A stretch of 64,000 nucleotides of DNA from Candidatus Latescibacterota bacterium (GTDB lineage Bacteria; Latescibacterota; UBA2968; UBA8231): contig OY730476.1 of assembly GCA_963422735.1 (NCBI GenBank), forward strand, positions 96,001-160,000. The letters run 5' to 3'. The stretch's first letter is position 1. The number at the start of each line of letters is the position of its first letter. Under the pieces are notes generated by a model that was not told where the DNA came from, ran no database searches, and worked only from the letters and a program-made list of their open reading frames with translations. Position numbers and translations under genes: made by a program. Positions 1 through 64,000 of this stretch are shown here, piece by piece.

Positions 1-77
1 TGAACAAATGTTTAGTTGTCAAGGGATGAAACGCAAAGGAAATGGCCCGCGTAAGAAGTGAGTTTTGAGGGCCTGTT

Positions 78-329
78 TTGGCTTTTGCTCGGGGGACCAA
101 GCCGGAACAACGTCTCCATCAAACGATGCTTCTCTATAGAAAATGGCGAAACTTGCACAACGTCGTCTCATTTAGAATGCCGTATAAATCCCTCGTCTTT
201 GACGTCGATGCAGGATTCGGTGAAATTGTCATTGCCCAAGGGCGTCATGTCGCCTACTCGCACAAAGGAGTTAATCCCGTGCTCATCCTTGCCCATATCG
301 CCATCGTCTGCAATCCAGACAGCCGCTGA
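78..329 (+). CDS. small hypothetical protein (start uncertain, possibly ATG 126)
   Basis: ORF ends 5 nt before the aroK-like start on the same strand; no recognisable motif. Confidence 0.4.
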   Translation: MAFARGTKPEQRLHQTMLLYRKWRNLHNVVSFRMPYKSLVFDVDAGFGEIVIAQGRHVAYSHKGVNPVLILAHIAIVCNPDSR

Positions 330-334
330 ACGCC

Positions 335-925
335 TTGTCCAACTACTACGAGCCAGGCCCGCTGGTCCTGTTGCAACGTCCGGTAGCTCTCATCGGCTTC
401 TTGGGAGTTGACCAACACAGCTTGGGCCGCGATTTGGCCGCCTTGAGTGGCCTGCCCCTCATCGAAGTGGATCACTGGATCGAACACGAGGCCGGCCAGT
501 CTCTGGTTCCCCTCGTGCAGACGCAGGGCATAGAGGCCCTGCGCCAATTAGAGAACCGCTTTCTCGCCCAAGCACTGGTCTCTAGTCCGCCTGGGGTCGT
601 CGTCTTGGGCGATGGGGCGCTGCTCAAAGAAGCCAACCTCCGGCAGGTGCTGGACAAAGCGACGTTGGTGTATCTCAAATTATCGCTGGCTAGTACCTAT
701 TGGAAGGTGCGCCATCAAGCCCTAGAAACGCCGCGATGGCCGCATCCACTGCTGCTGCAACCGCCCGAAAATACGGCGCAACTCAGGCCGCTGTTGGCCG
801 AGCGCCAAATCGGCTTTGACCAAGCCCATGTAACGTTGGATATGGACGAGATGACTCCGGAGGTGGCCCTGCGCCACTTGTTGGATAAACTGCCCCAATG
901 GGGGATAGCGAGGCCCTTATCTTAG
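335..925 (+). CDS. aroK: shikimate kinase-like protein with degenerate P-loop
   Basis: LIGFLG...LGRDLA, EVDHWIE, G-IEALRQLE, VVVLGDG and LVYLKLS follow the AroK pattern, but Walker A reads GVDQHS instead of GxGKS. Confidence 0.75.
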   Translation: MSNYYEPGPLVLLQRPVALIGFLGVDQHSLGRDLAALSGLPLIEVDHWIEHEAGQSLVPLVQTQGIEALRQLENRFLAQALVSSPPGVVVLGDGALLKEANLRQVLDKATLVYLKLSLASTYWKVRHQALETPRWPHPLLLQPPENTAQLRPLLAERQIGFDQAHVTLDMDEMTPEVALRHLLDKLPQWGIARPLS

Positions 926-1001
926 GATTGCCCTACCTCGCCTCCAGCGGTACTTTCTTGGCCGAAATCGCCCTTGTTCCCATCATCTCAGGAGACTTCT
1001 C

Positions 1002-2483
1002 ATGTTAGACCCGCAGTACCTCCTCAGCGACGAGGAGATGCAGCAGTTTATAGCCGAGGGCTGTCTCACGCTCAAATCCTCGCTGCCCGCCTCCCTCCAC
1101 CGAGACATCTATCAGCGCACCGAAGAGGTCTTTGCCAAGGAGGGCAATCCCGGCAACAACATCCTGCCCCGCCTCCCGAGGTTGCAACAGGTCTTTGACG
1201 ATCCAGTCATACGCGGTGCCCTCACTTCGGTGGTAGGGCCGGATTACATCATGCACGCCCACCGTCACTGCCACATCAATCGGCCCGGCAGCCAGGGCGG
1301 CGGCTGGCACAAGGATAGCTATTGGGGCTATCGCAAGGTGCGCTATCACCGCAATCGCTGGGTGATGATCTTCTACTACCCACAAGACGTCACTTTGGAA
1401 AACGGCCCCACCGCCGTCATGCCCGGCACTCACTACTATAACGACCGCGCAGCCGACGAGAAGGACGAGCGCCACTTGCCGGTCTGCGGCGAAGCTGGTA
1501 CCTGCACCTTAGTGCATTTTGACTTGTGGCACCGGGCCATGCCCAACAGTACGGACGCCAACCGCTACATGATGAAGTTCCAATTTACCCGCCTCAGCGA
1601 GCCGAGCCGGCCCACTTGGAACATCCAAGCCCCGGGGTGGCCGGCCAACGGCTCTGTGCCCTCTGTCAAGCATCGAGTCGTGTGGTCGCGGATATGGGAT
1701 TGGCACGCAGGCACCCAAAGTCGCGCCGAGGTCAGCGGGCAAATCGAGCAACTGATCGAGTCCCTTAACGGGACGTTGGAACAACGCTTGGCCGCGACCG
1801 ACGCCCTCGGCGGGTTAGGGGAAAAAGCCGCTCCCGCACTAGACGCGCTGCTCGGCGCGCTGGGCGATGAGGCCGAGGGCGTGCGCCTCAACGCCGCCTA
1901 TGCGCTCGGTGCAATGGGTGCGGCCGCAGTAGGCCCTTTGCTTATAGCTCTCGACGACGTGCGCGAGCACGTGCGCGAACACGCGGCCTATGCGCTCGGT
2001 GCGATGGGGGAGGAGGCAGTAGAAGCCTTGGTTGCGGTCCTCGGCGATGAGTGCGCCCACGTGCGGGGTTTTGCCGCGTACGCGCTGGGCGACATGGGGG
2101 CGCGGGCAGGTGCTGCGGCTGCGACCGCCCTGTGTGAACTGAGCGACGACCCAGACATACAGGTGCGGCGCAACGTGGCCGAGGCCCTCGGAACCATTGA
2201 GCTGAATCCAGAAGCGTCCGTGCCCGCGTTGGCCGCGCTGCTGGCGGACGAGGACGAGCAAGTGCGCTTCAACGCCGCATACGCGCTGGCCCACTTCGGC
2301 CCGACGGCCGCGTTGGCCACGGCCGCGTTGGCTGAGGCTCTCAGCGACGAGAATCGCTACGTCCAGGGGCACAGCACGGCGGCCCTGCAACAGATTGGAA
2401 CGCCCCAAGCTCAAGGCGTATTGCTGCACCATTTGACGGCGGCGCGCTGGTGCTCCATAACGACCAAGGAGACCACGTTCTGA
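1002..2483 (+). CDS. phytanoyl-CoA dioxygenase (PhyH) family protein fused to HEAT/PBS-lyase repeats
   Basis: WHKD, NGPTAVMPGTH and LWHRA Fe(II)/2OG motifs; C-terminal repeats VRLNAAYALG, VREHAAYALG, VRFNAAYALA; AGGAGA RBS. Confidence 0.85.
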   Translation: MLDPQYLLSDEEMQQFIAEGCLTLKSSLPASLHRDIYQRTEEVFAKEGNPGNNILPRLPRLQQVFDDPVIRGALTSVVGPDYIMHAHRHCHINRPGSQGGGWHKDSYWGYRKVRYHRNRWVMIFYYPQDVTLENGPTAVMPGTHYYNDRAADEKDERHLPVCGEAGTCTLVHFDLWHRAMPNSTDANRYMMKFQFTRLSEPSRPTWNIQAPGWPANGSVPSVKHRVVWSRIWDWHAGTQSRAEVSGQIEQLIESLNGTLEQRLAATDALGGLGEKAAPALDALLGALGDEAEGVRLNAAYALGAMGAAAVGPLLIALDDVREHVREHAAYALGAMGEEAVEALVAVLGDECAHVRGFAAYALGDMGARAGAAAATALCELSDDPDIQVRRNVAEALGTIELNPEASVPALAALLADEDEQVRFNAAYALAHFGPTAALATAALAEALSDENRYVQGHSTAALQQIGTPQAQGVLLHHLTAARWCSITTKETTF

Positions 2484-3733
2484 GCGAATCGCGTGTGAAG
2501 GCTCGGGTCCACCAATACATCGAGAAGCACCAAGAGCAGTTGCTCGGCAACGCGCAGGCACTAGTCCGCGTGGATACCATCAATCCGCCGGGGCATAACT
2601 ACCAAGTGCTGACCGACGCGCTCTTGGGGCGCTGTCAGGGCTTGGACATGCAGGCCAAAGTCCACCGCGTCCCAGACCAAGAGGTGCGCCGCGTGCTCGG
2701 CTCGGACGAGTTTTCGCGCTACAACCTGATTGCTCGTTGGGACGCTGGCCGGCCGCAGAGGGTGCATTTTAACGCCCACTACGATGTGGTGCCCTGCGCC
2801 GGGCAGTGGAAATTCGGCGACCCTTTCGAGCCAGGGCTCGCCGCCGGTGCGCTCTACGGCCGCGGTGCCGGGGACATGAAAGGGTCGATCGCCGCGTTGC
2901 TGATGGCCGTGGAGGCGCTCAAGGCAGCGGGTGCTGAGCCGGCTTTCAACATTGAGTGTTCGTTCACGGCCGACGAGGAGACTGGTGGCCAATTGGGCGC
3001 GGGATGGATTGTAAACAAGGGGTTAGTGAATGCCGATTTCGCGGTCGTCTGCGAGGGAGCGGCCGGGACGCAGGTCGGCTGCGGTCACAACGGCGTGTTG
3101 TGGTTGGAGGTCGAGCTAACGGGCAAGGCTGCCCACGCCTCTAGGCCCGAGCAAGGGGTCAATGCCTTTGAGGCCATGGCGGATGTGGTGCAAAAGCTAC
3201 AAGCCTACAAGACGCAACTCAACGCAGCCGAGCGCCGCTATGTGGACTTCGATGGCGAGGTGCGCAACCCCACGCTCAACATCGGTGGAACGTTCTCGGG
3301 CGGGGAAGGCGATAAAGTAAACACCGTGCCCGCCCGCGCCCGCTTTTCGCTGGACCGCCGCTTGGTGCCCGGCGAGCAGATCGCGGCCGTCGAGCGCGAG
3401 CTGAGACGCGCTGTGGAGCGGGCTGCCGAGCCACCCTGCCGAGTGGCAGTGCCTTTGCGGATTGAACCTTGCGTCGTCGATGCCGATCACGCGTTGCCCC
3501 AGGCCTTTGCACGGGCCGTGCAAGCTGTGCGCCGCCGCGCCGCTGGCTACCGGCTCAGCTCTGGCTTTACGGATTTGCACTACTTTGCGGTTGCCGGTGG
3601 CCTGCCCGGCATTGGCTATGGCGTAAAGGGCGAGCGCATTCACGGGATAGATGAGCGCGTGCGGGTGCGCGACTTGGTGTTGACGGCCCGCACGTACGCC
3701 GAGTTTATGCTGCGCGGCTTGGAGGTCCATTGA
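2480..3733 (+). CDS. M20 family metallopeptidase/deacylase (ArgE/DapE-like)
   Basis: FNAHYDVVP, LYGRGAGDMKG, ADEETGG, GKAAHAS, IHGIDE; the start is a guess (CTG 2480 after AAGGAGA, overlapping the upstream stop). Confidence 0.9.
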   Translation: MSESRVKARVHQYIEKHQEQLLGNAQALVRVDTINPPGHNYQVLTDALLGRCQGLDMQAKVHRVPDQEVRRVLGSDEFSRYNLIARWDAGRPQRVHFNAHYDVVPCAGQWKFGDPFEPGLAAGALYGRGAGDMKGSIAALLMAVEALKAAGAEPAFNIECSFTADEETGGQLGAGWIVNKGLVNADFAVVCEGAAGTQVGCGHNGVLWLEVELTGKAAHASRPEQGVNAFEAMADVVQKLQAYKTQLNAAERRYVDFDGEVRNPTLNIGGTFSGGEGDKVNTVPARARFSLDRRLVPGEQIAAVERELRRAVERAAEPPCRVAVPLRIEPCVVDADHALPQAFARAVQAVRRRAAGYRLSSGFTDLHYFAVAGGLPGIGYGVKGERIHGIDERVRVRDLVLTARTYAEFMLRGLEVH

Positions 3734-4470
3734 GCGAAAACCTGCAACGCTTCTTGTGGACGGCGTACGACCGTTTGGGCGGGCTGGTGGGCTACAACTT
3801 GCTGTGGAGCGCGTTGAGCCTGCCTTGGATCGGCGGGGCCTACCTGCTTTTGCAGCTGGGGTTTGGGCTGGGCGGCTTGGGCTTGATGGGGGCTGTCGTC
3901 TTAGCTGGTACCTTGCTGTTGAGCTCACCGGCCACGGCGATGCTTTTCGCCGCTGGGGCGGCTTGGGTGCAGGGCAGGGACTTTGGCCTGCGAGAGTTCT
4001 GGGCGGCTGGCCGCGCGCTTTTTTGGCGCGCCCTCGCGCTGGGGTTGCTGATGGTCGCCGCTGTCGCACTGGTACTGGCCAACGTGGTTTTTTACCAGCA
4101 GATCGGCGGCTGGCTGGGGGTGTTTTTGGGTGGGCTGATGGTCTGGTTTCTGCTGCTGGTGGGCATGGTCGCAGTGTATGTTTTTCCGGTGCTGGTCACT
4201 CAGGAAGGGTCGGTGTGGGCCACGGTGCGCTACAGCTTTCTCCTGTCGGTTGATAATGTAAAGCTCTCGCTAGTTTTTCTACTGAGTGCAGGCTTGGCTT
4301 TGGGCCTTGGCGTCGCTTCTGGAGTGGGTTTGTTCTGCGGCGGCTTGGCGGCTTGGGCCCTGTGGATCAGCGTCGGCTTTCGTGCACTCTTGCCCAAGTA
4401 CACAGGCCAGTCTCTGCCCAGTGAAGCCCCGCGCCGGCTGCGCGAACTAATTCGCCCTTGGGAGGCTTGA
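3730..4470 (+). CDS. integral membrane protein (DUF624/YesL-like)
   Basis: several hydrophobic segments, NLLW..LSLP and PATAMLFA patterns; TTGA overlap with the upstream gene. Confidence 0.7.
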   Translation: MSENLQRFLWTAYDRLGGLVGYNLLWSALSLPWIGGAYLLLQLGFGLGGLGLMGAVVLAGTLLLSSPATAMLFAAGAAWVQGRDFGLREFWAAGRALFWRALALGLLMVAAVALVLANVVFYQQIGGWLGVFLGGLMVWFLLLVGMVAVYVFPVLVTQEGSVWATVRYSFLLSVDNVKLSLVFLLSAGLALGLGVASGVGLFCGGLAAWALWISVGFRALLPKYTGQSLPSEAPRRLRELIRPWEA

Positions 4471-4473
4471 GCA

Positions 4474-6036
4474 TTGGACTTGCCCAAACTGGTAACGGGC
4501 CGAGAAATGGCTGCGGTCGATCGGCGCACCATCGCCGAGGCGGGCATCCCCAGTGCCGAACTCATAGAGCGGGCCGGTACAGAGGTGGTTGCGGCCATTG
4601 CAGCGCGTTGGGATGGGTTGGCCGGTTTGCAGGTCGTGGTGCTGTGCGGGAAAGGCAACAATGGTGGCGATGGGTTTGCCGTGGCGCGGCTCTTGCGCGC
4701 TGGCGGTGGTTCGGCGCGCGTCTTCCTCGCGGCAGACCGCGCTGCCGTACAAGGGGCCGCAGCCGAGCACTTGCGGCGTTGCGAACAGGCGGGCTGTGCT
4801 ATCGAAGTGATCGGCGAGGATGTAGCTCCGCTCGACGCCGCCCTCCGCGAAGCCGACTTGGTGATTGACGCGCTTTTGGGGACCGGATTGCGAGGGGCAC
4901 CCCGTCCCTCCATTGCGCGCGTCATTGCGCGCATTGCCCATTGTGCGCGGCCGGTAGTGGCCGTGGATATCCCCTCGGGGGTCGAAGCCGACACCGGGCG
5001 GGTCCACGGCGCGGCCGTTCAAGCGATGCTGACGGTGACTTTCGGATTGGTCAAAGTCGGGCAGTTGTTCTACCCCGGCCGGTCGCATTGCGGTGCATTG
5101 CACTTGGCCAATATCGGCTTCCCCGAGTTCATTCTGTGCGATGCGGTTGCCCAAGCTCTGCTGCTTTCCGCCGAAGGGGTGGGGCCTTTAGTGCCTCGGC
5201 GTCGTGGCGACGAGCACAAGGGAAGCTGCGGGACAGTGGCCGTGGTCGCGGGTTCGGTGGGCATGACCGGAGCGGCCGCACTGACGGCGGATGCCGCGCT
5301 CAGGAGCGGGGCCGGCCGCGTCCATCTAGGAGTGCCGGCAAGTCTCAACGACGTTCTCGAAATCAAGCTCTCTGAGGTGATGACCCGGCCGTTGCCTGAA
5401 GTGCGCAAGCGGCGCTGTTTGTCGCTGCGGGCCTTGGGCGCGGTGTGCGCTATGTTGACGCGAGCCGATGTCTTGGGATTGGGGCCGGGTTTGGGGTGCT
5501 ATCGAGAGACCGAGGAACTGGTGCGACGGTTGGTGTTGCAAGCCGAACTGCCCCTCGTTCTGGATGCGGACGGACTGAACTCTTTCGCCGGGCGAGCCGA
5601 TGCCCTAAAGGACCGCTCGGCACCGCTGGTCCTCACGCCCCATGTGGGCGAGTTAGCCCGCTTGAGCGGGTTGGACAAGCGGCAGATTGTCGACGCGCCC
5701 ATGGCCGTGGCCCGCGACTTTGCCGGCGAATTCGGCGCGACGCTCGTGTTGAAGGGCGCACCGACCGTCGTGGCTTTGAGCGATGGGCGCGTGGCGGTCA
5801 ACTCCACGGGCAATGCGGGCATGGCCACGGCCGGGTCGGGCGACGTGCTGACCGGGATCATCGCCGGGTTGATGGCCCAAGGGCTAGGTGCGGAGGCTGC
5901 GGCCTGTCTCGGAGTCTACGTCCACGGCCGGGCCGGCGATCGGGCGGGCGAGCGGCTGGGGGAATGGGGGATGCGGGCGGGCGATATAGCCGACGAAATC
6001 GCCTTGGCCATGGTGGATGCGGCGCGATCTGCTTGA
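4474..6036 (+). CDS. nnr: bifunctional NAD(P)H-hydrate epimerase/dehydratase
   Basis: GKGNNGGDG, DALLGTG, AVDIPSG, HKGSCG, VLDADGL, LTPHVGE, MATAGSGDVLTG. Confidence 0.95.
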   Translation: MDLPKLVTGREMAAVDRRTIAEAGIPSAELIERAGTEVVAAIAARWDGLAGLQVVVLCGKGNNGGDGFAVARLLRAGGGSARVFLAADRAAVQGAAAEHLRRCEQAGCAIEVIGEDVAPLDAALREADLVIDALLGTGLRGAPRPSIARVIARIAHCARPVVAVDIPSGVEADTGRVHGAAVQAMLTVTFGLVKVGQLFYPGRSHCGALHLANIGFPEFILCDAVAQALLLSAEGVGPLVPRRRGDEHKGSCGTVAVVAGSVGMTGAAALTADAALRSGAGRVHLGVPASLNDVLEIKLSEVMTRPLPEVRKRRCLSLRALGAVCAMLTRADVLGLGPGLGCYRETEELVRRLVLQAELPLVLDADGLNSFAGRADALKDRSAPLVLTPHVGELARLSGLDKRQIVDAPMAVARDFAGEFGATLVLKGAPTVVALSDGRVAVNSTGNAGMATAGSGDVLTGIIAGLMAQGLGAEAAACLGVYVHGRAGDRAGERLGEWGMRAGDIADEIALAMVDAARSA

Positions 6037-6061
6037 CATGTTTAGGGCGATGCTGTACTGT
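6033..6061 (+). promoter_or_regulatory. sigma70-type promoter candidate
   Basis: TTGACA-17 nt-TACTGT upstream of the ATG at 6126. Confidence 0.5.
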
Positions 6062-6125
6062 GGAAACGGGGTGCCGGGGTAGGCACTTCTTGGCTTTTGC
6101 ACACTTAATTTACAGGGCTTGCGTT

Positions 6126-6620
6126 ATGGCCGACGTCAAAGATGCCATTGAAGAAATGATCGAAGAGTCGTACTTGCTGGGGCTTTCGGAAGACGAGATC
6201 CTCGCGGATTTCAGCCGCTTTATCGATACCTGCTATACCGTTATTCAGGACAATGTAAAAAGCCGCGAAGCCCTTAGCTGCTTGGCCGGGAATTTGGCGC
6301 GGGAGAAGACCAGTACTCGCAGCGCCGATCGTTCCACCGCGCTGGGCAAGGTCGCGGCCAAGGACGCCCAGCGAGCCTGCGCTGAAAAAGCGGCGCGCCG
6401 CAAGCGCATGGTCCTAAAGGCCATTGCCGACTACGACCCCCACCTCGTCCTCCTCATCAACGAGCAGCGCTTTCAGGTAGATATCAAGGAAGAAGTGGCG
6501 CCCCCCAAGCTCAAGGTCCGTCAGGGTCGCGATTGGGAGCACTACGGCCAGCTCTTGCTCAAAGCCGGCTACACCACTGTAATCGCGCTCATCTTATTCC
6601 TCATATATTTAAGGTTTTAA
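6126..6620 (+). CDS. hypothetical protein with C-terminal transmembrane anchor
   Basis: MADVKDAIEEMIEESY...; ends TTVIALILFLIYLRF; the longer 5445 ORF overlaps nnr. Confidence 0.7.
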   Translation: MADVKDAIEEMIEESYLLGLSEDEILADFSRFIDTCYTVIQDNVKSREALSCLAGNLAREKTSTRSADRSTALGKVAAKDAQRACAEKAARRKRMVLKAIADYDPHLVLLINEQRFQVDIKEEVAPPKLKVRQGRDWEHYGQLLLKAGYTTVIALILFLIYLRF

Positions 6621-6738
6621 CCGTTTGCACCTGAAATTTGGACTGTGGTCTGTGCAGATACGGCACCAGCGCAAATTCGCGTAAATCTATAGCCAGTATA
6701 GCCAAAATTTGCCTTTGTTGAGGTTCCGCAAATTCGCA

Positions 6739-7328
6739 ATAACTACGGATTTACTGCCCGATTTTATCCGCCAGCACTACGAAGTCCACCAGTGGAAGTA
6801 CGCCTGGGCTATTATTGAACGAGGACTTTCCCGATGAGTGGAACGACATCCTTGCGGTCTTGCAGGAGTTTCGTCTTAGAAAAAGCTGGATAGTGAATCA
6901 TGGTGGCCGGAAATCCGCGATTTCGTCTTTCATTGACAATTATCTATACGAAAGAGCTTGGCAAGAAAAGGAATTCTCAACGAGGGTTGTAATAGACGAA
7001 GCTAGCCGCGATACGCCAACGTACAAAATAGACTGTTTCCGCAATCGAGTGGCTCTCGAAATAGAATGACACAACAAGGATCCATTCCACGACCGGGGCT
7101 TGAATAACTTCAGGCTTCTTTTCGATCTTCTTGCCATTAGCGTCGGGGCATTGCCCTTCGGTGCGATGAACTCCAGGACCTCTTCAATGCCCTGAACAAA
7201 GGGCCGTCTTACGGGGCATCGACAACGCATATAAGCAAGTTACTTCTGCGAATCGAAGGAGGCGGAGGGGCGGCTGTCCCATCTTGGTGTTCGGCATCTC
7301 GAAAAAGCTGTATATAGAGGATGAGTGA
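6739..7328 (+). pseudogene. BglII/BstYI-family type II restriction endonuclease, disrupted
   Basis: stitched frames read TDLLPDFIRQHYEVHQWKYA / LNEDFPDEW...GGRKS...KIDCFRNRVALEIE*HNKDPF..R.LNNFRLLFDL / RCDELQDLF..YGASTTH..KLL.RIEGGG / GCPILVFGISKKLYIEDE; start codon appears as ATA, one TGA at a conserved Trp, about three frameshifts. Confidence 0.85.
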
Positions 7329-7687
7329 ATGACCGCAGCCAACGATTTGCTTGCCTCAGTCGGCGAGCGGAAGTTTTCGACCCTTCTCGCCGATCCGCCG
7401 TGGCAGTTCCACAACCGGACGGGCAATATGGCACCAGAACACCGGCGTCTGTCTCGGTATTCGACCATGGCTTTGCAGGACATTGAGTGCTTGCCGATCG
7501 AATCGATTGCCGAGGAAACCGCGCATCTGTACTTGTGAATACCCAACGCGCTATTGGCGCACGGGCTGCAAGTGATGGATCGTTGGGGATTCAACTACAA
7601 GACGAACATCGTCTGGTACAAGGGGCGAAAAGACGGCGGACCGGACCGGCGGGGCGTGGGATTCTACTTTCGCAATGTGACGGAAAT
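7329..7687 (+). pseudogene. MT-A70 family adenine methyltransferase, premature stop and 3' truncation
   Basis: LADPPWQF, AHLYL*IPNALL (TGA at a Trp position), [24 protein letters not shown], then runs into the carB fragment. Confidence 0.85.
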
Positions 7688-8018
7688 CGGCCACGATTAT
7701 GACCGATCCAGAGGTGGCTCATCGGACCTACATTGAGCCGATCACGCCGGAGATTTTCGCGCGGATCATCGCCGTGGAAAAGCCGCAGGCCCTGCTGCCG
7801 ACGCTTGGAGGCCAAACCGCGCTCAACGCGGCGGTGGCCTTGGCCGAAAGCGGTACCCTCTCCGAGCACGGCGTCGAGATGATCGGCGCTCGGATCGAGG
7901 CTATCAAGATGGCCGAAGACCGCGAGTGCTTCAAAGCGGCTATGGGCCGGGTTGGACATGCCTCGCGGATCTTTTGTCCACAGTCTTGAAGAGGCGCAAA
8001 AGAACCAAGCTGAATTGG
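7685..8018 (+). pseudogene. diverged internal fragment of carB
   Basis: aligns by eye to 10093-10432 (MTDPEVA...YIEPITPE...[19 protein letters not shown]) with many third-position differences and a 5-nt deletion near 7948. Confidence 0.9.
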
Positions 8019-8105
8019 AATCGCCCAAGGCTGTAAAACCTGTGGCTGCGGCCCGCTTAGGTATATATCCCCATGGCTAGACGAAAGATGTGGTAGGACC
8101 AGTTA

Positions 8106-8378
8106 GTGTGGATGAGTGATGATGAGGCAGTGGGTGGCGGCGGTAAGCACTGTACAGCCGACTGCTACATTCAATGGGGTTGCGATTCCTGTAAGGGTCG
8201 AAGTTGCTTTTTTATCCTTTTTGTTCTGGTTTGCCGCACTGTCTGCAATGATACAGGCGGAATAGGATGTCTCTATGGAGAAGACCATAGAAATGCTAAC
8301 TGTGCCCATCGGTGTCAGGGAGTTGTTTGTGGTGCAACCTCTGCGTGTTCATGCACAGTCGGTCTATGTTATTGTTAG
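8106..8378 (+). CDS. Cys-rich small peptide (15 Cys in 90 aa), possible defensin-like/RiPP precursor
   Basis: AGGA 7 nt before GTG; acidic SDDEAVGGGG followed by a Cys-dense core ending CSCTVGLCYC; next gene starts 12 nt after the stop. Confidence 0.65.
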   Translation: MWMSDDEAVGGGGKHCTADCYIQWGCDSCKGRSCFFILFVLVCRTVCNDTGGIGCLYGEDHRNANCAHRCQGVVCGATSACSCTVGLCYC

Positions 8379-8390
8379 AAAGGCGAGACA

Positions 8391-9269
8391 ATGTCAATCT
8401 CCAAAAAGCTATTTTACTGTCTATTTACGCAGATACTTTGCCTTGTTGGACACGGAGAGGCACAAAAGACTAGGCCAAGCACGATAACGATCTATGATAG
8501 CAATGAGGTTCCCCATCTGATGCTGGAGCCTCTTCCATGGCCTTCAAGTCTCGATTTGCCTGATCTACAAGAGGAACTGGAAAGAGAGGACTTTGCTGCG
8601 TGTGAGACGAAACTCCTTGGAGTATTATCTCAGGTGGGCAGTGGCTCAAAAGCCGAGGCTGCTGTGTATAACGCGTTAGGTTCCTTTGCGATGGCTCAAG
8701 CGGATATTTCCTCTTCAGAAGCCGAGGAGTTGCTCCATATTCATAGGGCAGCTAACTATTTCTCAAAGGGCGATTCAATAGCAAGTTATAGGCCTATTGA
8801 ACTTAGGATCCACCGGGCACACCTTATCCACAACGGAGCAGATACACTGCACCGCTTGGGAAAAGTCCAAGAAGCTCTCCTGAAAACCGAGGAGTTACTG
8901 CATGGCTTTGAAGGAGTAGGAACTGGTCGCATGAAGGATGCGTTGGTTGCCAGAGCCCTCCAAAAGGTAGCGATGCTTCGCCGGGCATTGGGACATGACA
9001 ATCAGTCAGTTGCATCGTTTCTAGACAGCCACACGGATCATACGAGCGAGTTGGTGGCCCTAGTCGCCAAGAGGGAGTTTCTGAGAACACAACTACATAC
9101 GGGAGATATCGATCATGCCCAGACCAGACTCGATCAAATGAAGTCTGAGTACGCGGGAAGAGATTCAGTCGGTCACCTATCGGTCGTCAGCATAATCCAA
9201 TTATTTGACGGTATGATCGAGAGCATCAGTGAGACTGGAAAGGCGGCTACTCCGACGCACGAGCATTGA
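8391..9269 (+). CDS. secreted alpha-helical/TPR-like protein
   Basis: signal-like N-terminus ending GEA-Q; TPR-like segments AVYNALG, ADTLHRLGKVQEA, TGDIDHA; lower GC than the backbone. Confidence 0.7.
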   Translation: MSISKKLFYCLFTQILCLVGHGEAQKTRPSTITIYDSNEVPHLMLEPLPWPSSLDLPDLQEELEREDFAACETKLLGVLSQVGSGSKAEAAVYNALGSFAMAQADISSSEAEELLHIHRAANYFSKGDSIASYRPIELRIHRAHLIHNGADTLHRLGKVQEALLKTEELLHGFEGVGTGRMKDALVARALQKVAMLRRALGHDNQSVASFLDSHTDHTSELVALVAKREFLRTQLHTGDIDHAQTRLDQMKSEYAGRDSVGHLSVVSIIQLFDGMIESISETGKAATPTHEH

Positions 9270-9324
9270 AACAAGTGGCGGCATTTTCAGACAGAAAGCT
9301 AAGTTGAAAGGAGTGGACAGCTCA

Positions 9325-9782
9325 ATGAGTCGTCGTCGATTCGACAGAGGAATGCTTCTTTATGCTGCACTGGTAGTAAGTGCTGCTAGCGGCGTCAACT
9401 CTCAGCCTAATGTGGCACAAGTACGGTTGGGGTTCGGAGAAAACAGGCTACCGATCCGCATATATATGTAGGGCGATGCCTTTTCGCGCTTGAACGTAAC
9501 GGCGAGGCGATTACCTTTCTAAACACAGGCTTATCTCTCAAAGCTCTCGTTCGGGAGCACTTTGACTTGGCTGTGCCGTTACTGGTCAGAGCACATGTTT
9601 CAAACGGGATGCCGGTTCGCGGAGCTGAAATCCTCTCAGAATTTTCTTCAAAAATGTCTCCTGAGGTTCATGCTGGCACTATCTCCGCTCTCAGGACGGA
9701 GTCCGACCGAATAGACCTATATGCTCACGGCCGACTGCGGTGCCGAGATGCCCGATGGGGCCAAGGCGGCCGAGTGATCTGA
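9325..9782 (+). pseudogene. disrupted secreted TPR-like protein
   Basis: GGAG RBS, MSRRRFDRGMLLYAALVVSAASG signal-like start; after a frame change near 9445 reads HIYVGRCLFALERNGEAITFLNTGL...LLVRAHVSNG. Confidence 0.5.
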
Positions 9783-9945
9783 GGGCCATTGTCTCCTGTG
9801 CCTCGGCCGGTTTATCTCATTGACGATCGGCTACGTGGCTGCCGTTGTTATGATTGCACTTAGGGTGTATTCCGAGTCCTTGATTGAGCCTGTCCTCTGT
9901 TATGTCGAGTGATACCTCTTCCTTTTGTACGATTGAAAGCACTCC

Positions 9946-12900
9946 ATGCCCAAACGCACAGACATTCAAAAAATAATGCTCATCGGCTCCGGTCCGATCG
10001 TCATTGGCCAAGCCTGCGAGTTTGATTATTCGGGAACGCAAGCCTGTAAGGCACTGGCCGAAGAAGGCTACGACATCGTCTTGGTCAACAGCAATCCGGC
10101 GACGATTATGACTGATCCAGAGGTGGCCGACCGCACCTACATCGAGCCGATCACGCCGGAAATTTGCACGCGGATCATCGCCGTGGAAAAGCCGCAGGCC
10201 CTCCTGCCGACGCTCGGGGGCCAAACCGCGCTCAACGCGGCGGTGGTCTTGGCCGAAAGCGGCACCCTCGCCGAGCACGGCGTCGAGCTGATCGGCGCTC
10301 GGCTCGAGGCCATCAAGATGGCCGAAGACCGCGAACTCTTCAAAGCGGCCATGGACCGGACCGGGTTGGACATGCCCCGTGGGGCCTTTGTCCACAGCCT
10401 CGAAGAGGCCCAAAAGCATCAAGCCGACTTGGGCTACCCGACGATCATCCGCCCCGCCTTTACGATGGGAGGCTCAGGCGGCGGCGTGGCGTACAACGCC
10501 GAGGAATTTGAGCGGATCGTGCGCCACGGCCTCGACCTAAGCCCGATCGACGAGGTGCTGATCGAGGAATCGGTCCTCGGGTGGAAGGAATTTGAGCTGG
10601 AAGTCATGCGCGATCACCGCGACAACGTGGTCATAATCTGCTCGATTGAAAACTTCGACCCCATGGGGATCCACACCGGCGACAGCATCACGGTCGCGCC
10701 GGCGCAGACCTTGTCCGATAAGGAATATCAGCACATGCGCGACGCGGCCATCCGCATCATGCGCGAGATCGGCGTAGATACCGGCGGATCCAATATCCAG
10801 TTCGCGGTCAATCCCACAGACGGCCGCATGGTCGTCATCGAGATGAACCCCCGGGTCTCGCGCTCTTCGGCGCTGGCGTCCAAAGCAACGGGCTTTCCCA
10901 TCGCCAAGATCGCCGCCAAACTGGCTGTGGGCTACGCGCTGGACGAAATCCGCAACGACATCACCCGCGAGACCCCGGCCTCCTTTGAGCCGACCATCGA
11001 CTACGTGGTGACCAAAATTCCGCGCTTTACCTTTGAGAAATTTCCCAGCACGCCAGACGCCCTCGACACCCAGATGCGCTCGGTAGGGGAAACCATGGCC
11101 ATTGGCCGCACCTTCAAGGAGTCCCTGCAAAAGGGCCTGCGCTCGCTGGAGGTCGGCCGCGCGGGTTTTGGTGCCGACGGCAAGGACCTTACAGCGGCCA
11201 AAGTGGCCGACAAGGAACTGCGCGAGAAATTGATGCGCCCCAACTCCCAGCGCATGTTCTACCTCAAGCTGGCCATCGCCAAAGGCTACACCCACGACGA
11301 GATATATGGCCTCACCGGCATTGATCCGTGGTTTCTCGACCAGCTCTACCAACTTTTTGAACTCGAACGACAGCTAGCGCGGGCAGATGCGCTCGCCGAT
11401 GCCGCCATGTTGCGCCGCGCCAAGGAGTGGGGATTTAGCGACCGCCAGCTCGCGCATCTCAACGGCTGCGACGAGGCGAGTGTCCGTCGGCGTCGCCTCG
11501 AGTTGGACATTCGCCCAGTGTACAAAACAGTTGATACCTGCGCCGCTGAGTTCGAAGCCCACACGCCCTACCACTACTCGACATACGACCGCGAGGACGA
11601 AGTGCAGCGCTCGACGCGCAAAAAAATCGCCATCCTCGGCGGCGGGCCGAACCGCATCGGCCAGGGGATTGAGTTCGATTACTGCTGCGTCCACGCGTGT
11701 TTCGCGCTGCGCGAAATCGGCTATGAGACCATCATGATCAACTCCAATCCCGAGACGGTCAGCACGGATTACGACACGGCCGACAAACTCTATTTCGAGC
11801 CGCTGACAATCGAGGACGTGCTGCACATCGTCGAGCGCGAAGCCCCAGACGGCGTCATCGTGCAGTTCGGGGGGCAAACCCCGCTGAACTTGGCGGTCGA
11901 ACTAGAGCGCGAGGGCGTGCCCATCCTCGGCACCTCGCCCCGCAGCATCGACTTGGCCGAGGATCGCCAGCGCTTCGGCCAGTTGTTGAGCGAACTGGGC
12001 ATCCGCCAGCCGGCAAATGGCATGGCTGCCAGTTGTGCCGAGGCGTGCGCTGTTGCCGCGCAGATCGGCTTCCCGGTCTTGGTGCGGCCCTCGTACGTGC
12101 TCGGCGGGCGGGCCATGGTCGTGGCATACGATGTCGGGAGCCTCGAAACCTACATGAACGAGGCCATTGAAGTAGCGCCCGAGCGGCCCGTGCTCATCGA
12201 CCGCTACCTGCAAGGCGCGGAGGAATTCGATGTGGATGCCGTGGCCGACGGGACGGACGTGGTCGTCGGCGGGATCATGCAGCACATCGAGCACGCCGGC
12301 GTGCATTCGGGCGATAGCGCCTGCGCCTTGCCGCCCTACGACACGCCGAGCGAGCACATTGAGGCCATGCGCGAGTACACCCACGCGCTGGCGCATGCCC
12401 TCGGCGTGATCGGCCTGATGAACGTGCAATACGCCGTCCATCAAGGCGAGGTCTATGCGATTGAAGTGAATCCCCGGGCTTCGCGCACCGTGCCTTTTGT
12501 CAGCAAGGCCATTGGCCGCCCGCTGGCCAAGATCGCCGCGCGGGCCATGGTGGGGATGACCTTGCGCGAGCAGGGTTTCACCGAGGAGGTCGCGCCCGCG
12601 CACATATCCGTCAAGGAGGCCGTGCTGCCCTTTATAAAATTCCCCGGGGCCGATAGCCTGCTGGGGCCGGAGATGAAGTCCACGGGCGAAGTCATGGGCA
12701 TTGGCCGCGACTTTGGCACGGCTTTCCTCAAAGCGCAGATGGGGGCGGGTTCGCTGCTGCCGTCGCACGGCCGAGTCTTTATCAGCGTGGCCGACTGCGA
12801 TAAAGAGGAGGTCTTGCCGGTAGCCCGCCGACTGCGCGCGGCCGGATTCGAGTTGGTGGCTACACAGGGTACGCGCGACTTCCTCGGCAAGCACGACATC

Positions 12901-13164
12901 GCCGCAGAGCGGGTGCATAAAATTCACGAGGGCCGCCCGCACATCGAAGACGCGATTCGCAGCCGCCAGATTGACCTGATTATCAATACCCCTCTCGGCG
13001 AGTCTTCTCACTACGACGACTTTGCAGTGCGCCGGGCTGCGGTCGTAACCGGTGTGCCCTACACCACGACAATGGCCGGAGCCCGGGCCGCGGCCGCGGG
13101 CATTGAGGCGCTGCAACGCGCCGAGCTGGATGTGCAATCCCTGCAGGATTACCACCGGGGCTAG
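9946..13164 (+). CDS. carB: carbamoyl-phosphate synthase large subunit
   Basis: [58 protein letters not shown]-terminal MGS domain. Confidence 0.99.
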
Positions 13165-13174
13165 GAGACCGCTC

Positions 13175-15811
13175 GTGAGGACTGCGCCCACCTGCCGCTT
13201 GGCCCTGGTGCTGTTATTATCTTATTGTCTGGCGATTTCGGCCTGCGTCTATTTCAATACGTTTTACAACGCCAAAAAATCCTTCCGCGAGGCCGAAAAA
13301 GAACGGCGCAAACACGAAGAGACCTACGCCGACTGGGCCTTTGACCGAGCCGGCCCCGAATTGCAGCGGCAGCGCTCGCCGCAGGCCGACCAACTCTACG
13401 ACAAAGTGGTACGCAAGGCGTCCAAGGTGCTCGACAAGCACAAGGAGAGCGACTTGGTTGACGACGCCATGTTTCTGATCGGCCAAGCGTATTACTGGCG
13501 CGGCGAATACCTCAATGCCCAAGAGTCCTTCCGCGACTTGGAGACTTTTTTCCCGTCCAGTCCGCACTTTGACCAAGCCCGCTACTGGCGCGCCCGCTGT
13601 CTAGAGGAACAGCGGCTCGACGACCAAGCGCAGTCGCTCTACCGAGTGCTTTTTGACGAGGCCGAAGAAGAGATCGCCGTCCAAGCGGGCCTGCACTTGG
13701 CCGAGATGGCGCACGACCGGGAGGACTACATCGCGGCCATGCGGGAATATCAGGCCACGCTAACAGCCTTTCCCAAGAGCGCGGTGCGCGCCCAATTGTG
13801 GTTGCGCTTGGGCGAGGCGCTGATGGCCTTAGAGGACCCGGCCCGCCTAGGCGAGGCCCTAGAGGCCTTCGACGAGGTGCTACAGGCCGATCCAAGCGTG
13901 GACCAAAAGTATCGCGCCCAGCTCAACAGCGGCCGTGCGCTCTACGCCATGGGCGCGGAAGAAGAGGCCCTAGACGCGTACGTCAGCCTGCTCAACGAGG
14001 GCCGCTTCCGCCGCTTTGAGGGTCGCACCCGGCTCCTAATCGGCGAGTGGTATCAGGGCCGCCGCTTACTCAATGAGGCACTGGCCGAGTACGATCAGGT
14101 GCTCAACGACTTCCCCCAGACGCCCTCTGCGGCCATGGCCCTGTATCGCATCGGCTTGTTGCGTCTGCAGGAATACGGGGATACCGAACTGGCGCGCGAT
14201 TACCTTGAGGAGAGCCGCCGCGAGAGCCCGGGAGCGCAGGGCGTGCTTTTGGCGCAGAAGATGCTGGGGCACATGCGCCGGCTGCAGCAGTTCCAGCGCC
14301 AGATCCATCGCGCCGATTCGCTCTACGCCGACTCGCTGGGCGTAGCGCAGGGGCCACTGTTGTGGCAGGCAAAGGAGACTCCGGCCGACACAGTGGTGGT
14401 GGCGCGGAGTTTGGAGGTGCTGGACGACCTGTTTACCGCGTGCGAGATCTATCGCGACGACATCGGCCAGGCCGATTCAGCCCGTGCGTACTACGAGGAG
14501 GTAATCCGCCGCTTCCCCGACAGCGACCAATTGCCCCGCGCCGTGTACAGCCTCGCTTGGATCGAATTGCAAATGCGCGGCGACGAAGAGAGAGCTAGCC
14601 CCTATTTGCTGCGGCTGATCGAGGAGTTTCCCACTTCGGCTCATGCCAACGAAGCCCGCCGCCTGCTGGGGCAGAAGGCCGAAGCCACCGCCGAAGAGTT
14701 GGCGGCACGCGAGTTTGCGCGGATCGAAACATTGCGTCTAGCGCAGCCTGAAAACACCAAGGAGTACATCCCCCTGTTGGACAGTTTGAGCCATGCCTTT
14801 GTCGGTACGCAAACGGGGGGGCAAGCGGCGTTTTTGGCGGCCACTACCTACGAGAATGTCGTCGGGGATACGCTCGCGGCTGAGCAGCGCTATCAATTGT
14901 TGCGCGAAGAGTTCGCCGAGACGCGATTCGGCAAGCTGGCCCAGCAGCGGTGGGAAGCACGCGAGGAAAAGCTCATCGACAAGCTGGAGCGCAGCCTAAA
15001 GGCGGTCGGCGGCCAGCTCGGCCCGGGGGAGCGGATCGAACTGCTCGCCTTGGAGCCGGACACGCTCGACTCCGTGGCCTTGGCGCGCAAATACATCGGC
15101 TTTGCCGAGCGCGCACAGCGGCGCGGGGACGCCGCGCTCGCCCGCGATTTTTACGAGCAAAGCATCGACCAACAGGTAGCCAACCCGCGCGCCCTATACC
15201 AACTCGGCAACCTCAACTGGGAGGATGGCTATTTCGACGACGCCATCGATTTTTACCGCGAGGCTCTGTCCTTTGACAAGAGGAACCTCAACCTCTACTA
15301 CCGGCTCTGGCGCGCCTTTACCGAGCAGGGCGTAGAGGACTCGGCCAACCACTACCTGCAGGAGGTCGCACGGCGCGATCGGGATAGCCCGCAAATTCGC
15401 TTCTTGCTGGAGAAGCATCCGGATTTTCAGGCGGGCGAGGACCGCGAGGACTTGGACATAGAAGTGATGATCGCGCTCGACTTGTCGATTCCCCCCGATG
15501 AGTTGGGGTGGAAGGAGGGCGACCTGTCGCTGAGCGATTGGCCGCTGGTCCGGCAGGTGGTGCGGCCGGTCTATCCAGCGGCCGCCGAGGATTCGGCCGA
15601 GGTGTTACTCGACGTGCTAATCGACCGCGAGGGGCGGCCCGAGCAAGTGGAGGTCTTTCGCGGGGACCCTCCCTTTGTCGAGAGCGCGGTGGCAGCAGCG
15701 TATGGCTATAGCTTCTATCCCGCAGTGCGCCGCAACGGCGAGGAGGTCAAGTCTTGGGTCGAGTTGGCCGTGTCGTTTGGCTTGCCGCAAGAAGAAGAGG
15801 AAGAGCCGTGA
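13175..15811 (+). CDS. TPR-repeat lipoprotein with C-terminal TonB-like domain
   Basis: lipobox ISA-C followed by VYFNTFYNAK; many BamD-like TPRs; ends PVYP..A...VLLDVLIDREG.PEQVEV...FYPA.RNGEEVKSWV. Confidence 0.8.
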   Translation: MRTAPTCRLALVLLLSYCLAISACVYFNTFYNAKKSFREAEKERRKHEETYADWAFDRAGPELQRQRSPQADQLYDKVVRKASKVLDKHKESDLVDDAMFLIGQAYYWRGEYLNAQESFRDLETFFPSSPHFDQARYWRARCLEEQRLDDQAQSLYRVLFDEAEEEIAVQAGLHLAEMAHDREDYIAAMREYQATLTAFPKSAVRAQLWLRLGEALMALEDPARLGEALEAFDEVLQADPSVDQKYRAQLNSGRALYAMGAEEEALDAYVSLLNEGRFRRFEGRTRLLIGEWYQGRRLLNEALAEYDQVLNDFPQTPSAAMALYRIGLLRLQEYGDTELARDYLEESRRESPGAQGVLLAQKMLGHMRRLQQFQRQIHRADSLYADSLGVAQGPLLWQAKETPADTVVVARSLEVLDDLFTACEIYRDDIGQADSARAYYEEVIRRFPDSDQLPRAVYSLAWIELQMRGDEERASPYLLRLIEEFPTSAHANEARRLLGQKAEATAEELAAREFARIETLRLAQPENTKEYIPLLDSLSHAFVGTQTGGQAAFLAATTYENVVGDTLAAEQRYQLLREEFAETRFGKLAQQRWEAREEKLIDKLERSLKAVGGQLGPGERIELLALEPDTLDSVALARKYIGFAERAQRRGDAALARDFYEQSIDQQVANPRALYQLGNLNWEDGYFDDAIDFYREALSFDKRNLNLYYRLWRAFTEQGVEDSANHYLQEVARRDRDSPQIRFLLEKHPDFQAGEDREDLDIEVMIALDLSIPPDELGWKEGDLSLSDWPLVRQVVRPVYPAAAEDSAEVLLDVLIDREGRPEQVEVFRGDPPFVESAVAAAYGYSFYPAVRRNGEEVKSWVELAVSFGLPQEEEEEP

Positions 15812-16620
15812 TTGACGAGCAAGCGCGCCTGCTGACCAACCGCGAAGTCGCCGCGGACTTCTATTTGGCGCGTCTGAGCGCACCCCACATTGCAGCGCGG
15901 ATCGAGCCGGGTCAGTTCGTCAATATCGAGGTCGGCCCAGGGGTAGCTCCCTTGTTGCGCGTCCCGCTGAGCGTGAGCGGCGTCGAGCGCGAGGCTGGTA
16001 TTATCGAGGTATTGTACGAAGAGGTAGGGCCTAAGACGCGAGCGCTGAGTCAACTCGGGCCGGCCGCAGCCTTGCCGACCCTCGGCCCGTTGGGCAAGGG
16101 GTTCGCGCCGCCGCCCGAGGGTATGCGCGTCGCATTAGTCGGGGGCGGTATCGGCGTGCCACCGCTGCTCTACTGGGGATTGGAACTGAGACAGCGGGCG
16201 CACCGGACTGCGCTGTTGGTCGGGGCGCGGACTGCGGGCAAGCACCTGCCCAGCGAATTGCTTGCACCGGCTGCGGACGCGGTGCGCTGCGCGACCGACG
16301 ATGGCAGCCTTGGGCACGCGGGCTTAGTCACCGATCTGTTGCAGCACGAGCTAGCTAAAAAAGGGCCGTGCGAGGTCTATTGCTGTGGTCCGCACGGGAT
16401 GATGCAGGCCGTGGCCGCCATGTGCCTAGAAGCCCAAGTGGCGTGTCATGTTTCCCTCGAAGAGTACATGGCTTGCGGCATCGGCATCTGCATGGGCTGC
16501 GCCGTCGAGCTGGCGACGGCAAAAGGCGACTCGGACTATGGCCGCTACGCCCGCATCTGCGTGGATGGGCCGGCGTTCGACGCGCGGCAGGTAAAGTGGG
16601 GCAGCGCATGGCCGACTTGA
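15808..16620 (+). CDS. pyrK: dihydroorotate dehydrogenase electron transfer subunit
   Basis: PGQFV, LRVPLS, GPLGKGF, GGGIGVPP, CCGP, MACGIGICMGC, ICVDGPAF. Confidence 0.95.
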   Translation: MIDEQARLLTNREVAADFYLARLSAPHIAARIEPGQFVNIEVGPGVAPLLRVPLSVSGVEREAGIIEVLYEEVGPKTRALSQLGPAAALPTLGPLGKGFAPPPEGMRVALVGGGIGVPPLLYWGLELRQRAHRTALLVGARTAGKHLPSELLAPAADAVRCATDDGSLGHAGLVTDLLQHELAKKGPCEVYCCGPHGMMQAVAAMCLEAQVACHVSLEEYMACGIGICMGCAVELATAKGDSDYGRYARICVDGPAFDARQVKWGSAWPT

Positions 16621-17519
16621 GCATAGACTTTGCCGGTGTGCGACTGCGCAACCCGGTGCTGCTAGCCTCGGGCACCTGCAACTACGGTCAGGAGCTTTTG
16701 CCGTTGACCGATTTTGCGCGCTTGGGTGGGCTGATCACCAAAACCATTACCCCGCAGCCCCGCGGCGGCAACCCTCCCCAGCGCATCGTCGAGACGCCGG
16801 CCGGAATGCTCAATTCCATTGGCCTGCAAAACCCTGGGCTAGTGGCTTTCACCGAGCAGCAATGGCCCTTGTTGGCCGGTTTGGACGCGCAGGTCGTGGT
16901 GAATATCGCCGGATTCGCGGTCGAGGAGTTCGGGCAAATGGCGGCGCGTCTCGAAGCGTTGGAAGGCATTGCCGCGCTCGAAGTCAATATATCCTGTCCC
17001 AATGTCGAGGCCGGAGGCGACAATTTCGCCACGCGGCCCCAAACCGCGGCCGCAGCCATCGCCGCAGTGCGTAGCCGCACCCAGCGGCCGGTCATCGCCA
17101 AGCTGACGCCCAATGTCACAGATATTGCCAAAATTGCCCGCGCCGTAGTGGATGCAGGTGCGGATGCGGTCTCGCTGATCAATACGCTCGTTGGCATGGC
17201 CCTTGACGTGGAGCGGCGGCGGCCCGTCTTGGGCGGTATTACCGGCGGCTTGTCCGGGCCGGCGATCAAGCCCGTGGCCCTCGCCATGGTGTGGAAGGTG
17301 GCTCAAGCCGTCGCCGTGCCCGTCATGGGCATCGGCGGGATCGCCACCGCAAGTGATGTTTTAGAGTTCATGGTCGCTGGTGCTTCCGCCGTCCAAGTCG
17401 GGACGGCCAGTTTCGCCAACCCCAACGCCGGCGTCGAAATCGCGGAAGCCCTCCGCGCCTACTGCGACGAGCGCGGCATTGATCGCATTGCCTCCTTGGT
17501 GGGCAGCTTGCGAGTTTAG
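16608..17519 (+). CDS. pyrD: dihydroorotate dehydrogenase family 1B catalytic subunit
   Basis: NPVLLASGT, MLNSIGLQNPG, EVNISCPNV, KLTPNVTDI, GGLSGPAIKP. Confidence 0.96.
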   Translation: MADLSIDFAGVRLRNPVLLASGTCNYGQELLPLTDFARLGGLITKTITPQPRGGNPPQRIVETPAGMLNSIGLQNPGLVAFTEQQWPLLAGLDAQVVVNIAGFAVEEFGQMAARLEALEGIAALEVNISCPNVEAGGDNFATRPQTAAAAIAAVRSRTQRPVIAKLTPNVTDIAKIARAVVDAGADAVSLINTLVGMALDVERRRPVLGGITGGLSGPAIKPVALAMVWKVAQAVAVPVMGIGGIATASDVLEFMVAGASAVQVGTASFANPNAGVEIAEALRAYCDERGIDRIASLVGSLRV

Positions 17520-17549
17520 ACGGAAAAATCGCAAGCGCGGCGATGGATT

Positions 17550-18170
17550 TCACTGCATCGGCACGAAGCGCACGGGTAGGAGTCTGCGCTGGCTGAGTCC
17601 GGTCGCGCTTTTCTCTACCACGACCAAGTGTTGGCGTTGAGTGCCTAGCGGGAGAATGAAGCGGCCGTTAGGCGCTAGTTGTTCGGTTAGAGCGGGTGGG
17701 ATGGTCGCGGGGGCGGCCGAGCAGACGATGGCGTCAAAAGGGGCTGCCTCGGGCCAACCCATGCGGCCGTCGCCAACGCGGAGGACGACATGGCCATAGC
17801 CTGTGTCGGCGAGTACGCGACGGGCCTTTGCGGCGAGGTCGGAGAAGAATTCAATGCTATAGACTTGGCCAGTCAGTTCGGCGAGCAGGGCGGTTTGGTA
17901 CCCGGAGCCGGTGCCAATCTCTAATATCCGTTCCGCGCCCTGCAAGCCGAGAACCGAGAGCATGTAGGCCACTACGTATGGCTGCGATATGGTTTGCTCT
18001 ACGCCGATGGCCAGCGGGTGATCGGCGTATGCGTGGGGACGCAGGGCCTCTGGGACGTAGCAATGCCTTGGGACGCGGGTGAACGCGGCCAGTACGCGCG
18101 GATCGCAAATGCCGCGATGGCTGAGTTGCTTGCGCACCATAGCGCGGCGTTGGTCGGCGTAGGAAGTCAT
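17550..18170 (-). CDS. pcm: protein-L-isoaspartate O-methyltransferase
   Basis: VPRH, QTISQPYVVA, LEIGTGSGYQTA, GWPEAAPFDAI, VRFVPM; start at MTSYADQ. Confidence 0.95.
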   Translation of the reverse strand: MTSYADQRRAMVRKQLSHRGICDPRVLAAFTRVPRHCYVPEALRPHAYADHPLAIGVEQTISQPYVVAYMLSVLGLQGAERILEIGTGSGYQTALLAELTGQVYSIEFFSDLAAKARRVLADTGYGHVVLRVGDGRMGWPEAAPFDAIVCSAAPATIPPALTEQLAPNGRFILPLGTQRQHLVVVEKSATGLSQRRLLPVRFVPMQ

Positions 18171-19066
18171 CGCGCACTTTGGAGGAGAGCTAGGGCCGCG
18201 TCTATTGCGGCCGCAGGGGGGATTGCAGCGATGTCTGCGGCCGGTGCTTGCAGGACTTGGCTGCGCTTGCCGCGCGGTGCCCACAGCCGGGGGGCGGTGG
18301 GGCCAAATAGCGTCAGAGTCGGGGTGCAGACGGCCGCGGCGATGTGCCCGGGGCCGGAGTCGTTGCCGATAAAGAGCGCGGCTTTGGCGAGCAGGCCGGC
18401 GAGGGAGCGCAGGTCTGGGGGATGGAGCGCGGGCAGGCCGCCGACTGCGACCTGGCGTTCGCGTTCGACCGGGCCGCACAAGAGCGCGGGATGCCAGCCT
18501 CTTTTTTCTAGCGCGCTGGCGAGGGCGTGGAAATTCGCCGCGGGCCAGCACTTGGCTGGCGAGCCGCTGCCTAAGTGGATGACGACTTCGGGCGCGGAGG
18601 CGAGCGCGTCCACATAGCCGTAGTCGCCGCGCCGCAGCGAGATGCGCGGGGTGCGGTCGCAGACGGATAGGCCCCATTGCCGCAAGGGGCTTAGCAAGTG
18701 GTCGACGATGTGGCCGCGGAAATCGGCTGGGGGCCGCGGATCCCACAACAGCACGGGGCCGGCTACGGCTCGAAGCAATTGCGGACCGAGGTGTTGTTGG
18801 GCATTCACCGCATAGGCTAACACGCGCTGCGTAGGGGCGAAGAGCTGGCGAGTAGCCGGGGGAAGCGACCCATCGCGGTGCAGGGGAATCAGGCGCGGAT
18901 CTTCGCCGTCTAGAATGGAGGCCACTGGGTCAAGCGCTAGGGTCGCCGGGCGGCCGATGAGGCGTAAGTCGGCAGCGGGAAAGGCCCGGCGCACAGCATC
19001 GATGGCAGGCAGGGTGAGGACGAAATCGCCGATTGCCCCGCCGCGAAATATGGTTATCGCGCTCAA
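18167..19066 (-). CDS. glycosyltransferase family 9 (heptosyltransferase-like)
   Basis: GAIGDFVLTLP, HLGSGSPAKCW, FIGNDSGPGHIAAA, TLFGPT. Confidence 0.9.
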   Translation of the reverse strand: MSAITIFRGGAIGDFVLTLPAIDAVRRAFPAADLRLIGRPATLALDPVASILDGEDPRLIPLHRDGSLPPATRQLFAPTQRVLAYAVNAQQHLGPQLLRAVAGPVLLWDPRPPADFRGHIVDHLLSPLRQWGLSVCDRTPRISLRRGDYGYVDALASAPEVVIHLGSGSPAKCWPAANFHALASALEKRGWHPALLCGPVERERQVAVGGLPALHPPDLRSLAGLLAKAALFIGNDSGPGHIAAAVCTPTLTLFGPTAPRLWAPRGKRSQVLQAPAADIAAIPPAAAIDAALALLQSAR

Positions 19067-19165
19067 TTTTGCAGCCCCACTGCGGGCGTCTCTTGCCCGC
19101 TAGAAAATTTTTGCGTAGTTTCTACGATTCTGTTTGCTCGACAACTATCTGAAGGAGTTGGCCTT

Positions 19166-19783
19166 ATGGGGGCCTTGATTGGCAAAAAATTGGGAATGAC
19201 GCAGGTGTACAACGACCGAGAGGAGCTCACGCCAGTGACGATCATCGCGGCCGGGCCCTGTCCAGTGGTACAAGTGCGGACTGAGGAGGACAACGGATAC
19301 TCAGCTTTGCAGCTTGCATTCGACGAAGTGCCGGAGCGCAAGCTGACCAAGCCGCAAAGGGGCCATCTGGCCAAGGCCGGCGTGAACGGCCACCGCATCC
19401 TGCGCGAATTTCGCGGGGAAGAGGGCGAGTTCGAGGTCGGCCAAGTCTTGGATGTGAGCCAGTTCGAGGCTGGCCACCGGGTCAAAGTGACGGGCAAATC
19501 CAAGGGTAAGGGATTTGCCGGGGTGGTCAAGCGCCACGGTTTCCGCGGCAAGAACGCGAGCCACGGTACGCCCGATACCGTGCGCCACGGCGGTTCTATC
19601 GGCCAGGGTACGACTCCGGGCAAGGTGTGGAAGGGCAAGAAAATGTCCGGCCAGATGGGTAACAAGCGGGTCTCCACTAAGGGATTGACCGTCGAGCGGA
19701 TCGACGCGGATCGCAACTTGCTCTTCCTCAAGGGGGCGGTGCCGGGCGGAGCCAATGGCTACGTCCTGATACAGACCATCTGA
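19166..19783 (+). CDS. rplC: 50S ribosomal protein L3 (stand-alone)
   Basis: GKKLGMTQ, GYSALQL, SKGKGFAGVVKRHGF, KGKKMSGQMG, KGAVPG; GAAGGAG RBS. Confidence 0.96.
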   Translation: MGALIGKKLGMTQVYNDREELTPVTIIAAGPCPVVQVRTEEDNGYSALQLAFDEVPERKLTKPQRGHLAKAGVNGHRILREFRGEEGEFEVGQVLDVSQFEAGHRVKVTGKSKGKGFAGVVKRHGFRGKNASHGTPDTVRHGGSIGQGTTPGKVWKGKKMSGQMGNKRVSTKGLTVERIDADRNLLFLKGAVPGGANGYVLIQTI

Positions 19784-19807
19784 CCCCCCTGCTTTAAGAG
19801 TGCTTGC

Positions 19808-19842
19808 GAGGCGGTGCCCGGCGTGGCATCGCCTCTTTTTTT
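19808..19842 (+). terminator. intrinsic terminator after rplC
   Basis: GAGGCGGTGCC...GGCATCGCCTC stem followed by a T7 tract. Confidence 0.8.
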
Positions 19843-20218
19843 ATCCGGGCGGCCACTGCATGGGGCGGCCGCCGAGCAGGTGGACGTGGAGGTGGGCGAC
19901 CGTTTGCCCCCCGTCGTCGCCGGCGTTGATGACCAGGCGGTAACCCGCTGCGGCTAGGCCCTGTTCTGCGGCGATCTGACTGGCTTTGAGCAGCAGGTGG
20001 CCGAGCAGGGGGCCGTGCTCGGGAGCGGCGTGTTGCACGCCGGCGATGACTTCCTTGGGTATGACGAGGATGTGCGTCGGGGCTTGGGGCTGGATGTCGC
20101 GAAAGGCCAAACAGTCGTCGTCTTGATAGACGATGTCGGCGGGAATTTCGCGGCGGATGATTTTGCTAAAAATGGTTTCACTGCCTGAAGGCAGCGGGAA
20201 AAGCGTTTCCTCGCTCAT
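19841..20218 (-). CDS. HIT family nucleotide-binding protein
   Basis: TIFSKII, AFRDIQPQAPTHILVIPK, GQTVAHLHVHLLGGR, WPPG. Confidence 0.95.
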   Translation of the reverse strand: MSEETLFPLPSGSETIFSKIIRREIPADIVYQDDDCLAFRDIQPQAPTHILVIPKEVIAGVQHAAPEHGPLLGHLLLKASQIAAEQGLAAAGYRLVINAGDDGGQTVAHLHVHLLGGRPMQWPPG

Positions 20219-20308
20219 TGACCTTTCTCGCATGGCTTAGGGGCTTGATTGCGGCGGATTATAGGCGCGGCGGCTGGAGACGTCAAGGGGCCGCCGCGAT
20301 TGCGATAT

Positions 20309-21025
20309 ATGGATTTGAGCATCGTCATACCCGCGTACAACGAAGAGAAGCGGATTCTCATCGCCTTGGAGCAGACGCTCGCGTTGCTGCGGCAGCGGCC
20401 GTGGTCCTATGAATTGCTGGCCGTAGATGACGGCAGCACCGACCACACGGCCTCCTGCATTGCGGAGTATGCCCGCGCGCATCCGCAAGTCCGCTGCGTG
20501 CAAAATGACCGCAACCGCGGCAAGGGCTATTCCGTGCAGCGCGGCGTGGCCGAGGCCGAGGGACGCTACATCGGCTTTATGGACGGCGACTACAAGACCG
20601 ACATCGCCGCGCTCGACCAAGTGATGCCCCTATTGGCAGCCGGGTGGGATGGGGTGATCGGCGACCGGACGCTGCGTGCAACCGAATTCGTCGTCGCGCG
20701 CCGGCGCTATCGACAGTGGGGGACCGAGGCGTTTGGCTGGCTCTTGCGCATGCTGATGGGCTTGGGCGAGTTCGGCGATACCCAGTGCGGATTCAAGTTT
20801 TTTCAGGCCGCGGTAGTGCGCGATCTCTGCGCTCGGCAGCAGATCGCCGGTTTCATGTTCGACGTGGAGCTGTTGCTGCTGGCGCGCCAATTGGGCTACC
20901 GCATTGCAAAGATTCCCGTGAAGTGGCGTTTCGACCCGGACAGCCGCTTTAACCCAGTGGTCGGGACGCTTGCCAATCTCAAGGATTTGGTGCGCATCCG
21001 CGGGGTGCATCGCCGCCGGTCTTGA
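20309..21025 (+). CDS. glycosyltransferase family 2 (polyprenyl-phosphate glycosyltransferase-like)
   Basis: SIVIPAYNE, DDGSTD, NRGKG, FMDGD, DTQCGFK, FDVELL. Confidence 0.9.
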   Translation: MDLSIVIPAYNEEKRILIALEQTLALLRQRPWSYELLAVDDGSTDHTASCIAEYARAHPQVRCVQNDRNRGKGYSVQRGVAEAEGRYIGFMDGDYKTDIAALDQVMPLLAAGWDGVIGDRTLRATEFVVARRRYRQWGTEAFGWLLRMLMGLGEFGDTQCGFKFFQAAVVRDLCARQQIAGFMFDVELLLLARQLGYRIAKIPVKWRFDPDSRFNPVVGTLANLKDLVRIRGVHRRRS

Positions 21026-21029
21026 GCAG

Positions 21030-21122
21030 CAGTGGTTAGTGGTCAGTGGTCAGTGGTTAGTCCCCGCACCACCGGGCTGGGGAGGTTGGGACTGGTCGCT
21101 GATCACTAACCACTGACCACTG
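21030..21122. repeat. 35-bp imperfect inverted repeat built from YAGTGGT heptamers
   Basis: left arm 21030-21064, right arm 21088-21122, 23-nt spacer, located between convergent genes. Confidence 0.85.
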
Positions 21123-21124
21123 TT

Positions 21125-23422
21125 TTAGCTGTCGTCGATCTGGCGGATCAAGGCGGCTAGGCGCGCAAGGCACACGGTGAGAAAAATCTCTTGGGCAACG
21201 GGCGACTCTTGCCGCACCGGACTGTTGATGAAGCGGCCGATCGCAATGAGGACCACGTACACCGAGAGCACATCGTATGCTTGGTCGCCGGTAGCAGATA
21301 GTCCGTCGCGCACGGCGCGCACGACCTGCCGCATAGTCTCGACTAGCGCCTCGGCCTTTTCATCTTCATAAGCGACGACCACCTCCCGGCACAGGGTCTT
21401 TAACTGCGTGTGGTATGCCGCGTCAATGCAGCGGGCCGCGCTCAAGGAGTCCGTTGCCCGGCGCAGCAGGCGGGTGATGGCGGCGACGCGGTCGGTATCC
21501 TCGCGCGAGAGCAAGCGGTAGAATAGGTCTCTGGCACCTAGCGCACGGCAGACCCCGTTGAGTAGCTGCAAGCGCACGGCCGGGGAAAGAAAATCGGTCA
21601 GGCGACCTAGCGCGGGTCTGACGATGCGGCGGTCTTGGCGCTCGCCGAGAACGTCGACTAGCGTCGGGAAAGTCAGGGGGTCGAAATCGCCGCCAAAGTG
21701 CCAGAATAATAGCTCGTGGACTTCGTCGCCGCGGATGCTGGCTAGCCCGCGGATGGCGCTGATGCGCACCCGGGGATCGGCGGCGTTCAGCGCATTGACC
21801 AGCGGATCGATACTGGTCGGATATCCCAAGCGGCCCAGGGCCTCGGCGGCTTCGCTGCGGATGTCTGAGGCCCCGTCGAGCAACTCGCGCACTAAGGGTT
21901 CGGCCGCGCTTTCCGACCGGCTCTCGCCCAAGGCGCGGGCCGCGGCGCGGCGCACCCGGGGGCTGGCGTCGGCCAGAGCTTGGACCAATTGTTCAATGGC
22001 GAGGGGGTTGCCCGAACGGCCTAGGGCCTCGGCGGCGCGCTCTCTGGTTCCCTCGGCAGTGGCCAGGCTGAAGATGGTGGCGTTATAGGCGTAGCTGAGG
22101 ACATTGCCGCGCAGCATCCGCGAGAGCAGGCTGCGCGAAGTTGTGCTCCGTGCGTCCTTGACGGTGCGGAGAATGAACAAGGGAGCTAGCCGGATCAAGG
22201 TGCTGAGGGCAAAGACGACCTGCAATTCGCCCATGGACACGCCGAACACGGAAAAGCGCAAGCCCTCTAGTTGGGCGACGAGCAGGCCGCCCAACAAGGG
22301 GCCGAGCGCACCCATTAAATTGACCGTCACCGACCAAGTTGCCAAGTACATCGTGCGCCTCTCGCCTTGGGGCAACAGGCCGTAGAGCAGCGGGTTGATG
22401 CCCACTCCGATCCCGGAGAATAGAATGCCGCTCAGGATTAAGGCTACGGGTACTAGGGGGTAGGCCCCCGGCTGGTTGAAGGCCCAGACAAGAGGCAAGA
22501 ACGCGGCCGGCGTCATCAGGATTTGCAGTACGGGTCTGGAGCCGAAGCGGTCAATGAGGCCGGCCCAGAGCCGATAGCCAGCGATGCTGGTCAGCATGAA
22601 CAGGGCGTTGAAAATCGAGACCTCGGTATAGGAGATCTGCAGGCGGTCGAGCATAAAGACGCTGTAGAGCGGCCCGGCTAGCCCAACGCCCAAGGTCCAC
22701 AGGCCAAAAAAGAGGGCCGCGCGGCGGAAGTTCGCGTCGTGGAAGGGCAGCAAGAGGTCGCGCAAGCGCGTGCTTTGTTCGTCGGTGGCGGCCGTCTGTT
22801 GGGGAAAGGGGGCACGGCGGAGATTTAAGTAGCCCAAGAGTCCGAAGAGTGTCCCGGCCGCAAAGACCCAGACAAAGCCGCCTCCGCCGGGGAAAAGGTC
22901 GAGGAATTGGCCGATCGCGAAACCGGCAATTATAGCCACTAAGGTGCTGACAATGGTCTGGCGGCTGGCAAAGCGCGCGCGGATATTCTCCGGCACGGCG
23001 TTGGCGATCCAAGTGCTGTAAAAGGGCGAAATCGCATAGCCGCTGAACAAACTGAGGCCGACCATGGCCACCAAGGCCGCGAGCCGGTACTGCTCTGGGA
23101 CGAGGAAGGGGATGATCAGCGGCAGCCCGCGAAAGGCGATTTCCACGTAGCCGCCGGCGACGACAAAGCGCTTCTTGTCGCGGACGCGGGTGCTCAACAG
23201 GGGAGCGAGCAATTGCGTCAAAGCGAGGAAATACGCAGCCGAGGTGAAGAGGGCGATAAAGGTGCCGTCGGCACCTAAGTACAGGGCGAAGCCGGTAAAG
23301 GCCGCCGTCCCCAGCCCACAGGCTTGCCCCCAAGCGCCCCACAAGCCGCTGGCGACGACGAAGGACCGGAGGGCGCGATGCACTTGGCCGCGCGAGAGAG
23401 AAGGTGCATTTTCCTTTTCCAT
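21125..23422 (-). CDS. MFS transporter fused to HEAT repeats
   Basis: about 12 hydrophobic helices with LIDRFGSRP, then RERAAEALG, VRRAAARALG, IRSEAAEALG. Confidence 0.85.
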   Translation of the reverse strand: MEKENAPSLSRGQVHRALRSFVVASGLWGAWGQACGLGTAAFTGFALYLGADGTFIALFTSAAYFLALTQLLAPLLSTRVRDKKRFVVAGGYVEIAFRGLPLIIPFLVPEQYRLAALVAMVGLSLFSGYAISPFYSTWIANAVPENIRARFASRQTIVSTLVAIIAGFAIGQFLDLFPGGGGFVWVFAAGTLFGLLGYLNLRRAPFPQQTAATDEQSTRLRDLLLPFHDANFRRAALFFGLWTLGVGLAGPLYSVFMLDRLQISYTEVSIFNALFMLTSIAGYRLWAGLIDRFGSRPVLQILMTPAAFLPLVWAFNQPGAYPLVPVALILSGILFSGIGVGINPLLYGLLPQGERRTMYLATWSVTVNLMGALGPLLGGLLVAQLEGLRFSVFGVSMGELQVVFALSTLIRLAPLFILRTVKDARSTTSRSLLSRMLRGNVLSYAYNATIFSLATAEGTRERAAEALGRSGNPLAIEQLVQALADASPRVRRAAARALGESRSESAAEPLVRELLDGASDIRSEAAEALGRLGYPTSIDPLVNALNAADPRVRISAIRGLASIRGDEVHELLFWHFGGDFDPLTFPTLVDVLGERQDRRIVRPALGRLTDFLSPAVRLQLLNGVCRALGARDLFYRLLSREDTDRVAAITRLLRRATDSLSAARCIDAAYHTQLKTLCREVVVAYEDEKAEALVETMRQVVRAVRDGLSATGDQAYDVLSVYVVLIAIGRFINSPVRQESPVAQEIFLTVCLARLAALIRQIDDS

Positions 23423-23522
23423 AGTGAAAAAATATCGTTGCGATGTCAGAAAAGGGCAACGAATGTTGCCCGTAGCTGTCTGTTTGGCTTTGAGTTAGCC
23501 CACACGACAAAGGAGGTGGATT

Positions 23523-24329
23523 ATGGCACTCAAGATGGGATACGCAACCCTGCGCTGGCGGCAGCCGGATTTGGCCAAGGCCCTGCCCGAACTCAAAAAG
23601 GCCGGTTGGGACGGCTGGGAGGGGCGGTTGCCTCTCGACTGGTTGGGGCCGCCGAAGCGGCTGAAGCAAGTGTGCGAAGACGCGGATATGCCGCTGTGTG
23701 TATTTACGGCTAGCGGATCGCCCGAAGATCGCGACTGGGAGCACACCGAGCGCAACAAGCGGCGGATGGATTTCGCCGCCGAGATGGGCGTGGATTGCTT
23801 TATGTTTATGAGTGGCCGCAAGCCGGAGGGGCGGCCGGTGGAACGCGCCGATATCGAGCGGGCGGCCGAGGGGGCCGAGCAGTGGGCCGAGTACGCGGCC
23901 CAGTACGGGCTGGAGCTAAGCTACCACATCCACACCAACTTGCTGGTGGATTCGACCGAGGACTGGCGGCTGTACATGAGCTTGCTGGACAAGGCGCGGC
24001 TGTGCATCGATGTCTCGCACGCCGAGCTGTGGTGCTACGACCCAGTGCAGTCGCTGATCGACTTTTGGCACCAGCTCAACTACGTCCACCTACAGGACTA
24101 TGCGTCTTGCACAGTGCGCGAGCCGGGGCGCTACAATCCCGAGTGGGTTTCAGTCGGCGAGGGCGAGTGCCTCGACTTTGCCGGGGTGCTCAACGCGCTC
24201 GCCGAGCGGGGCTTTGATCGCTGGGTGACTAGTTGTCCGGGCGAGCCGGCTTACGAGGGCGAGGACGCAGTCAGCGAGGCGCAGCGGAGTGCGGGGATGC
24301 GCCAGTATTTGCGCGGGTTGGGGTACTAG
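23523..24329 (+). CDS. sugar phosphate isomerase/epimerase (AP endonuclease 2 TIM barrel)
   Basis: AGWDGWE, LSYHIH, CIDVSH, YVHLQD, VGEG.LDF; AAGGAGG RBS. Confidence 0.8.
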   Translation: MALKMGYATLRWRQPDLAKALPELKKAGWDGWEGRLPLDWLGPPKRLKQVCEDADMPLCVFTASGSPEDRDWEHTERNKRRMDFAAEMGVDCFMFMSGRKPEGRPVERADIERAAEGAEQWAEYAAQYGLELSYHIHTNLLVDSTEDWRLYMSLLDKARLCIDVSHAELWCYDPVQSLIDFWHQLNYVHLQDYASCTVREPGRYNPEWVSVGEGECLDFAGVLNALAERGFDRWVTSCPGEPAYEGEDAVSEAQRSAGMRQYLRGLGY

Positions 24330-26575
24330 CGCGCTTTGAACAGGTGCCGCAGCTGGTCGGCTAGCTCTTTGGTCTTTTCCAACGTCTGTTGCTGCATGCG
24401 GTATTGCCGCTTTAGGCGCTGGTAGTGTGTGTACTCGGCATCGGCGCGTTCGCGCTGACCCGTTTTGAGCAGGAGATGGGATAGGGAGCGACGGGCTTGG
24501 AGATCGCCGGGATAGTGTTGCAAGATGCGCTCAAAGCGCTGGAGGGCTTGGCGGTACTGACCTTGGTTGGCCTCTAAGGTGCCCATGCTGCGCAAGGCGT
24601 GCGCGTTGTCGGGATCGAGTACCAGCGCTGCGAGCAAATGGCCTTTGGCGGTTTTCTCGTCCCCCCGCTTTAGCAGCAGATCGGCTAAATGGCACAATCC
24701 GGCGAGATGATTGGGTTGATAGGCTAGTAGCTGCTGATAGGCTTGTTCGGCGTGCTCGGGCTGGCCTTGGTCTTCGTATAGCTGACCTAGCAGGTAGTGA
24801 GCCGATTGGGAGCCTAGTTCGAGTGCTCGGAGATAGGCTGCTTCGGTTTGGGCCAATCGCCCGGCAGCAGCTTCGGCTCGACCGAGGCGGAGGTACAGAT
24901 AGGCTTGATCTGGTTGCCGCACTAGGAGCTTTTGGTACTCGACCGCCGATTCTTGGGGCTGGCCCCGCAGCCGGAGAAAATCCGCTAGCTGGAGGCGGAC
25001 GTCGTCTTGGTCGGGATAGTGGTCGAGGAATTGCCGCCATGTGTGGGCGGCATCATCGTAGCGCTGGGTCGCCCCGTACATATTGGCTAGTCCCAGCAGG
25101 GCGTGGCGGTGGGACGGGGCTAGTTCGACGGCGCGGCGGTAGTGCTGCAAGGCGTTGGTTTTCATGCCTTCGCTCTCATAGACAGCGGCCAGCGAGTAGT
25201 GGTGGAAGGCGGCCACGTGTGGGCTGGTCGCCGCGGTCCCGGCGTTGGTGCCCAACAGCAGCAAGGCGAGGGCGCCAGCCGACAGATACAAGGGTCTATC
25301 GCGCAAACTAGCCAAGGTGCAAGTGCCATAGGCGGCCAGTAGCAAGAGGCAAGGCACGGCTGGCAAGCGATAGCGGCCCGCGACGAAAAACAACACCACC
25401 GACAGCATATAGACCCCGGCAAAGAGCAAGACGAGATAGGCCGCCGGGGTGCGGCGCTCCGGCTTGAGCAGTACATAGGCCACCCCGAGCAGGGCGAGGG
25501 CCGAGACTAAGCCAAAGGGGAACGCGAGGCCGTACTTCCACAGCAAAAGGCGCAACAGTGGCGAGTACTCAGTCGCGGAGTACGGATCGGTATTGCGGGG
25601 GATCTCGGCCCCGTACCAAAATAGATAGCCCTTGCGCAAGAGTAGGGCCAAATAGGCGCTCGGATCGGTGCTTATATACTGCCAAGCTTTGCCCAAAAGG
25701 TAATTTGAGCCAGCTCTTGGCTGGGTGATGCCGGCCTCGCGTTGAGGCAAGTCAACCACCTCGCTCCACCCCGCTCCGGGTCGCGCCGCTACGGTGTGGT
25801 CGTAGTCCGGGTTGTTGCCGAGGTAGAAATTGACGCCCACGCTGAAGGAGATGAACACCCACTCGCCGCCGACGATGCGGTTGCGCAGAGAAACCGGGCT
25901 TACCACCAGCAGCAGGCCGGCGGCAAAGATCGCCACGTGGAGGGCGCGGCGGCTTAGAACGGGAGCGGGCCACCAGCGATACACCCACCAAGCCGCTACT
26001 GGCGCAAAGAGCAACACATTTGGCACAGCCAAGGTGCCCAGCCCTAGGACGAGGCCGGCGACAAGCGCGGCAAGTGCATCGCCCCGGTGCTGGCCCCACA
26101 ACAAGACCAACAGCAGCACCGCGTTGAAAAGCACGGCCCAAGTTGTGGGCAACAGTTCTCCCTCAAAGTAGAGGAAGGGGCCGTACAGAGCCGCGCCGAG
26201 GGCGGCCGCCCAGCCCACTGACGGAGAAAAGACCTCGCGGCCTAGCTTGAAGACGACCAGGCAAGTGGCCGTGCCGGCTAGGGCTTGGAGCAGACGTGGT
26301 AGGTAGTAGTTTTCGCCAAAAAAAGAAAAAAGAACGGCTAGGAAATAGGGGTAAAAAGGAGCCTGCCAGAACGGCATAGGACGTCCAGCCCAAGTGCCGG
26401 CCGCCAGTTCGCGAGCGTATTCGGTATAGCTTCTGGCATCTACAATAGGCGTATCAAAAAAAGGACTGTCAGTGGCTTGGAATAGGTAACCTAAGCGCAG
26501 GCCTAGGGCCAAGACGGCTAAGGCGGCCAGCTTGGGCCAGTGCAGTGAACGCGCCCTATTTGCCCAAGCCAGCAT
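24326..26575 (-). CDS. GT-C (family 39/PMT-like) membrane glycosyltransferase with C-terminal TPRs
   Basis: DARSY, PFYPYFLA, GVNFYLGNNP, RYRLP in a multi-TM domain, followed by many TPRs. Confidence 0.8.
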   Translation of the reverse strand: MLAWANRARSLHWPKLAALAVLALGLRLGYLFQATDSPFFDTPIVDARSYTEYARELAAGTWAGRPMPFWQAPFYPYFLAVLFSFFGENYYLPRLLQALAGTATCLVVFKLGREVFSPSVGWAAALGAALYGPFLYFEGELLPTTWAVLFNAVLLLVLLWGQHRGDALAALVAGLVLGLGTLAVPNVLLFAPVAAWWVYRWWPAPVLSRRALHVAIFAAGLLLVVSPVSLRNRIVGGEWVFISFSVGVNFYLGNNPDYDHTVAARPGAGWSEVVDLPQREAGITQPRAGSNYLLGKAWQYISTDPSAYLALLLRKGYLFWYGAEIPRNTDPYSATEYSPLLRLLLWKYGLAFPFGLVSALALLGVAYVLLKPERRTPAAYLVLLFAGVYMLSVVLFFVAGRYRLPAVPCLLLLAAYGTCTLASLRDRPLYLSAGALALLLLGTNAGTAATSPHVAAFHHYSLAAVYESEGMKTNALQHYRRAVELAPSHRHALLGLANMYGATQRYDDAAHTWRQFLDHYPDQDDVRLQLADFLRLRGQPQESAVEYQKLLVRQPDQAYLYLRLGRAEAAAGRLAQTEAAYLRALELGSQSAHYLLGQLYEDQGQPEHAEQAYQQLLAYQPNHLAGLCHLADLLLKRGDEKTAKGHLLAALVLDPDNAHALRSMGTLEANQGQYRQALQRFERILQHYPGDLQARRSLSHLLLKTGQRERADAEYTHYQRLKRQYRMQQQTLEKTKELADQLRHLFKAR

Positions 26576-27041
26576 ATAGGGTGATGAAGCCTTGGGTCAG
26601 GATTTCTGATTCGCGTTCGATGCTTTTGAAATTGCGCCAATCTGCTTTGAGACCCACTTGGGCGGATACCTCGTAGCCCAGGTAGGAACTCACATTGGCT
26701 AGCTGCAAGGCCCCGGCGACCCCGGTGAAATCGTTGTTGTCGCGCTTTATATCGTTGGCGAAAGAGTACTCGATCCCGGTTTGAATGCGGGTGTTGTTGA
26801 GGATGGGAAACCCGAGGAGGAACCCCAGTACCTCGGTCAGCACCGTCTCCTCGTCGGCGGTGAACAGCCCCATGGTTTGGCGACGAAATTCGCTTTTCCA
26901 GCGCGCCTCGAGTTGGACGGTACCCAGATCGTAGCGGTAGCTGAGTTTGTTGATGACGCCAAAAAAAGAGTCCGTCTCGCGCAGGGTCGCGTCGTCGCGC
27001 TGATGAAAAAGCTCCAAGTTGAGACCAGTATGCCTCTGCAA
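26556..27041 (-). pseudogene. C-terminal fragment of a beta-strand-rich (outer-membrane-like) protein
   Basis: alternating amphipathic strands ending GFITLYAGLGK; no signal peptide or RBS; stop overlaps the next gene. Confidence 0.5.
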
Positions 27042-27223
27042 GGGACGGCCGCCCGGAGGTTGTGGTGGGATCTGGGGCCACTGCGCTGAGCTAGATAGGC
27101 CAGATAGTCCGGTGGGACCTTTGGTTGCAAGCGATCATCTCCAGCCCGACAGCCCTATTTTCAAGGCTTCGACCTAGGGTCGGTCCCCACCGCTTGCAGG
27201 GCCGAGGCGAGATTGGAGCGGGC

Positions 27224-27568
27224 TTAGCGGTAGGTGGGTTTGGGTTGGAGGGCGCGGCGGTAGTGGTCGATGGCCTCGGCGACCGCGTTTTGGCCGAGGA
27301 GGGCGTTGCCCAGTTTGAGGTAGGTTTCGACGCGGTCCGGCTCGGGTTTTAAGGCGCGGCGGTAGTGGCGCATTGTGGCGGCGGACTCGCCCCGGGCTTG
27401 GTGCGCGTCGGCGAGGGTGAGGTTGTCCTGCACGTAGTCGTCGTCGTCCCAGACAAAACCGCCGTTCATCGCCGGTATATAGGCCACGGCGGTTAGCCCC
27501 ACCAGTAAAAGGGCTAGCACGAGCCGGGTGCGGCGTTCTGATTGAGAGAAAAGTACAGGTGGGCACAT
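27224..27568 (-). pseudogene. internally deleted TMTC-like (GT-C + TPR) gene
   Basis: AYIPAMNGGFVWDDDDYVQDN N-terminal motif joined directly to TPRs (LGNALLGQ..AEAIDHYRRAL). Confidence 0.7.
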
Positions 27569-27624
27569 GGAAGGCTCGGGCGTTGGGTGTATTGCGGCAG
27601 GCGGACTTCCTTATATTAACAAAT

Positions 27625-28770
27625 ATGCACACCTACTTGAAAATAGGTTCCTTTCTGCTGGCGGCCCTCCCGGGGCTACTGGCTTGTGGAGATTCGCACA
27701 CGGCCCCTACGGGAACTATACAGATAGGGGCAGTCGTGGTGTTGACAGCTAAGGTGGATGCTGAAATAGCCGCCATGCTCACCCGGGTTGAAGTGATGGT
27801 CGCCGCAGCCGATATGCCGGTAATGCACCGGACATTAGCCGTGGATGGGGATCGCATCGTCGGTGCAGTCTCCGAGATCCCGGCGGGTGCCGCTAGATTA
27901 TTTACGGTTGTCGGCTACGATGCGGCCGGAGCCTTGGTGGCCAGCGCCTCGGCCAAGCTGGATCTGGCCCCGGGGCAGTCTGTTCCCCTCGGTCTTACCC
28001 TCGTTGTTGAGCCATCGCCCGCCCGCTCGCAGCCCCCGATTATCGTAGAGTTGGCCCCGGGTGTGCCGCTGGACATGGTGTGGATTGAGCCGGGCGTCTT
28101 CACCATGGGCGTGCCGCTGGACGAGCAGGGTCGCAACGACGACGAAGGTCCTCAGCTTGAGGTTCGCCTGACCCAAGGGTTCTACCTAAGCCAGCGCGAA
28201 ATCACCCAGCGCCAGTGGGTGGCTGTGACCGGGGAGCAGCCGTGGAGCCGGCACGCTGGTGATGTGGAAGAGGAACCCGATCGCCCGGTTGTGTACATCT
28301 CTTGGGAAGATGTGCAAGAATTCATAGCCAGCCTCAACGCCGCAGCCGGTGTCCGGGTGTACCGGCTGCCTACCGAGGCCGAGTGGGAGTACGCTGGGCG
28401 GGCGGGCACGAAGACACCGTGGTCTTTTGCCCAAGCCCAAAAGGAACTGGACCTCCACACTTGGTGGACAGACAATGGTTCCCTCACCGGGCGGCTGGCT
28501 GCTCAGCCAGTGAGGTTAAAAGCGCCCAACCCTTGGGGGCTGTACGATATGCACGGCAATGTGTGGGAGTGGGTAGGCGACTGGCTGGGTGCCTACTCGG
28601 GGGGGCCGCAGACCGATCCCCAAGGGCCGACCGAGGGCACGGCTCGGGTGTTTCGCGGCAGCTTTAAAGACGCGGCTTCGCTTTCCCGCTCGGCCCAGCG
28701 CTGCTGGAACGCGCCGGATCAGCGTTTTAGCCACGTTGGGGTTCGGCTAGTGCGGGATTTGGACTCATGA
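27625..28770 (+). CDS. formylglycine-generating enzyme (FGE-sulfatase/SUMF1) domain lipoprotein
   Basis: lipobox LLAC; FTMG, EITQRQW, RLPTEAEWEYA, NPWGLYDMHGNVWEW. Confidence 0.9.
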   Translation: MHTYLKIGSFLLAALPGLLACGDSHTAPTGTIQIGAVVVLTAKVDAEIAAMLTRVEVMVAAADMPVMHRTLAVDGDRIVGAVSEIPAGAARLFTVVGYDAAGALVASASAKLDLAPGQSVPLGLTLVVEPSPARSQPPIIVELAPGVPLDMVWIEPGVFTMGVPLDEQGRNDDEGPQLEVRLTQGFYLSQREITQRQWVAVTGEQPWSRHAGDVEEEPDRPVVYISWEDVQEFIASLNAAAGVRVYRLPTEAEWEYAGRAGTKTPWSFAQAQKELDLHTWWTDNGSLTGRLAAQPVRLKAPNPWGLYDMHGNVWEWVGDWLGAYSGGPQTDPQGPTEGTARVFRGSFKDAASLSRSAQRCWNAPDQRFSHVGVRLVRDLDS

Positions 28771-29156
28771 GCGAAGCTACGCTGACCCAACTCACCGACC
28801 AGATTCGCCGCTTCGTGGAGGAGCGCGACTGGGCGCAATTCCACACCCCCAAGGACTTGGCCATTGGTCTTTCGACTGAAGCGGCCGAAGTTTTGGAGCA
28901 CTTCCGCTTCCGCTCCGACCAAGAGATCGCCAGCCGCTTAGAAGACGAATCCTTCCGCCGGGCTATCGGCCACGAATTGGCCGACGCGCTGTACTTTGTC
29001 CTGCTAATGTGCGACCGCTTCGGCTTGGACGCCGCGCAAATGCTGGAGGAAAAATTGGCCATTTCGGCTCAGCGCTATCCAGTGGAAAAGGCCCGAGGCA
29101 AAAACCTCAAATACACCGCCTACCAAGTTCCCTCAGCGAGCGACCGCACCTCATAA
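28767..29156 (+). CDS. MazG-like nucleotide pyrophosphohydrolase
   Basis: ERDWAQFHTPKDLA, EAAEVLE, ELAD, RYPVEKARG. Confidence 0.9.
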   Translation: MSEATLTQLTDQIRRFVEERDWAQFHTPKDLAIGLSTEAAEVLEHFRFRSDQEIASRLEDESFRRAIGHELADALYFVLLMCDRFGLDAAQMLEEKLAISAQRYPVEKARGKNLKYTAYQVPSASDRTS

Positions 29157-29213
29157 ATAAGCCGGCGAAGCTGTCTTAGTGGGTGGGCGTAAAGCGGCAC
29201 ACACTGTCGAAGG
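29150..29213. repeat. diverged direct repeat copy 1 (displaced PhyH 3' end)
   Basis: 55/64 identical by hand alignment to 31836-31899; minus strand reads FDSVCRFTPTH*. Confidence 0.85.
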
Positions 29214-29565
29214 TCAATGGATCGGTGGATCGCTCCGTCGGCCAGCGAGAACGTACTGATTAACCTCCTCTCTGGAGCTGGATCGCAATTTGAATATAAA
29301 AAAAGAGATCCCTCCAATCTTCCAGCACCCCCTAGAAGCTCGGCTCGGCCCGGCCCGGCCCGGCCGTACCTTATCATGAACTGTGTCTGGTTCAGTGTAT
29401 TCATATTGTCGCCGATACCTTTACACTCGTCGAGTGAATCCAGTATCAACGAAGATTCTATCCTGCTTTTTGTCGCCGAACAGCTATCATTGAGCGTCGG
29501 TCGCGTCCGTTGCATATTCGTGTGGGACATCAATATAGCACCTTTTTGCCATGGAAAGACCCCGG

Positions 29566-30344
29566 ATGAAGGACTCTTCGATCTACATTCCCGCCTGTGA
29601 CTGGGACTCGACCGCATCACTGCCGCAATCTTGGGGTGCCCCGCCTCTTGGCTGGAAGTACGCCAAGCACCTAGTGCTGGTGAACGACACGGCACACGAC
29701 CGCCGGGGCGAACCGGTCGAAGCGGGCGTGGACATTCACGCAGGCCACGTTACCGACCTCGGCCGAGAGATCCGCGTTGCCCGTCTTCTCGGCGAAACCG
29801 ATCCTATAGAAGTCGTGCCGAACCAAGCGCACCTTATGGACCGCGAGGACGAGTTGCTGCGCTGCCGGCTGTTTTTCCTTGCCGATGTGCCCGCCGGGGG
29901 TTCGGCGACCTACCTCCTGCTATACGGCAACCCGGAGGGACCCGAGCCCTACTATGACACCGACCTCAAGGTCTCGGGCGAAGGGTATGCCCTCGAGGTG
30001 GAAAACGAGCATTACCGCGCGGTCCTCGACAATGTCATGGACGCGCTGCGCGCCACGAACGAATTCGAGCTCTACGTTCAAGGATCGCCTTGGGGGCAGC
30101 GCCAGCTCAGCTTCGTCGATATTGGCATCGTGCAGGAGGTCGTCATCGAAGGACGCGACATCCGCGTCGGCGTGCGGGCCGCGAAACTTGGTTCGACTGG
30201 TTTTCCGACGGCATTGAGGAACAGCTCCGCGCCCGCCTGCGGGACATCGGAGAGATCGAGGTACGCCTCGTCCGCGAGCCGAAATGGACCCCGCAGCGAT
30301 TGAGTGACCGCGCCAGCCGCGTCATCGGGCCCGGGGAGGAGTAG
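29566..30344 (+). pseudogene. chimeric/frameshifted gene: N-terminus of an unknown protein joined to a DUF59 (SufT/PaaD-like) domain
   Basis: SFVDIGIVQEV, then a frameshift near 30175, then IEVRLVREPKWTPQRLS (DUF59-like tail). Confidence 0.6.
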
Positions 30345-30350
30345 CCTTTC

Positions 30351-31721
30351 CTACAACACCAGCTCGTCCGGCGGCTCGTAGTCGCTTTTGCGCGGGTCCC
30401 AGCGGATTCCGCATTTGTCGCTGATGACCGCCCATTCACCCGGACTGAGGTTGCCCTGGTGGTGGTAGTTGAAGCGCCTGAGCCCCGCGGCCTCGGCGGC
30501 GTCGAGCAACATCTTGAGGTCGCGCGCCGACATCGGGTCGCCGTCGTGGGGAAAGCGACCGGTGTCGAGCCAGGGCACGATGCGCTCCGGGTCGTCAACC
30601 GAGGCTAGTGCCCGTCGGGTCTCCTGCGTTACCACCTGCTCGAAAAACTCGGGACTGAGGGCGCTCTCGAAGTCGAGCATGTCGTCGCCCACGCCCGGCA
30701 GGACGATGCCGAAGAGAGCCTCCACGACATTGAGGGTATCGGCCACGCTGATCCCCGGATTCCACTCGAGGAGCGTCTGCGAGTAGCGGTAAACCGTGCC
30801 GAGGAAGCCGTCGAAGCCTCGGTGAAAGAAGTAGTGCTTAGGCAGCAGGAAATCCATGAACCGGGCTAGATCGACGAAGTCGTACCCGCACAAGGGCGCG
30901 AAGGCGGCCGAGCGCGGGCCGCATCCTAGGCGCACCGGACGTTCCAGTTCGGCAGCGACGCCTTCGCGGATGCGGCGAAAATAGCGAGTCAGCGAGTCGG
31001 CCCGGAACGACAGCCAAGCCATCAGGTCTGGGTCGGCACCGAGCATGCGGTAGGCGCCGACTAGGCCGCCGCGGGCGTGTCCGCGGATGCGCACCGGATC
31101 GAGGTTGTGGAACAGGGACAGGAGCCTGTCTTTCGCGGCCACCATGGCCTCATAGTCGTACCCCAAATCCTCGGCCATCGGTGCCACAGATTCCGGCAGG
31201 TCGTGAAAGAAGTAGGAGCGATGATTCATGTGATGGGGGGCTATTTCGTACCCCCACTCCGGTCCGTCCATTACAGCACCGTCCGCCATCGGGAAGTGCT
31301 CTAGCGTATCGACCATGCGCGCCACCCGCGATGCCAGCGTCTTGTCGTCGTGCAGGTGGTGGCCCTTCCCCCCCGGACCGGCCCCACCGTCGGCGTACAT
31401 ACAGTAAACCTGCATGCCGCGGTCCTTGGCGGCGTTCATCGTCTTTTCTAGCAGGGCCCTTTTTTGGGGCAGCTTCTGTTCCGGCGGTGGCGGCGGCTCG
31501 ACTCCGAGTCGCGCGTACACTGCCGGGTTCGGATCGTACGCTTCCGCCACGATATCGCCGGTGGGAGCGGACACTGCATGCTTCGACAGTTTCGCAGTGC
31601 CGAAGACGAGCGGCCCGAACACGACGCCATCGACGCCGCCTTCTGCCCAAGCATCGAGTATGCGCTCGTGATCGCTCATCACGCTTTCGAGATCGCGCAT
31701 TACATCCATCCACAGCTTCAT
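30351..31721 (-). CDS. hypothetical protein, possible glycoside-hydrolase-like TIM barrel
   Basis: 456-aa ORF with AAGGAGG RBS; DGAVMDGPEWGYE motif. Confidence 0.75.
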   Translation of the reverse strand: MKLWMDVMRDLESVMSDHERILDAWAEGGVDGVVFGPLVFGTAKLSKHAVSAPTGDIVAEAYDPNPAVYARLGVEPPPPPEQKLPQKRALLEKTMNAAKDRGMQVYCMYADGGAGPGGKGHHLHDDKTLASRVARMVDTLEHFPMADGAVMDGPEWGYEIAPHHMNHRSYFFHDLPESVAPMAEDLGYDYEAMVAAKDRLLSLFHNLDPVRIRGHARGGLVGAYRMLGADPDLMAWLSFRADSLTRYFRRIREGVAAELERPVRLGCGPRSAAFAPLCGYDFVDLARFMDFLLPKHYFFHRGFDGFLGTVYRYSQTLLEWNPGISVADTLNVVEALFGIVLPGVGDDMLDFESALSPEFFEQVVTQETRRALASVDDPERIVPWLDTGRFPHDGDPMSARDLKMLLDAAEAAGLRRFNYHHQGNLSPGEWAVISDKCGIRWDPRKSDYEPPDELVL

Positions 31722-31835
31722 GGTCAACCTCCTCCTTGCCTTTTGGTGTCAGCCTCTCAAACAAAGGACCCACCGATCGGCTGGTTTCCCGACATACCCG
31801 TGAGATAGTCGATAACCAGCCACATGCCGGAGGAT

Positions 31836-31899
31836 CTCATAAAGAAGCCGGCGAAGTAGTCTCAGTGAGTGGGCGTAAAACGGCACACGCCGTCAAAGG
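31836..31899. repeat. diverged direct repeat copy 2 (current PhyH 3' end)
   Basis: matches 29150-29213; minus strand reads FDGVCRFTPTH*. Confidence 0.85.
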
Positions 31900-32617
31900 A
31901 GACGCGCAACCTAGGGTGGCTCTCGTAGGGCCACGGATTGTAGGAGCGGGGAATGTAGTGACCGGCCCAACTATGGCGGAACGCGCCCTCGCCCAAAATG
32001 GGGCCGCCGCGGTGGATTGAGCGGCCGTTGAAGAATACGATGTCGCCCTTGTCTGCTTCAATGGCAATTTCCGGCAACTTATTGCACGCGAAAAGAGCAT
32101 CAAAAGCGTCGTCCTGGTCCCAGCCATACCAAGGGCCTAACTCGCCGTTTTCATCGCGGCGGAAATGACGCTTTTCTATTAGCTCTCCCTTGTGGGAGCC
32201 TATCTGAATATGAATGCTACCGTTGCGGGCGCTGACTTGCTGGAGAGCGACCCAAGCCGACATGCAGCCCGGCAGGAAAAAGGCGTCTTGGTGCCGACGT
32301 TGTTCAGATCCTTTGTAAAAATACATGCTCTGGACTCCGTCTGGCTCGTCGCCGAGGAAGGTGCACAGCGGCTGGCGCAGCCTGGGATCAAGCATCCAAG
32401 ATAGGCCGGCCGGATGGTGCAGACTGCGGCTGATTAGGCGGCTCCAATCGTCCGGCTGGCGCGGGGGATAGCCCTCGATGCTGAAGCGGCCGGCGTGGAG
32501 GTCCATCATGTAGGCGACAAAGCGGTCGCACTCGTCGGCGCTAAATCCGCCGCGGACGATCACATAGCCGTCGCGCTCGTACTGCTCTTGGTGCGGGGAG
32601 GTTATTTCCAGTTCCAT
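31862..32617 (-). CDS. phytanoyl-CoA dioxygenase (PhyH) family protein
   Basis: YERDGY, RHQD, SAWVAL, NGSIHIQIGSH, GDIVFF...IHRG. Confidence 0.9.
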   Translation of the reverse strand: MELEITSPHQEQYERDGYVIVRGGFSADECDRFVAYMMDLHAGRFSIEGYPPRQPDDWSRLISRSLHHPAGLSWMLDPRLRQPLCTFLGDEPDGVQSMYFYKGSEQRRHQDAFFLPGCMSAWVALQQVSARNGSIHIQIGSHKGELIEKRHFRRDENGELGPWYGWDQDDAFDALFACNKLPEIAIEADKGDIVFFNGRSIHRGGPILGEGAFRHSWAGHYIPRSYNPWPYESHPRLRVSFDGVCRFTPTH

Positions 32618-32646
32618 TGTGTTCTCGCTCTGTGATTATGGGCTTG

Positions 32647-32682
32647 ACTACTGACTGAATTAACGTTAATTCAGTCAGTAGT
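32647..32682. promoter_or_regulatory. perfect 36-bp palindrome abutting the ATPase start codon
   Basis: ACTACTGACTGAATTAAC|GTTAATTCAGTCAGTAGT, no loop and no mismatch; overlaps TTGACT at 32644. Confidence 0.8.
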
Positions 32683-33834
32683 ATGTCCAATATTTATATT
32701 CCCCAAGCACAACTTGCTCGACTTAAGCGCTTAGCTACCCCTGGTAAAGTCGCCGTGGTGTACGGTCCTAGGCGAGTGGGCAAGACCACCTTGATCCAGC
32801 ATTACGTCCAACAGTACGACCGCGACGCCCTCTTGGTGACTGGGGAAGATATAACGGTGCGCGAGTATTTGGAAAGTCAATCCTTAGTCAAATTGCAAGC
32901 CTTTATCGGCCAACGGCGCACATTAATTATCGACGAAGCCCAGTACGTGCGGCAAATCGGCCTGAATCTGAAGCTATTAGCCGATCACGTCGAAGGGCTG
33001 CGCATGATCGCCACGGGGTCTTCTTCCTTTGATCTAGCTCAGCAGACGGGAGAGCCCTTGACGGGCCGCAGATACACCCTGCTGCTGTTGCCCTTGGCCC
33101 AGCTCGAACTGCAGGAGGTGGAAACAGCCCACCAAACTAGGGCCCAGCTCGAACTGCGGTTGATCTACGGGTCGTATCCCGAAGTCGTCCTCATGGAGTC
33201 GAACGAAGACCGCCAGCTTTATATAAAGGAACTAATCGCTTCCTATCTGTTCAAAGATATTCTACAGTTGGAAGGCATCCGACACGCCGACAAATTGCTC
33301 CGCTTGCTCCAGTTGCTTGCCTTTCAGATTGGCCGCGAGGTTTCAGTGGCGGAATTGGGAACCCAACTAGGCATGAACAAGAACACGGTGGAGCGCTATC
33401 TCGACCTGCTCGAAAAAGCCTATATCCTCTATAGCCGCCGCGGCTTCAGCCGCAGTCTCCGCAAGGAAATTACCAAAAGCCGGCGGTACTATTTTTACGA
33501 CAATGGCATTAGGAACGGGCTAATCAACAACTTCAACGTCTTGTCTTTGCGAGACGATGTGGGGGCCTTGTGGGAGAACTATGCCTTGGTCGAACGACTG
33601 AAGTACAACCTATATACGGGGCGCTTGGCCGAGAGCCATTTCTGGCGCACCTACGACCAACAGGAGATCGACTTGATTGAGGAGTGGGGAGGGGATCTGC
33701 ACGCCGCTGAAATGAAGTGGTCGCCTCAAACCACCACCCAAGCACCCCGAGGCTGGCGCGAGGCGTACCGCGACAGTTCGTTTGAGGTCATTCATCAAGG
33801 GAATTACCTCGATTTTATTACCGGTTCAAAATAG
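32683..33834 (+). CDS. AAA_14 ATPase with DUF4143 domain
   Basis: GPRRVGKTT, IIDEAQ, TGSSS, LTGR, YGSYPE, YFYDNG, WRT..QQEIDLI, EMKW. Confidence 0.92.
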   Translation: MSNIYIPQAQLARLKRLATPGKVAVVYGPRRVGKTTLIQHYVQQYDRDALLVTGEDITVREYLESQSLVKLQAFIGQRRTLIIDEAQYVRQIGLNLKLLADHVEGLRMIATGSSSFDLAQQTGEPLTGRRYTLLLLPLAQLELQEVETAHQTRAQLELRLIYGSYPEVVLMESNEDRQLYIKELIASYLFKDILQLEGIRHADKLLRLLQLLAFQIGREVSVAELGTQLGMNKNTVERYLDLLEKAYILYSRRGFSRSLRKEITKSRRYYFYDNGIRNGLINNFNVLSLRDDVGALWENYALVERLKYNLYTGRLAESHFWRTYDQQEIDLIEEWGGDLHAAEMKWSPQTTTQAPRGWREAYRDSSFEVIHQGNYLDFITGSK

Positions 33835-33859
33835 AACGCGATTTGTGAAGATTGCGATA

Positions 33860-34830
33860 GGAGATTACTGTCGGCTTGCTGGTGGCCGTACGGGCTCTCT
33901 AGCCGCTACTCTGCCGGGGGCCTCGTATTGGTTGTCTGGACCAGTACCAAGCTCAGCGCTACTGCCCAGCGCGTACCGGCATTGATCGCTCCTCCATCCG
34001 CGCTCAGATCCAACTAGTTGTCTAACCACGCTTCGCAGAGACCGCCCTCGATTTGCTCTGGACGGCTCAACGCCAAGAGCCTCGCCCTTAGTCCGCCGCA
34101 CAGGGCGACAAATAGATTGCCCGCACATCCACTGCTCGTCCTCGAGCCGCACTGGCGACCATCCGGGCGATCCTCCCCATTGCTCAAAACAAGGTCTCCA
34201 ACTCTGGTAAAAGGGTGGTCCCGCGCTTGTTAGTGGCTCCTAAGCGCGGCGCACATCGGCGTGTTGGATGGGCCCAGATGCCGCCGTCGCGGTAACACAG
34301 AACCGCAGCGTGTGCTTAGCTGTCAATGGAATTCCGCTGCGGCCGCGATGAGCGTCCCCCCGCCCCGGGTGAATTAGGCGCAGCATAGTGTTCAGATACA
34401 ACGACCCATCTGCCCCCGCCCAAGTCTTCTGCATGGTGCTCTGAGGTGAAGGCCGTCAGCATCGCATAGGCACTGAACGGTGCATAGCGCGAGGCGGTGG
34501 AACCTACTTCTACCGGGATCAGGCGCGGGTCCGGATTGGCCGCCAAGCAGAGCATGGACTCTGCTCGGTGAACGCGTATGGCGAAGCAACCAACCGGTAG
34601 CGGCTCGCCGGCGACTAGCCGGAATATGGCTAGTCTGCCTCCCTCCTGCCGAACCCAAGCCAACGCGAGCGGCCGATGCGTCCGACCAAATTCTTCCTCT
34701 CGCAGGTAAATAGTCCAATGTTCATTAATTTGACGATCTCCTCGTCAGTGCGAATAAAGCGGTCAGCGATTGCTGTCCAGACAGACAGTTTGGAGGCGAG
34801 GCGGACGACATTGCCTAGGGCAAATTACAT
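33860..34830 (-). pseudogene. degenerate coding-like region of unknown family
   Basis: protein-like fragments in shifting minus-strand frames (e.g. 34316-34663); no intact ORF spans it. Confidence 0.35.
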
Positions 34831-34833
34831 GCC

Positions 34834-35790
34834 CTAGTACCCTTTCTTCTTGTCGATGATATTGAGCACCGGTTCGCCCCTGAGGTAGCGCTCTAATTGG
34901 ACGCAGAAGAACTTGTAGATCTTGCGCGGTCGGTGCTGCGAGGCACCGGCACGATGCGGGGTGAGGATGATGTTGGGCGCGTCCCAGAGTGGGGATTCGG
35001 GAGGTAGCGGCTCGATTTCAGTAACGTCGATACCGGCACCAGCAATCTGCCCTTCGTGCAGTGCTTGGCAGAGAGCGTCCTCGTCGATGATGCCGCCCCG
35101 CGTCACGTTGATCAGATAGGCGCTCTCCTTCATCAGCACCAGTTCCTCGCGCCCGATGAGGTGGTACGTCTCTTCAGTGAGCGGACAGGCCATCATCACC
35201 ACGTCGGCGCGCCGGAGGAGGCTGTGCAGGTTTTCGCGGGTGTTGTATTTGAGTTCGGAAACGCCCGGCGGCAGGTCGCGGCGCACCGGATCAATGGCGA
35301 TGATCGGCATGTCGTACCCGGCGGCCCGCTTGGCCATTTCAACCCCAAAGCCCCCTAGCCCCACAAGGCCCAACGTTTGCCCGGTCAGTTCGACGGTAGT
35401 GCCACCGGACCACTTGCGCTGGTCGTTGTGGCGAATCGACTGAGCGATGCCCCGGGTCAGGGCGAGGAGCAAGGCCCAGGCGTGTTCGCCGCCTTGGGGG
35501 GCATACAGCCCGGCCACGTTGGAAATGGCGACTTCGTCTCGGGCGATGATTTCGGGGAAGAGGAACTTGTCCATGCCGGTGCTAAAAGACTGGACCCAGC
35601 GCAGGTTGGGGGCGGCGGCGCAGACCGCGGGCGGGAAGTTGCCGACGATGATGTCGATCTCGCTGGCTACGGCGAGGGCCTCTTGATCGTCGTTGGCGAC
35701 AAAGACTTCGTGTCCGCCGTTTTCGTACGCTATATGGCGCAGGTGGTCGTGCTGTTCGTCGGTGAATGGGTAGTGGACTAGGATCTTCAC
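34834..35790 (-). CDS. D-2-hydroxyacid dehydrogenase (NAD-binding)
   Basis: GLVGLGGFG, CPLTEET, INVTRG, DVTEIEPLP, LTPHRAG; GTG start after GGAGG. Confidence 0.92.
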   Translation of the reverse strand: MKILVHYPFTDEQHDHLRHIAYENGGHEVFVANDDQEALAVASEIDIIVGNFPPAVCAAAPNLRWVQSFSTGMDKFLFPEIIARDEVAISNVAGLYAPQGGEHAWALLLALTRGIAQSIRHNDQRKWSGGTTVELTGQTLGLVGLGGFGVEMAKRAAGYDMPIIAIDPVRRDLPPGVSELKYNTRENLHSLLRRADVVMMACPLTEETYHLIGREELVLMKESAYLINVTRGGIIDEDALCQALHEGQIAGAGIDVTEIEPLPPESPLWDAPNIILTPHRAGASQHRPRKIYKFFCVQLERYLRGEPVLNIIDKKKGY

Positions 35791-35803
35791 GCTAACCTCC
35801 AAG

Positions 35804-36805
35804 CTAGGTTGAGAAATGAGATAGGATGCGATCGATGTAATTGGCGAGCGATTGTTCTAGGCGCGGCCCGAAGCGGGTTACCACTTGTGCCGCGGCATAG
35901 CAGCCCAGACGCGCCGCGTCTAAGGGACTGTACCCGTGGGACAGCCCGTAGAGTGCGCCACCGGCAAAGAGATCGCCGGCACCGTTGGTGTCGATAGCTT
36001 GCACTGGGATGCCGGGCACTTGGTAGTGGGTGCCGTCGGCGTACACTAGGGCGCCCTCGGCCCCGCACGTTACGTAAGCCGTGCCTACTTGGGAAGCCAA
36101 AACCGCGCCGGCTGTCTCTCGGTCGTCGATCCCGGTGCTGGCGAGGGCTTCCTCTTCATTACAGAAGAGCAGATCTACACCGTCTTGCAGGAGTGCGTCA
36201 AAGCGCGCCCGAAAGGCCCGGACGGCAAAAGGATCGCTCAGAGTCAGGGAGACGGCCGTGCCGTGCCGCTGGGCCATTTGCTGTGCTCGGCACGCAGCGG
36301 CAAAGCCGTCGTCCGAGCCGAGGAGATAGCCTTCTATATAAAGGTACTGGCTGTCAGCGATGACCTCCTCTTGGAGCTGGGTCGGACCGATGGCACTGCT
36401 GATGCCCAAAAAGGTGTTGAGGGTGCGGTCGGCATCGGGAGAAATAAAAACCAAGCATTGGCCGGTCTTGCCCGCGCCGCGGTTGGCCGGATGAGTGGCC
36501 ACGCCGGCTGCTTCGAGATCGCGCTGGTAAAAGTCGCCCCAAGCGTCGCGGCCGGTCAGGCAGGCGTAATAGGTTCGGCCGCCAAAGCGGGCGACGCCGA
36601 TGAGGGTATTGGCCGCCGAGCCGCCCGACGCCAAGGCTACTGGCTCGCCGCCGACGGCTGCTGTGAGGTTGCGCTGCCGCGCCTCATCAACGAGGGTCAT
36701 AACTCCCTTTTCAATTTGGTGCTCGGCGAGGAACTCTGGGGCGACTTGATATTGGATGTCCACTAGGGCGTGGCCGACTCCATAGACATCGTACGTGCGG
36801 GCCAT
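35804..36805 (-). CDS. PfkB family carbohydrate/adenosine kinase
   Basis: GGSAANT, YLYIEGY, FCNEEE, DTNGAGDLFAGG. Confidence 0.92.
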   Translation of the reverse strand: MARTYDVYGVGHALVDIQYQVAPEFLAEHQIEKGVMTLVDEARQRNLTAAVGGEPVALASGGSAANTLIGVARFGGRTYYACLTGRDAWGDFYQRDLEAAGVATHPANRGAGKTGQCLVFISPDADRTLNTFLGISSAIGPTQLQEEVIADSQYLYIEGYLLGSDDGFAAACRAQQMAQRHGTAVSLTLSDPFAVRAFRARFDALLQDGVDLLFCNEEEALASTGIDDRETAGAVLASQVGTAYVTCGAEGALVYADGTHYQVPGIPVQAIDTNGAGDLFAGGALYGLSHGYSPLDAARLGCYAAAQVVTRFGPRLEQSLANYIDRILSHFST

Positions 36806-36965
36806 GGGCTTTCCTTCGGGTAGAAAATAGGCAAAATAACCTATTCGCTCATGGCTGCCAAAGAGGGAAAGGGCAAATCTTTTCTTGTTTTAATTCGCAC
36901 TGCGAATATATTAAAACTTCTGCGGGAAACGCCCGCGCTTTCCACCCTTTACGGAGGTTGATGCA

Positions 36966-37487
36966 ATCGCAGCAAAGAAAAAGAGTTTCACGAGAGTAAA
37001 CGATGATATTCGCGTACCCCAGATCCGACTCATCGGGTCAGATGGGGGGCAGGTGGGGGTCATCGAAACGGCCCGTGCCTTGGCCATGGCGGAGGAAGCC
37101 AATCTCGACCTAGTGGAAGTGGCCGCCGAAGCGCGCCCGCCGGTCTGCCGGATTATCGACTACGGCAAGTTCCGTTACGACCAAGAGAAAAGGGCCAAGG
37201 AAGCTCGCAAGAAGCAGCAAAACGTGCAGATGAAGGGCATCCGCATTGCCGGGTCCAACATCTCTGAGCACGATCTCGAATATCGGATGGGCCATATCCG
37301 CACGTTCATCGAAAAGGGGAACCGGGTCAAAGTCAGCGTCCGCTTCAAAGGGCGGCAGATGGCCTATCAAGATCGGGGGCACCAAATACTGCGAGAGTTG
37401 GCTGCTAAGCTCGAGGATGTGGCCATCGTTGATCAGAATCCCAAAATGGAGGGCCGCGAAATGTCGCTCATTCTCAGGCCCCTCTGA
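36966..37487 (+). CDS. infC: translation initiation factor IF-3 (non-canonical ATC start)
   Basis: GGAGGT 7 nt before an in-frame ATC; RVNDDIR, LDLVEV, PPVCRIIDYGKF, FKGRQ. Confidence 0.95.
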   Translation: MAAKKKSFTRVNDDIRVPQIRLIGSDGGQVGVIETARALAMAEEANLDLVEVAAEARPPVCRIIDYGKFRYDQEKRAKEARKKQQNVQMKGIRIAGSNISEHDLEYRMGHIRTFIEKGNRVKVSVRFKGRQMAYQDRGHQILRELAAKLEDVAIVDQNPKMEGREMSLILRPL

Positions 37488-37505
37488 AGTTGGTCCGGGG
37501 AGCGC

Positions 37506-37545
37506 AAAAAGGTCGGTGTCCGCACTGCGGGCGTCGGCCTTTTTT
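37506..37545. terminator. bidirectional intrinsic terminator
   Basis: A5-GGTCGGTGTCCGCA c TGCGGGCGTCGGCC-T6 between convergent genes. Confidence 0.75.
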
Positions 37546-37628
37546 ATTGGCACTCTTTTGCCGTCGCCTGCCTCGCGTCAAGGGTTTTGGCACTTAGGGA
37601 TAGAATCTCTTTTTTTAAGTCGATTGTT

Positions 37629-38429
37629 TCAGGAGGCAACGAGCAGATGTTCGGCTGCGCCATCGAGGCCGGCGATGACCGGGAAAGACTTCGACCGCGG
37701 GCCGTTGGCTCCGGGTACGTAGCGCACGTGGGGTGAGAAATAAGCGTAGAGCGCAGTGTTGCGCGAGCGGTCAGTCTGGTTGGGACCGGAACCGTGCACC
37801 ATCAAGCTGTGGAACAGCACAGCGGACCCAGCCGCGAGCGGCACGTCGATTTGGCCCGAGCGGTCGATGTCCTCGCGGTTAGTCAGCGGTGCCTCTTGCT
37901 GTTGGGCGATGTGGCCCCATTCCTGCAAACCCCAATGATGGCTGCCGGGAATGACCTTGATGCAGCCGTTGTCCGGAGTGGCGTCGTCGAGGGCGATGCT
38001 CACGGTCACGAGCGCGGGCGGATCCATTGGCCAATAAGCCGAGTCTTGGTGCAAGGCGTGGGCCGAGCCGTGGAAGGCGGGCTTGAGCATTAGGGTACTG
38101 CGGAAGAGGAGCAGGTCGTCCCCGAGGAGCGATTGCACGGTGGCGACGAGGCGGGGATGGGCCGCGAGTTGGGCAAAGCACGGCGACAGGGCGCGGGTGT
38201 TCTCGATTTTGCGCAGCACCGGCAGGCCGTTGTGGTTTTGGTCCTGAGAAAAAGGCTCGCGCTGAAAGTGGCTGCTGAGAAGATCTTGGCGCTCCTCTAG
38301 GTCGGCGGCTAGTTGGTGCAGGCGTTGGATCTCGCGTTGGCATTCGGCGACTTCGCGGCCGTTGAGCAGGCCGGGGACGATTAAGTAGCCCTGCTGCTCG
38401 AAAAAGGCTCGCTGCTTGTGTGGGTCCAT
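37629..38429 (-). CDS. phytanoyl-CoA dioxygenase (PhyH) family protein
   Basis: FFEQQGY, LHQDSAYWP, IALDDATPDNGCIKVIPGSH, VHGSGPN. Confidence 0.92.
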   Translation of the reverse strand: MDPHKQRAFFEQQGYLIVPGLLNGREVAECQREIQRLHQLAADLEERQDLLSSHFQREPFSQDQNHNGLPVLRKIENTRALSPCFAQLAAHPRLVATVQSLLGDDLLLFRSTLMLKPAFHGSAHALHQDSAYWPMDPPALVTVSIALDDATPDNGCIKVIPGSHHWGLQEWGHIAQQQEAPLTNREDIDRSGQIDVPLAAGSAVLFHSLMVHGSGPNQTDRSRNTALYAYFSPHVRYVPGANGPRSKSFPVIAGLDGAAEHLLVAS

Positions 38430-38511
38430 GCGGCACTCCTGCTGTTGAGGTGATAACCCGCTAAGTGTACACTGGCCGCCGATTATGTGTCAACCGGCCC
38501 CTAGCGAACCC

Positions 38512-40251
38512 ATGAAGCGATTCTTTCCATTTATCCATTGGCTGCCCGAACTCGGTCAGCCGGGTGTCTTGCGCGCCGATGTGGTCGCGGGCCTCACCGT
38601 GGCGACGATCCTCGTGCCCCAGGCCATGGCCTACGCCGAATTGGCGGGGCTGCCGCCGGTCTATGGGCTGTACGCGGCCTTTTTGCCACCGGCCGTAGCC
38701 GCGCTCTTTGGATCTTCCCGGCATTTGTCCACCGGCCCGGTGGCCATAGCTTCGCTCATCAGCGCGACGACCGTACAGGGGCTCGCCTCTGAGGGTAGCG
38801 AGCTATATATCGCCTATTCGCTGGTCTTGGGTTTGCTGGTCGGCCTGATACGGATCGCCTTGGGCGCGTTGCGGTTGGGCTTGCTGGTCGACTTGTTGTC
38901 CGGCCCGGTGGTCGTCGGCTTTACCAATGCCGCGGCCTTTATCATCGCCATCTCCCAATTGCACAAAGTGTTCGGTGTAGAGCCCCAGCAGGGGGGGCAT
39001 TTGCTGGCGGCTCTTCGCGTCATCGACGTGGCGCTGTTAGAGGTCCATTGGCCGACGCTGGGGATGGCGGCGTTGGCCGGGGGCCTGCTGGTGGTTTTGC
39101 GCCGCGTGCGCTGGGAGTTGCCGAGCATGTTGACGACGCTGGTGGTCACCACGTTCGTTTCTTGGCTGGCTGGGTTCAGCGGGGAAGTAATCGGCGAGAT
39201 CCCGCGCGGTTTGCCGCAGCCTTTGGTGCCGGCCCTAGACGCGGAGATCCTGTCCCAGCTCTTCGTGGGGGCCTTGACCTTGACGCTGCTCGGCCTGATG
39301 GAGGCCATGGCCATTGCCAAGACCCTTGCCGCACGGACGCGGCAGCATCTCGATATCAATCGGGAACTCATCGGCCAAGGCATGGCCAACGTGATCGGCG
39401 GGCTTTTCCAAAGCTATGCGACTTCGGGCTCGTTCTCGCGGTCGGCCGTCAACTACCAAAGCGGGGCGCGGACGGGTTTTTCATCGGTCGTGGCGTCGCT
39501 GGTCATCGCTGCGACCCTGCTCTGGCTCACGCCGCTGTTGTACTATCTGCCGCAAGCGACTCTCGCCGTTGTCATCATCGCCGCGGTGTGCGGCTTGGTG
39601 CGCATCCAACCCCTAGTGACAGCTTGGCGCATTAAAGCCCACGATGGGTTGATTGGGGTCGCGACTTTTGTCGGTACGCTGGTTTTGGCACCGGACCTGC
39701 ACTTGGGGGTTGGCCTTGGGGTGGGGGCTTCGCTGGTGCTCAACTTCTATCGCACCATGCGGCCCCGCGTGGTTTTTCTCGCCCGGCACCTCGACGGCAC
39801 GATGCGCGAGAGCGACGCGGGCCTGAAGCTGGATCAGCAGATCGCGATTATGCGCTTTGACGGCCAACTCTACTTCGGGTCGGGCCGTTATTTTGAGGAT
39901 AAGGTACTCGAAACGATCGCTTCGGCACCCGAGCTGAGGTACTTAATTCTCGATGCGGATGGAATCAACCGGATTGACGCGTCTGGAGAACAAGCGCTGC
40001 GCAACGTGGTTGAACGCCTGCGCGAAGTGGGGCTGGACCTGTACTTCACGCGGGCCAAATGGCAGCTTACCGACGCGCTGGAGCGGTCGGGGCTGATGGA
40101 GCAGATTGGCCGCGGTCACTTTTTTCGCTGGAATCAACACGCGCTCGAGTTCCTGTGGGCGCGGCTCAATCCCGATTACAAGGCGCGGTGTCCGCTCAAT
40201 GTGCCTCACTCCCAAGAGTCTAGGAACCGGGAGATCCAGTACTATATATAA
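38512..40251 (+). CDS. SulP family anion transporter with STAS domain
   Basis: DVVAGLTVA, PQAMAYAELAGLPP.YGLYA, GSFSRS, RFDGQLYFG, IDASG. Confidence 0.93.
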   Translation: MKRFFPFIHWLPELGQPGVLRADVVAGLTVATILVPQAMAYAELAGLPPVYGLYAAFLPPAVAALFGSSRHLSTGPVAIASLISATTVQGLASEGSELYIAYSLVLGLLVGLIRIALGALRLGLLVDLLSGPVVVGFTNAAAFIIAISQLHKVFGVEPQQGGHLLAALRVIDVALLEVHWPTLGMAALAGGLLVVLRRVRWELPSMLTTLVVTTFVSWLAGFSGEVIGEIPRGLPQPLVPALDAEILSQLFVGALTLTLLGLMEAMAIAKTLAARTRQHLDINRELIGQGMANVIGGLFQSYATSGSFSRSAVNYQSGARTGFSSVVASLVIAATLLWLTPLLYYLPQATLAVVIIAAVCGLVRIQPLVTAWRIKAHDGLIGVATFVGTLVLAPDLHLGVGLGVGASLVLNFYRTMRPRVVFLARHLDGTMRESDAGLKLDQQIAIMRFDGQLYFGSGRYFEDKVLETIASAPELRYLILDADGINRIDASGEQALRNVVERLREVGLDLYFTRAKWQLTDALERSGLMEQIGRGHFFRWNQHALEFLWARLNPDYKARCPLNVPHSQESRNREIQYYI

Positions 40252-40261
40252 TAGAAGAGAA

Positions 40262-40591
40262 TCAGAACCGCTTGGTATCGGCGGGAGGGCTATCTGTGGC
40301 AGGGGAGTCGTCGGACAACAACTGGGTGAAGGAGTCGATGCGGGCATCGGCTCTGTTGAGCAGCGCGTCCTTGTGCTGGCGAGCGCGGATCACTTCTTCG
40401 GCGATATCGAGCGCGGCCAAGATGGCGATATCGAGCGGTGACCGATGCCCGACCTTAGCGGCGGTTTGCTGCATCTTCTCGTCGAGATAGGCCGCAGCGA
40501 GCCGGATATACTCGGGGTCTTGATCCTCGCTGTTGACGAGTTGATAAGTCTGATTGTAGATGTGGACTGCGATGGGCTGTTGTTGCGACAT
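40262..40591 (-). CDS. zapA: cell division protein ZapA
   Basis: VHIYNQTY, YIRLAAAYLDEKM, AILAALDIAEE. Confidence 0.85.
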   Translation of the reverse strand: MSQQQPIAVHIYNQTYQLVNSEDQDPEYIRLAAAYLDEKMQQTAAKVGHRSPLDIAILAALDIAEEVIRARQHKDALLNRADARIDSFTQLLSDDSPATDSPPADTKRF

Positions 40592-40606
40592 GAGATTTTG
40601 TGAGAT

Positions 40607-40658
40607 AAAAAAGTGGGGACTTCCGCGATCTCCCCTTGTCCCGGAAGCCCCCTCTTTT
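40607..40658 (-). terminator. terminator-like hairpin in the zapA leader
   Basis: minus strand AAAAGAGGGGGCTTCCG-16 nt-CGGAAGTCCCCAC-T6, ending 15 nt before the zapA ATG. Confidence 0.6.
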
Positions 40659-40684
40659 GCGCGCTAACCACGTGGCAAATAACC

Positions 40685-40713
40685 AATCTATTGGGGTCGA
40701 AAATGTTTGTCAA
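40685..40713 (-). promoter_or_regulatory. sigma70-type promoter for the zapA leader
   Basis: TTGACA-17 nt-TAGATT on the minus strand. Confidence 0.65.
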
Positions 40714-40937
40714 CTACATATTGGATATTTTTTTATGAAAATGAGAAATACGTTTGCATAAAATGAGAACTGCGACAGATGAGAGAATTTGACGGCCTGT
40801 GGAGTGCGTTCTTAGTTATTAAGCAACGGAATTTCCTAGTTTGCGGTTTCACTCGGCCTGCCCGTAGATCTCGTCCGGGCTAGCGCGGTCCCCCGCGTCG
40901 ATGTTCCGGGGCGGTACCCGCCGCCAAGGGGGCGGAT

Positions 40938-40959
40938 GGGACTAACCACTAACCACTGA
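40938..40959. repeat. single arm of the heptamer repeat element
   Basis: GGGACTAACCACTAACCACTGA matches the arms at 21030-21122. Confidence 0.65.
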
Positions 40960-41073
40960 TTAAACAGTCTTTATTCTAGAAAAGTCCGTTAAGATATCCT
41001 TACCAAGTGCCCAAAGTGCGTGCCAGCCCTCTTCTGGGCAAAGAAGAAGCGCACAACCGATCAATGTCTAAGA

Positions 41074-43935
41074 ATGGATAAAAATACATTGGAAATGGCC
41101 TTGCAACAGGCCATCCAAGGCGAAGTGCGCTTTGACGCTGTTTCGCGCATGCTCTACCGTACCGACGCCAGCATCTACGAGATGGAGCCCCTAGGGCTGG
41201 TCGTGCCCAAAGACGAGGCCGATGTGGTCGCCGCGGTAAAAATTGCCGCTGAGCAAGGGGCGGCTATCTTGCCACGGGGCGGCGGTACGAGTTTGGCGGG
41301 TCAGTCGGTGGGAGCTGCGGTTCATCTCGATTTTTCCAAATACGTGAACCGGATCTTGGAGTTCGACCCAGACGAGCGCTGGGTCCGGGTCCAGCCGGGC
41401 TTAGTGCTCGACGAACTCAATGCCTACTTGCAGCCCTATGGCCTAATTTTTGCGCCCGATGTATCCACGAGCAGCCGGGCCAATATAGGCGGGATGATCG
41501 GCAACAATTCCTGCGGTGCACACTCTATTATATACGGCAAGACCATCGACCACGTACAGGAACTAAAGGTGGTGTTAGCCGATGGCTCGCAAGCGGTATT
41601 CGGGCCGCTAGACGACGAAGAGTGTGAACGCCGCGCGGGCTTGGCCAACCTCGAAGGTCGCATTTACCGCGAAGTCCGCCGCATCGTCCGCGAGCGCGAA
41701 GCGCATATCCGCGCAGGCTTTCCCCAGGTGAGGCGCCGCGTCTCGGGCTACAATCTCGACGAGTTCATCGACAGTGCTCCCTTTGACCTGAGCAAACTAG
41801 TCGTCGGCTCGGAGGGCACGCTCTGTGCGGTCGTCGAAGCGCGGTTGAACTTGGTTGAGTTGCCCGCGCACAAGGGCTTGGTGGCCGTCCACTTCCACGA
41901 CTTGGTCGAGGCCATGGAGGCCAATCTGACTGCGTTAGAAACCGCGCCTGTCGCCAGCGAGTTGATCGACAAGATTCTTCTCGACCAGACTAAAGGCTCG
42001 GCCGAGCACGCCCCGAGCCGTCGCTTCCTCACCGGCGATCCAGCAGCCCTGCTCATAGTCGAGTACTACGCGGACTCCAAGGCCGATCTGGGCTGTAAGC
42101 TGGACGAGTTGGAAGAGCAATTGCGGAAGCGCGGGATGGGCTACGCGTTTGCGCGGGCCGTGGACGCCGGAGATCAGAAGGCGCTCTGGGAACTGCGCAA
42201 GGCCGGGTTGGGGCTTTTGATGGGCATGAAGGGCGACCCCAAGCCCCATCCAGGGGTGGAAGATACCTGCGTCCCGGTAGCCAAGCTGCCCGAGTACGTC
42301 CGCCGAGTGGTCGCGCTGATGGAGGAATTGGGGATTGAGGCCGAATACTATGGGCACGCGAGCGTCGGCCTGTTGCACATCCGGCCGATCTTCAACCTCA
42401 AAGACCCCGAGGGCATAAAGCTCCTGCGCCAGATCGAGGAGCGCATGAGCGATATGGTGCGCGAATACGGCGGAGCCATGTCGGGCGAGCACGGAGACGG
42501 CTTGGCTCGCAGCGAGTGGATTGCCAAGATGTTTAGCCCGGCGTTAGTCGCGGCGTTTGTCGAGATTAAGGACGCCTTTGATCCACAGGGGATTATGAAC
42601 CCCGGCAAGATCACCCGCCCCCCTCGGATGGACGAGAATCTGCGCTACCACGAGGAGTATCAGACGCCTAAGGTGGAGACGTTTTTCAGCTTTAGCGAGG
42701 CGGGCGGCTTCCAGGAAGCCATTGAAATGTGCTCCGGGGTGGGCCACTGCCGCAAAAAGCTGGTGGGCACGATGTGCCCTTCGTACATGGCGACCTTAGA
42801 CGAGGAGCACACCACTCGCGGCCGGGCCAATGCCTTGCGCGCCGCGCTCGCCGGCACGTTGCCCGACGGCCTGCACAGCCAAGAGGTCCACCGCGTGATG
42901 GACCTCTGCTTGGAGTGCAAAGCCTGCAAGGCCGAGTGCCCATCGAGCGTGGATATGGCCAAGCTCAAGTACGAATTTCTCGCCCACTACCATCGCGAAC
43001 ACGGCTATTCGCTGCGGTCGCGGCTTTTTGCCGACATAGCCCGCATTAGTCGCTTGGGATCGGCGCTGGCACCGCTGTCGAATTGGATAGGCCGCAGCGG
43101 GTTCAATCGCTGGCTGTTGGATGCGTTTTTGGGCATTGACCGGCGGCGGCGACTGCCGGCCTTTGCCCGCCAGCCGTTTTCGCGCTGGTTCGCCGGCCGC
43201 CGGCCGGTCCACAGCCACAGCACCAAGGGCCGCGTCGTGCTCTTCAACGACACCTTCGTCGAATACAACGAGCCGGCCATTGGCATGGCGGCGACGATCA
43301 TCTTGGAGCACGCCGGGTACGAGGTCGTCTTGGTCGCAAACAAAGTCTGTTGCGGCCGACCGTTCATATCCAAGGGCTTTCTCGACCGCGCTCGCGCCTT
43401 GGCGCAGCGCAATGTGGAGGTACTCGCGCCTTGGGTTGCTGAAGGGGTGCCGATTATTGGGCTAGAGCCGAGTTGCGCGTCGGCTCTCAGCGACGATTAT
43501 CTGGACTTGGTTGACGATCCGCAAAGCCAGCGCGTGGCCGAGCAGGTCGTCCTGCTCGAGGACTTTCTCGTCCGCGAGTCCCCGCTTGATTTGGAGTTCA
43601 CCCAGACCGCCCGCCGTATTTTGGTGCATGGCCACTGCCATCAGAAAGCCCTAACGGGAACGGCCGCGACATTGGCCGTGCTCAACATGCCGCCCCACTT
43701 TTGCGCCGAGGAAATCCCGTCGGGCTGCTGCGGCATGGCCGGCAGCTTCGGCTACGAGAAGGAGCACTTTGAAATATCGCGCACAGTGGGGCAGGATCGG
43801 CTCTTTGCCGTGCTAGAGGCGACAGCAGAGGACGTGGAGATTGCGGCTGTGGGCACTTCGTGTCGCCACCAGATTGCCGATTTTACCGGGCGTCGGGCGC
43901 GGCATTGGGCCGAAATTTTCGTCGAAGCACTCTAA
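41074..43935 (+). CDS. FAD-binding (GlcD/D-lactate dehydrogenase-like) oxidoreductase fused to Fe-S/CCG domains
   Basis: PRGGGTSLAGQ, GMIGNNSCG, GSEGTL, SGEHGDG, CLECKACKAECP, CCG, HGHCHQKA, CCGMAGSFG. Confidence 0.92.
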   Translation: MDKNTLEMALQQAIQGEVRFDAVSRMLYRTDASIYEMEPLGLVVPKDEADVVAAVKIAAEQGAAILPRGGGTSLAGQSVGAAVHLDFSKYVNRILEFDPDERWVRVQPGLVLDELNAYLQPYGLIFAPDVSTSSRANIGGMIGNNSCGAHSIIYGKTIDHVQELKVVLADGSQAVFGPLDDEECERRAGLANLEGRIYREVRRIVREREAHIRAGFPQVRRRVSGYNLDEFIDSAPFDLSKLVVGSEGTLCAVVEARLNLVELPAHKGLVAVHFHDLVEAMEANLTALETAPVASELIDKILLDQTKGSAEHAPSRRFLTGDPAALLIVEYYADSKADLGCKLDELEEQLRKRGMGYAFARAVDAGDQKALWELRKAGLGLLMGMKGDPKPHPGVEDTCVPVAKLPEYVRRVVALMEELGIEAEYYGHASVGLLHIRPIFNLKDPEGIKLLRQIEERMSDMVREYGGAMSGEHGDGLARSEWIAKMFSPALVAAFVEIKDAFDPQGIMNPGKITRPPRMDENLRYHEEYQTPKVETFFSFSEAGGFQEAIEMCSGVGHCRKKLVGTMCPSYMATLDEEHTTRGRANALRAALAGTLPDGLHSQEVHRVMDLCLECKACKAECPSSVDMAKLKYEFLAHYHREHGYSLRSRLFADIARISRLGSALAPLSNWIGRSGFNRWLLDAFLGIDRRRRLPAFARQPFSRWFAGRRPVHSHSTKGRVVLFNDTFVEYNEPAIGMAATIILEHAGYEVVLVANKVCCGRPFISKGFLDRARALAQRNVEVLAPWVAEGVPIIGLEPSCASALSDDYLDLVDDPQSQRVAEQVVLLEDFLVRESPLDLEFTQTARRILVHGHCHQKALTGTAATLAVLNMPPHFCAEEIPSGCCGMAGSFGYEKEHFEISRTVGQDRLFAVLEATAEDVEIAAVGTSCRHQIADFTGRRARHWAEIFVEAL

Positions 43936-43955
43936 CGCCAAGCGAAAGGGATTTT

Positions 43956-44480
43956 ATGGCATTTAACGTCAAGCAACGCGGCCGACTGACGTATTACTAC
44001 GGCGGCGATCACCCGACCTTATCGGCCTTGGTTACCGAAGCACTGGACAACGGCGACTTGAAAATTTACTTCGCCGGCTTGACCGGCGGGCATTCGGCAC
44101 AGGGGCTCCTTGACCGCGACGAACTGGTGAGGATGACGCCTGCTGTCGAGGTTGAGTTGGTGTTCCGCTGTTGGGAGAAGTGGCTGCGGGAAGCCGAGAT
44201 TTGCGACTCGATTGACCAGATAGATTTCATTGAAGTACACGCTTTCGGTGCCCAGCCCAAGGACGTGAACCCGCTGACCGATCCACGGCGTTTTCACGAG
44301 GAGCAACAGCGGCTCTACCAAGAGTACGCCCAAGCCTATAGCCGCTTTTTCCGCGACTGTATGCCCGACGCCGGGGTGCCGGCCCGCTTCACGGTTCACG
44401 TGGTTGATTTCCCGGACAAGGCGGCTGCCTATGAATTTTACAGCGTCGGTCTGTACCAAAAGGCCCTACACGGAGCGTGA
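43956..44480 (+). CDS. hypothetical protein, distant RidA/YjgF-like
   Basis: IYFAGLTG and YSRFF...PARFTVHVVDFP...YEF echo Rid-family motifs. Confidence 0.6.
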   Translation: MAFNVKQRGRLTYYYGGDHPTLSALVTEALDNGDLKIYFAGLTGGHSAQGLLDRDELVRMTPAVEVELVFRCWEKWLREAEICDSIDQIDFIEVHAFGAQPKDVNPLTDPRRFHEEQQRLYQEYAQAYSRFFRDCMPDAGVPARFTVHVVDFPDKAAAYEFYSVGLYQKALHGA

Positions 44481-44483
44481 GTC

Positions 44484-44597
44484 ATGCCGATTTTTGAATA
44501 TACGTGCAAGAAAGGGTGCGACGCCGGGCTTGGCACCAGAAACGACAGTGAATCCAGCCTTTTGCACCAAAATAAAATGACACATATCAACCCCTGA
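44484..44597 (+). pseudogene. truncated FmdB-family zinc-ribbon gene at the island left border
   Basis: MPIFEYTCKKGC, then loses the second CxxC and runs into island sequence. Confidence 0.6.
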
Positions 44598-44623
44598 GCT
44601 TCGTGGGAATTGCAGGGTTCCCA

Positions 44624-47600
44624 ATGCAGCACGACAAACACATACTGGACAACCGCGACCGCACCGTCGCCGACTATCTGCGCACCCACCTGCCGGACGC
44701 GACAGTCTTTCGCTTGGTTTCGGCGTATTTCAGCATTTACGGGTACGAGACGCTGCAAGGCCAACTGCGCGGTATCAAAGACGTGCGCTTTCTCTTTGGT
44801 GCCCCGGCGTCGGTCGGCGAATTAGACCTTGGGGGGCAAGCGCCAAAATCTTTTGACCTGAGTGAAAAGGGATTGTCGCCCAACCACGCCTTGCAGCAGA
44901 AATACCTCGCACAGCAATGCGCCGCATGGGTACAAAGCCGGCGGGTCAAAATCCGCTCCATCAGCCAAGCCAATTTTCTGCACGGCAAGATGTATCTCAC
45001 CGAATCGGCCAGCGGCGCGGCCGTGGTCGGCAGCTCCAACTTCACCCGGCGCGGGCTGGGCTGCGGTACAGGCGCGAATTTGGAGATCAATCTGGCGACC
45101 AGCGATGAGGGCATCTGCGCTGAACTGCAAACGTGGTTCGACGATTTGTGGACGGACAAGGCGCTGACCAAGGATGTGAAACAAGACGTGCTGGCCGCGC
45201 TGAATCGCATAGGCCGAGACCACGCGCCCGAACTCGTCTATTACAAAACCCTGTACGCGCTGTTCCGGGATGACATTGAAGCCAGAAGGGACGGCGAAAG
45301 ACAACTGGCGGATGTACACCTGTACGACACCCAAGTCTGGAACGCTTTGTACGACTTCCAAAAGGACGGTGCCAAAAGCGCCATTGCCCGCCTGTTGCGG
45401 CACAACGGCTGCATCTTGGCCGACAGCGTCGGGCTGGGGAAAACCTATACGGCGTTGGCGGTCATCAGGTTCTTTGAACTGAGAAATGAACGGGTACTGG
45501 TCTTATGTCCCAAAAAACTGCGCGACAATTGGGCACTCTATCCGGATTACACCGCAAATACGAACAACCCTTTTGACAAGGATCGCTTCGGTTACACGCT
45601 GTTGTCACACACCGATTTGTCCCGCGACCAAGGCAAAGCCGGGGATGTTGATCTGGCCCAGTTCAACTGGCGCAATTTTGACTTGGTGGTGATTGACGAA
45701 TCGCATAACTTCCGCAACGCCAGCGTAAGCCGTCGAGACGAAACAGGCAAAATCATCCGCCTTAGCCGCTACGAGCGACTCCTCGAAGAAGTCATCAGAC
45801 AAGGAGCCAAAACAAAGGTACTGATGCTTTCGGCCACACCGGTGAACACCTCGCTCATAGACCTGCGCAATCAGGTCTATCTGATGACCGAAAAGCGCGA
45901 AGACGTCTTCCGAGACAGTTTGGGCATCGGCCACATCGGCGTTCTGCTCGGGCAGGCGCAAAAGGCGTTTCAGAAGTGGGAAGAGGACGGCCAAAAAGAC
46001 AAGACGGCGTTGCTGGAAAAATTGGGTGCCGATTTTTTTCGTTTACTCGGGGGTGTTTCCATTTCCCGCTCGCGGCGGCAGATCAAAAAATTCTACGCCG
46101 AGGAAATGAGCCGTATCGGCGAGTTCCCAACCCGCCAAAAACCGCAAAATTATTATCCGCCAACCGATTTGCAAGGCGTTTTATCCTACACGGATTTGTC
46201 CGAGCAGATAGAGCAATTCGCCCTGTCCATCTACCGGCCCTCCACGTACGTTGCCAGCGAACAGGCAAAGCAGCGCTTGGCCAAAGAAAAGCAAGAGCAA
46301 CACTTCAATCAGCTAGACCGCGAACGCTTTTTGATCGGTATGATGCGGGTGAACTTTCTGAAACGGCTGGAGAGCTCGGCCCACTCACTCACGGAAACGC
46401 TCAGTCGCGCTATTGGCAAAATAGACGCCCTGCTGAAAAAGATAGAACGGTACGAACAGCAACAGACCCTACAGGACGCCCAAGCTGACATCCTGCCGGA
46501 CGACGATGAAGACGACGAGGACTTTCTGATCAATCGGGCGCGGAACCCGTATCACCTCCAGGAATTGGACCTGCCGCGTTGGAAAACGGACTTGCTGAAA
46601 GACCGGAAGACCCTGACAGGAGCGTGGAAAAAGGTTGCAGCTATTGCGCCCGAGCGCGACGGCAAGCTACAGGATCTTCAGCAACGCATCCGTGAAAAGA
46701 CGCAAAATCCGACGACCGACCAAGACGGCAATCCCAACCGCAAGCTGCTGGTATTCACCACTTTCAAAGATACCGCCCGATACCTATACGACAACCTGAC
46801 CGACTTGGCCGCCGAACTGGGCATCAACATGGCAATGGTGTCTGGCGATGCAACCCGTGTTATCACTGGCACCAACCACTTTAACGACATTCTGACCAAT
46901 TTCGCCCCGCGGGCCCGCGGACGTACCAAAGACCTGAGCGGCGACATTGACGTATTGATCGCCACCGACTGCATCTCGGAGGGACAAAACCTGCAAGATT
47001 GCGACACGGTCTTGAACTACGACATCCACTGGAATCCGGTGCGTCTCATTCAGCGCTTTGGGCGGGTTGACCGCATCGGCAGCCGTCACAAGTCGATACG
47101 GATGATCAACTACTGGCCGACGCAGGACATGGAGGTGTATTTGCGCCTGCGAAGTCGAGTGGCAGCCCGCATGGCCTTGGCGGACGCGGCGGCCAGCGGC
47201 AACGAGGACCCGCTCAACGAATCCGCTTTTGAACAGGCCCAGATGGAACTGAATTTCCGCGACCAGCAATTGCAACAACTGCGCGAAGAGGTGCTGGACT
47301 TGGACGATTTGTCCGACGGCGTGGTCATGAGCGATTTTACCCTGGATTACTTCTTTGCCCAACTGCTGAGCTATCTGGAGAAAAACAAGGCGGAATTGGA
47401 AGCGACCCCTAACGGCGCATACGCGGTCACACAAGGCGAGGACAATACTATAAGACCGGGGGTGCTGTTTTTTCTGCGTCAGCGCAACGCGAGTGCGGAC
47501 AAACAGGAAAAGATCGCCAGCCCAATTCATCCGTATTATGCGGTGTATATCCGCAATAGCGGCGACATTCGCTATAGTTGCACCAACGCCCGACAGGTGT

Positions 47601-47896
47601 TGGAGGTATTTGAAGCGTCGGCAATTGGCAAGACCAAACCGCTGCAAAAGCTGTGCGACCAGTTTGACCGCGAAATTCAGAACGGCACTGACATGAGCCA
47701 TTACGACACACTGTTGGACGCAGTGATTACCCACATCAGCAGGGCAAACACCACAACCCAAATAACACATCTGGGGATTGGCGGTCAGCGCGACATCAAA
47801 CTGCCCGTGCAATCCGCTAGTCCGAGCAACGGCGATTTCGAGTTGGTCACGTGGCTCGTTGTGCTTGAATCGCAGGCTGACCACAGGACAAAATAG
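44624..47896 (+). CDS. PLD-nuclease domain + SNF2-like helicase (RM-associated)
   Basis: LHGKMY...VGSSNFT (PLD HxK); LADSVGLGKT, IDESHNFRN, LSATP, SEGQNLQ, QRFGRVDRIG. Confidence 0.9.
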   Translation: MQHDKHILDNRDRTVADYLRTHLPDATVFRLVSAYFSIYGYETLQGQLRGIKDVRFLFGAPASVGELDLGGQAPKSFDLSEKGLSPNHALQQKYLAQQCAAWVQSRRVKIRSISQANFLHGKMYLTESASGAAVVGSSNFTRRGLGCGTGANLEINLATSDEGICAELQTWFDDLWTDKALTKDVKQDVLAALNRIGRDHAPELVYYKTLYALFRDDIEARRDGERQLADVHLYDTQVWNALYDFQKDGAKSAIARLLRHNGCILADSVGLGKTYTALAVIRFFELRNERVLVLCPKKLRDNWALYPDYTANTNNPFDKDRFGYTLLSHTDLSRDQGKAGDVDLAQFNWRNFDLVVIDESHNFRNASVSRRDETGKIIRLSRYERLLEEVIRQGAKTKVLMLSATPVNTSLIDLRNQVYLMTEKREDVFRDSLGIGHIGVLLGQAQKAFQKWEEDGQKDKTALLEKLGADFFRLLGGVSISRSRRQIKKFYAEEMSRIGEFPTRQKPQNYYPPTDLQGVLSYTDLSEQIEQFALSIYRPSTYVASEQAKQRLAKEKQEQHFNQLDRERFLIGMMRVNFLKRLESSAHSLTETLSRAIGKIDALLKKIERYEQQQTLQDAQADILPDDDEDDEDFLINRARNPYHLQELDLPRWKTDLLKDRKTLTGAWKKVAAIAPERDGKLQDLQQRIREKTQNPTTDQDGNPNRKLLVFTTFKDTARYLYDNLTDLAAELGINMAMVSGDATRVITGTNHFNDILTNFAPRARGRTKDLSGDIDVLIATDCISEGQNLQDCDTVLNYDIHWNPVRLIQRFGRVDRIGSRHKSIRMINYWPTQDMEVYLRLRSRVAARMALADAAASGNEDPLNESAFEQAQMELNFRDQQLQQLREEVLDLDDLSDGVVMSDFTLDYFFAQLLSYLEKNKAELEATPNGAYAVTQGEDNTIRPGVLFFLRQRNASADKQEKIASPIHPYYAVYIRNSGDIRYSCTNARQVLEVFEASAIGKTKPLQKLCDQFDREIQNGTDMSHYDTLLDAVITHISRANTTTQITHLGIGGQRDIKLPVQSASPSNGDFELVTWLVVLESQADHRTK

Positions 47897-47910
47897 GCGA
47901 GGTAATCACC

Positions 47911-48234
47911 ATGCCGGATTTTACAGAAGAAGATCTACTGTGCATTCTCACCGCCGGCGAATCCGACCGCGTCGAGTTCAAGGAGTCTTTATCCGGCGAC
48001 GCCGCCACCAGAATCAGGGAAGCCATCTGCGCCTTTGCCAACGATTTGGCCGGTCACGACAAACCCGGTTTTGTGTTCGTAGGCGTGAAGGACGACCGAA
48101 CAATGGGTGATCTCGCGGTCACAGATTCGTTGCTCCGACGGTTGGCCGAGATGAAAACCGACGGCAATATCCTGCCGCCGCCCTCGCTGGCCGTGGAGAA
48201 GCGTACGCCTGAACCGCCCAGTCCGGGCGTATGA
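47911..48234 (+). pseudogene. N-terminal AlbA_2 (Schlafen-like) domain, truncated
   Basis: GESDRVEFKES, AICAFAND, FVGVKDD; ends abruptly. Confidence 0.75.
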
Positions 48235-48241
48235 CAAGTGG

Positions 48242-48526
48242 GTGAACCGGATGCCGGAAGAATACGCCCGAAATCTACTGGACGATAAAGAAGGGCCTTA
48301 CCCAGAGACACCGGCCCAAGACCATAAACACGCCCTCGCCACCGTGAAGCACTATCGGAGCCTCGTGCCACTGGCACAGGAAGCACGCAAGCCCATTTTT
48401 CACCTCACCCCGGCCGACGGAGCCATTGGCAGCCATGCGGTTGCCGCCACCGACGCCCGCCACGATTTCAGGGCTTTGGCGACAAAGATAGTACACAAAA
48501 TCGGGCTTGGCCCGAGTCTCGAATAA
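48242..48526 (+). pseudogene. C-terminal fragment of a ParA-family ATPase
   Basis: KHYRSLVPLAQEARKPIFHL..ADGAIGSH tail with no P-loop. Confidence 0.6.
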
Positions 48527-48548
48527 CCCGCCTCAGAAAAGAAGAAAC

Positions 48549-51500
48549 ATGGACCGAGCAAAAGGGCATAGACGCACTGACACGCTGGTAGAAGCGGTGA
48601 AAGCCGGCCTTGCGGCAATGCCAACTGACGATGTATTGACAACGGCTCAAAACCTGCTCGGGGTTCTGGGCTACCGGAGCAGCCGCACGCTGCACGGCCA
48701 GTCCGGCAATGTTGACGACTTCATCAGGCAGTTCCCCGCTCCCAAGTCCAACACGGCGACCGAACAGGCGTTCCGCGAAAATGTCCAATCCGTACAGTTC
48801 GTCTTTCAACTCACAAGTGATGAAATTGCCTCAGCCAGTCAGCCAACGCTCGGGCTTGAGACCGCTTCCTTTGACACAGGACACCAGCAGAGTTTTTTCT
48901 TTTTCGCCGTTGAGTTGAAGGAAGCCAGCTACGCCCGGAGCAAATACGCCGAGTTCACGCGCGAGCTGAACAAGCGACTGATTGCGCCAACGGTGGTGCT
49001 TTTCAAGACTGCGGACAATAGCCTCACGTTGGCTTTTGTTCACCGCCGGCAACACAGATATGACCCGAGCCGTGATGTATTGGGCAGTGTGTCGCTGGTG
49101 CGTGACATCAATCCAACCCAGCCGCACCGCGCTCACCTGGACATCCTGGCCGAACTGTCGCTGGAACATCTTCTGTCTTGGATGAGCGACCACAACAAGT
49201 CCCATGATTTCGATGGCCTGCTCGCGGCTTGGCTGGACGCGCTCGACACCGAGGAGCTGAACCGCCGCTTCTACAAGGACCTGTTTGAATGGTTTGATAA
49301 CGCCGTCCAAGAAGCGACCTTCCCCACCAACCAAGCCCGTACGCTGCCCCCCGAAGAACACATCATCCGCCTCATTACTCGCCTGCTGTTCGTCTGGTTC
49401 ATCAAGGAGAAAAGGCTGATTGCGGAGGATTTGTTCAACGAGACGAAAATCTCAGACCTGTTAAAAAACTACGACCGCGACACGGGCGATTCGTACTACC
49501 GCGCCGTGCTGCAAAACCTGTTTTTCGCCACCCTGAACACCGAGATAGGCAAGCGTGGCTTCAGCACAACGACAAACACAACGCACCGCGATTTTTCGCT
49601 GTATCGGTATAAACAAGAGATTGTTGACCCGGAAAAACTGCTGGCCTTATTTGCCCACACGCCATTCATCAACGGCGGCCTGTTTGACTGCTTGGACAGT
49701 GAAGAAGGCATCCGGGACGGCGGCTACCGGATTGACTGCTTTTCTGACAACGAGCGGCATTACACCAAGTTGAGCCTTCCCAACCGTCTGTTCTTTGGCG
49801 AACATGGGCTGATTCCCCTGTTCAACCGCTACAAGTTCACGGTGGAGGAGAACACGCCGGTTGAGCAGGAAGTGGCGTTAGACCCGGAGCTTCTGGGCAA
49901 GGTGTTCGAGAATCTGCTGGCCGCCTACAACCCGGAAACCCGCCAAACCGCCCGCAAGCAGACCGGATCGTATTACACGCCGCGTCCGGTGGTGGACTAC
50001 ATGGTGGACGAGGCACTGCTGGCATCGCTCGCGCAGCAATGCCAGCCAACCGACGGCGACGCCACGTTCTGGCAGGAGCGGCTGCGGTATCTCTTGAATT
50101 ATGAGGATGCTTTCAGCGATGCAGACGAACTGTTTGACAAGGACGAAGCAGCAGGCATCGTGCGCACTATTGCGGGCCTCAAGATACTCGACCCGGCGGT
50201 TGGCTCTGGTGCTTTTCCGATGGGTGTCTTGCACAAGCTGACCCTGGCGTTGAGAAGAATCGACCCCGACAACACCCGCTGGGCAGCCCTGCAAAAAGAA
50301 CGCGCCCAACAAAAGGCGGACGCAGCGTTCGAGACCAAAGACCGGCACGAGCGCGATGCAGAACTGCTGGAAATCAGCGAAACCTTTGAAAAGTATGCGG
50401 GCGACTTCGGGCGCAAGCTGTACCTGATTCAAAACAGCATCTTCGGCGTGGACATTCAGCCCATCGCCTGTCAGATTGCCAAGCTGCGCTTTTTCATCTC
50501 GCTGGCGATTGAACAGGAAGCCAACAACAACCCCAGTGACAACTACGGCATCAAGCCTCTGCCCAATCTGGAAACGCGCTTCATCGGGGCAGATGCGCTA
50601 CTGGAGCTCGAGGCTGCGGATCAACTGGACTTGTTCCGCCAGCAAATTGAGAGCCTGAAAACGAGACTGGCGAAAAACCGCGAGCGGCATTTTCACGCGC
50701 CCACGCGCCCACAAAAGCTGGCGTGCAAGAACGAGGACAAAAGATTGCGCCAAGCGTTGGCGAGGGAATTGAACTCCGCCGGCCTTCCCGAAGATGAAGC
50801 CAACAAAATCGCCCACTGGGACCCCTACGATCAGAATGCAACGGCGGCTTGGTTCGATGCCGAATATATGTTTGGCAACCGGGACGGCTTTGACGTGGTG
50901 CTGGGCAATCCGCCGTATGTCGAGTCAAGGAATAGTCTGCTAACTTCCAAACTGAAAGAGGCTTATCGCTCACAAGTTTTGGTTGATTGGGGAGACACTT
51001 TACCGCGTGGTAGTGACCTGCTGGTTTATTTCTATCCTCGTGCAGTGAAATTCCTCAGTAGTCAGGGCGGTATGGGTTGTTTCATAACTCAGAACGCTTG
51101 GCTTAGCACTGATTACGGCAAGAAATTCCAAGACTTTTCGCTTGGGAGGTTCTCGTTTGAGAGAATTATAGACACCTCCGCCAAGTTCTTCTCCGACGTT
51201 AAGAGCCAGAACATAAATGCAGTTATCACCATGTTCACAAGGGAACCGCTTGACAAAATGGCGTATGGCGTTGCGGATGCTGACATGGTGGTCACCCCGG
51301 TCAAGGCTATCTCGGCGAAGCAGAAAATGAAATGGGGGCATGTCTTTTCGATGCCGCCATTTTTTGCGTATATCCTGGAACATTTGCGATCTACATCCAG
51401 AAAGGAAAGTCCGTTCGCCTTTGGCCAGGGGTTGAACTTCCCGAAGGCAGAGTTGAATGACCCTGATGTTACGGTTCCAGTTATCGTGAGAGATTCAGGT

Positions 51501-52028
51501 TTTGTGGCCGCTTCAGCAGACGAGCTGATACGTGAAGTAAGAACGGGCAGAACTCGCAAGGTCCCAGCCCTCGTGATGCCGCGCGGCGTAGGCAGTCGGT
51601 ATTATTGCACCTTCAACCTGTGCAAGGCGTATTCATACAGCCATGTCGAATTTTATCTGCCTATGGAACTTTGGGACACAGATACGCACTATTGCCTGTG
51701 GGCGTATCTGAATTCTTCTCTGGTGTGGCTGTTCCGCGAAATTACGGGCCGGAAAAACCTGGGCGGCGGTATGCTCAAAGCCGAAGCTACCGAGATGAAG
51801 GCACTGCCGATAAATTTCGACTTTGATTTTGCCGCGCAAGCCAGGCAGGTCTTCATAGATATCCAAGACCGAAAACCGCTACCAGTCCAGGAAGAGGTTT
51901 ACACGCAAGAACATCTGCGCATCGACGCTATGGTTGCTGATTGTCTCGGCTTCGCTGACAAGCAGGATGACATTAGAAACACCTTGGTAGAGCAAGTGTC
52001 TTTTCGTCTGTCGAGAGCCATCCGATGA
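48549..52028 (+). CDS. type IIG / Eco57I-like N6-adenine DNA methyltransferase (RM)
   Basis: PFINGGLF, LLGKVFENLL, GSYYTPRPVV, LDPAVGSGAF, FGVDIQ, VLGNPPYV. Confidence 0.92.
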   Translation: MDRAKGHRRTDTLVEAVKAGLAAMPTDDVLTTAQNLLGVLGYRSSRTLHGQSGNVDDFIRQFPAPKSNTATEQAFRENVQSVQFVFQLTSDEIASASQPTLGLETASFDTGHQQSFFFFAVELKEASYARSKYAEFTRELNKRLIAPTVVLFKTADNSLTLAFVHRRQHRYDPSRDVLGSVSLVRDINPTQPHRAHLDILAELSLEHLLSWMSDHNKSHDFDGLLAAWLDALDTEELNRRFYKDLFEWFDNAVQEATFPTNQARTLPPEEHIIRLITRLLFVWFIKEKRLIAEDLFNETKISDLLKNYDRDTGDSYYRAVLQNLFFATLNTEIGKRGFSTTTNTTHRDFSLYRYKQEIVDPEKLLALFAHTPFINGGLFDCLDSEEGIRDGGYRIDCFSDNERHYTKLSLPNRLFFGEHGLIPLFNRYKFTVEENTPVEQEVALDPELLGKVFENLLAAYNPETRQTARKQTGSYYTPRPVVDYMVDEALLASLAQQCQPTDGDATFWQERLRYLLNYEDAFSDADELFDKDEAAGIVRTIAGLKILDPAVGSGAFPMGVLHKLTLALRRIDPDNTRWAALQKERAQQKADAAFETKDRHERDAELLEISETFEKYAGDFGRKLYLIQNSIFGVDIQPIACQIAKLRFFISLAIEQEANNNPSDNYGIKPLPNLETRFIGADALLELEAADQLDLFRQQIESLKTRLAKNRERHFHAPTRPQKLACKNEDKRLRQALARELNSAGLPEDEANKIAHWDPYDQNATAAWFDAEYMFGNRDGFDVVLGNPPYVESRNSLLTSKLKEAYRSQVLVDWGDTLPRGSDLLVYFYPRAVKFLSSQGGMGCFITQNAWLSTDYGKKFQDFSLGRFSFERIIDTSAKFFSDVKSQNINAVITMFTREPLDKMAYGVADADMVVTPVKAISAKQKMKWGHVFSMPPFFAYILEHLRSTSRKESPFAFGQGLNFPKAELNDPDVTVPVIVRDSGFVAASADELIREVRTGRTRKVPALVMPRGVGSRYYCTFNLCKAYSYSHVEFYLPMELWDTDTHYCLWAYLNSSLVWLFREITGRKNLGGGMLKAEATEMKALPINFDFDFAAQARQVFIDIQDRKPLPVQEEVYTQEHLRIDAMVADCLGFADKQDDIRNTLVEQVSFRLSRAIR

Positions 52029-52165
52029 TGTGCCCGGTCTTGGGGGACAAGGCAGCCAACTCGTCTGCCGACACCACCGCTCTGAAAGCCGAAATCGACA
52101 CGCTGGTGTATGGGCTGTACGGGCTGACGGGGGAGGAAATCGCCGCGGTGGAAGGGTATAAATGA
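52025..52165 (+). other. orphaned type IIG C-terminal helix as a 46-codon mini-ORF
   Basis: MMCPVLGDKAANSSADTTALKAEIDTLVYGLYGLTGEEIAAVEGYK; ATGA overlaps at both ends. Confidence 0.75.
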
Positions 52166-53139
52166 AATCGCGTTGCAGCGAACTACTTGACCGAGCGATA
52201 GCCGCAACCGTGGCCGCTATCGAGATTTACAACAAGCCGGACTTTCAGTATCGGGCGGAAACCTTCTGCATTCTGGCCATCAATGGTTGGGAACTGCTTT
52301 TGAAAGCGAAATGGTTGCATAAGAACGGCAACAAGATTCGGTCTCTCTATATGACGGAACCTCGCCACAAGAAAGATGGGACGAAGAGCAAGCGATTAAA
52401 AACCAAGCTCACTCGCTCGGGAAATCCATTCACGCACAGCATAGATCATCTTGCTAAGCAGCTTGTTGAACAGAAGCATTTAGATCGGAGAGCAATGGAC
52501 AATATAGAAGCATTGCTTGAATTGAGAGATTCTTCCGTTCATTTCTACCATCAATCAGGCGCAGTATTGGCGACCAGCCTTCAAGGGTTAGGCGCCGCCA
52601 GTCTTAAAAATTTCGTTTTAGCTATGAAAAAATGGTTTGATCGCGACTTGGCCGAACTCGATTTTTACTTAATGCCTCTGTCATTCGTTGAGTTGCCCAA
52701 GCAAGTGGACGCCATTATCCCTTCCAAAAAAGAAAAGAACTTTTTGAACTACCTCCGACAACTTGAGTCCGACACCAATAATTCAGATTCTGAATACGCC
52801 GTCACGCTCAACATTGATGTAAAGTTCACTCGTTCCAATACATCAGAGGCAACCCCAGTCCGGGTCACAACAGGTCCGGATGCTCTAGAAGTCCGACTGA
52901 CAGAAGAGCAAATTTTGGAGAAGTACCCTTGGGACTACAAGAAGCTGACAAAAGAATGCAAAAAACGATACACAGGCTTCAAATGCAATCAAAAATACCA
53001 TGACATCAGGAAGCTACATGAAAACAGGAATTTTTGTTTTATCCGATATCTTAATCCGAAAAATTCAAACAGTTCGTCGAAGAAGTTTTACAATCCCAAT
53101 ATCTTGAGTGAGTTTGACGAACGATATTTGAGAAAGTAG
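52162..53139 (+). CDS. DUF3644 family protein (HEPN-like)
   Basis: AIEIYNKPDF.YRAETF..LAINGWELLLKA; RDSSVH fits the RxxxxH motif; AT-rich. Confidence 0.8.
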   Translation: MKSRCSELLDRAIAATVAAIEIYNKPDFQYRAETFCILAINGWELLLKAKWLHKNGNKIRSLYMTEPRHKKDGTKSKRLKTKLTRSGNPFTHSIDHLAKQLVEQKHLDRRAMDNIEALLELRDSSVHFYHQSGAVLATSLQGLGAASLKNFVLAMKKWFDRDLAELDFYLMPLSFVELPKQVDAIIPSKKEKNFLNYLRQLESDTNNSDSEYAVTLNIDVKFTRSNTSEATPVRVTTGPDALEVRLTEEQILEKYPWDYKKLTKECKKRYTGFKCNQKYHDIRKLHENRNFCFIRYLNPKNSNSSSKKFYNPNILSEFDERYLRK

Positions 53140-53159
53140 TGTCGCCATCTGCCGCCGAC

Positions 53160-53321
53160 AATACCGCCCTAGAAACCCCATCCCCATAAAAAAACATGGA
53201 CGAAGATCCATAAGCCTGTTTCGACGAGGATTAGACCAACTCACCCAGATCATACACCAAACACAGGAGCAACCTAAACTCGCCCGACAATATGAAACCC
53301 ATTTTACTGTCGTGTACTTAG
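53160..53321 (+). mobile_element. IS4-family transposase 3' remnant with terminal end
   Basis: PIPIKKHGRRSISLFRRGLD..., frameshifted LLSCT* end (CTGTCGTGTACTTAG). Confidence 0.7.
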
Positions 53322-53875
53322 CTTATTTACAAAACAATGAAAGGTGAAGTTTTCAACTACAGAATAGTCTCTATAGGAGGAAACGCTGCCTCCGAATTTT
53401 GCCAAGATGAAAACGGAACGTAGTTTAGATCAAGGAGGCAACTTTCATTCTCATAAAAATTACGGAATCCCAGAACTCTCTACCCCGTTTATAGCTGAGT
53501 TGCGAGTGCTGCCCTACGACATAGTTGAAGGGAAGGGAAACGAGATACTTGATACAATATCCAAGTAATATTCCTTCGCCGTAAGAATGGCGATTCCCCA
53601 CCCACTTCGTTACGCATGGAGCGATACCAATCATGCCGTGCGGACTGTCCACCTTGGCCCAGGATCGTATCCGTTTTGCCATTCAACCCGTCCCACGGTT
53701 ATCTTGCGCGGTGTTGGCGGTACCGCTGGCCAGCAGGGCGGTCACGGGGAATTCTAACCTGCCCCGGCCTTGCCGGCAGGCATCCTGGCGGGTGCGATTT
53801 TTCTATATTTTCCCGTTTTAATGCAATCTAAGCCCGTGCGGCGCATAGCCGCGACGCGGAATTCTAGGAGGCCCC

Positions 53876-55141
53876 ATGACCGCGACTCAATGTAAGCTGC
53901 CCTTTGGCGACGGGTACCTGCCGGTTGCCGTACCTACCGAGCACCTGCTCGGCGTGGTGCTGCCCAAGGCAGCGGCCAACGACGACCGCGACGAGCAGGC
54001 TTTGGTGCGCGAAGCCTTGGCCCATCCGTTAGGAACGCCGGCGTTGCGGACGTTGGTGCGGCCCGGTCAGCAGGTCGCGATTGTGGTCAGCGATAGGACC
54101 CGGCCGTGCCCGACGGATCGCCTGTTGCCGCCCGTGCTAGAGGAATTGGCCGCCGCTGGTGTCCCGGACGCGGACGTGACTGTAGTGGTGGCCTTGGGGC
54201 TGCATCGGGCGCAGACCCCAGCCGAGTTGGTCACCTTGGTGGGTTCGGAGGTCTATGCGCGAGTGCGGGTTGTCAACCACGATGTAGAGGATGTGGTGCG
54301 ATTGGGAGTCACGGCGAGGGGCACACCCGTTGAGCTGTTCCGCCCTTTGGTGGAGGCCGATGTGCGGATTTGCTTGGGCAACTTGGAGTTCCACTATTTC
54401 GCCGGCTTTTCGGGTGGGGCCAAGGCGATCTTGCCCGGTTGTGCCTCTCCCAGTGCCGTAGCGGCCAACCACGGTTTGATGGCCCGGCCCGGCGCAGAGA
54501 CTGGGCGGCTTGAGGGCAATCCAGTGCGCGAAGATTTGGAAGAAGGCGCGGCCATGATAGGGGTTGACTTCATCCTCAATGTGATTGTGGACGACCGCCA
54601 TCGCATGGTCGCCGCCTTTGCTGGGCACGTGCGCGAGGCACATCGCAAGGGGTGCGAGCGGGTGGCCGAGCGCGGTGTCGTGCCCATTGCAGAACGCGCA
54701 GATATTGTGCTGGTCAGTGCCGGGGGGTATCCGCTTGATGTTAACATGTACCAGGCGCAAAAGGCCCTCGACAATGCTGTGCATGCCGTGCGCGAAGGCG
54801 GGGTCATCGTCTGGGTAGCCGAATGTCGCGAGGGGCTGGGCGGTGCCACGTTTGCTTCTTGGTTACAGGAGGCGGATTCGGCCGATGGGATTCTAAGGCG
54901 CATAGAGCGCGAATTCGTCTTGGGCGGGCACAAGGCCGCGGCCATTGCCGCGGTGGTGAAAAAGGCCCGGGTGCATTTGGTCTCGTCGCTGCCGGCCGAG
55001 GCCCTCGGCCGGGTCGGCGTGGTGCCCTTTGACGACTTAGACCAAGCCATGGCGGCCGCGCACGAGGTGGCCGGGTCGGCTGCCCGGATCTTGGCGTTGC
55101 CCTATGGAGACTCGGTACTGCCGCAGGCGGCGAGTGCCTAG
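53876..55141 (+). CDS. larA: nickel-pincer dependent lactate racemase family protein
   Basis: VSDRTRP, ALGLHR, HYFAGFSGGAKAILPG, GGYPLD.NMYQAQKA, AECREG, GGHKA. Confidence 0.9.
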   Translation: MTATQCKLPFGDGYLPVAVPTEHLLGVVLPKAAANDDRDEQALVREALAHPLGTPALRTLVRPGQQVAIVVSDRTRPCPTDRLLPPVLEELAAAGVPDADVTVVVALGLHRAQTPAELVTLVGSEVYARVRVVNHDVEDVVRLGVTARGTPVELFRPLVEADVRICLGNLEFHYFAGFSGGAKAILPGCASPSAVAANHGLMARPGAETGRLEGNPVREDLEEGAAMIGVDFILNVIVDDRHRMVAAFAGHVREAHRKGCERVAERGVVPIAERADIVLVSAGGYPLDVNMYQAQKALDNAVHAVREGGVIVWVAECREGLGGATFASWLQEADSADGILRRIEREFVLGGHKAAAIAAVVKKARVHLVSSLPAEALGRVGVVPFDDLDQAMAAAHEVAGSAARILALPYGDSVLPQAASA

Positions 55142-55171
55142 GGGGTGACGAATTTGATCAAGGCGCGACCG

Positions 55172-56056
55172 TTATTCGCCGCTGGCGAACAAGTCTAGTT
55201 GTTCTGTCTTCTCATCGATAAATCCCCCCAAGCCAATCCCGAGCCGGCGCACACCAACCTCGTCGGCCTCTGTGCAGGCGAGCAGTTCGCAGGCCGCTGC
55301 AAACAGGGTCTGGGCGCGGTCGCTAAAGGCGGCTAAGCGCAAGGTGTAGGTCGCGGTGCGAAGATCGAGGTAGCCCACCTGCAAGCTCACGTTGCGTCCC
55401 TGGATCCCTTTGCGCTGCAAGCGGCCACAGAGTGCGGCGGCCAATTCGCGCAAGGCATGGTGCATTTCCTCGCGGGTGTAGAGCGGGGCGGCGAACGCAG
55501 CTTCTTCGCGGATTTCGCTGAATGGCTCGGTCGGGGCGACCGGGTCGTCATCCCGCCCATGGGCGAGGTGCCAAAGGGACCGGCCCCGCGAGCCGAGGCG
55601 GCGCACGAGTTCGGAAAGCGGCACCTCAGCTAGCTGGCCGATGCGCTCTAGCTGCATGGTGGCGAGCCGCTGGCGCGTAATGGCTCCTACCCCGGGGAGC
55701 TGGTCAATTGGTACGGCGGCGAGAAAGTCCTCTACCTGTTCGGGCAGCACAACCGTCAAGCCGTCGGGGCGCTGGCGCGCCATGGCCAGCCGCGCCAGGA
55801 ATTTGTTGGGTGCCAAACCTATGGAGACGCTCCATCCTAGCTGCCGCTTAATATCGCCCTTGATCATCTTGGCTACGCGAGATCCAAAAGGGATATCGGG
55901 TTTGTTGTCGGTGACGTCGAGGACAGCATGGTCGTCGGTCCATTCGACCCAGTCCGTGTATTCGCGCAAGAGGGTTGCGAATTCCGGGCTTGGGCTGTGG
56001 GGACAGCTATCAACGCCGATGTGGATGATCTTGCGGTGTCCGCCGCTGGCCCTCAT
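55172..56056 (-). CDS. Y-family DNA polymerase (DinB)-like protein, probably non-catalytic
   Basis: RKIIHI, LDVT, SIGLAPNKFLARLA, LPGVG and a little-finger domain (VRRLGIGL); fingers region missing and catalytic motifs altered. Confidence 0.8.
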   Translation of the reverse strand: MRASGGHRKIIHIGVDSCPHSPSPEFATLLREYTDWVEWTDDHAVLDVTDNKPDIPFGSRVAKMIKGDIKRQLGWSVSIGLAPNKFLARLAMARQRPDGLTVVLPEQVEDFLAAVPIDQLPGVGAITRQRLATMQLERIGQLAEVPLSELVRRLGSRGRSLWHLAHGRDDDPVAPTEPFSEIREEAAFAAPLYTREEMHHALRELAAALCGRLQRKGIQGRNVSLQVGYLDLRTATYTLRLAAFSDRAQTLFAAACELLACTEADEVGVRRLGIGLGGFIDEKTEQLDLFASGE

Positions 56057-57024
56057 GCCGAAAAAGGCAGAGAGACGACGGTGGCCTGCGCTTGGCCTAC
56101 AGAGAGGACGGTGCCCGCAGCGCAGGCGGCCCGGCGCACGTAGGCTAGGCCGATGGGCCCCAAGGTGGGGGAGTGGACCGCAGAGGTGATGCGCCCTACC
56201 TCGCGCTTGCCGTCGTGCAGCGGTTGCCCCGTTGCCGGCAGCTCGGCGGCGGAAAGCCGCAACCCGACTAGATGTTGCTTGACTTTGTCGTAGGTATCTA
56301 AACGGGCGATGACTTCTTGGCCGATATAGCAGCCCTTATCCAGATGAATAGCGCGGCCGAGCTTAGCTTCCCAGGGGTTGTAGTCTTGGGTTAGTTCCCG
56401 CCCGAGTTGGGGAAGGCCCTGCTCGACGCGGAGAATTTCCCACGTGTGTTCGCTAATGGGGCTGGCCCCGGCGGCGGCAAAATGCTGCCAAAGGGCCGCT
56501 ACCGCTTCCGGCGGGCCGAAGACGCGCAGCCCGGGTCCGGCCTGCCGAGGAGTGTGTGCCAGCCACAAGTTGTCCCTGACCGCAGGGTCGAGTAGCTGGT
56601 GGTCGTGGAATCGCGCCAGGTCCTCGCCGAGTACCTCGGCGACCAGCGCGGCGGCGCGTGGGCCGATGAGCTCGAACATGATCGTCGCGTCGGTGCGGTC
56701 TGCCAATTCGAGGGCCTCGGCAAAAATAAAACGGTCCAACCAAGTGGGGATTGTGGTGCGCGAGTCAGGACTCAGGATCAAGACCGTAGCGTCCGGGCCG
56801 CGATAGCAGGTGGCGAGGTCGAGAATGCGTGCCCGCTGTTCGATAAATACCGCTTCGAGGCCGTATCCTACTTGCAGGTTGTGAAAGTCGTTGGAAGTCA
56901 TGCGGTGCAGGAAATCAAGGTGCTCGGCACCGCGCATGTACAAGCGAAACGAGGCTTGCGCGTCGCGTAGGGCTGCGCGGGCGCGGGCGGCGTGGTATTC
57001 GTCGCAATGGGTCATAACGGGCAA
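56053..57024 (-). CDS. folate-binding YgfZ/GcvT-like protein
   Basis: FLHRMTSND, LRVEQGLP, KGCYIGQEVIAR, GRITSA. Confidence 0.88.
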   Translation of the reverse strand: MPVMTHCDEYHAARARAALRDAQASFRLYMRGAEHLDFLHRMTSNDFHNLQVGYGLEAVFIEQRARILDLATCYRGPDATVLILSPDSRTTIPTWLDRFIFAEALELADRTDATIMFELIGPRAAALVAEVLGEDLARFHDHQLLDPAVRDNLWLAHTPRQAGPGLRVFGPPEAVAALWQHFAAAGASPISEHTWEILRVEQGLPQLGRELTQDYNPWEAKLGRAIHLDKGCYIGQEVIARLDTYDKVKQHLVGLRLSAAELPATGQPLHDGKREVGRITSAVHSPTLGPIGLAYVRRAACAAGTVLSVGQAQATVVSLPFSA

Positions 57025-57028
57025 GAGG

Positions 57029-60000
57029 CTAGGCGTGCTGCGTCACGGAGAAACGCGAGCCTAAATCGGGGTGTTTGGCGACCTCGATTTGCACTGGAAA
57101 GGCCGCCTTGAGTTGGTCGAGGTGCGTGACGATCAACACTTTTTTGAAATCCTCGCTGATTTTTTGGATGGCTTCGATGAGTTGTTCCAGCCCCTGCTCG
57201 TCTTGGGTGCCGAAGCCCTCGTCGATAAAGAGGGTGTGGAGGGGGGTGCCCGAGCGCATGGCCAGCACCTTGGAGAGCGCGATGCGCAAGGCGAAATTGG
57301 TGCGGAATGCCTCGCCCCCGGAATAGAGGTGATAGGAGCGCTCACCGACCTCGTCGGCGATTTTGACGTCGAGGGTTTCGCGGGTGCCGCCTTTTTTGAG
57401 ATCGCGCAGCGATTCGAAGGCGACTTGGATGCGGTTGTCGGTCAGGCGCGCGAGGATGGCGTTGGCCTCTTCGGCGATCTGCGGTACGGCATTTTCAATG
57501 ATCAGCGCTTGGATTCCATCCTTGCCGAATGCCTTGTCGAGCTGTTGGTATATCCAGACCTGTCGCTGGGTCTCTTGCAGATCTTGGCGCAATGCGTCTC
57601 GTTCCTGCGCCCATTCGGCACAGCGTGCGCATCGGTCCTCTAGCTTGCCTCGGCGCTGGAGGTGTTGGTCCCGTTCGACCCGCAGCTTTTCTAAGAGGGC
57701 TTGGTTTTCGTCGAGCCGCCTATCGACATCTTCTAACTCGTCGGTCCGCTCTTGCAACCTTTCCTTTTCTTTTTTTATAGTCTGCAATCGTTCCGCTAGC
57801 GCAGAGGCTTCGGCCTCGTAGCGCGCCCGCGATTCACTGGCCGAAGCGCGGCGTTGGCGGGCGTTTTTTAGACGCTCGAATTGTCGCACACTGTCGCCTA
57901 GGTCGTCCAGTTGCTGTCGCAGCCGCTGGTGCTCGGCACCGCAGTAGTTTAGGGCTGCGAGCTGTTGCTCGATTGGGCCGAGTTGCTCCCGTTCGTCTTG
58001 GGCATAGCGAGCCTCGGCGAGCTGTTGGTCGGCTTGTTCGAGTTGGTGCTGGGCTTCGGCCCGCTCGCTGTTGAGCCGCTCGGCTTGGCTTTTGGCGTCC
58101 TGCAAGCGGGCGTGCTCGGCCTCGACCGGGCGCAACTCGGCGAGCTTTTGGCGCAGTGCCTCGTGCTCGGCGCTGCTATAGCCCAATAGCTCGATTTCCC
58201 CGGTTAGCTTGTGCAGGCGTTCGCGTTCGCTGGGAGCGTATGATTGGTCGCTGAGTTCGCGGTCGAGAGTGGCTAGTCGCTCGGCTAGCGACTGGGCCTC
58301 GGCGGCTGATTCTCGCAATTGCCCGAGACGAGCCTCCCCGGCGGCTAGGTCTTGGTGTATCTGCTGGAGGGGCGCGATTTCCTCGCCGAGGGCCTTGTAG
58401 CGCGTACGCATCTTTTGCAACTGGTCGTCGAGAGCGATGAGTTCGCGGCCGAGGGCGGCGATGCGCTCTTGGTGGCGGCCTTCCCGCTGCGAGAGTTCTG
58501 CCACGACCTGCTGGCGGTGTTCGGCGTCGAGTGCGCTGCCGCACAATGGACAGTTGGCTTCGTCGGAACCAGCCAAGACCTGAGCCTGTTGGTGCTCGTT
58601 GGCCAATTCTTCTTCTTCGGCGCGGCGCTTTTGCTGCCGCTCGGTGATCTGGGCCTTGAGATCGAGGCCCTCATCTTTGAGGCGGTCCCGTTCCTCGGCT
58701 TTGGCCTGCAATTGAGTCCGTTGCACTTGCAATTGGCGGATGTGGGCTGCTAAGGGCTCTTCCTCGGCGCTGGCTCGTTCCCGCTGTACCAATTGCTCGG
58801 CGAGTATTTGGCGCTGGTTTTTGCGGCGCTCCTCTGCGAGATCTAGTTCGTGTTCGAGGCGACGGCACTCGCGGAGGAGATCCTCGTAGCGAATCCGCGC
58901 CTGCTCGAGTGCTTGGACCTGCTCGCTGAGGGTTTTGAATTGCCCGTAGCGAATGGCGATGGTCTGTTCCCGATTGAGTAAGGCTTGGTGCTCGTCGAGC
59001 TGGTGCTGTCGCTCACTGAGGGTGGCCGCCCAGCGTCCTTGCTGCCGCTCCACTTCTTGGCGCGCTCGGGCGATTCGCTCTTCTAGCTGGCGGCGGCGAG
59101 CCTCTAACTCGCCGTGCTCCTGAGCTTTCCGTTCGAGCAGGACAATTTGAGTGCGGAGCTGGTCGTGGGTCGCAAAGTCCCGCTCGATGGATTTGGCGGC
59201 CGCTAGGATTTCGCTGTCTTGGCGCTGCTGCTCCCGCAGGTTTTCGATTTCGGCGGCGACCTGCTGCTCCCGCTCGGCAACGCCCTGCTGCTCCCTCTTC
59301 AGTTCGGCGACGCGCTGGCGGATCTGCACCAACTCTAGGTGCTGAGCCTTCAACTCGGCTTGCTCTTTTTCACGGCTGCTGATTTTGCTATCGAGTAGAG
59401 CGAGGAGATCATCGACGGTGCGCAGATCGACTTCGTAGCCTTCGCATCTGGCCAATTCGGCATCGAGCTCGCTGAGGTGGGCTTGCTGAGCCTCGCTCTG
59501 GCGCTGGTGCTCTTGATAGCGGACCCGAGCCATGCCTTGGAGCTGGTCGTAACGCCCCAAGCCGAGGATTCGCCCGAGGACTTCCTTGCGCTGCCTGGCG
59601 TTTTTCTGGGTGAACTCGTCGGCGCGCCCTTGGACGATGAAGGCCGAATTGACGAAGGTGTCGTAGTCCATGGATAGGAGTTCGTCGATGCGTCGCTGAG
59701 TGGGATTAATGCCCTCGCCATCGCTGAGAGTGCGAAAGACGCCGTCGCTTTCTACTTGCAGGTCGAGGGCCGGGACGCCCCGCTTGGTGCGGCGCCAACT
59801 GCGGATGACGCGAAAATGCTTTTCGCGGAGGGCGAAGTCGAAGTCAACCCGCATCTCTTTGGCCCCGATCCGGCACAGCTCTTCGTCGCTGCGGCTTTTG
59901 CGGGCTTTGCCCCACAAGGCATAGGTAATCCCGTCGAGCAGGGCGGACTTGCCGTGGCCGTTGCCACCCGTGAGACAGGCGACGTGGAACTGGGTAAAGT

Positions 60001-60064
60001 CGAGCGGCGGCACTTCCTCGCCGTAGCTGAGAAAATTGCGCAGAGAAAGGGAGAGAGGGATCAT
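57029..60064 (-). CDS. sbcC: SbcC/Rad50 SMC-like ATPase
   Basis: GGNGHGKS, long coiled coil, CPLC hook, YSGGE, FIDEGFG, IVTH. Confidence 0.93.
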   Translation of the reverse strand: MIPLSLSLRNFLSYGEEVPPLDFTQFHVACLTGGNGHGKSALLDGITYALWGKARKSRSDEELCRIGAKEMRVDFDFALREKHFRVIRSWRRTKRGVPALDLQVESDGVFRTLSDGEGINPTQRRIDELLSMDYDTFVNSAFIVQGRADEFTQKNARQRKEVLGRILGLGRYDQLQGMARVRYQEHQRQSEAQQAHLSELDAELARCEGYEVDLRTVDDLLALLDSKISSREKEQAELKAQHLELVQIRQRVAELKREQQGVAEREQQVAAEIENLREQQRQDSEILAAAKSIERDFATHDQLRTQIVLLERKAQEHGELEARRRQLEERIARARQEVERQQGRWAATLSERQHQLDEHQALLNREQTIAIRYGQFKTLSEQVQALEQARIRYEDLLRECRRLEHELDLAEERRKNQRQILAEQLVQRERASAEEEPLAAHIRQLQVQRTQLQAKAEERDRLKDEGLDLKAQITERQQKRRAEEEELANEHQQAQVLAGSDEANCPLCGSALDAEHRQQVVAELSQREGRHQERIAALGRELIALDDQLQKMRTRYKALGEEIAPLQQIHQDLAAGEARLGQLRESAAEAQSLAERLATLDRELSDQSYAPSERERLHKLTGEIELLGYSSAEHEALRQKLAELRPVEAEHARLQDAKSQAERLNSERAEAQHQLEQADQQLAEARYAQDEREQLGPIEQQLAALNYCGAEHQRLRQQLDDLGDSVRQFERLKNARQRRASASESRARYEAEASALAERLQTIKKEKERLQERTDELEDVDRRLDENQALLEKLRVERDQHLQRRGKLEDRCARCAEWAQERDALRQDLQETQRQVWIYQQLDKAFGKDGIQALIIENAVPQIAEEANAILARLTDNRIQVAFESLRDLKKGGTRETLDVKIADEVGERSYHLYSGGEAFRTNFALRIALSKVLAMRSGTPLHTLFIDEGFGTQDEQGLEQLIEAIQKISEDFKKVLIVTHLDQLKAAFPVQIEVAKHPDLGSRFSVTQHA

Positions 60065-61329
60065 CCGTCGTCTTCGTCGCGTTGGCCGGATTCGAGATCG
60101 CGCTCTAGGCGGAGCGCGTAGTCTTTGAGCTCGGATCGGTGTACTTGTAGGTCTGGGCTGTTGTCGATGTAGCGGTCGAGGGCCTCGCCTAGCCCGGCTT
60201 CCTCGCTGATTTCGGCGCGGCGTTGGCGCACTTCCGGGGCGAAGCGCGGCTGGATGGAGGCGACATGGAAGGCCGGTTCGAGCACCTGTCGCACCTGTTG
60301 TAAGTCCACCGGTGTGGAGTAGCCTGCAGGTAGGTCGTAGAGGACGCGGACTACGGCGTCTGCCAGATCAGCCTCGGCGCAGGCCGAGACGATGCGCTCG
60401 GTGGCGTCTTGGCCATCGAGCACCTTTAGCTTGATGGTTGCAAAGTGCCGCGCCGGGACGGGGACGAACTCAAAAGTGGTCGCCCGGCCCCTCGGTGCGC
60501 TTGCGTCCTCTGCGATGCGTACGTGGCAAAAGCCCTTGTCTTCGCCTTCCTCGCCAAAGTCGATGCGCTCTAGGCTGCCCGAATAGATCACGGGCGGATG
60601 TTGGCCGGGGTTGAGGTCTTGGTATTTGTGAATGTGCCCCAAGGCGACGTAGTCGTAGGCGGGATTGGCAAGGGTGCTGGTGAGCAAAACGGGGTCTTGG
60701 CCGATAATGGCGGTGCGTTCGCCTCCAGAATAGACGGCGTCAGCGGCAGCGAGATGGGCAACGAGTACGCCCGGCAGCTTGGGGTCGAGCTGCCGGGCGT
60801 ACTCGTCGATCTGGGCCGCGTAGATCTTTTGGATCTTGACGCGGAGTTCCTCTAGCGACAGGTCGCGGTATTCGTCGCGAGTGAGTAGGGCGTGGCGCGT
60901 CGGCCAAGGTAGGCCGGCTACTTGCACCGGGCCGTTGGACGTTTCGATCCGCAGGAACTCCGGGCGGCGGATCACATGAGTACCCTCTAGCTGTAGGGTG
61001 CTGAAAATGTCAACCGAAGTGGCTTTGCCAAAAGCGCCCGGCGCGTCGTGGTTGCCCACCACCAGCACGATGGGGATGCGGGCCGCTTGTAGGCGCTGAA
61101 GTTGGCGGGCCAAGACGCGCTGGTGGGTCGGGGTCGGATCGCAATTCTTGTACATGTCGCCAGCGAAGAGGACCAAATCGACCGCATTTTCAATGGCTAG
61201 GTCGAAGACCGCCTCTAGGCTGGCGGCAAAATCTTGAACCCGCGAATGCAAGCCGGTGCTTGGATCGAGACTGCCGTGGTTTTCGACGCCTAGATGTAGA
61301 TCGGCAAAATGCAGGAGTGTCAATGCCAT
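60061..61329 (-). CDS. sbcD: SbcD/Mre11 nuclease
   Basis: FADLHLG, FAGD, GNHD, ALGHIH, YSGSLERIDFGE. Confidence 0.93.
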   Translation of the reverse strand: MALTLLHFADLHLGVENHGSLDPSTGLHSRVQDFAASLEAVFDLAIENAVDLVLFAGDMYKNCDPTPTHQRVLARQLQRLQAARIPIVLVVGNHDAPGAFGKATSVDIFSTLQLEGTHVIRRPEFLRIETSNGPVQVAGLPWPTRHALLTRDEYRDLSLEELRVKIQKIYAAQIDEYARQLDPKLPGVLVAHLAAADAVYSGGERTAIIGQDPVLLTSTLANPAYDYVALGHIHKYQDLNPGQHPPVIYSGSLERIDFGEEGEDKGFCHVRIAEDASAPRGRATTFEFVPVPARHFATIKLKVLDGQDATERIVSACAEADLADAVVRVLYDLPAGYSTPVDLQQVRQVLEPAFHVASIQPRFAPEVRQRRAEISEEAGLGEALDRYIDNSPDLQVHRSELKDYALRLERDLESGQRDEDDG

Positions 61330-61432
61330 GAGACGCGTGAGTGCGTTGGTATTTGGGAAGGGGTGGCTCGAGCTGTAAATTTGTAGATTATTTATTAAAA
61401 GGAGGGCAGTGAACTTGGGCAAGTCCCTTTGC

Positions 61433-61503
61433 TTGCACCCGGGCATTGTTTTAAGTACATTTTTACTTGCGTTGCGGAAGCGGTAGCGCGCTTCCGCATT
61501 TTT
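61433..61503 (+). promoter_or_regulatory. greA promoter and leader terminator
   Basis: TTGCAC-17 nt-TACATT, then hairpin TGCGGAAGCG-6-CGCTTCCGCA with a T5 tract, before the greA start. Confidence 0.6.
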
Positions 61504-61547
61504 GTGTTAAGTCGCACATGTTGTTCTCTCCTGCTTGAGGCTTGGTA

Positions 61548-62018
61548 ATGAGTGAAGTATATCTTTCGCGAGAAGGTTACGAAAAACTTCAGGTCGAGTT
61601 GAAAGGACTCAAGGAGACCGAACGCCCGGCAGTGCGCCAAGCACTGCAGCGGGCGCGGGAATTTGGCGACCTGTCCGAGAACGCCGAGTATTCGGCAGCT
61701 AAAGAAAGGTTGCTCTTCCTAGAGCAGCGCATCGGCAAGCTCGAAGAGACACTCAGCCGGGCCCGCCTGCTAGAAAACGAGACTATCCCAGAAGACAAGG
61801 TCTATATCGGTGCCACCGTAGAGCTAGAGGACCTCGCGAAGGCGCGACAGCTCACTTACACGCTCGTCGCTCCCGAGGAAGCGGATTTTGAGGCGGGGAA
61901 AATTTCCACGGTTTCGCCGATAGGCAAGGGGTTGCTCGGGCACCAAGAAGGAGAAGAAATCGAGATTGAAGTGCCCGTTGGCAAGCTGCACTACAGGATT
62001 GTCAAGATCACGCGCTGA
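61548..62018 (+). CDS. greA: transcription elongation factor GreA
   Basis: GDLSENAEY, ISTVSPIGKGLLG. Confidence 0.96.
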   Translation: MSEVYLSREGYEKLQVELKGLKETERPAVRQALQRAREFGDLSENAEYSAAKERLLFLEQRIGKLEETLSRARLLENETIPEDKVYIGATVELEDLAKARQLTYTLVAPEEADFEAGKISTVSPIGKGLLGHQEGEEIEIEVPVGKLHYRIVKITR

Positions 62019-62040
62019 TCGCAAGTGTCCAGTTTACCTG

Positions 62041-62081
62041 GCGACTCCCGGGAAGGTCCGCTCCGGGAGTTTCGCGTTTTG
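62041..62081 (+). terminator. possible terminator after greA
   Basis: GCGACTCCCGG...CCGGGAGTTTCGC followed by T-rich sequence. Confidence 0.5.
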
Positions 62082-62099
62082 GTACCGTGCCCGGTCTTC

Positions 62100-62128
62100 T
62101 TGACATATTAAAAAAGCTGTTATATATT
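62100..62128 (+). promoter_or_regulatory. strong sigma70 promoter for the tRNA/rpmG/secE cluster
   Basis: TTGACA-17 nt-TATATT. Confidence 0.75.
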
Positions 62129-62167
62129 CAAAGTTTTGCAAATTGAACGGGCATTAATCCGGCTCGA

Positions 62168-62244
62168 GCGGGAATAGCTCAGTTGGCTAGAGCGCGAGCC
62201 TTCCAAGCTCGGGGTCGCGGGTTCGAGTCCCGTTTCCCGCTCCA
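62168..62244 (+). tRNA. tRNA-Gly(TCC)
   Basis: GCGGGAA acceptor, TAGCTCAGTTGG D-arm, TTCCAAG anticodon loop, GTTCGAGTC, encoded CCA. Confidence 0.96.
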
Positions 62245-62263
62245 GATCGCTAAAACAATTGCA

Positions 62264-62339
<76 letters not shown>

Positions 62340-62379
62340 CTTTCCTAAGTGCTTCCATCTAAACACGGCAAGTTTTCTA

Positions 62380-62532
62380 ATGCCAAGAGATCAAATAACG
62401 CTGGAGTGCGAAGTATGCAGCCAGCAAAATTACACTACGACCAAAAATAGACGAAGCCAGCCAAGCCGCGTGGAGTACAAAAAATATTGCCGCTTTTGCC
62501 ACAAGCACACGGCCCACAAGGAAGCCCGCTAG
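62380..62532 (+). CDS. rpmG: 50S ribosomal protein L33 (Zn-binding C+ type; absent from the ORF track)
   Basis: [23 protein letters not shown]...[17 protein letters not shown]. Confidence 0.95.
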
Positions 62533-62536
62533 GCAT

Positions 62537-62612
62537 AGGGCAGTAGCTCAATTGGTAGAGCTCCGGTCTCCAAAACCGGCGGTTGCAGGTTCAAGTCCTG
62601 TCTGCCCTGCCA
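62537..62612 (+). tRNA. tRNA-Trp(CCA)
   Basis: AGGGCAG acceptor, CTCCAAA loop, GTTCAAGTC, CCA; canonical position before secE. Confidence 0.96.
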
Positions 62613-62634
62613 GGCTTCTGCATTAGGGAACGGG

Positions 62635-62823
62635 ATGTGGAATAAACTTACTAATTTCGTCAAAGATGTGCGGACCGAATTCTCCAAAGTGAATTGGCCT
62701 ACTCGCGAGGATTTGGTCAGTTCCACTGGAGTGGTATTAGTCTTTTCGGCAGTTTTTGCGGTTTTTATCGGCATGTTCGACCTGATTATCTCCTTTGTTT
62801 GGGGAATACTTCTAGGACAGTAA
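62635..62823 (+). CDS. secE: preprotein translocase subunit SecE
   Basis: EFSKVNWP plus one TM helix; synteny with nusG. Confidence 0.93.
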   Translation: MWNKLTNFVKDVRTEFSKVNWPTREDLVSSTGVVLVFSAVFAVFIGMFDLIISFVWGILLGQ

Positions 62824-62925
62824 TTCCCGCTAGGGCCTATCTAAGGGAAGCGGCGCATAGCATGATACACCGCTTCTTTTCCTTGTTTACGCTCGGCAAA
62901 CGGGAGCTAACACCGGATTGAGGCC

Positions 62926-63471
62926 ATGGCACAGTGCTGGTACGCTCTGCATACGTATTCGGGGCACGAAAATAAAGTAAAGACCTATTTGGAGTCGCTC
63001 ATTGAGTCGGAGGCTGCCAACGGTGCAATTGCTCAGGTCGTCGTGCCGACTGAGGAAGTGGTCGAACTTCGTGCCGGCAAGAAAACCAAGACTAGGAAGC
63101 GGTTTTTGCCTAGTTATGTGCTGGTGGAAATGGAAATGTCCAAAGACGCTTGGTACCAGGTGACTAACATTCCCGGGGTGACCAACTTCGTCGGCCCAGC
63201 GCGCAAGCCGCAACCGCTGCGGCAGGAGGAAATTGACCGCATCTTGGGGCATGTCGACCGCCGCAAAGACCAAGATATCGAAGAGATTCCCTTTACCGTC
63301 GACGATCAAGTCAAGGTCAACGACGGCGCGTTCAAGGATTTTATCGGCACCGTGCAGGAGGTGCTGCCGGAGAAGCGCAGGTTGAAAATCATGGTAAGCA
63401 TCTTTGGACGCGGTACATCGGTGGAATTGGACGTGTTGCAGGTCGAGCCGGTCCAAGATGCGGTCGGCTGA
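62926..63471 (+). CDS. nusG: transcription termination/antitermination factor NusG
   Basis: WYALHTYSGHENKV, PSYVLVEM, PGVTNFVG, KOW domain, SIFGR. Confidence 0.96.
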   Translation: MAQCWYALHTYSGHENKVKTYLESLIESEAANGAIAQVVVPTEEVVELRAGKKTKTRKRFLPSYVLVEMEMSKDAWYQVTNIPGVTNFVGPARKPQPLRQEEIDRILGHVDRRKDQDIEEIPFTVDDQVKVNDGAFKDFIGTVQEVLPEKRRLKIMVSIFGRGTSVELDVLQVEPVQDAVG

Positions 63472-63493
63472 TTCTCAGAGGGGTAGTAAATAA

Positions 63494-63916
63494 ATGGCTA
63501 AAAAGGAAATAGCCCAGATCAAGTTGCAGGTTCCGGCCGGTCAGGCGAATCCGACGCCGCCCGTTGGGCCGGCGCTGGGTCAACACGGCGTCAATATCAT
63601 GGAATTCTGCAAGACCTTCAATGCCCAGACCCAAGACCAGCAGGGATTGATCATTCCCGTAGTCATTGCGGTGTACGCCGATCGCACGTTTTCGTTTATC
63701 ACCAAGACACCGCCGGCTGCGGTGCTGCTTTTGCGGGCTGCTGGGCAACCCAAAGGGTCGGGCGTGCCGAACAGGGACCATGTCGGCGTTGTATCTTCGG
63801 ACCAAGTGCGCGACATCGCCGAATTGAAAATGCCCGATTTGAACGCAGCCTCAATGGAAGCCGCGATGTCGATGATCGCGGGGACGGCCCGCAGCATGGG
63901 GCTCTTGATCGAGTAG
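63494..63916 (+). CDS. rplK: 50S ribosomal protein L11
   Basis: [30 protein letters not shown]. Confidence 0.97.
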
Positions 63917-63953
63917 TTGCTTCGCATCGCAACCCCCATAAGAGGTTTAAGAT

Positions 63954-64000
63954 ATGGCCAGAGGAAAAAAATACAGGAATGCCTTGACATCTTTCGACCG
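63954..64000 (+). CDS. rplA: 50S ribosomal protein L1 (partial, runs off window)
   Basis: MARGKKYRNA directly after rplK. Confidence 0.8.
   Translation, partial: MARGKKYRNALTSFD

Follow-up and report, generated by a model that had tools for sequence, protein, structure and literature searches.

A frame at positions 8106..8378 on the plus strand of the window (the whole stretch of 64,000 nucleotides analysed here) is most probably (about 0.8) what is left, after loss of the 5' end, of a gene whose product was a small, cysteine-rich protein exported via Sec and belonging to a very rare orphan family. The frame had been read in an earlier note on this DNA as an attractive candidate bacteriocin, and this reading is corrected here. 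The genome's own copy would be a relic of little interest, whereas the intact orphan exported family in sister species provides a modest lead.

The cysteine-rich frame and its lost start

The remnant starts with GTG and contains 90 codons without any internal stop, 15 of which encode cysteine (nine TGT and six TGC). This number exceeds chance: mononucleotide shuffles of the ORF gave 4.28 +/- 1.97 in-frame cysteine codons, with a maximum of 14, and at least 15 were reached in 0 of the 20000 shuffles. With a cysteine fraction of 0.161, the frame ranks first among the 559 frames of the window (stop-to-stop, at least 60 aa); a minus-strand frame elsewhere in the window reaches 0.140 (16 Cys in 114 aa). 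The cysteines are spaced as ...C-x10-C-x3-C-x4-C-x5-C-x-C-x4-C-x-C, and the cysteine-bearing motifs of the protein include three CxxxC, one CxxC and two CxC. A hydrophobic stretch (FFILFVLV) is also present in the product. An AGGA sits 7 nt 5' of the GTG, and a mini-ORF of eight codons (MARRKMW followed by TAG, 8073..8096) begins 33 nt upstream in the same frame. The earlier note had described the 90-aa frame, its 15 cysteines and their spacing, the FFILFVLV stretch and the in-frame MARRKMW-TAG, and all of these were confirmed. It had also proposed two modules; BLASTP of the two protein halves against each other gave no alignments at E <= 100. A second copy of the gene is absent from the 4.95-Mb genome that carries the window (G000).

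The DNA alignment with the genomes of two sister species (G019 and G013) showed a net gap of 232 bp in the window, which covers about 175 nt ahead of the gene together with its ATG and codons 1-19. The blastn matches to both genomes break at 8115/8120 of the window, and the homology to the 104-codon gene begins at about 8120, which corresponds to codon 20 (DEAVGGGG...). The preceding spacer (8019..8119, plus strand) is homologous to the non-coding stretch between a carB fragment (carB') and the cysteine-rich gene in relatives; it holds the mini-ORF and also the junction, which lies within 8104..8120. Both candidate starts, GTG 8106 and ATG 8112, correspond to non-coding sequence in the relatives. 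The intact form was also found in a 4235-nt contig (X14) from a sponge metatranscriptome library, which has 247 letters between 8104 and 8120. An assembly error is ruled out as the source of the deletion by a 1436-nt contig from an independent run, which matches positions 7947-9382 of the window with 0 differences. Moreover, five additional runs contain 0.99 of the sampled words, as judged by word sampling only. Two other runs (X8 and X7) cover the region in part and count for their covered portions alone.

The MARRK mini-ORF of G019 begins 223 nt before the ATG of the gene and is out of frame; its in-frame position in the window results solely from the deletion. The suggestion of a formerly longer N-terminus in the earlier note is right in essence: a lost part exists (codons 1-19, with the signal peptide), but this part is not MARRKMW. 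The headless state of the window copy is derived, since signal-like N-termini occur in the distant homologues (P0002 and P0003) as well. Besides the ATG and the first 19 codons, the deletion took the sequence ahead of the gene with its ribosome-binding site, and the remainder cannot be exported. The remnant is probably non-functional, because both the start and the export signal are lost, although the open frame and the AGGA before the GTG might still permit some translation.

Within the frame, the window differs from G019 at 17 positions and from G013 at 20, of which 12 and 13 are third positions, and the dN/dS values are 0.11 and 0.14, respectively. The remaining five reading frames have more non-synonymous changes than the cysteine-rich frame, and all 15 cysteines are retained relative to both genomes. 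As controls, the dN/dS of the 292-aa neighbour is 0.15-0.20, and that of the carB' fragment, which is broken in the window, is 0.14. These ratios indicate past selection and are silent on the present state, because the broken carB' gives the same value. It is very unlikely that the shortened frame has taken on a new leaderless or cytoplasmic role, with translation starting at GTG 8106 or ATG 8112. Although the 90 open codons, the AGGA before the GTG and the full set of cysteines would suit such a role, neither the 175 nt on the promoter side nor the original ribosome-binding site is left, and a recent deletion explains the conservation equally well, as the ratio of the broken carB' illustrates. 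Other genes of the same island are also decaying, and a protein with 15 cysteines would be expected to fold in the reducing cytoplasm unlike the exported form.

A 68-aa minus-strand frame (8103-8309) mirrors the cysteine-rich frame, with the cysteine codons being read as Ala or Thr. Next to no weight can be given to the view that the plus-strand frame is not a gene, but a chance open frame or the mirror of this minus-strand frame. The homologues of about 40% identity have kept 13 cysteine columns and signal-like N-termini. The third-position bias is seen only in the plus frame (12 synonymous and 5 non-synonymous changes); the minus frame, which is the best of its strand, has 9 synonymous and 8 non-synonymous changes relative to G019 and is not coding-like. 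On the other side, the minus-strand frame is indeed open, and six-frame translation of GC-rich DNA can yield cysteine-rich frames, for example the 16 Cys in 114 aa mentioned above. The reading of 8106..8378 as the remnant of a real gene is preferred.

Intact homologues and the orphan family

The relatives of the cysteine-rich protein are very few. The word-indexed search of 5.8 billion proteins found P0001 (104 aa) as the sole relative. HMMER against 1.84 billion representative proteins gave three matches at E <= 0.001, namely P0001, P0002 (103 aa, 43% identity, E 4e-6) and P0003 (113 aa, 44% identity, E 8e-4), and a profile search of the 5.8 billion proteins again returned only these three. 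The six-frame search of 61 related genomes revealed real matches only in G019 (E 6e-54) and G013 (E 8e-53), the remaining rows having E >= 0.02. The gene is found in 3 of the 168 genomes of the phylum, all of which belong to one genus (3 of 31 genomes, with the window's own genome included). Among 185,579 species genomes scanned with a pattern, the only confirmed carriers were the G019/G013 MAGs (JAJEEZ010000412.1 and JAJDVZ010000042.1; Candidatus Latescibacterota). None of the 298 pattern matches in JGI metagenome contigs, and none of the 44 in IMG/VR viral contigs, was confirmed as a relative, and the tblastn search of plasmids and phages gave zero matches to the protein.

Searches of Pfam and NCBIfam, bacteriocin and leader models included, detected no family at E <= 1. 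The look-alikes in the ESM Atlas reached a top score of 0.77 in unnamed clusters, which is below the useful level. A literature search on Latescibacter* and cysteine-rich proteins (main texts) found no account of the family. In the alignment of the five sequences (G019, G013, P0001, P0002 and P0003), 13 cysteine columns are invariant, together with W38, H82-R83 and the C-terminal GLCYC, and homologues with about 40% identity still share the cysteine columns. Judged from the alignment and the searches, the family is real but tiny, and previously undescribed. The earlier note had proposed an undescribed cysteine-rich protein, and the absence of a Pfam or NCBIfam match, the three relatives among 1.84 billion proteins and the cysteines kept at about 40% identity all agree with it; its call for homologues with conserved cysteines is answered by the same five sequences. 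The family is of interest for its 13 invariant cysteine columns, shared by three lineages among billions of proteins.

The intact protein has 104 aa in G019, G013 and P0001. Its N-terminus consists of MSK, a hydrophobic core of 11-12 residues and LPDEAVGGGG, followed by the cysteine-rich part. P0002 and P0003 likewise start with a basic residue and then a hydrophobic core. The peak Kyte-Doolittle mean over 11 residues is 2.7-2.8 in P0001, P0002 and P0003, versus 0.08 in the N-terminus of the window frame, and K or R is present among the first 5 residues of the three proteins. These N-termini have the features expected of Sec-type (type I) signal peptides, namely a basic start, a hydrophobic core (10-15 residues) and a polar region leading to the mature part, and G019 and G013 share the first residues of P0001; the window frame lacks these features. 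The signal-peptide calls were made from hydrophobicity and reading by eye. DEAVGGGG follows the predicted signal peptide and is taken as the start of the mature protein. The LMLAC in the signal peptide was considered as a lipoprotein motif and rejected; its Cys is residue 11, a position that is not a Cys in P0002 or P0003.

The mature parts of the Latescibacterota member (P0001), P0002 and P0003 contain 15, 15 and 14 cysteines, with pI values of 6.0, 8.7 and 8.9, respectively. They also contain 7-10 aromatic residues and a hydrophobic hairpin-like stretch. The precursor of the intact form would cross the inner membrane via Sec, and signal peptidase I would remove the signal. The mature part (about 85 aa) might then fold as a compact, mainly beta, cysteine-cross-linked mini-protein with up to seven disulfides, and the intact protein might act outside the cytoplasm. 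It might also share one transcript with the 292-aa exported protein that begins 12 nt downstream.

Leader, fold and cysteine chemistry

Double-glycine leaders comprise about 15-30 aa at the extreme N-terminus and end with GG or GA before the core, and the bacteriocins that carry them are exported by C39-peptidase ABC transporters. The N-terminus of the window frame resembles the class II double-glycine bacteriocins in having an acidic stretch followed by glycines. However, this stretch is internal in the intact protein, its glycines are not conserved, and there is no match to a leader family. The double-glycine leader proposed in the earlier note is rejected, because the motif lies behind a hydrophobic Sec-type signal in the intact homologues, GG is absent from P0002 and P0003, and no Peptidase_C39 was found in three genomes. 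The C39-peptidase exporter, which had been suggested as a check, was searched with Peptidase_C39 (PF03412) in G000, G013 and G019; it was detected in 0 of the 3 genomes, and the control was positive in 7 of 14 known genomes.

The defensin fold was also examined. The C6 framework is given as C-X5-12-C-X3-C-X9-10-C-X4-5-C-X-C in the account of actifensin (PMC6989792). The same source describes actifensin as a 37-aa mature peptide with six cysteines and three disulfides, preceded by a leader of 32 aa, in which GA is the cleavage signal for export by an ABC transporter (PMC6989792). None of the three members (P0001, P0002 and P0003) matched the published C6 framework, even when extra loop cysteines were allowed, and the strict CS-alpha-beta pattern without extra cysteines was not found in the window frame. 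A wider version (x9-11 / x4-7) matches all three members when two extra loop cysteines are skipped. Shuffling also produces it: 1020 of 20000 permutations of the 87-aa mature sequence match, as do 386 of 20000 for the last 36 aa. The profile search of 177,635 PDB sequences found no defensin, the sole match being UQCRH (E 0.093).

The CS-alpha-beta defensins, including the actifensins, resemble this protein in their small size, their high cysteine content and their synthesis as precursors from which an N-terminal portion is removed; a CxxxC and a terminal CxC are likewise common to both. They differ from it in several respects: here the mature protein measures about 85 aa and has 14-15 cysteines, a hydrophobic Sec-type signal is present, the spacing is x6 and not x4-5, and two loops contain extra cysteines. 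Of the CS-alpha-beta spacing claimed in the earlier note, the loose pattern is present when the extra cysteines are skipped, but the published C6 motif is not matched and there is no sequence link to defensins. In the CS-alpha-beta fold, the CxxxC sits on an alpha-helix that two disulfides connect to the CxC strand of a beta-sheet. The structure prediction that the same note had asked for was carried out with AlphaFold2 on 5-row alignments. The models reached a pLDDT of only 43.2 (full length) and 46.8 (mature); they consist mostly of strands, with a strand and not a helix at the C-terminal CxxxC, and the confidence is too low to count, so the models are unusable for deciding the fold. Foldseek of the mature model (pLDDT 47) against the PDB gave no match at E <= 0.001, and only five rows at E 6.7-9.8, which carry no meaning at this model confidence. 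The defensin idea is therefore unsupported, although structure has not disproved it.

A working defensin-like (CS-alpha-beta) antimicrobial precursor with an acidic double-glycine leader and a C39-peptidase ABC exporter is hardly tenable. In its favour, the loose cysteine pattern is conserved in all three members tested (5.1% of the shuffles of the mature sequence also match), and the mature parts of the two distant homologues are basic. Against it are the hydrophobic signal ahead of DEAVGGGG, the unconserved glycines and the missing Peptidase_C39, together with the unmatched C6 motif and the absence of any defensin or bacteriocin Pfam family at E <= 1. Moreover, the mature part of the Latescibacterota member has a pI of only 6.0 and about 85 aa, more than twice the length of actifensin, and the strand at the C-terminal CxxxC in both models also points away from the fold, at low confidence. 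The reading of a Sec-exported orphan protein is retained.

Searches for DSBA (PF01323), Thioredoxin_4 (PF13462), DsbB (PF02600) and VKOR (PF07884) detected none of the four in G000 (a single contig of 4.95 Mb, 95% complete), G013 (93%) or G019 (77%), with positive controls; the oxidase search covered these four Pfam families only. The combination of DsbA with DsbB or VKOR, which would be expected in the host of a Dsb-dependent envelope protein, was not found. An excess of even cysteine numbers in exported proteins is reported to go usually with DsbA plus DsbB or VKOR, and obligate anaerobes are reported to tend to keep cysteine out of exported proteins (PMC12453122). The same source notes that certain DsbA-like enzymes fall in other families (PMC12453122). 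The disulfide reading is weakened, because none of the four families was found in the three genomes and the cysteine number is odd (15) in 2 of 3 lineages. The missing Dsb and VKOR families would also suit a foreign gene that is ill matched to its host.

It is possible, at rather low odds, that the intact family is a metal-binding envelope protein, coordinating Zn, Cu or Fe via Cys and His, while the window copy is still a relic. The absence of DsbA-type enzymes, DsbB and VKOR from the three genomes, the odd cysteine number in two of three lineages, and the three CxxxC, one CxxC and two CxC motifs with the invariant H82 are consistent with this possibility. But there is no match to a metal-binding family, and the mature part, with its 7-10 aromatics and a hydrophobic stretch that resembles a hairpin, is unlike metallothioneins. 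In addition, other thioredoxin families also include DsbA-like enzymes, and extracellular oxidation requires no enzyme. The bacterial metallothioneins share with this family the high cysteine content, the CxC, CxxC and CxxxC motifs and a conserved His, and here the host is without the usual disulfide enzymes; the export signal, the many aromatic and hydrophobic residues and the absence of a family match set the family apart. If true, the metal-binding reading would provide a new small metal-binding scaffold. If the protein is disulfide-knotted, the question would be how hosts in which no DsbA, DsbB or VKOR was found oxidise it.

PorU was over the cut-off in G000, G013 and G019, and the sorting-domain matches numbered 49, 102 and 66, respectively. 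Many exported proteins would thus be made from these three genomes without the classical disulfide machinery, of which no DSBA, Thioredoxin_4, DsbB or VKOR match was found. The family resembles T9SS cargo in that its host has PorU with 49-102 sorting-domain matches per genome, and the third gene of the cassette has the domain. However, the cysteine-rich protein itself has no match to the T9SS C-terminal sorting domain (TIGR04183 / PF18962), and the signal peptide alone would lead it to the periplasm or to another exit route.

The intact members (G019, G013, P0001, P0002 and P0003) might, as a speculative and rather unlikely extension, represent a class of their own among Sec-exported mini-proteins, about 85 residues long, with 14-15 cysteines and a novel fold. 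Bacteria without classical DsbA, DsbB or VKOR would make them and employ them extracellularly, against competitors or on the tissue of the host sponge; in that case, a recently beheaded copy would lie in the window.

The cassette and its decay

The GC content of positions ~6400-10000 is 44-53%, versus about 60-70% in the flanks. This suggests that the cassette is a horizontally acquired, low-GC element with several decayed genes; no integrase was seen in it. The gene order in G019 is nnr, a small conserved protein, carB', the cysteine-rich gene, the 292-aa gene, a 219-aa gene, a 546-aa gene and the full carB. The small conserved protein (window ~6150-6620; about 165 aa in G019) has a MADVKD start and a hydrophobic end without family match, and it is kept in G013 and G019 right after nnr.

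Direct copies of the carB 5' end flank the cassette on both sides. The carB' of G019 has 183 aa and represents the first ~163 codons of carB. In the window, the carB' pseudogene fragment (7688..8018, plus strand) corresponds to about codons 51-163, has an indel of 5 nt near 7944-7950 and marks the left edge of the cassette. The same sequence recurs in direct orientation at 10097..10432, with identities of 91% and 83% between the copies. The intact carB (9946..13164, plus strand, 1072 aa) contains the right-hand copy of the bracketing repeat in its first ~490 nt. The two copies in G019 (locus L011, 4017-4316 and 8623-8922; longer extents 4017-4506 and 8623-9112) are 95% identical.

The 292-aa gene is intact (8391..9269, plus strand) and starts 12 nt past the stop of the cysteine-rich frame, behind AAGGCGAG. 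It has an N-terminal hydrophobic signal-like segment, no family match and the dN/dS of 0.15-0.20 given above. The following 219-aa gene is reduced to its first ~50 codons (9313..9471, plus strand); its full form in G019 and G013 has a T9SS C-terminal sorting domain (26.4 bits against TIGR04183, cut-off 23). Only a 3' tail remains of the 546-aa CBM9-like and TPR gene (9445..9782, plus strand), which is intact in G019 and G013. To the left of the cassette lies a decayed restriction-modification pair (6815..7736, plus strand). It consists of a BglII-like endonuclease fragment (6815..7069, plus strand; 84 aa versus 206 in G013) and two frameshifted pieces of an MT-A70 methyltransferase (7329..7538 and 7554..7736, plus strand), which are cut off by the carB' fragment. 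Both genes are intact in G013 (locus L010, 4794-6062), as a BglII-like endonuclease of 206 aa and an MT-A70 methyltransferase of 215 aa.

The cassette is intact in G019 and G013, and the window has three deletions and a frameshifted carB'. According to blastn, the first deletion (~460 bp) took the 3' end of the methyltransferase and the 5' end of carB', the second (232 bp) the 5' end of the cysteine-rich gene, and the third (~1.9 kb) the 3' end of the sorting-domain gene and most of the CBM9/TPR gene. The metatranscriptome contig X14 has 1960 letters between 9423 and 9451. Scans for sigma-70 promoters and terminators in the window and G019 gave counts no higher than those of shuffles and were uninformative. 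No Rfam or tRNA match turned up within 50 kb of the frame.

The 292-aa gene is present in 10 of the 168 genomes of the phylum. A conserved linkage of the cysteine-rich gene to this neighbour was considered and rejected: no related cysteine-rich gene was found within ~1.5 kb of the 292-aa gene at any of 8 loci in 7 other genomes. In G008 (L020), G028 (L021) and G007 (L022), the 292-aa gene stands directly before carB, and the stretch homologous to the cysteine-rich gene is missing. The linkage is therefore not obligatory, since the 292-aa gene stands without the cysteine-rich gene elsewhere. An 88-aa cysteine-rich frame in L022 (646-909) was also rejected as a candidate; its end reads like a methyltransferase off-frame.

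Thirteen of the 14 differences between the carB copies in G019 are at third positions (80 codons compared), which indicates that the copies diverged under selection on both, as if the insert had brought its own carB 5' end. The locus can be regarded as an accessory cassette at several stages of decay within one genus, and across the genus it was seen whole, partly decayed or with one gene left.
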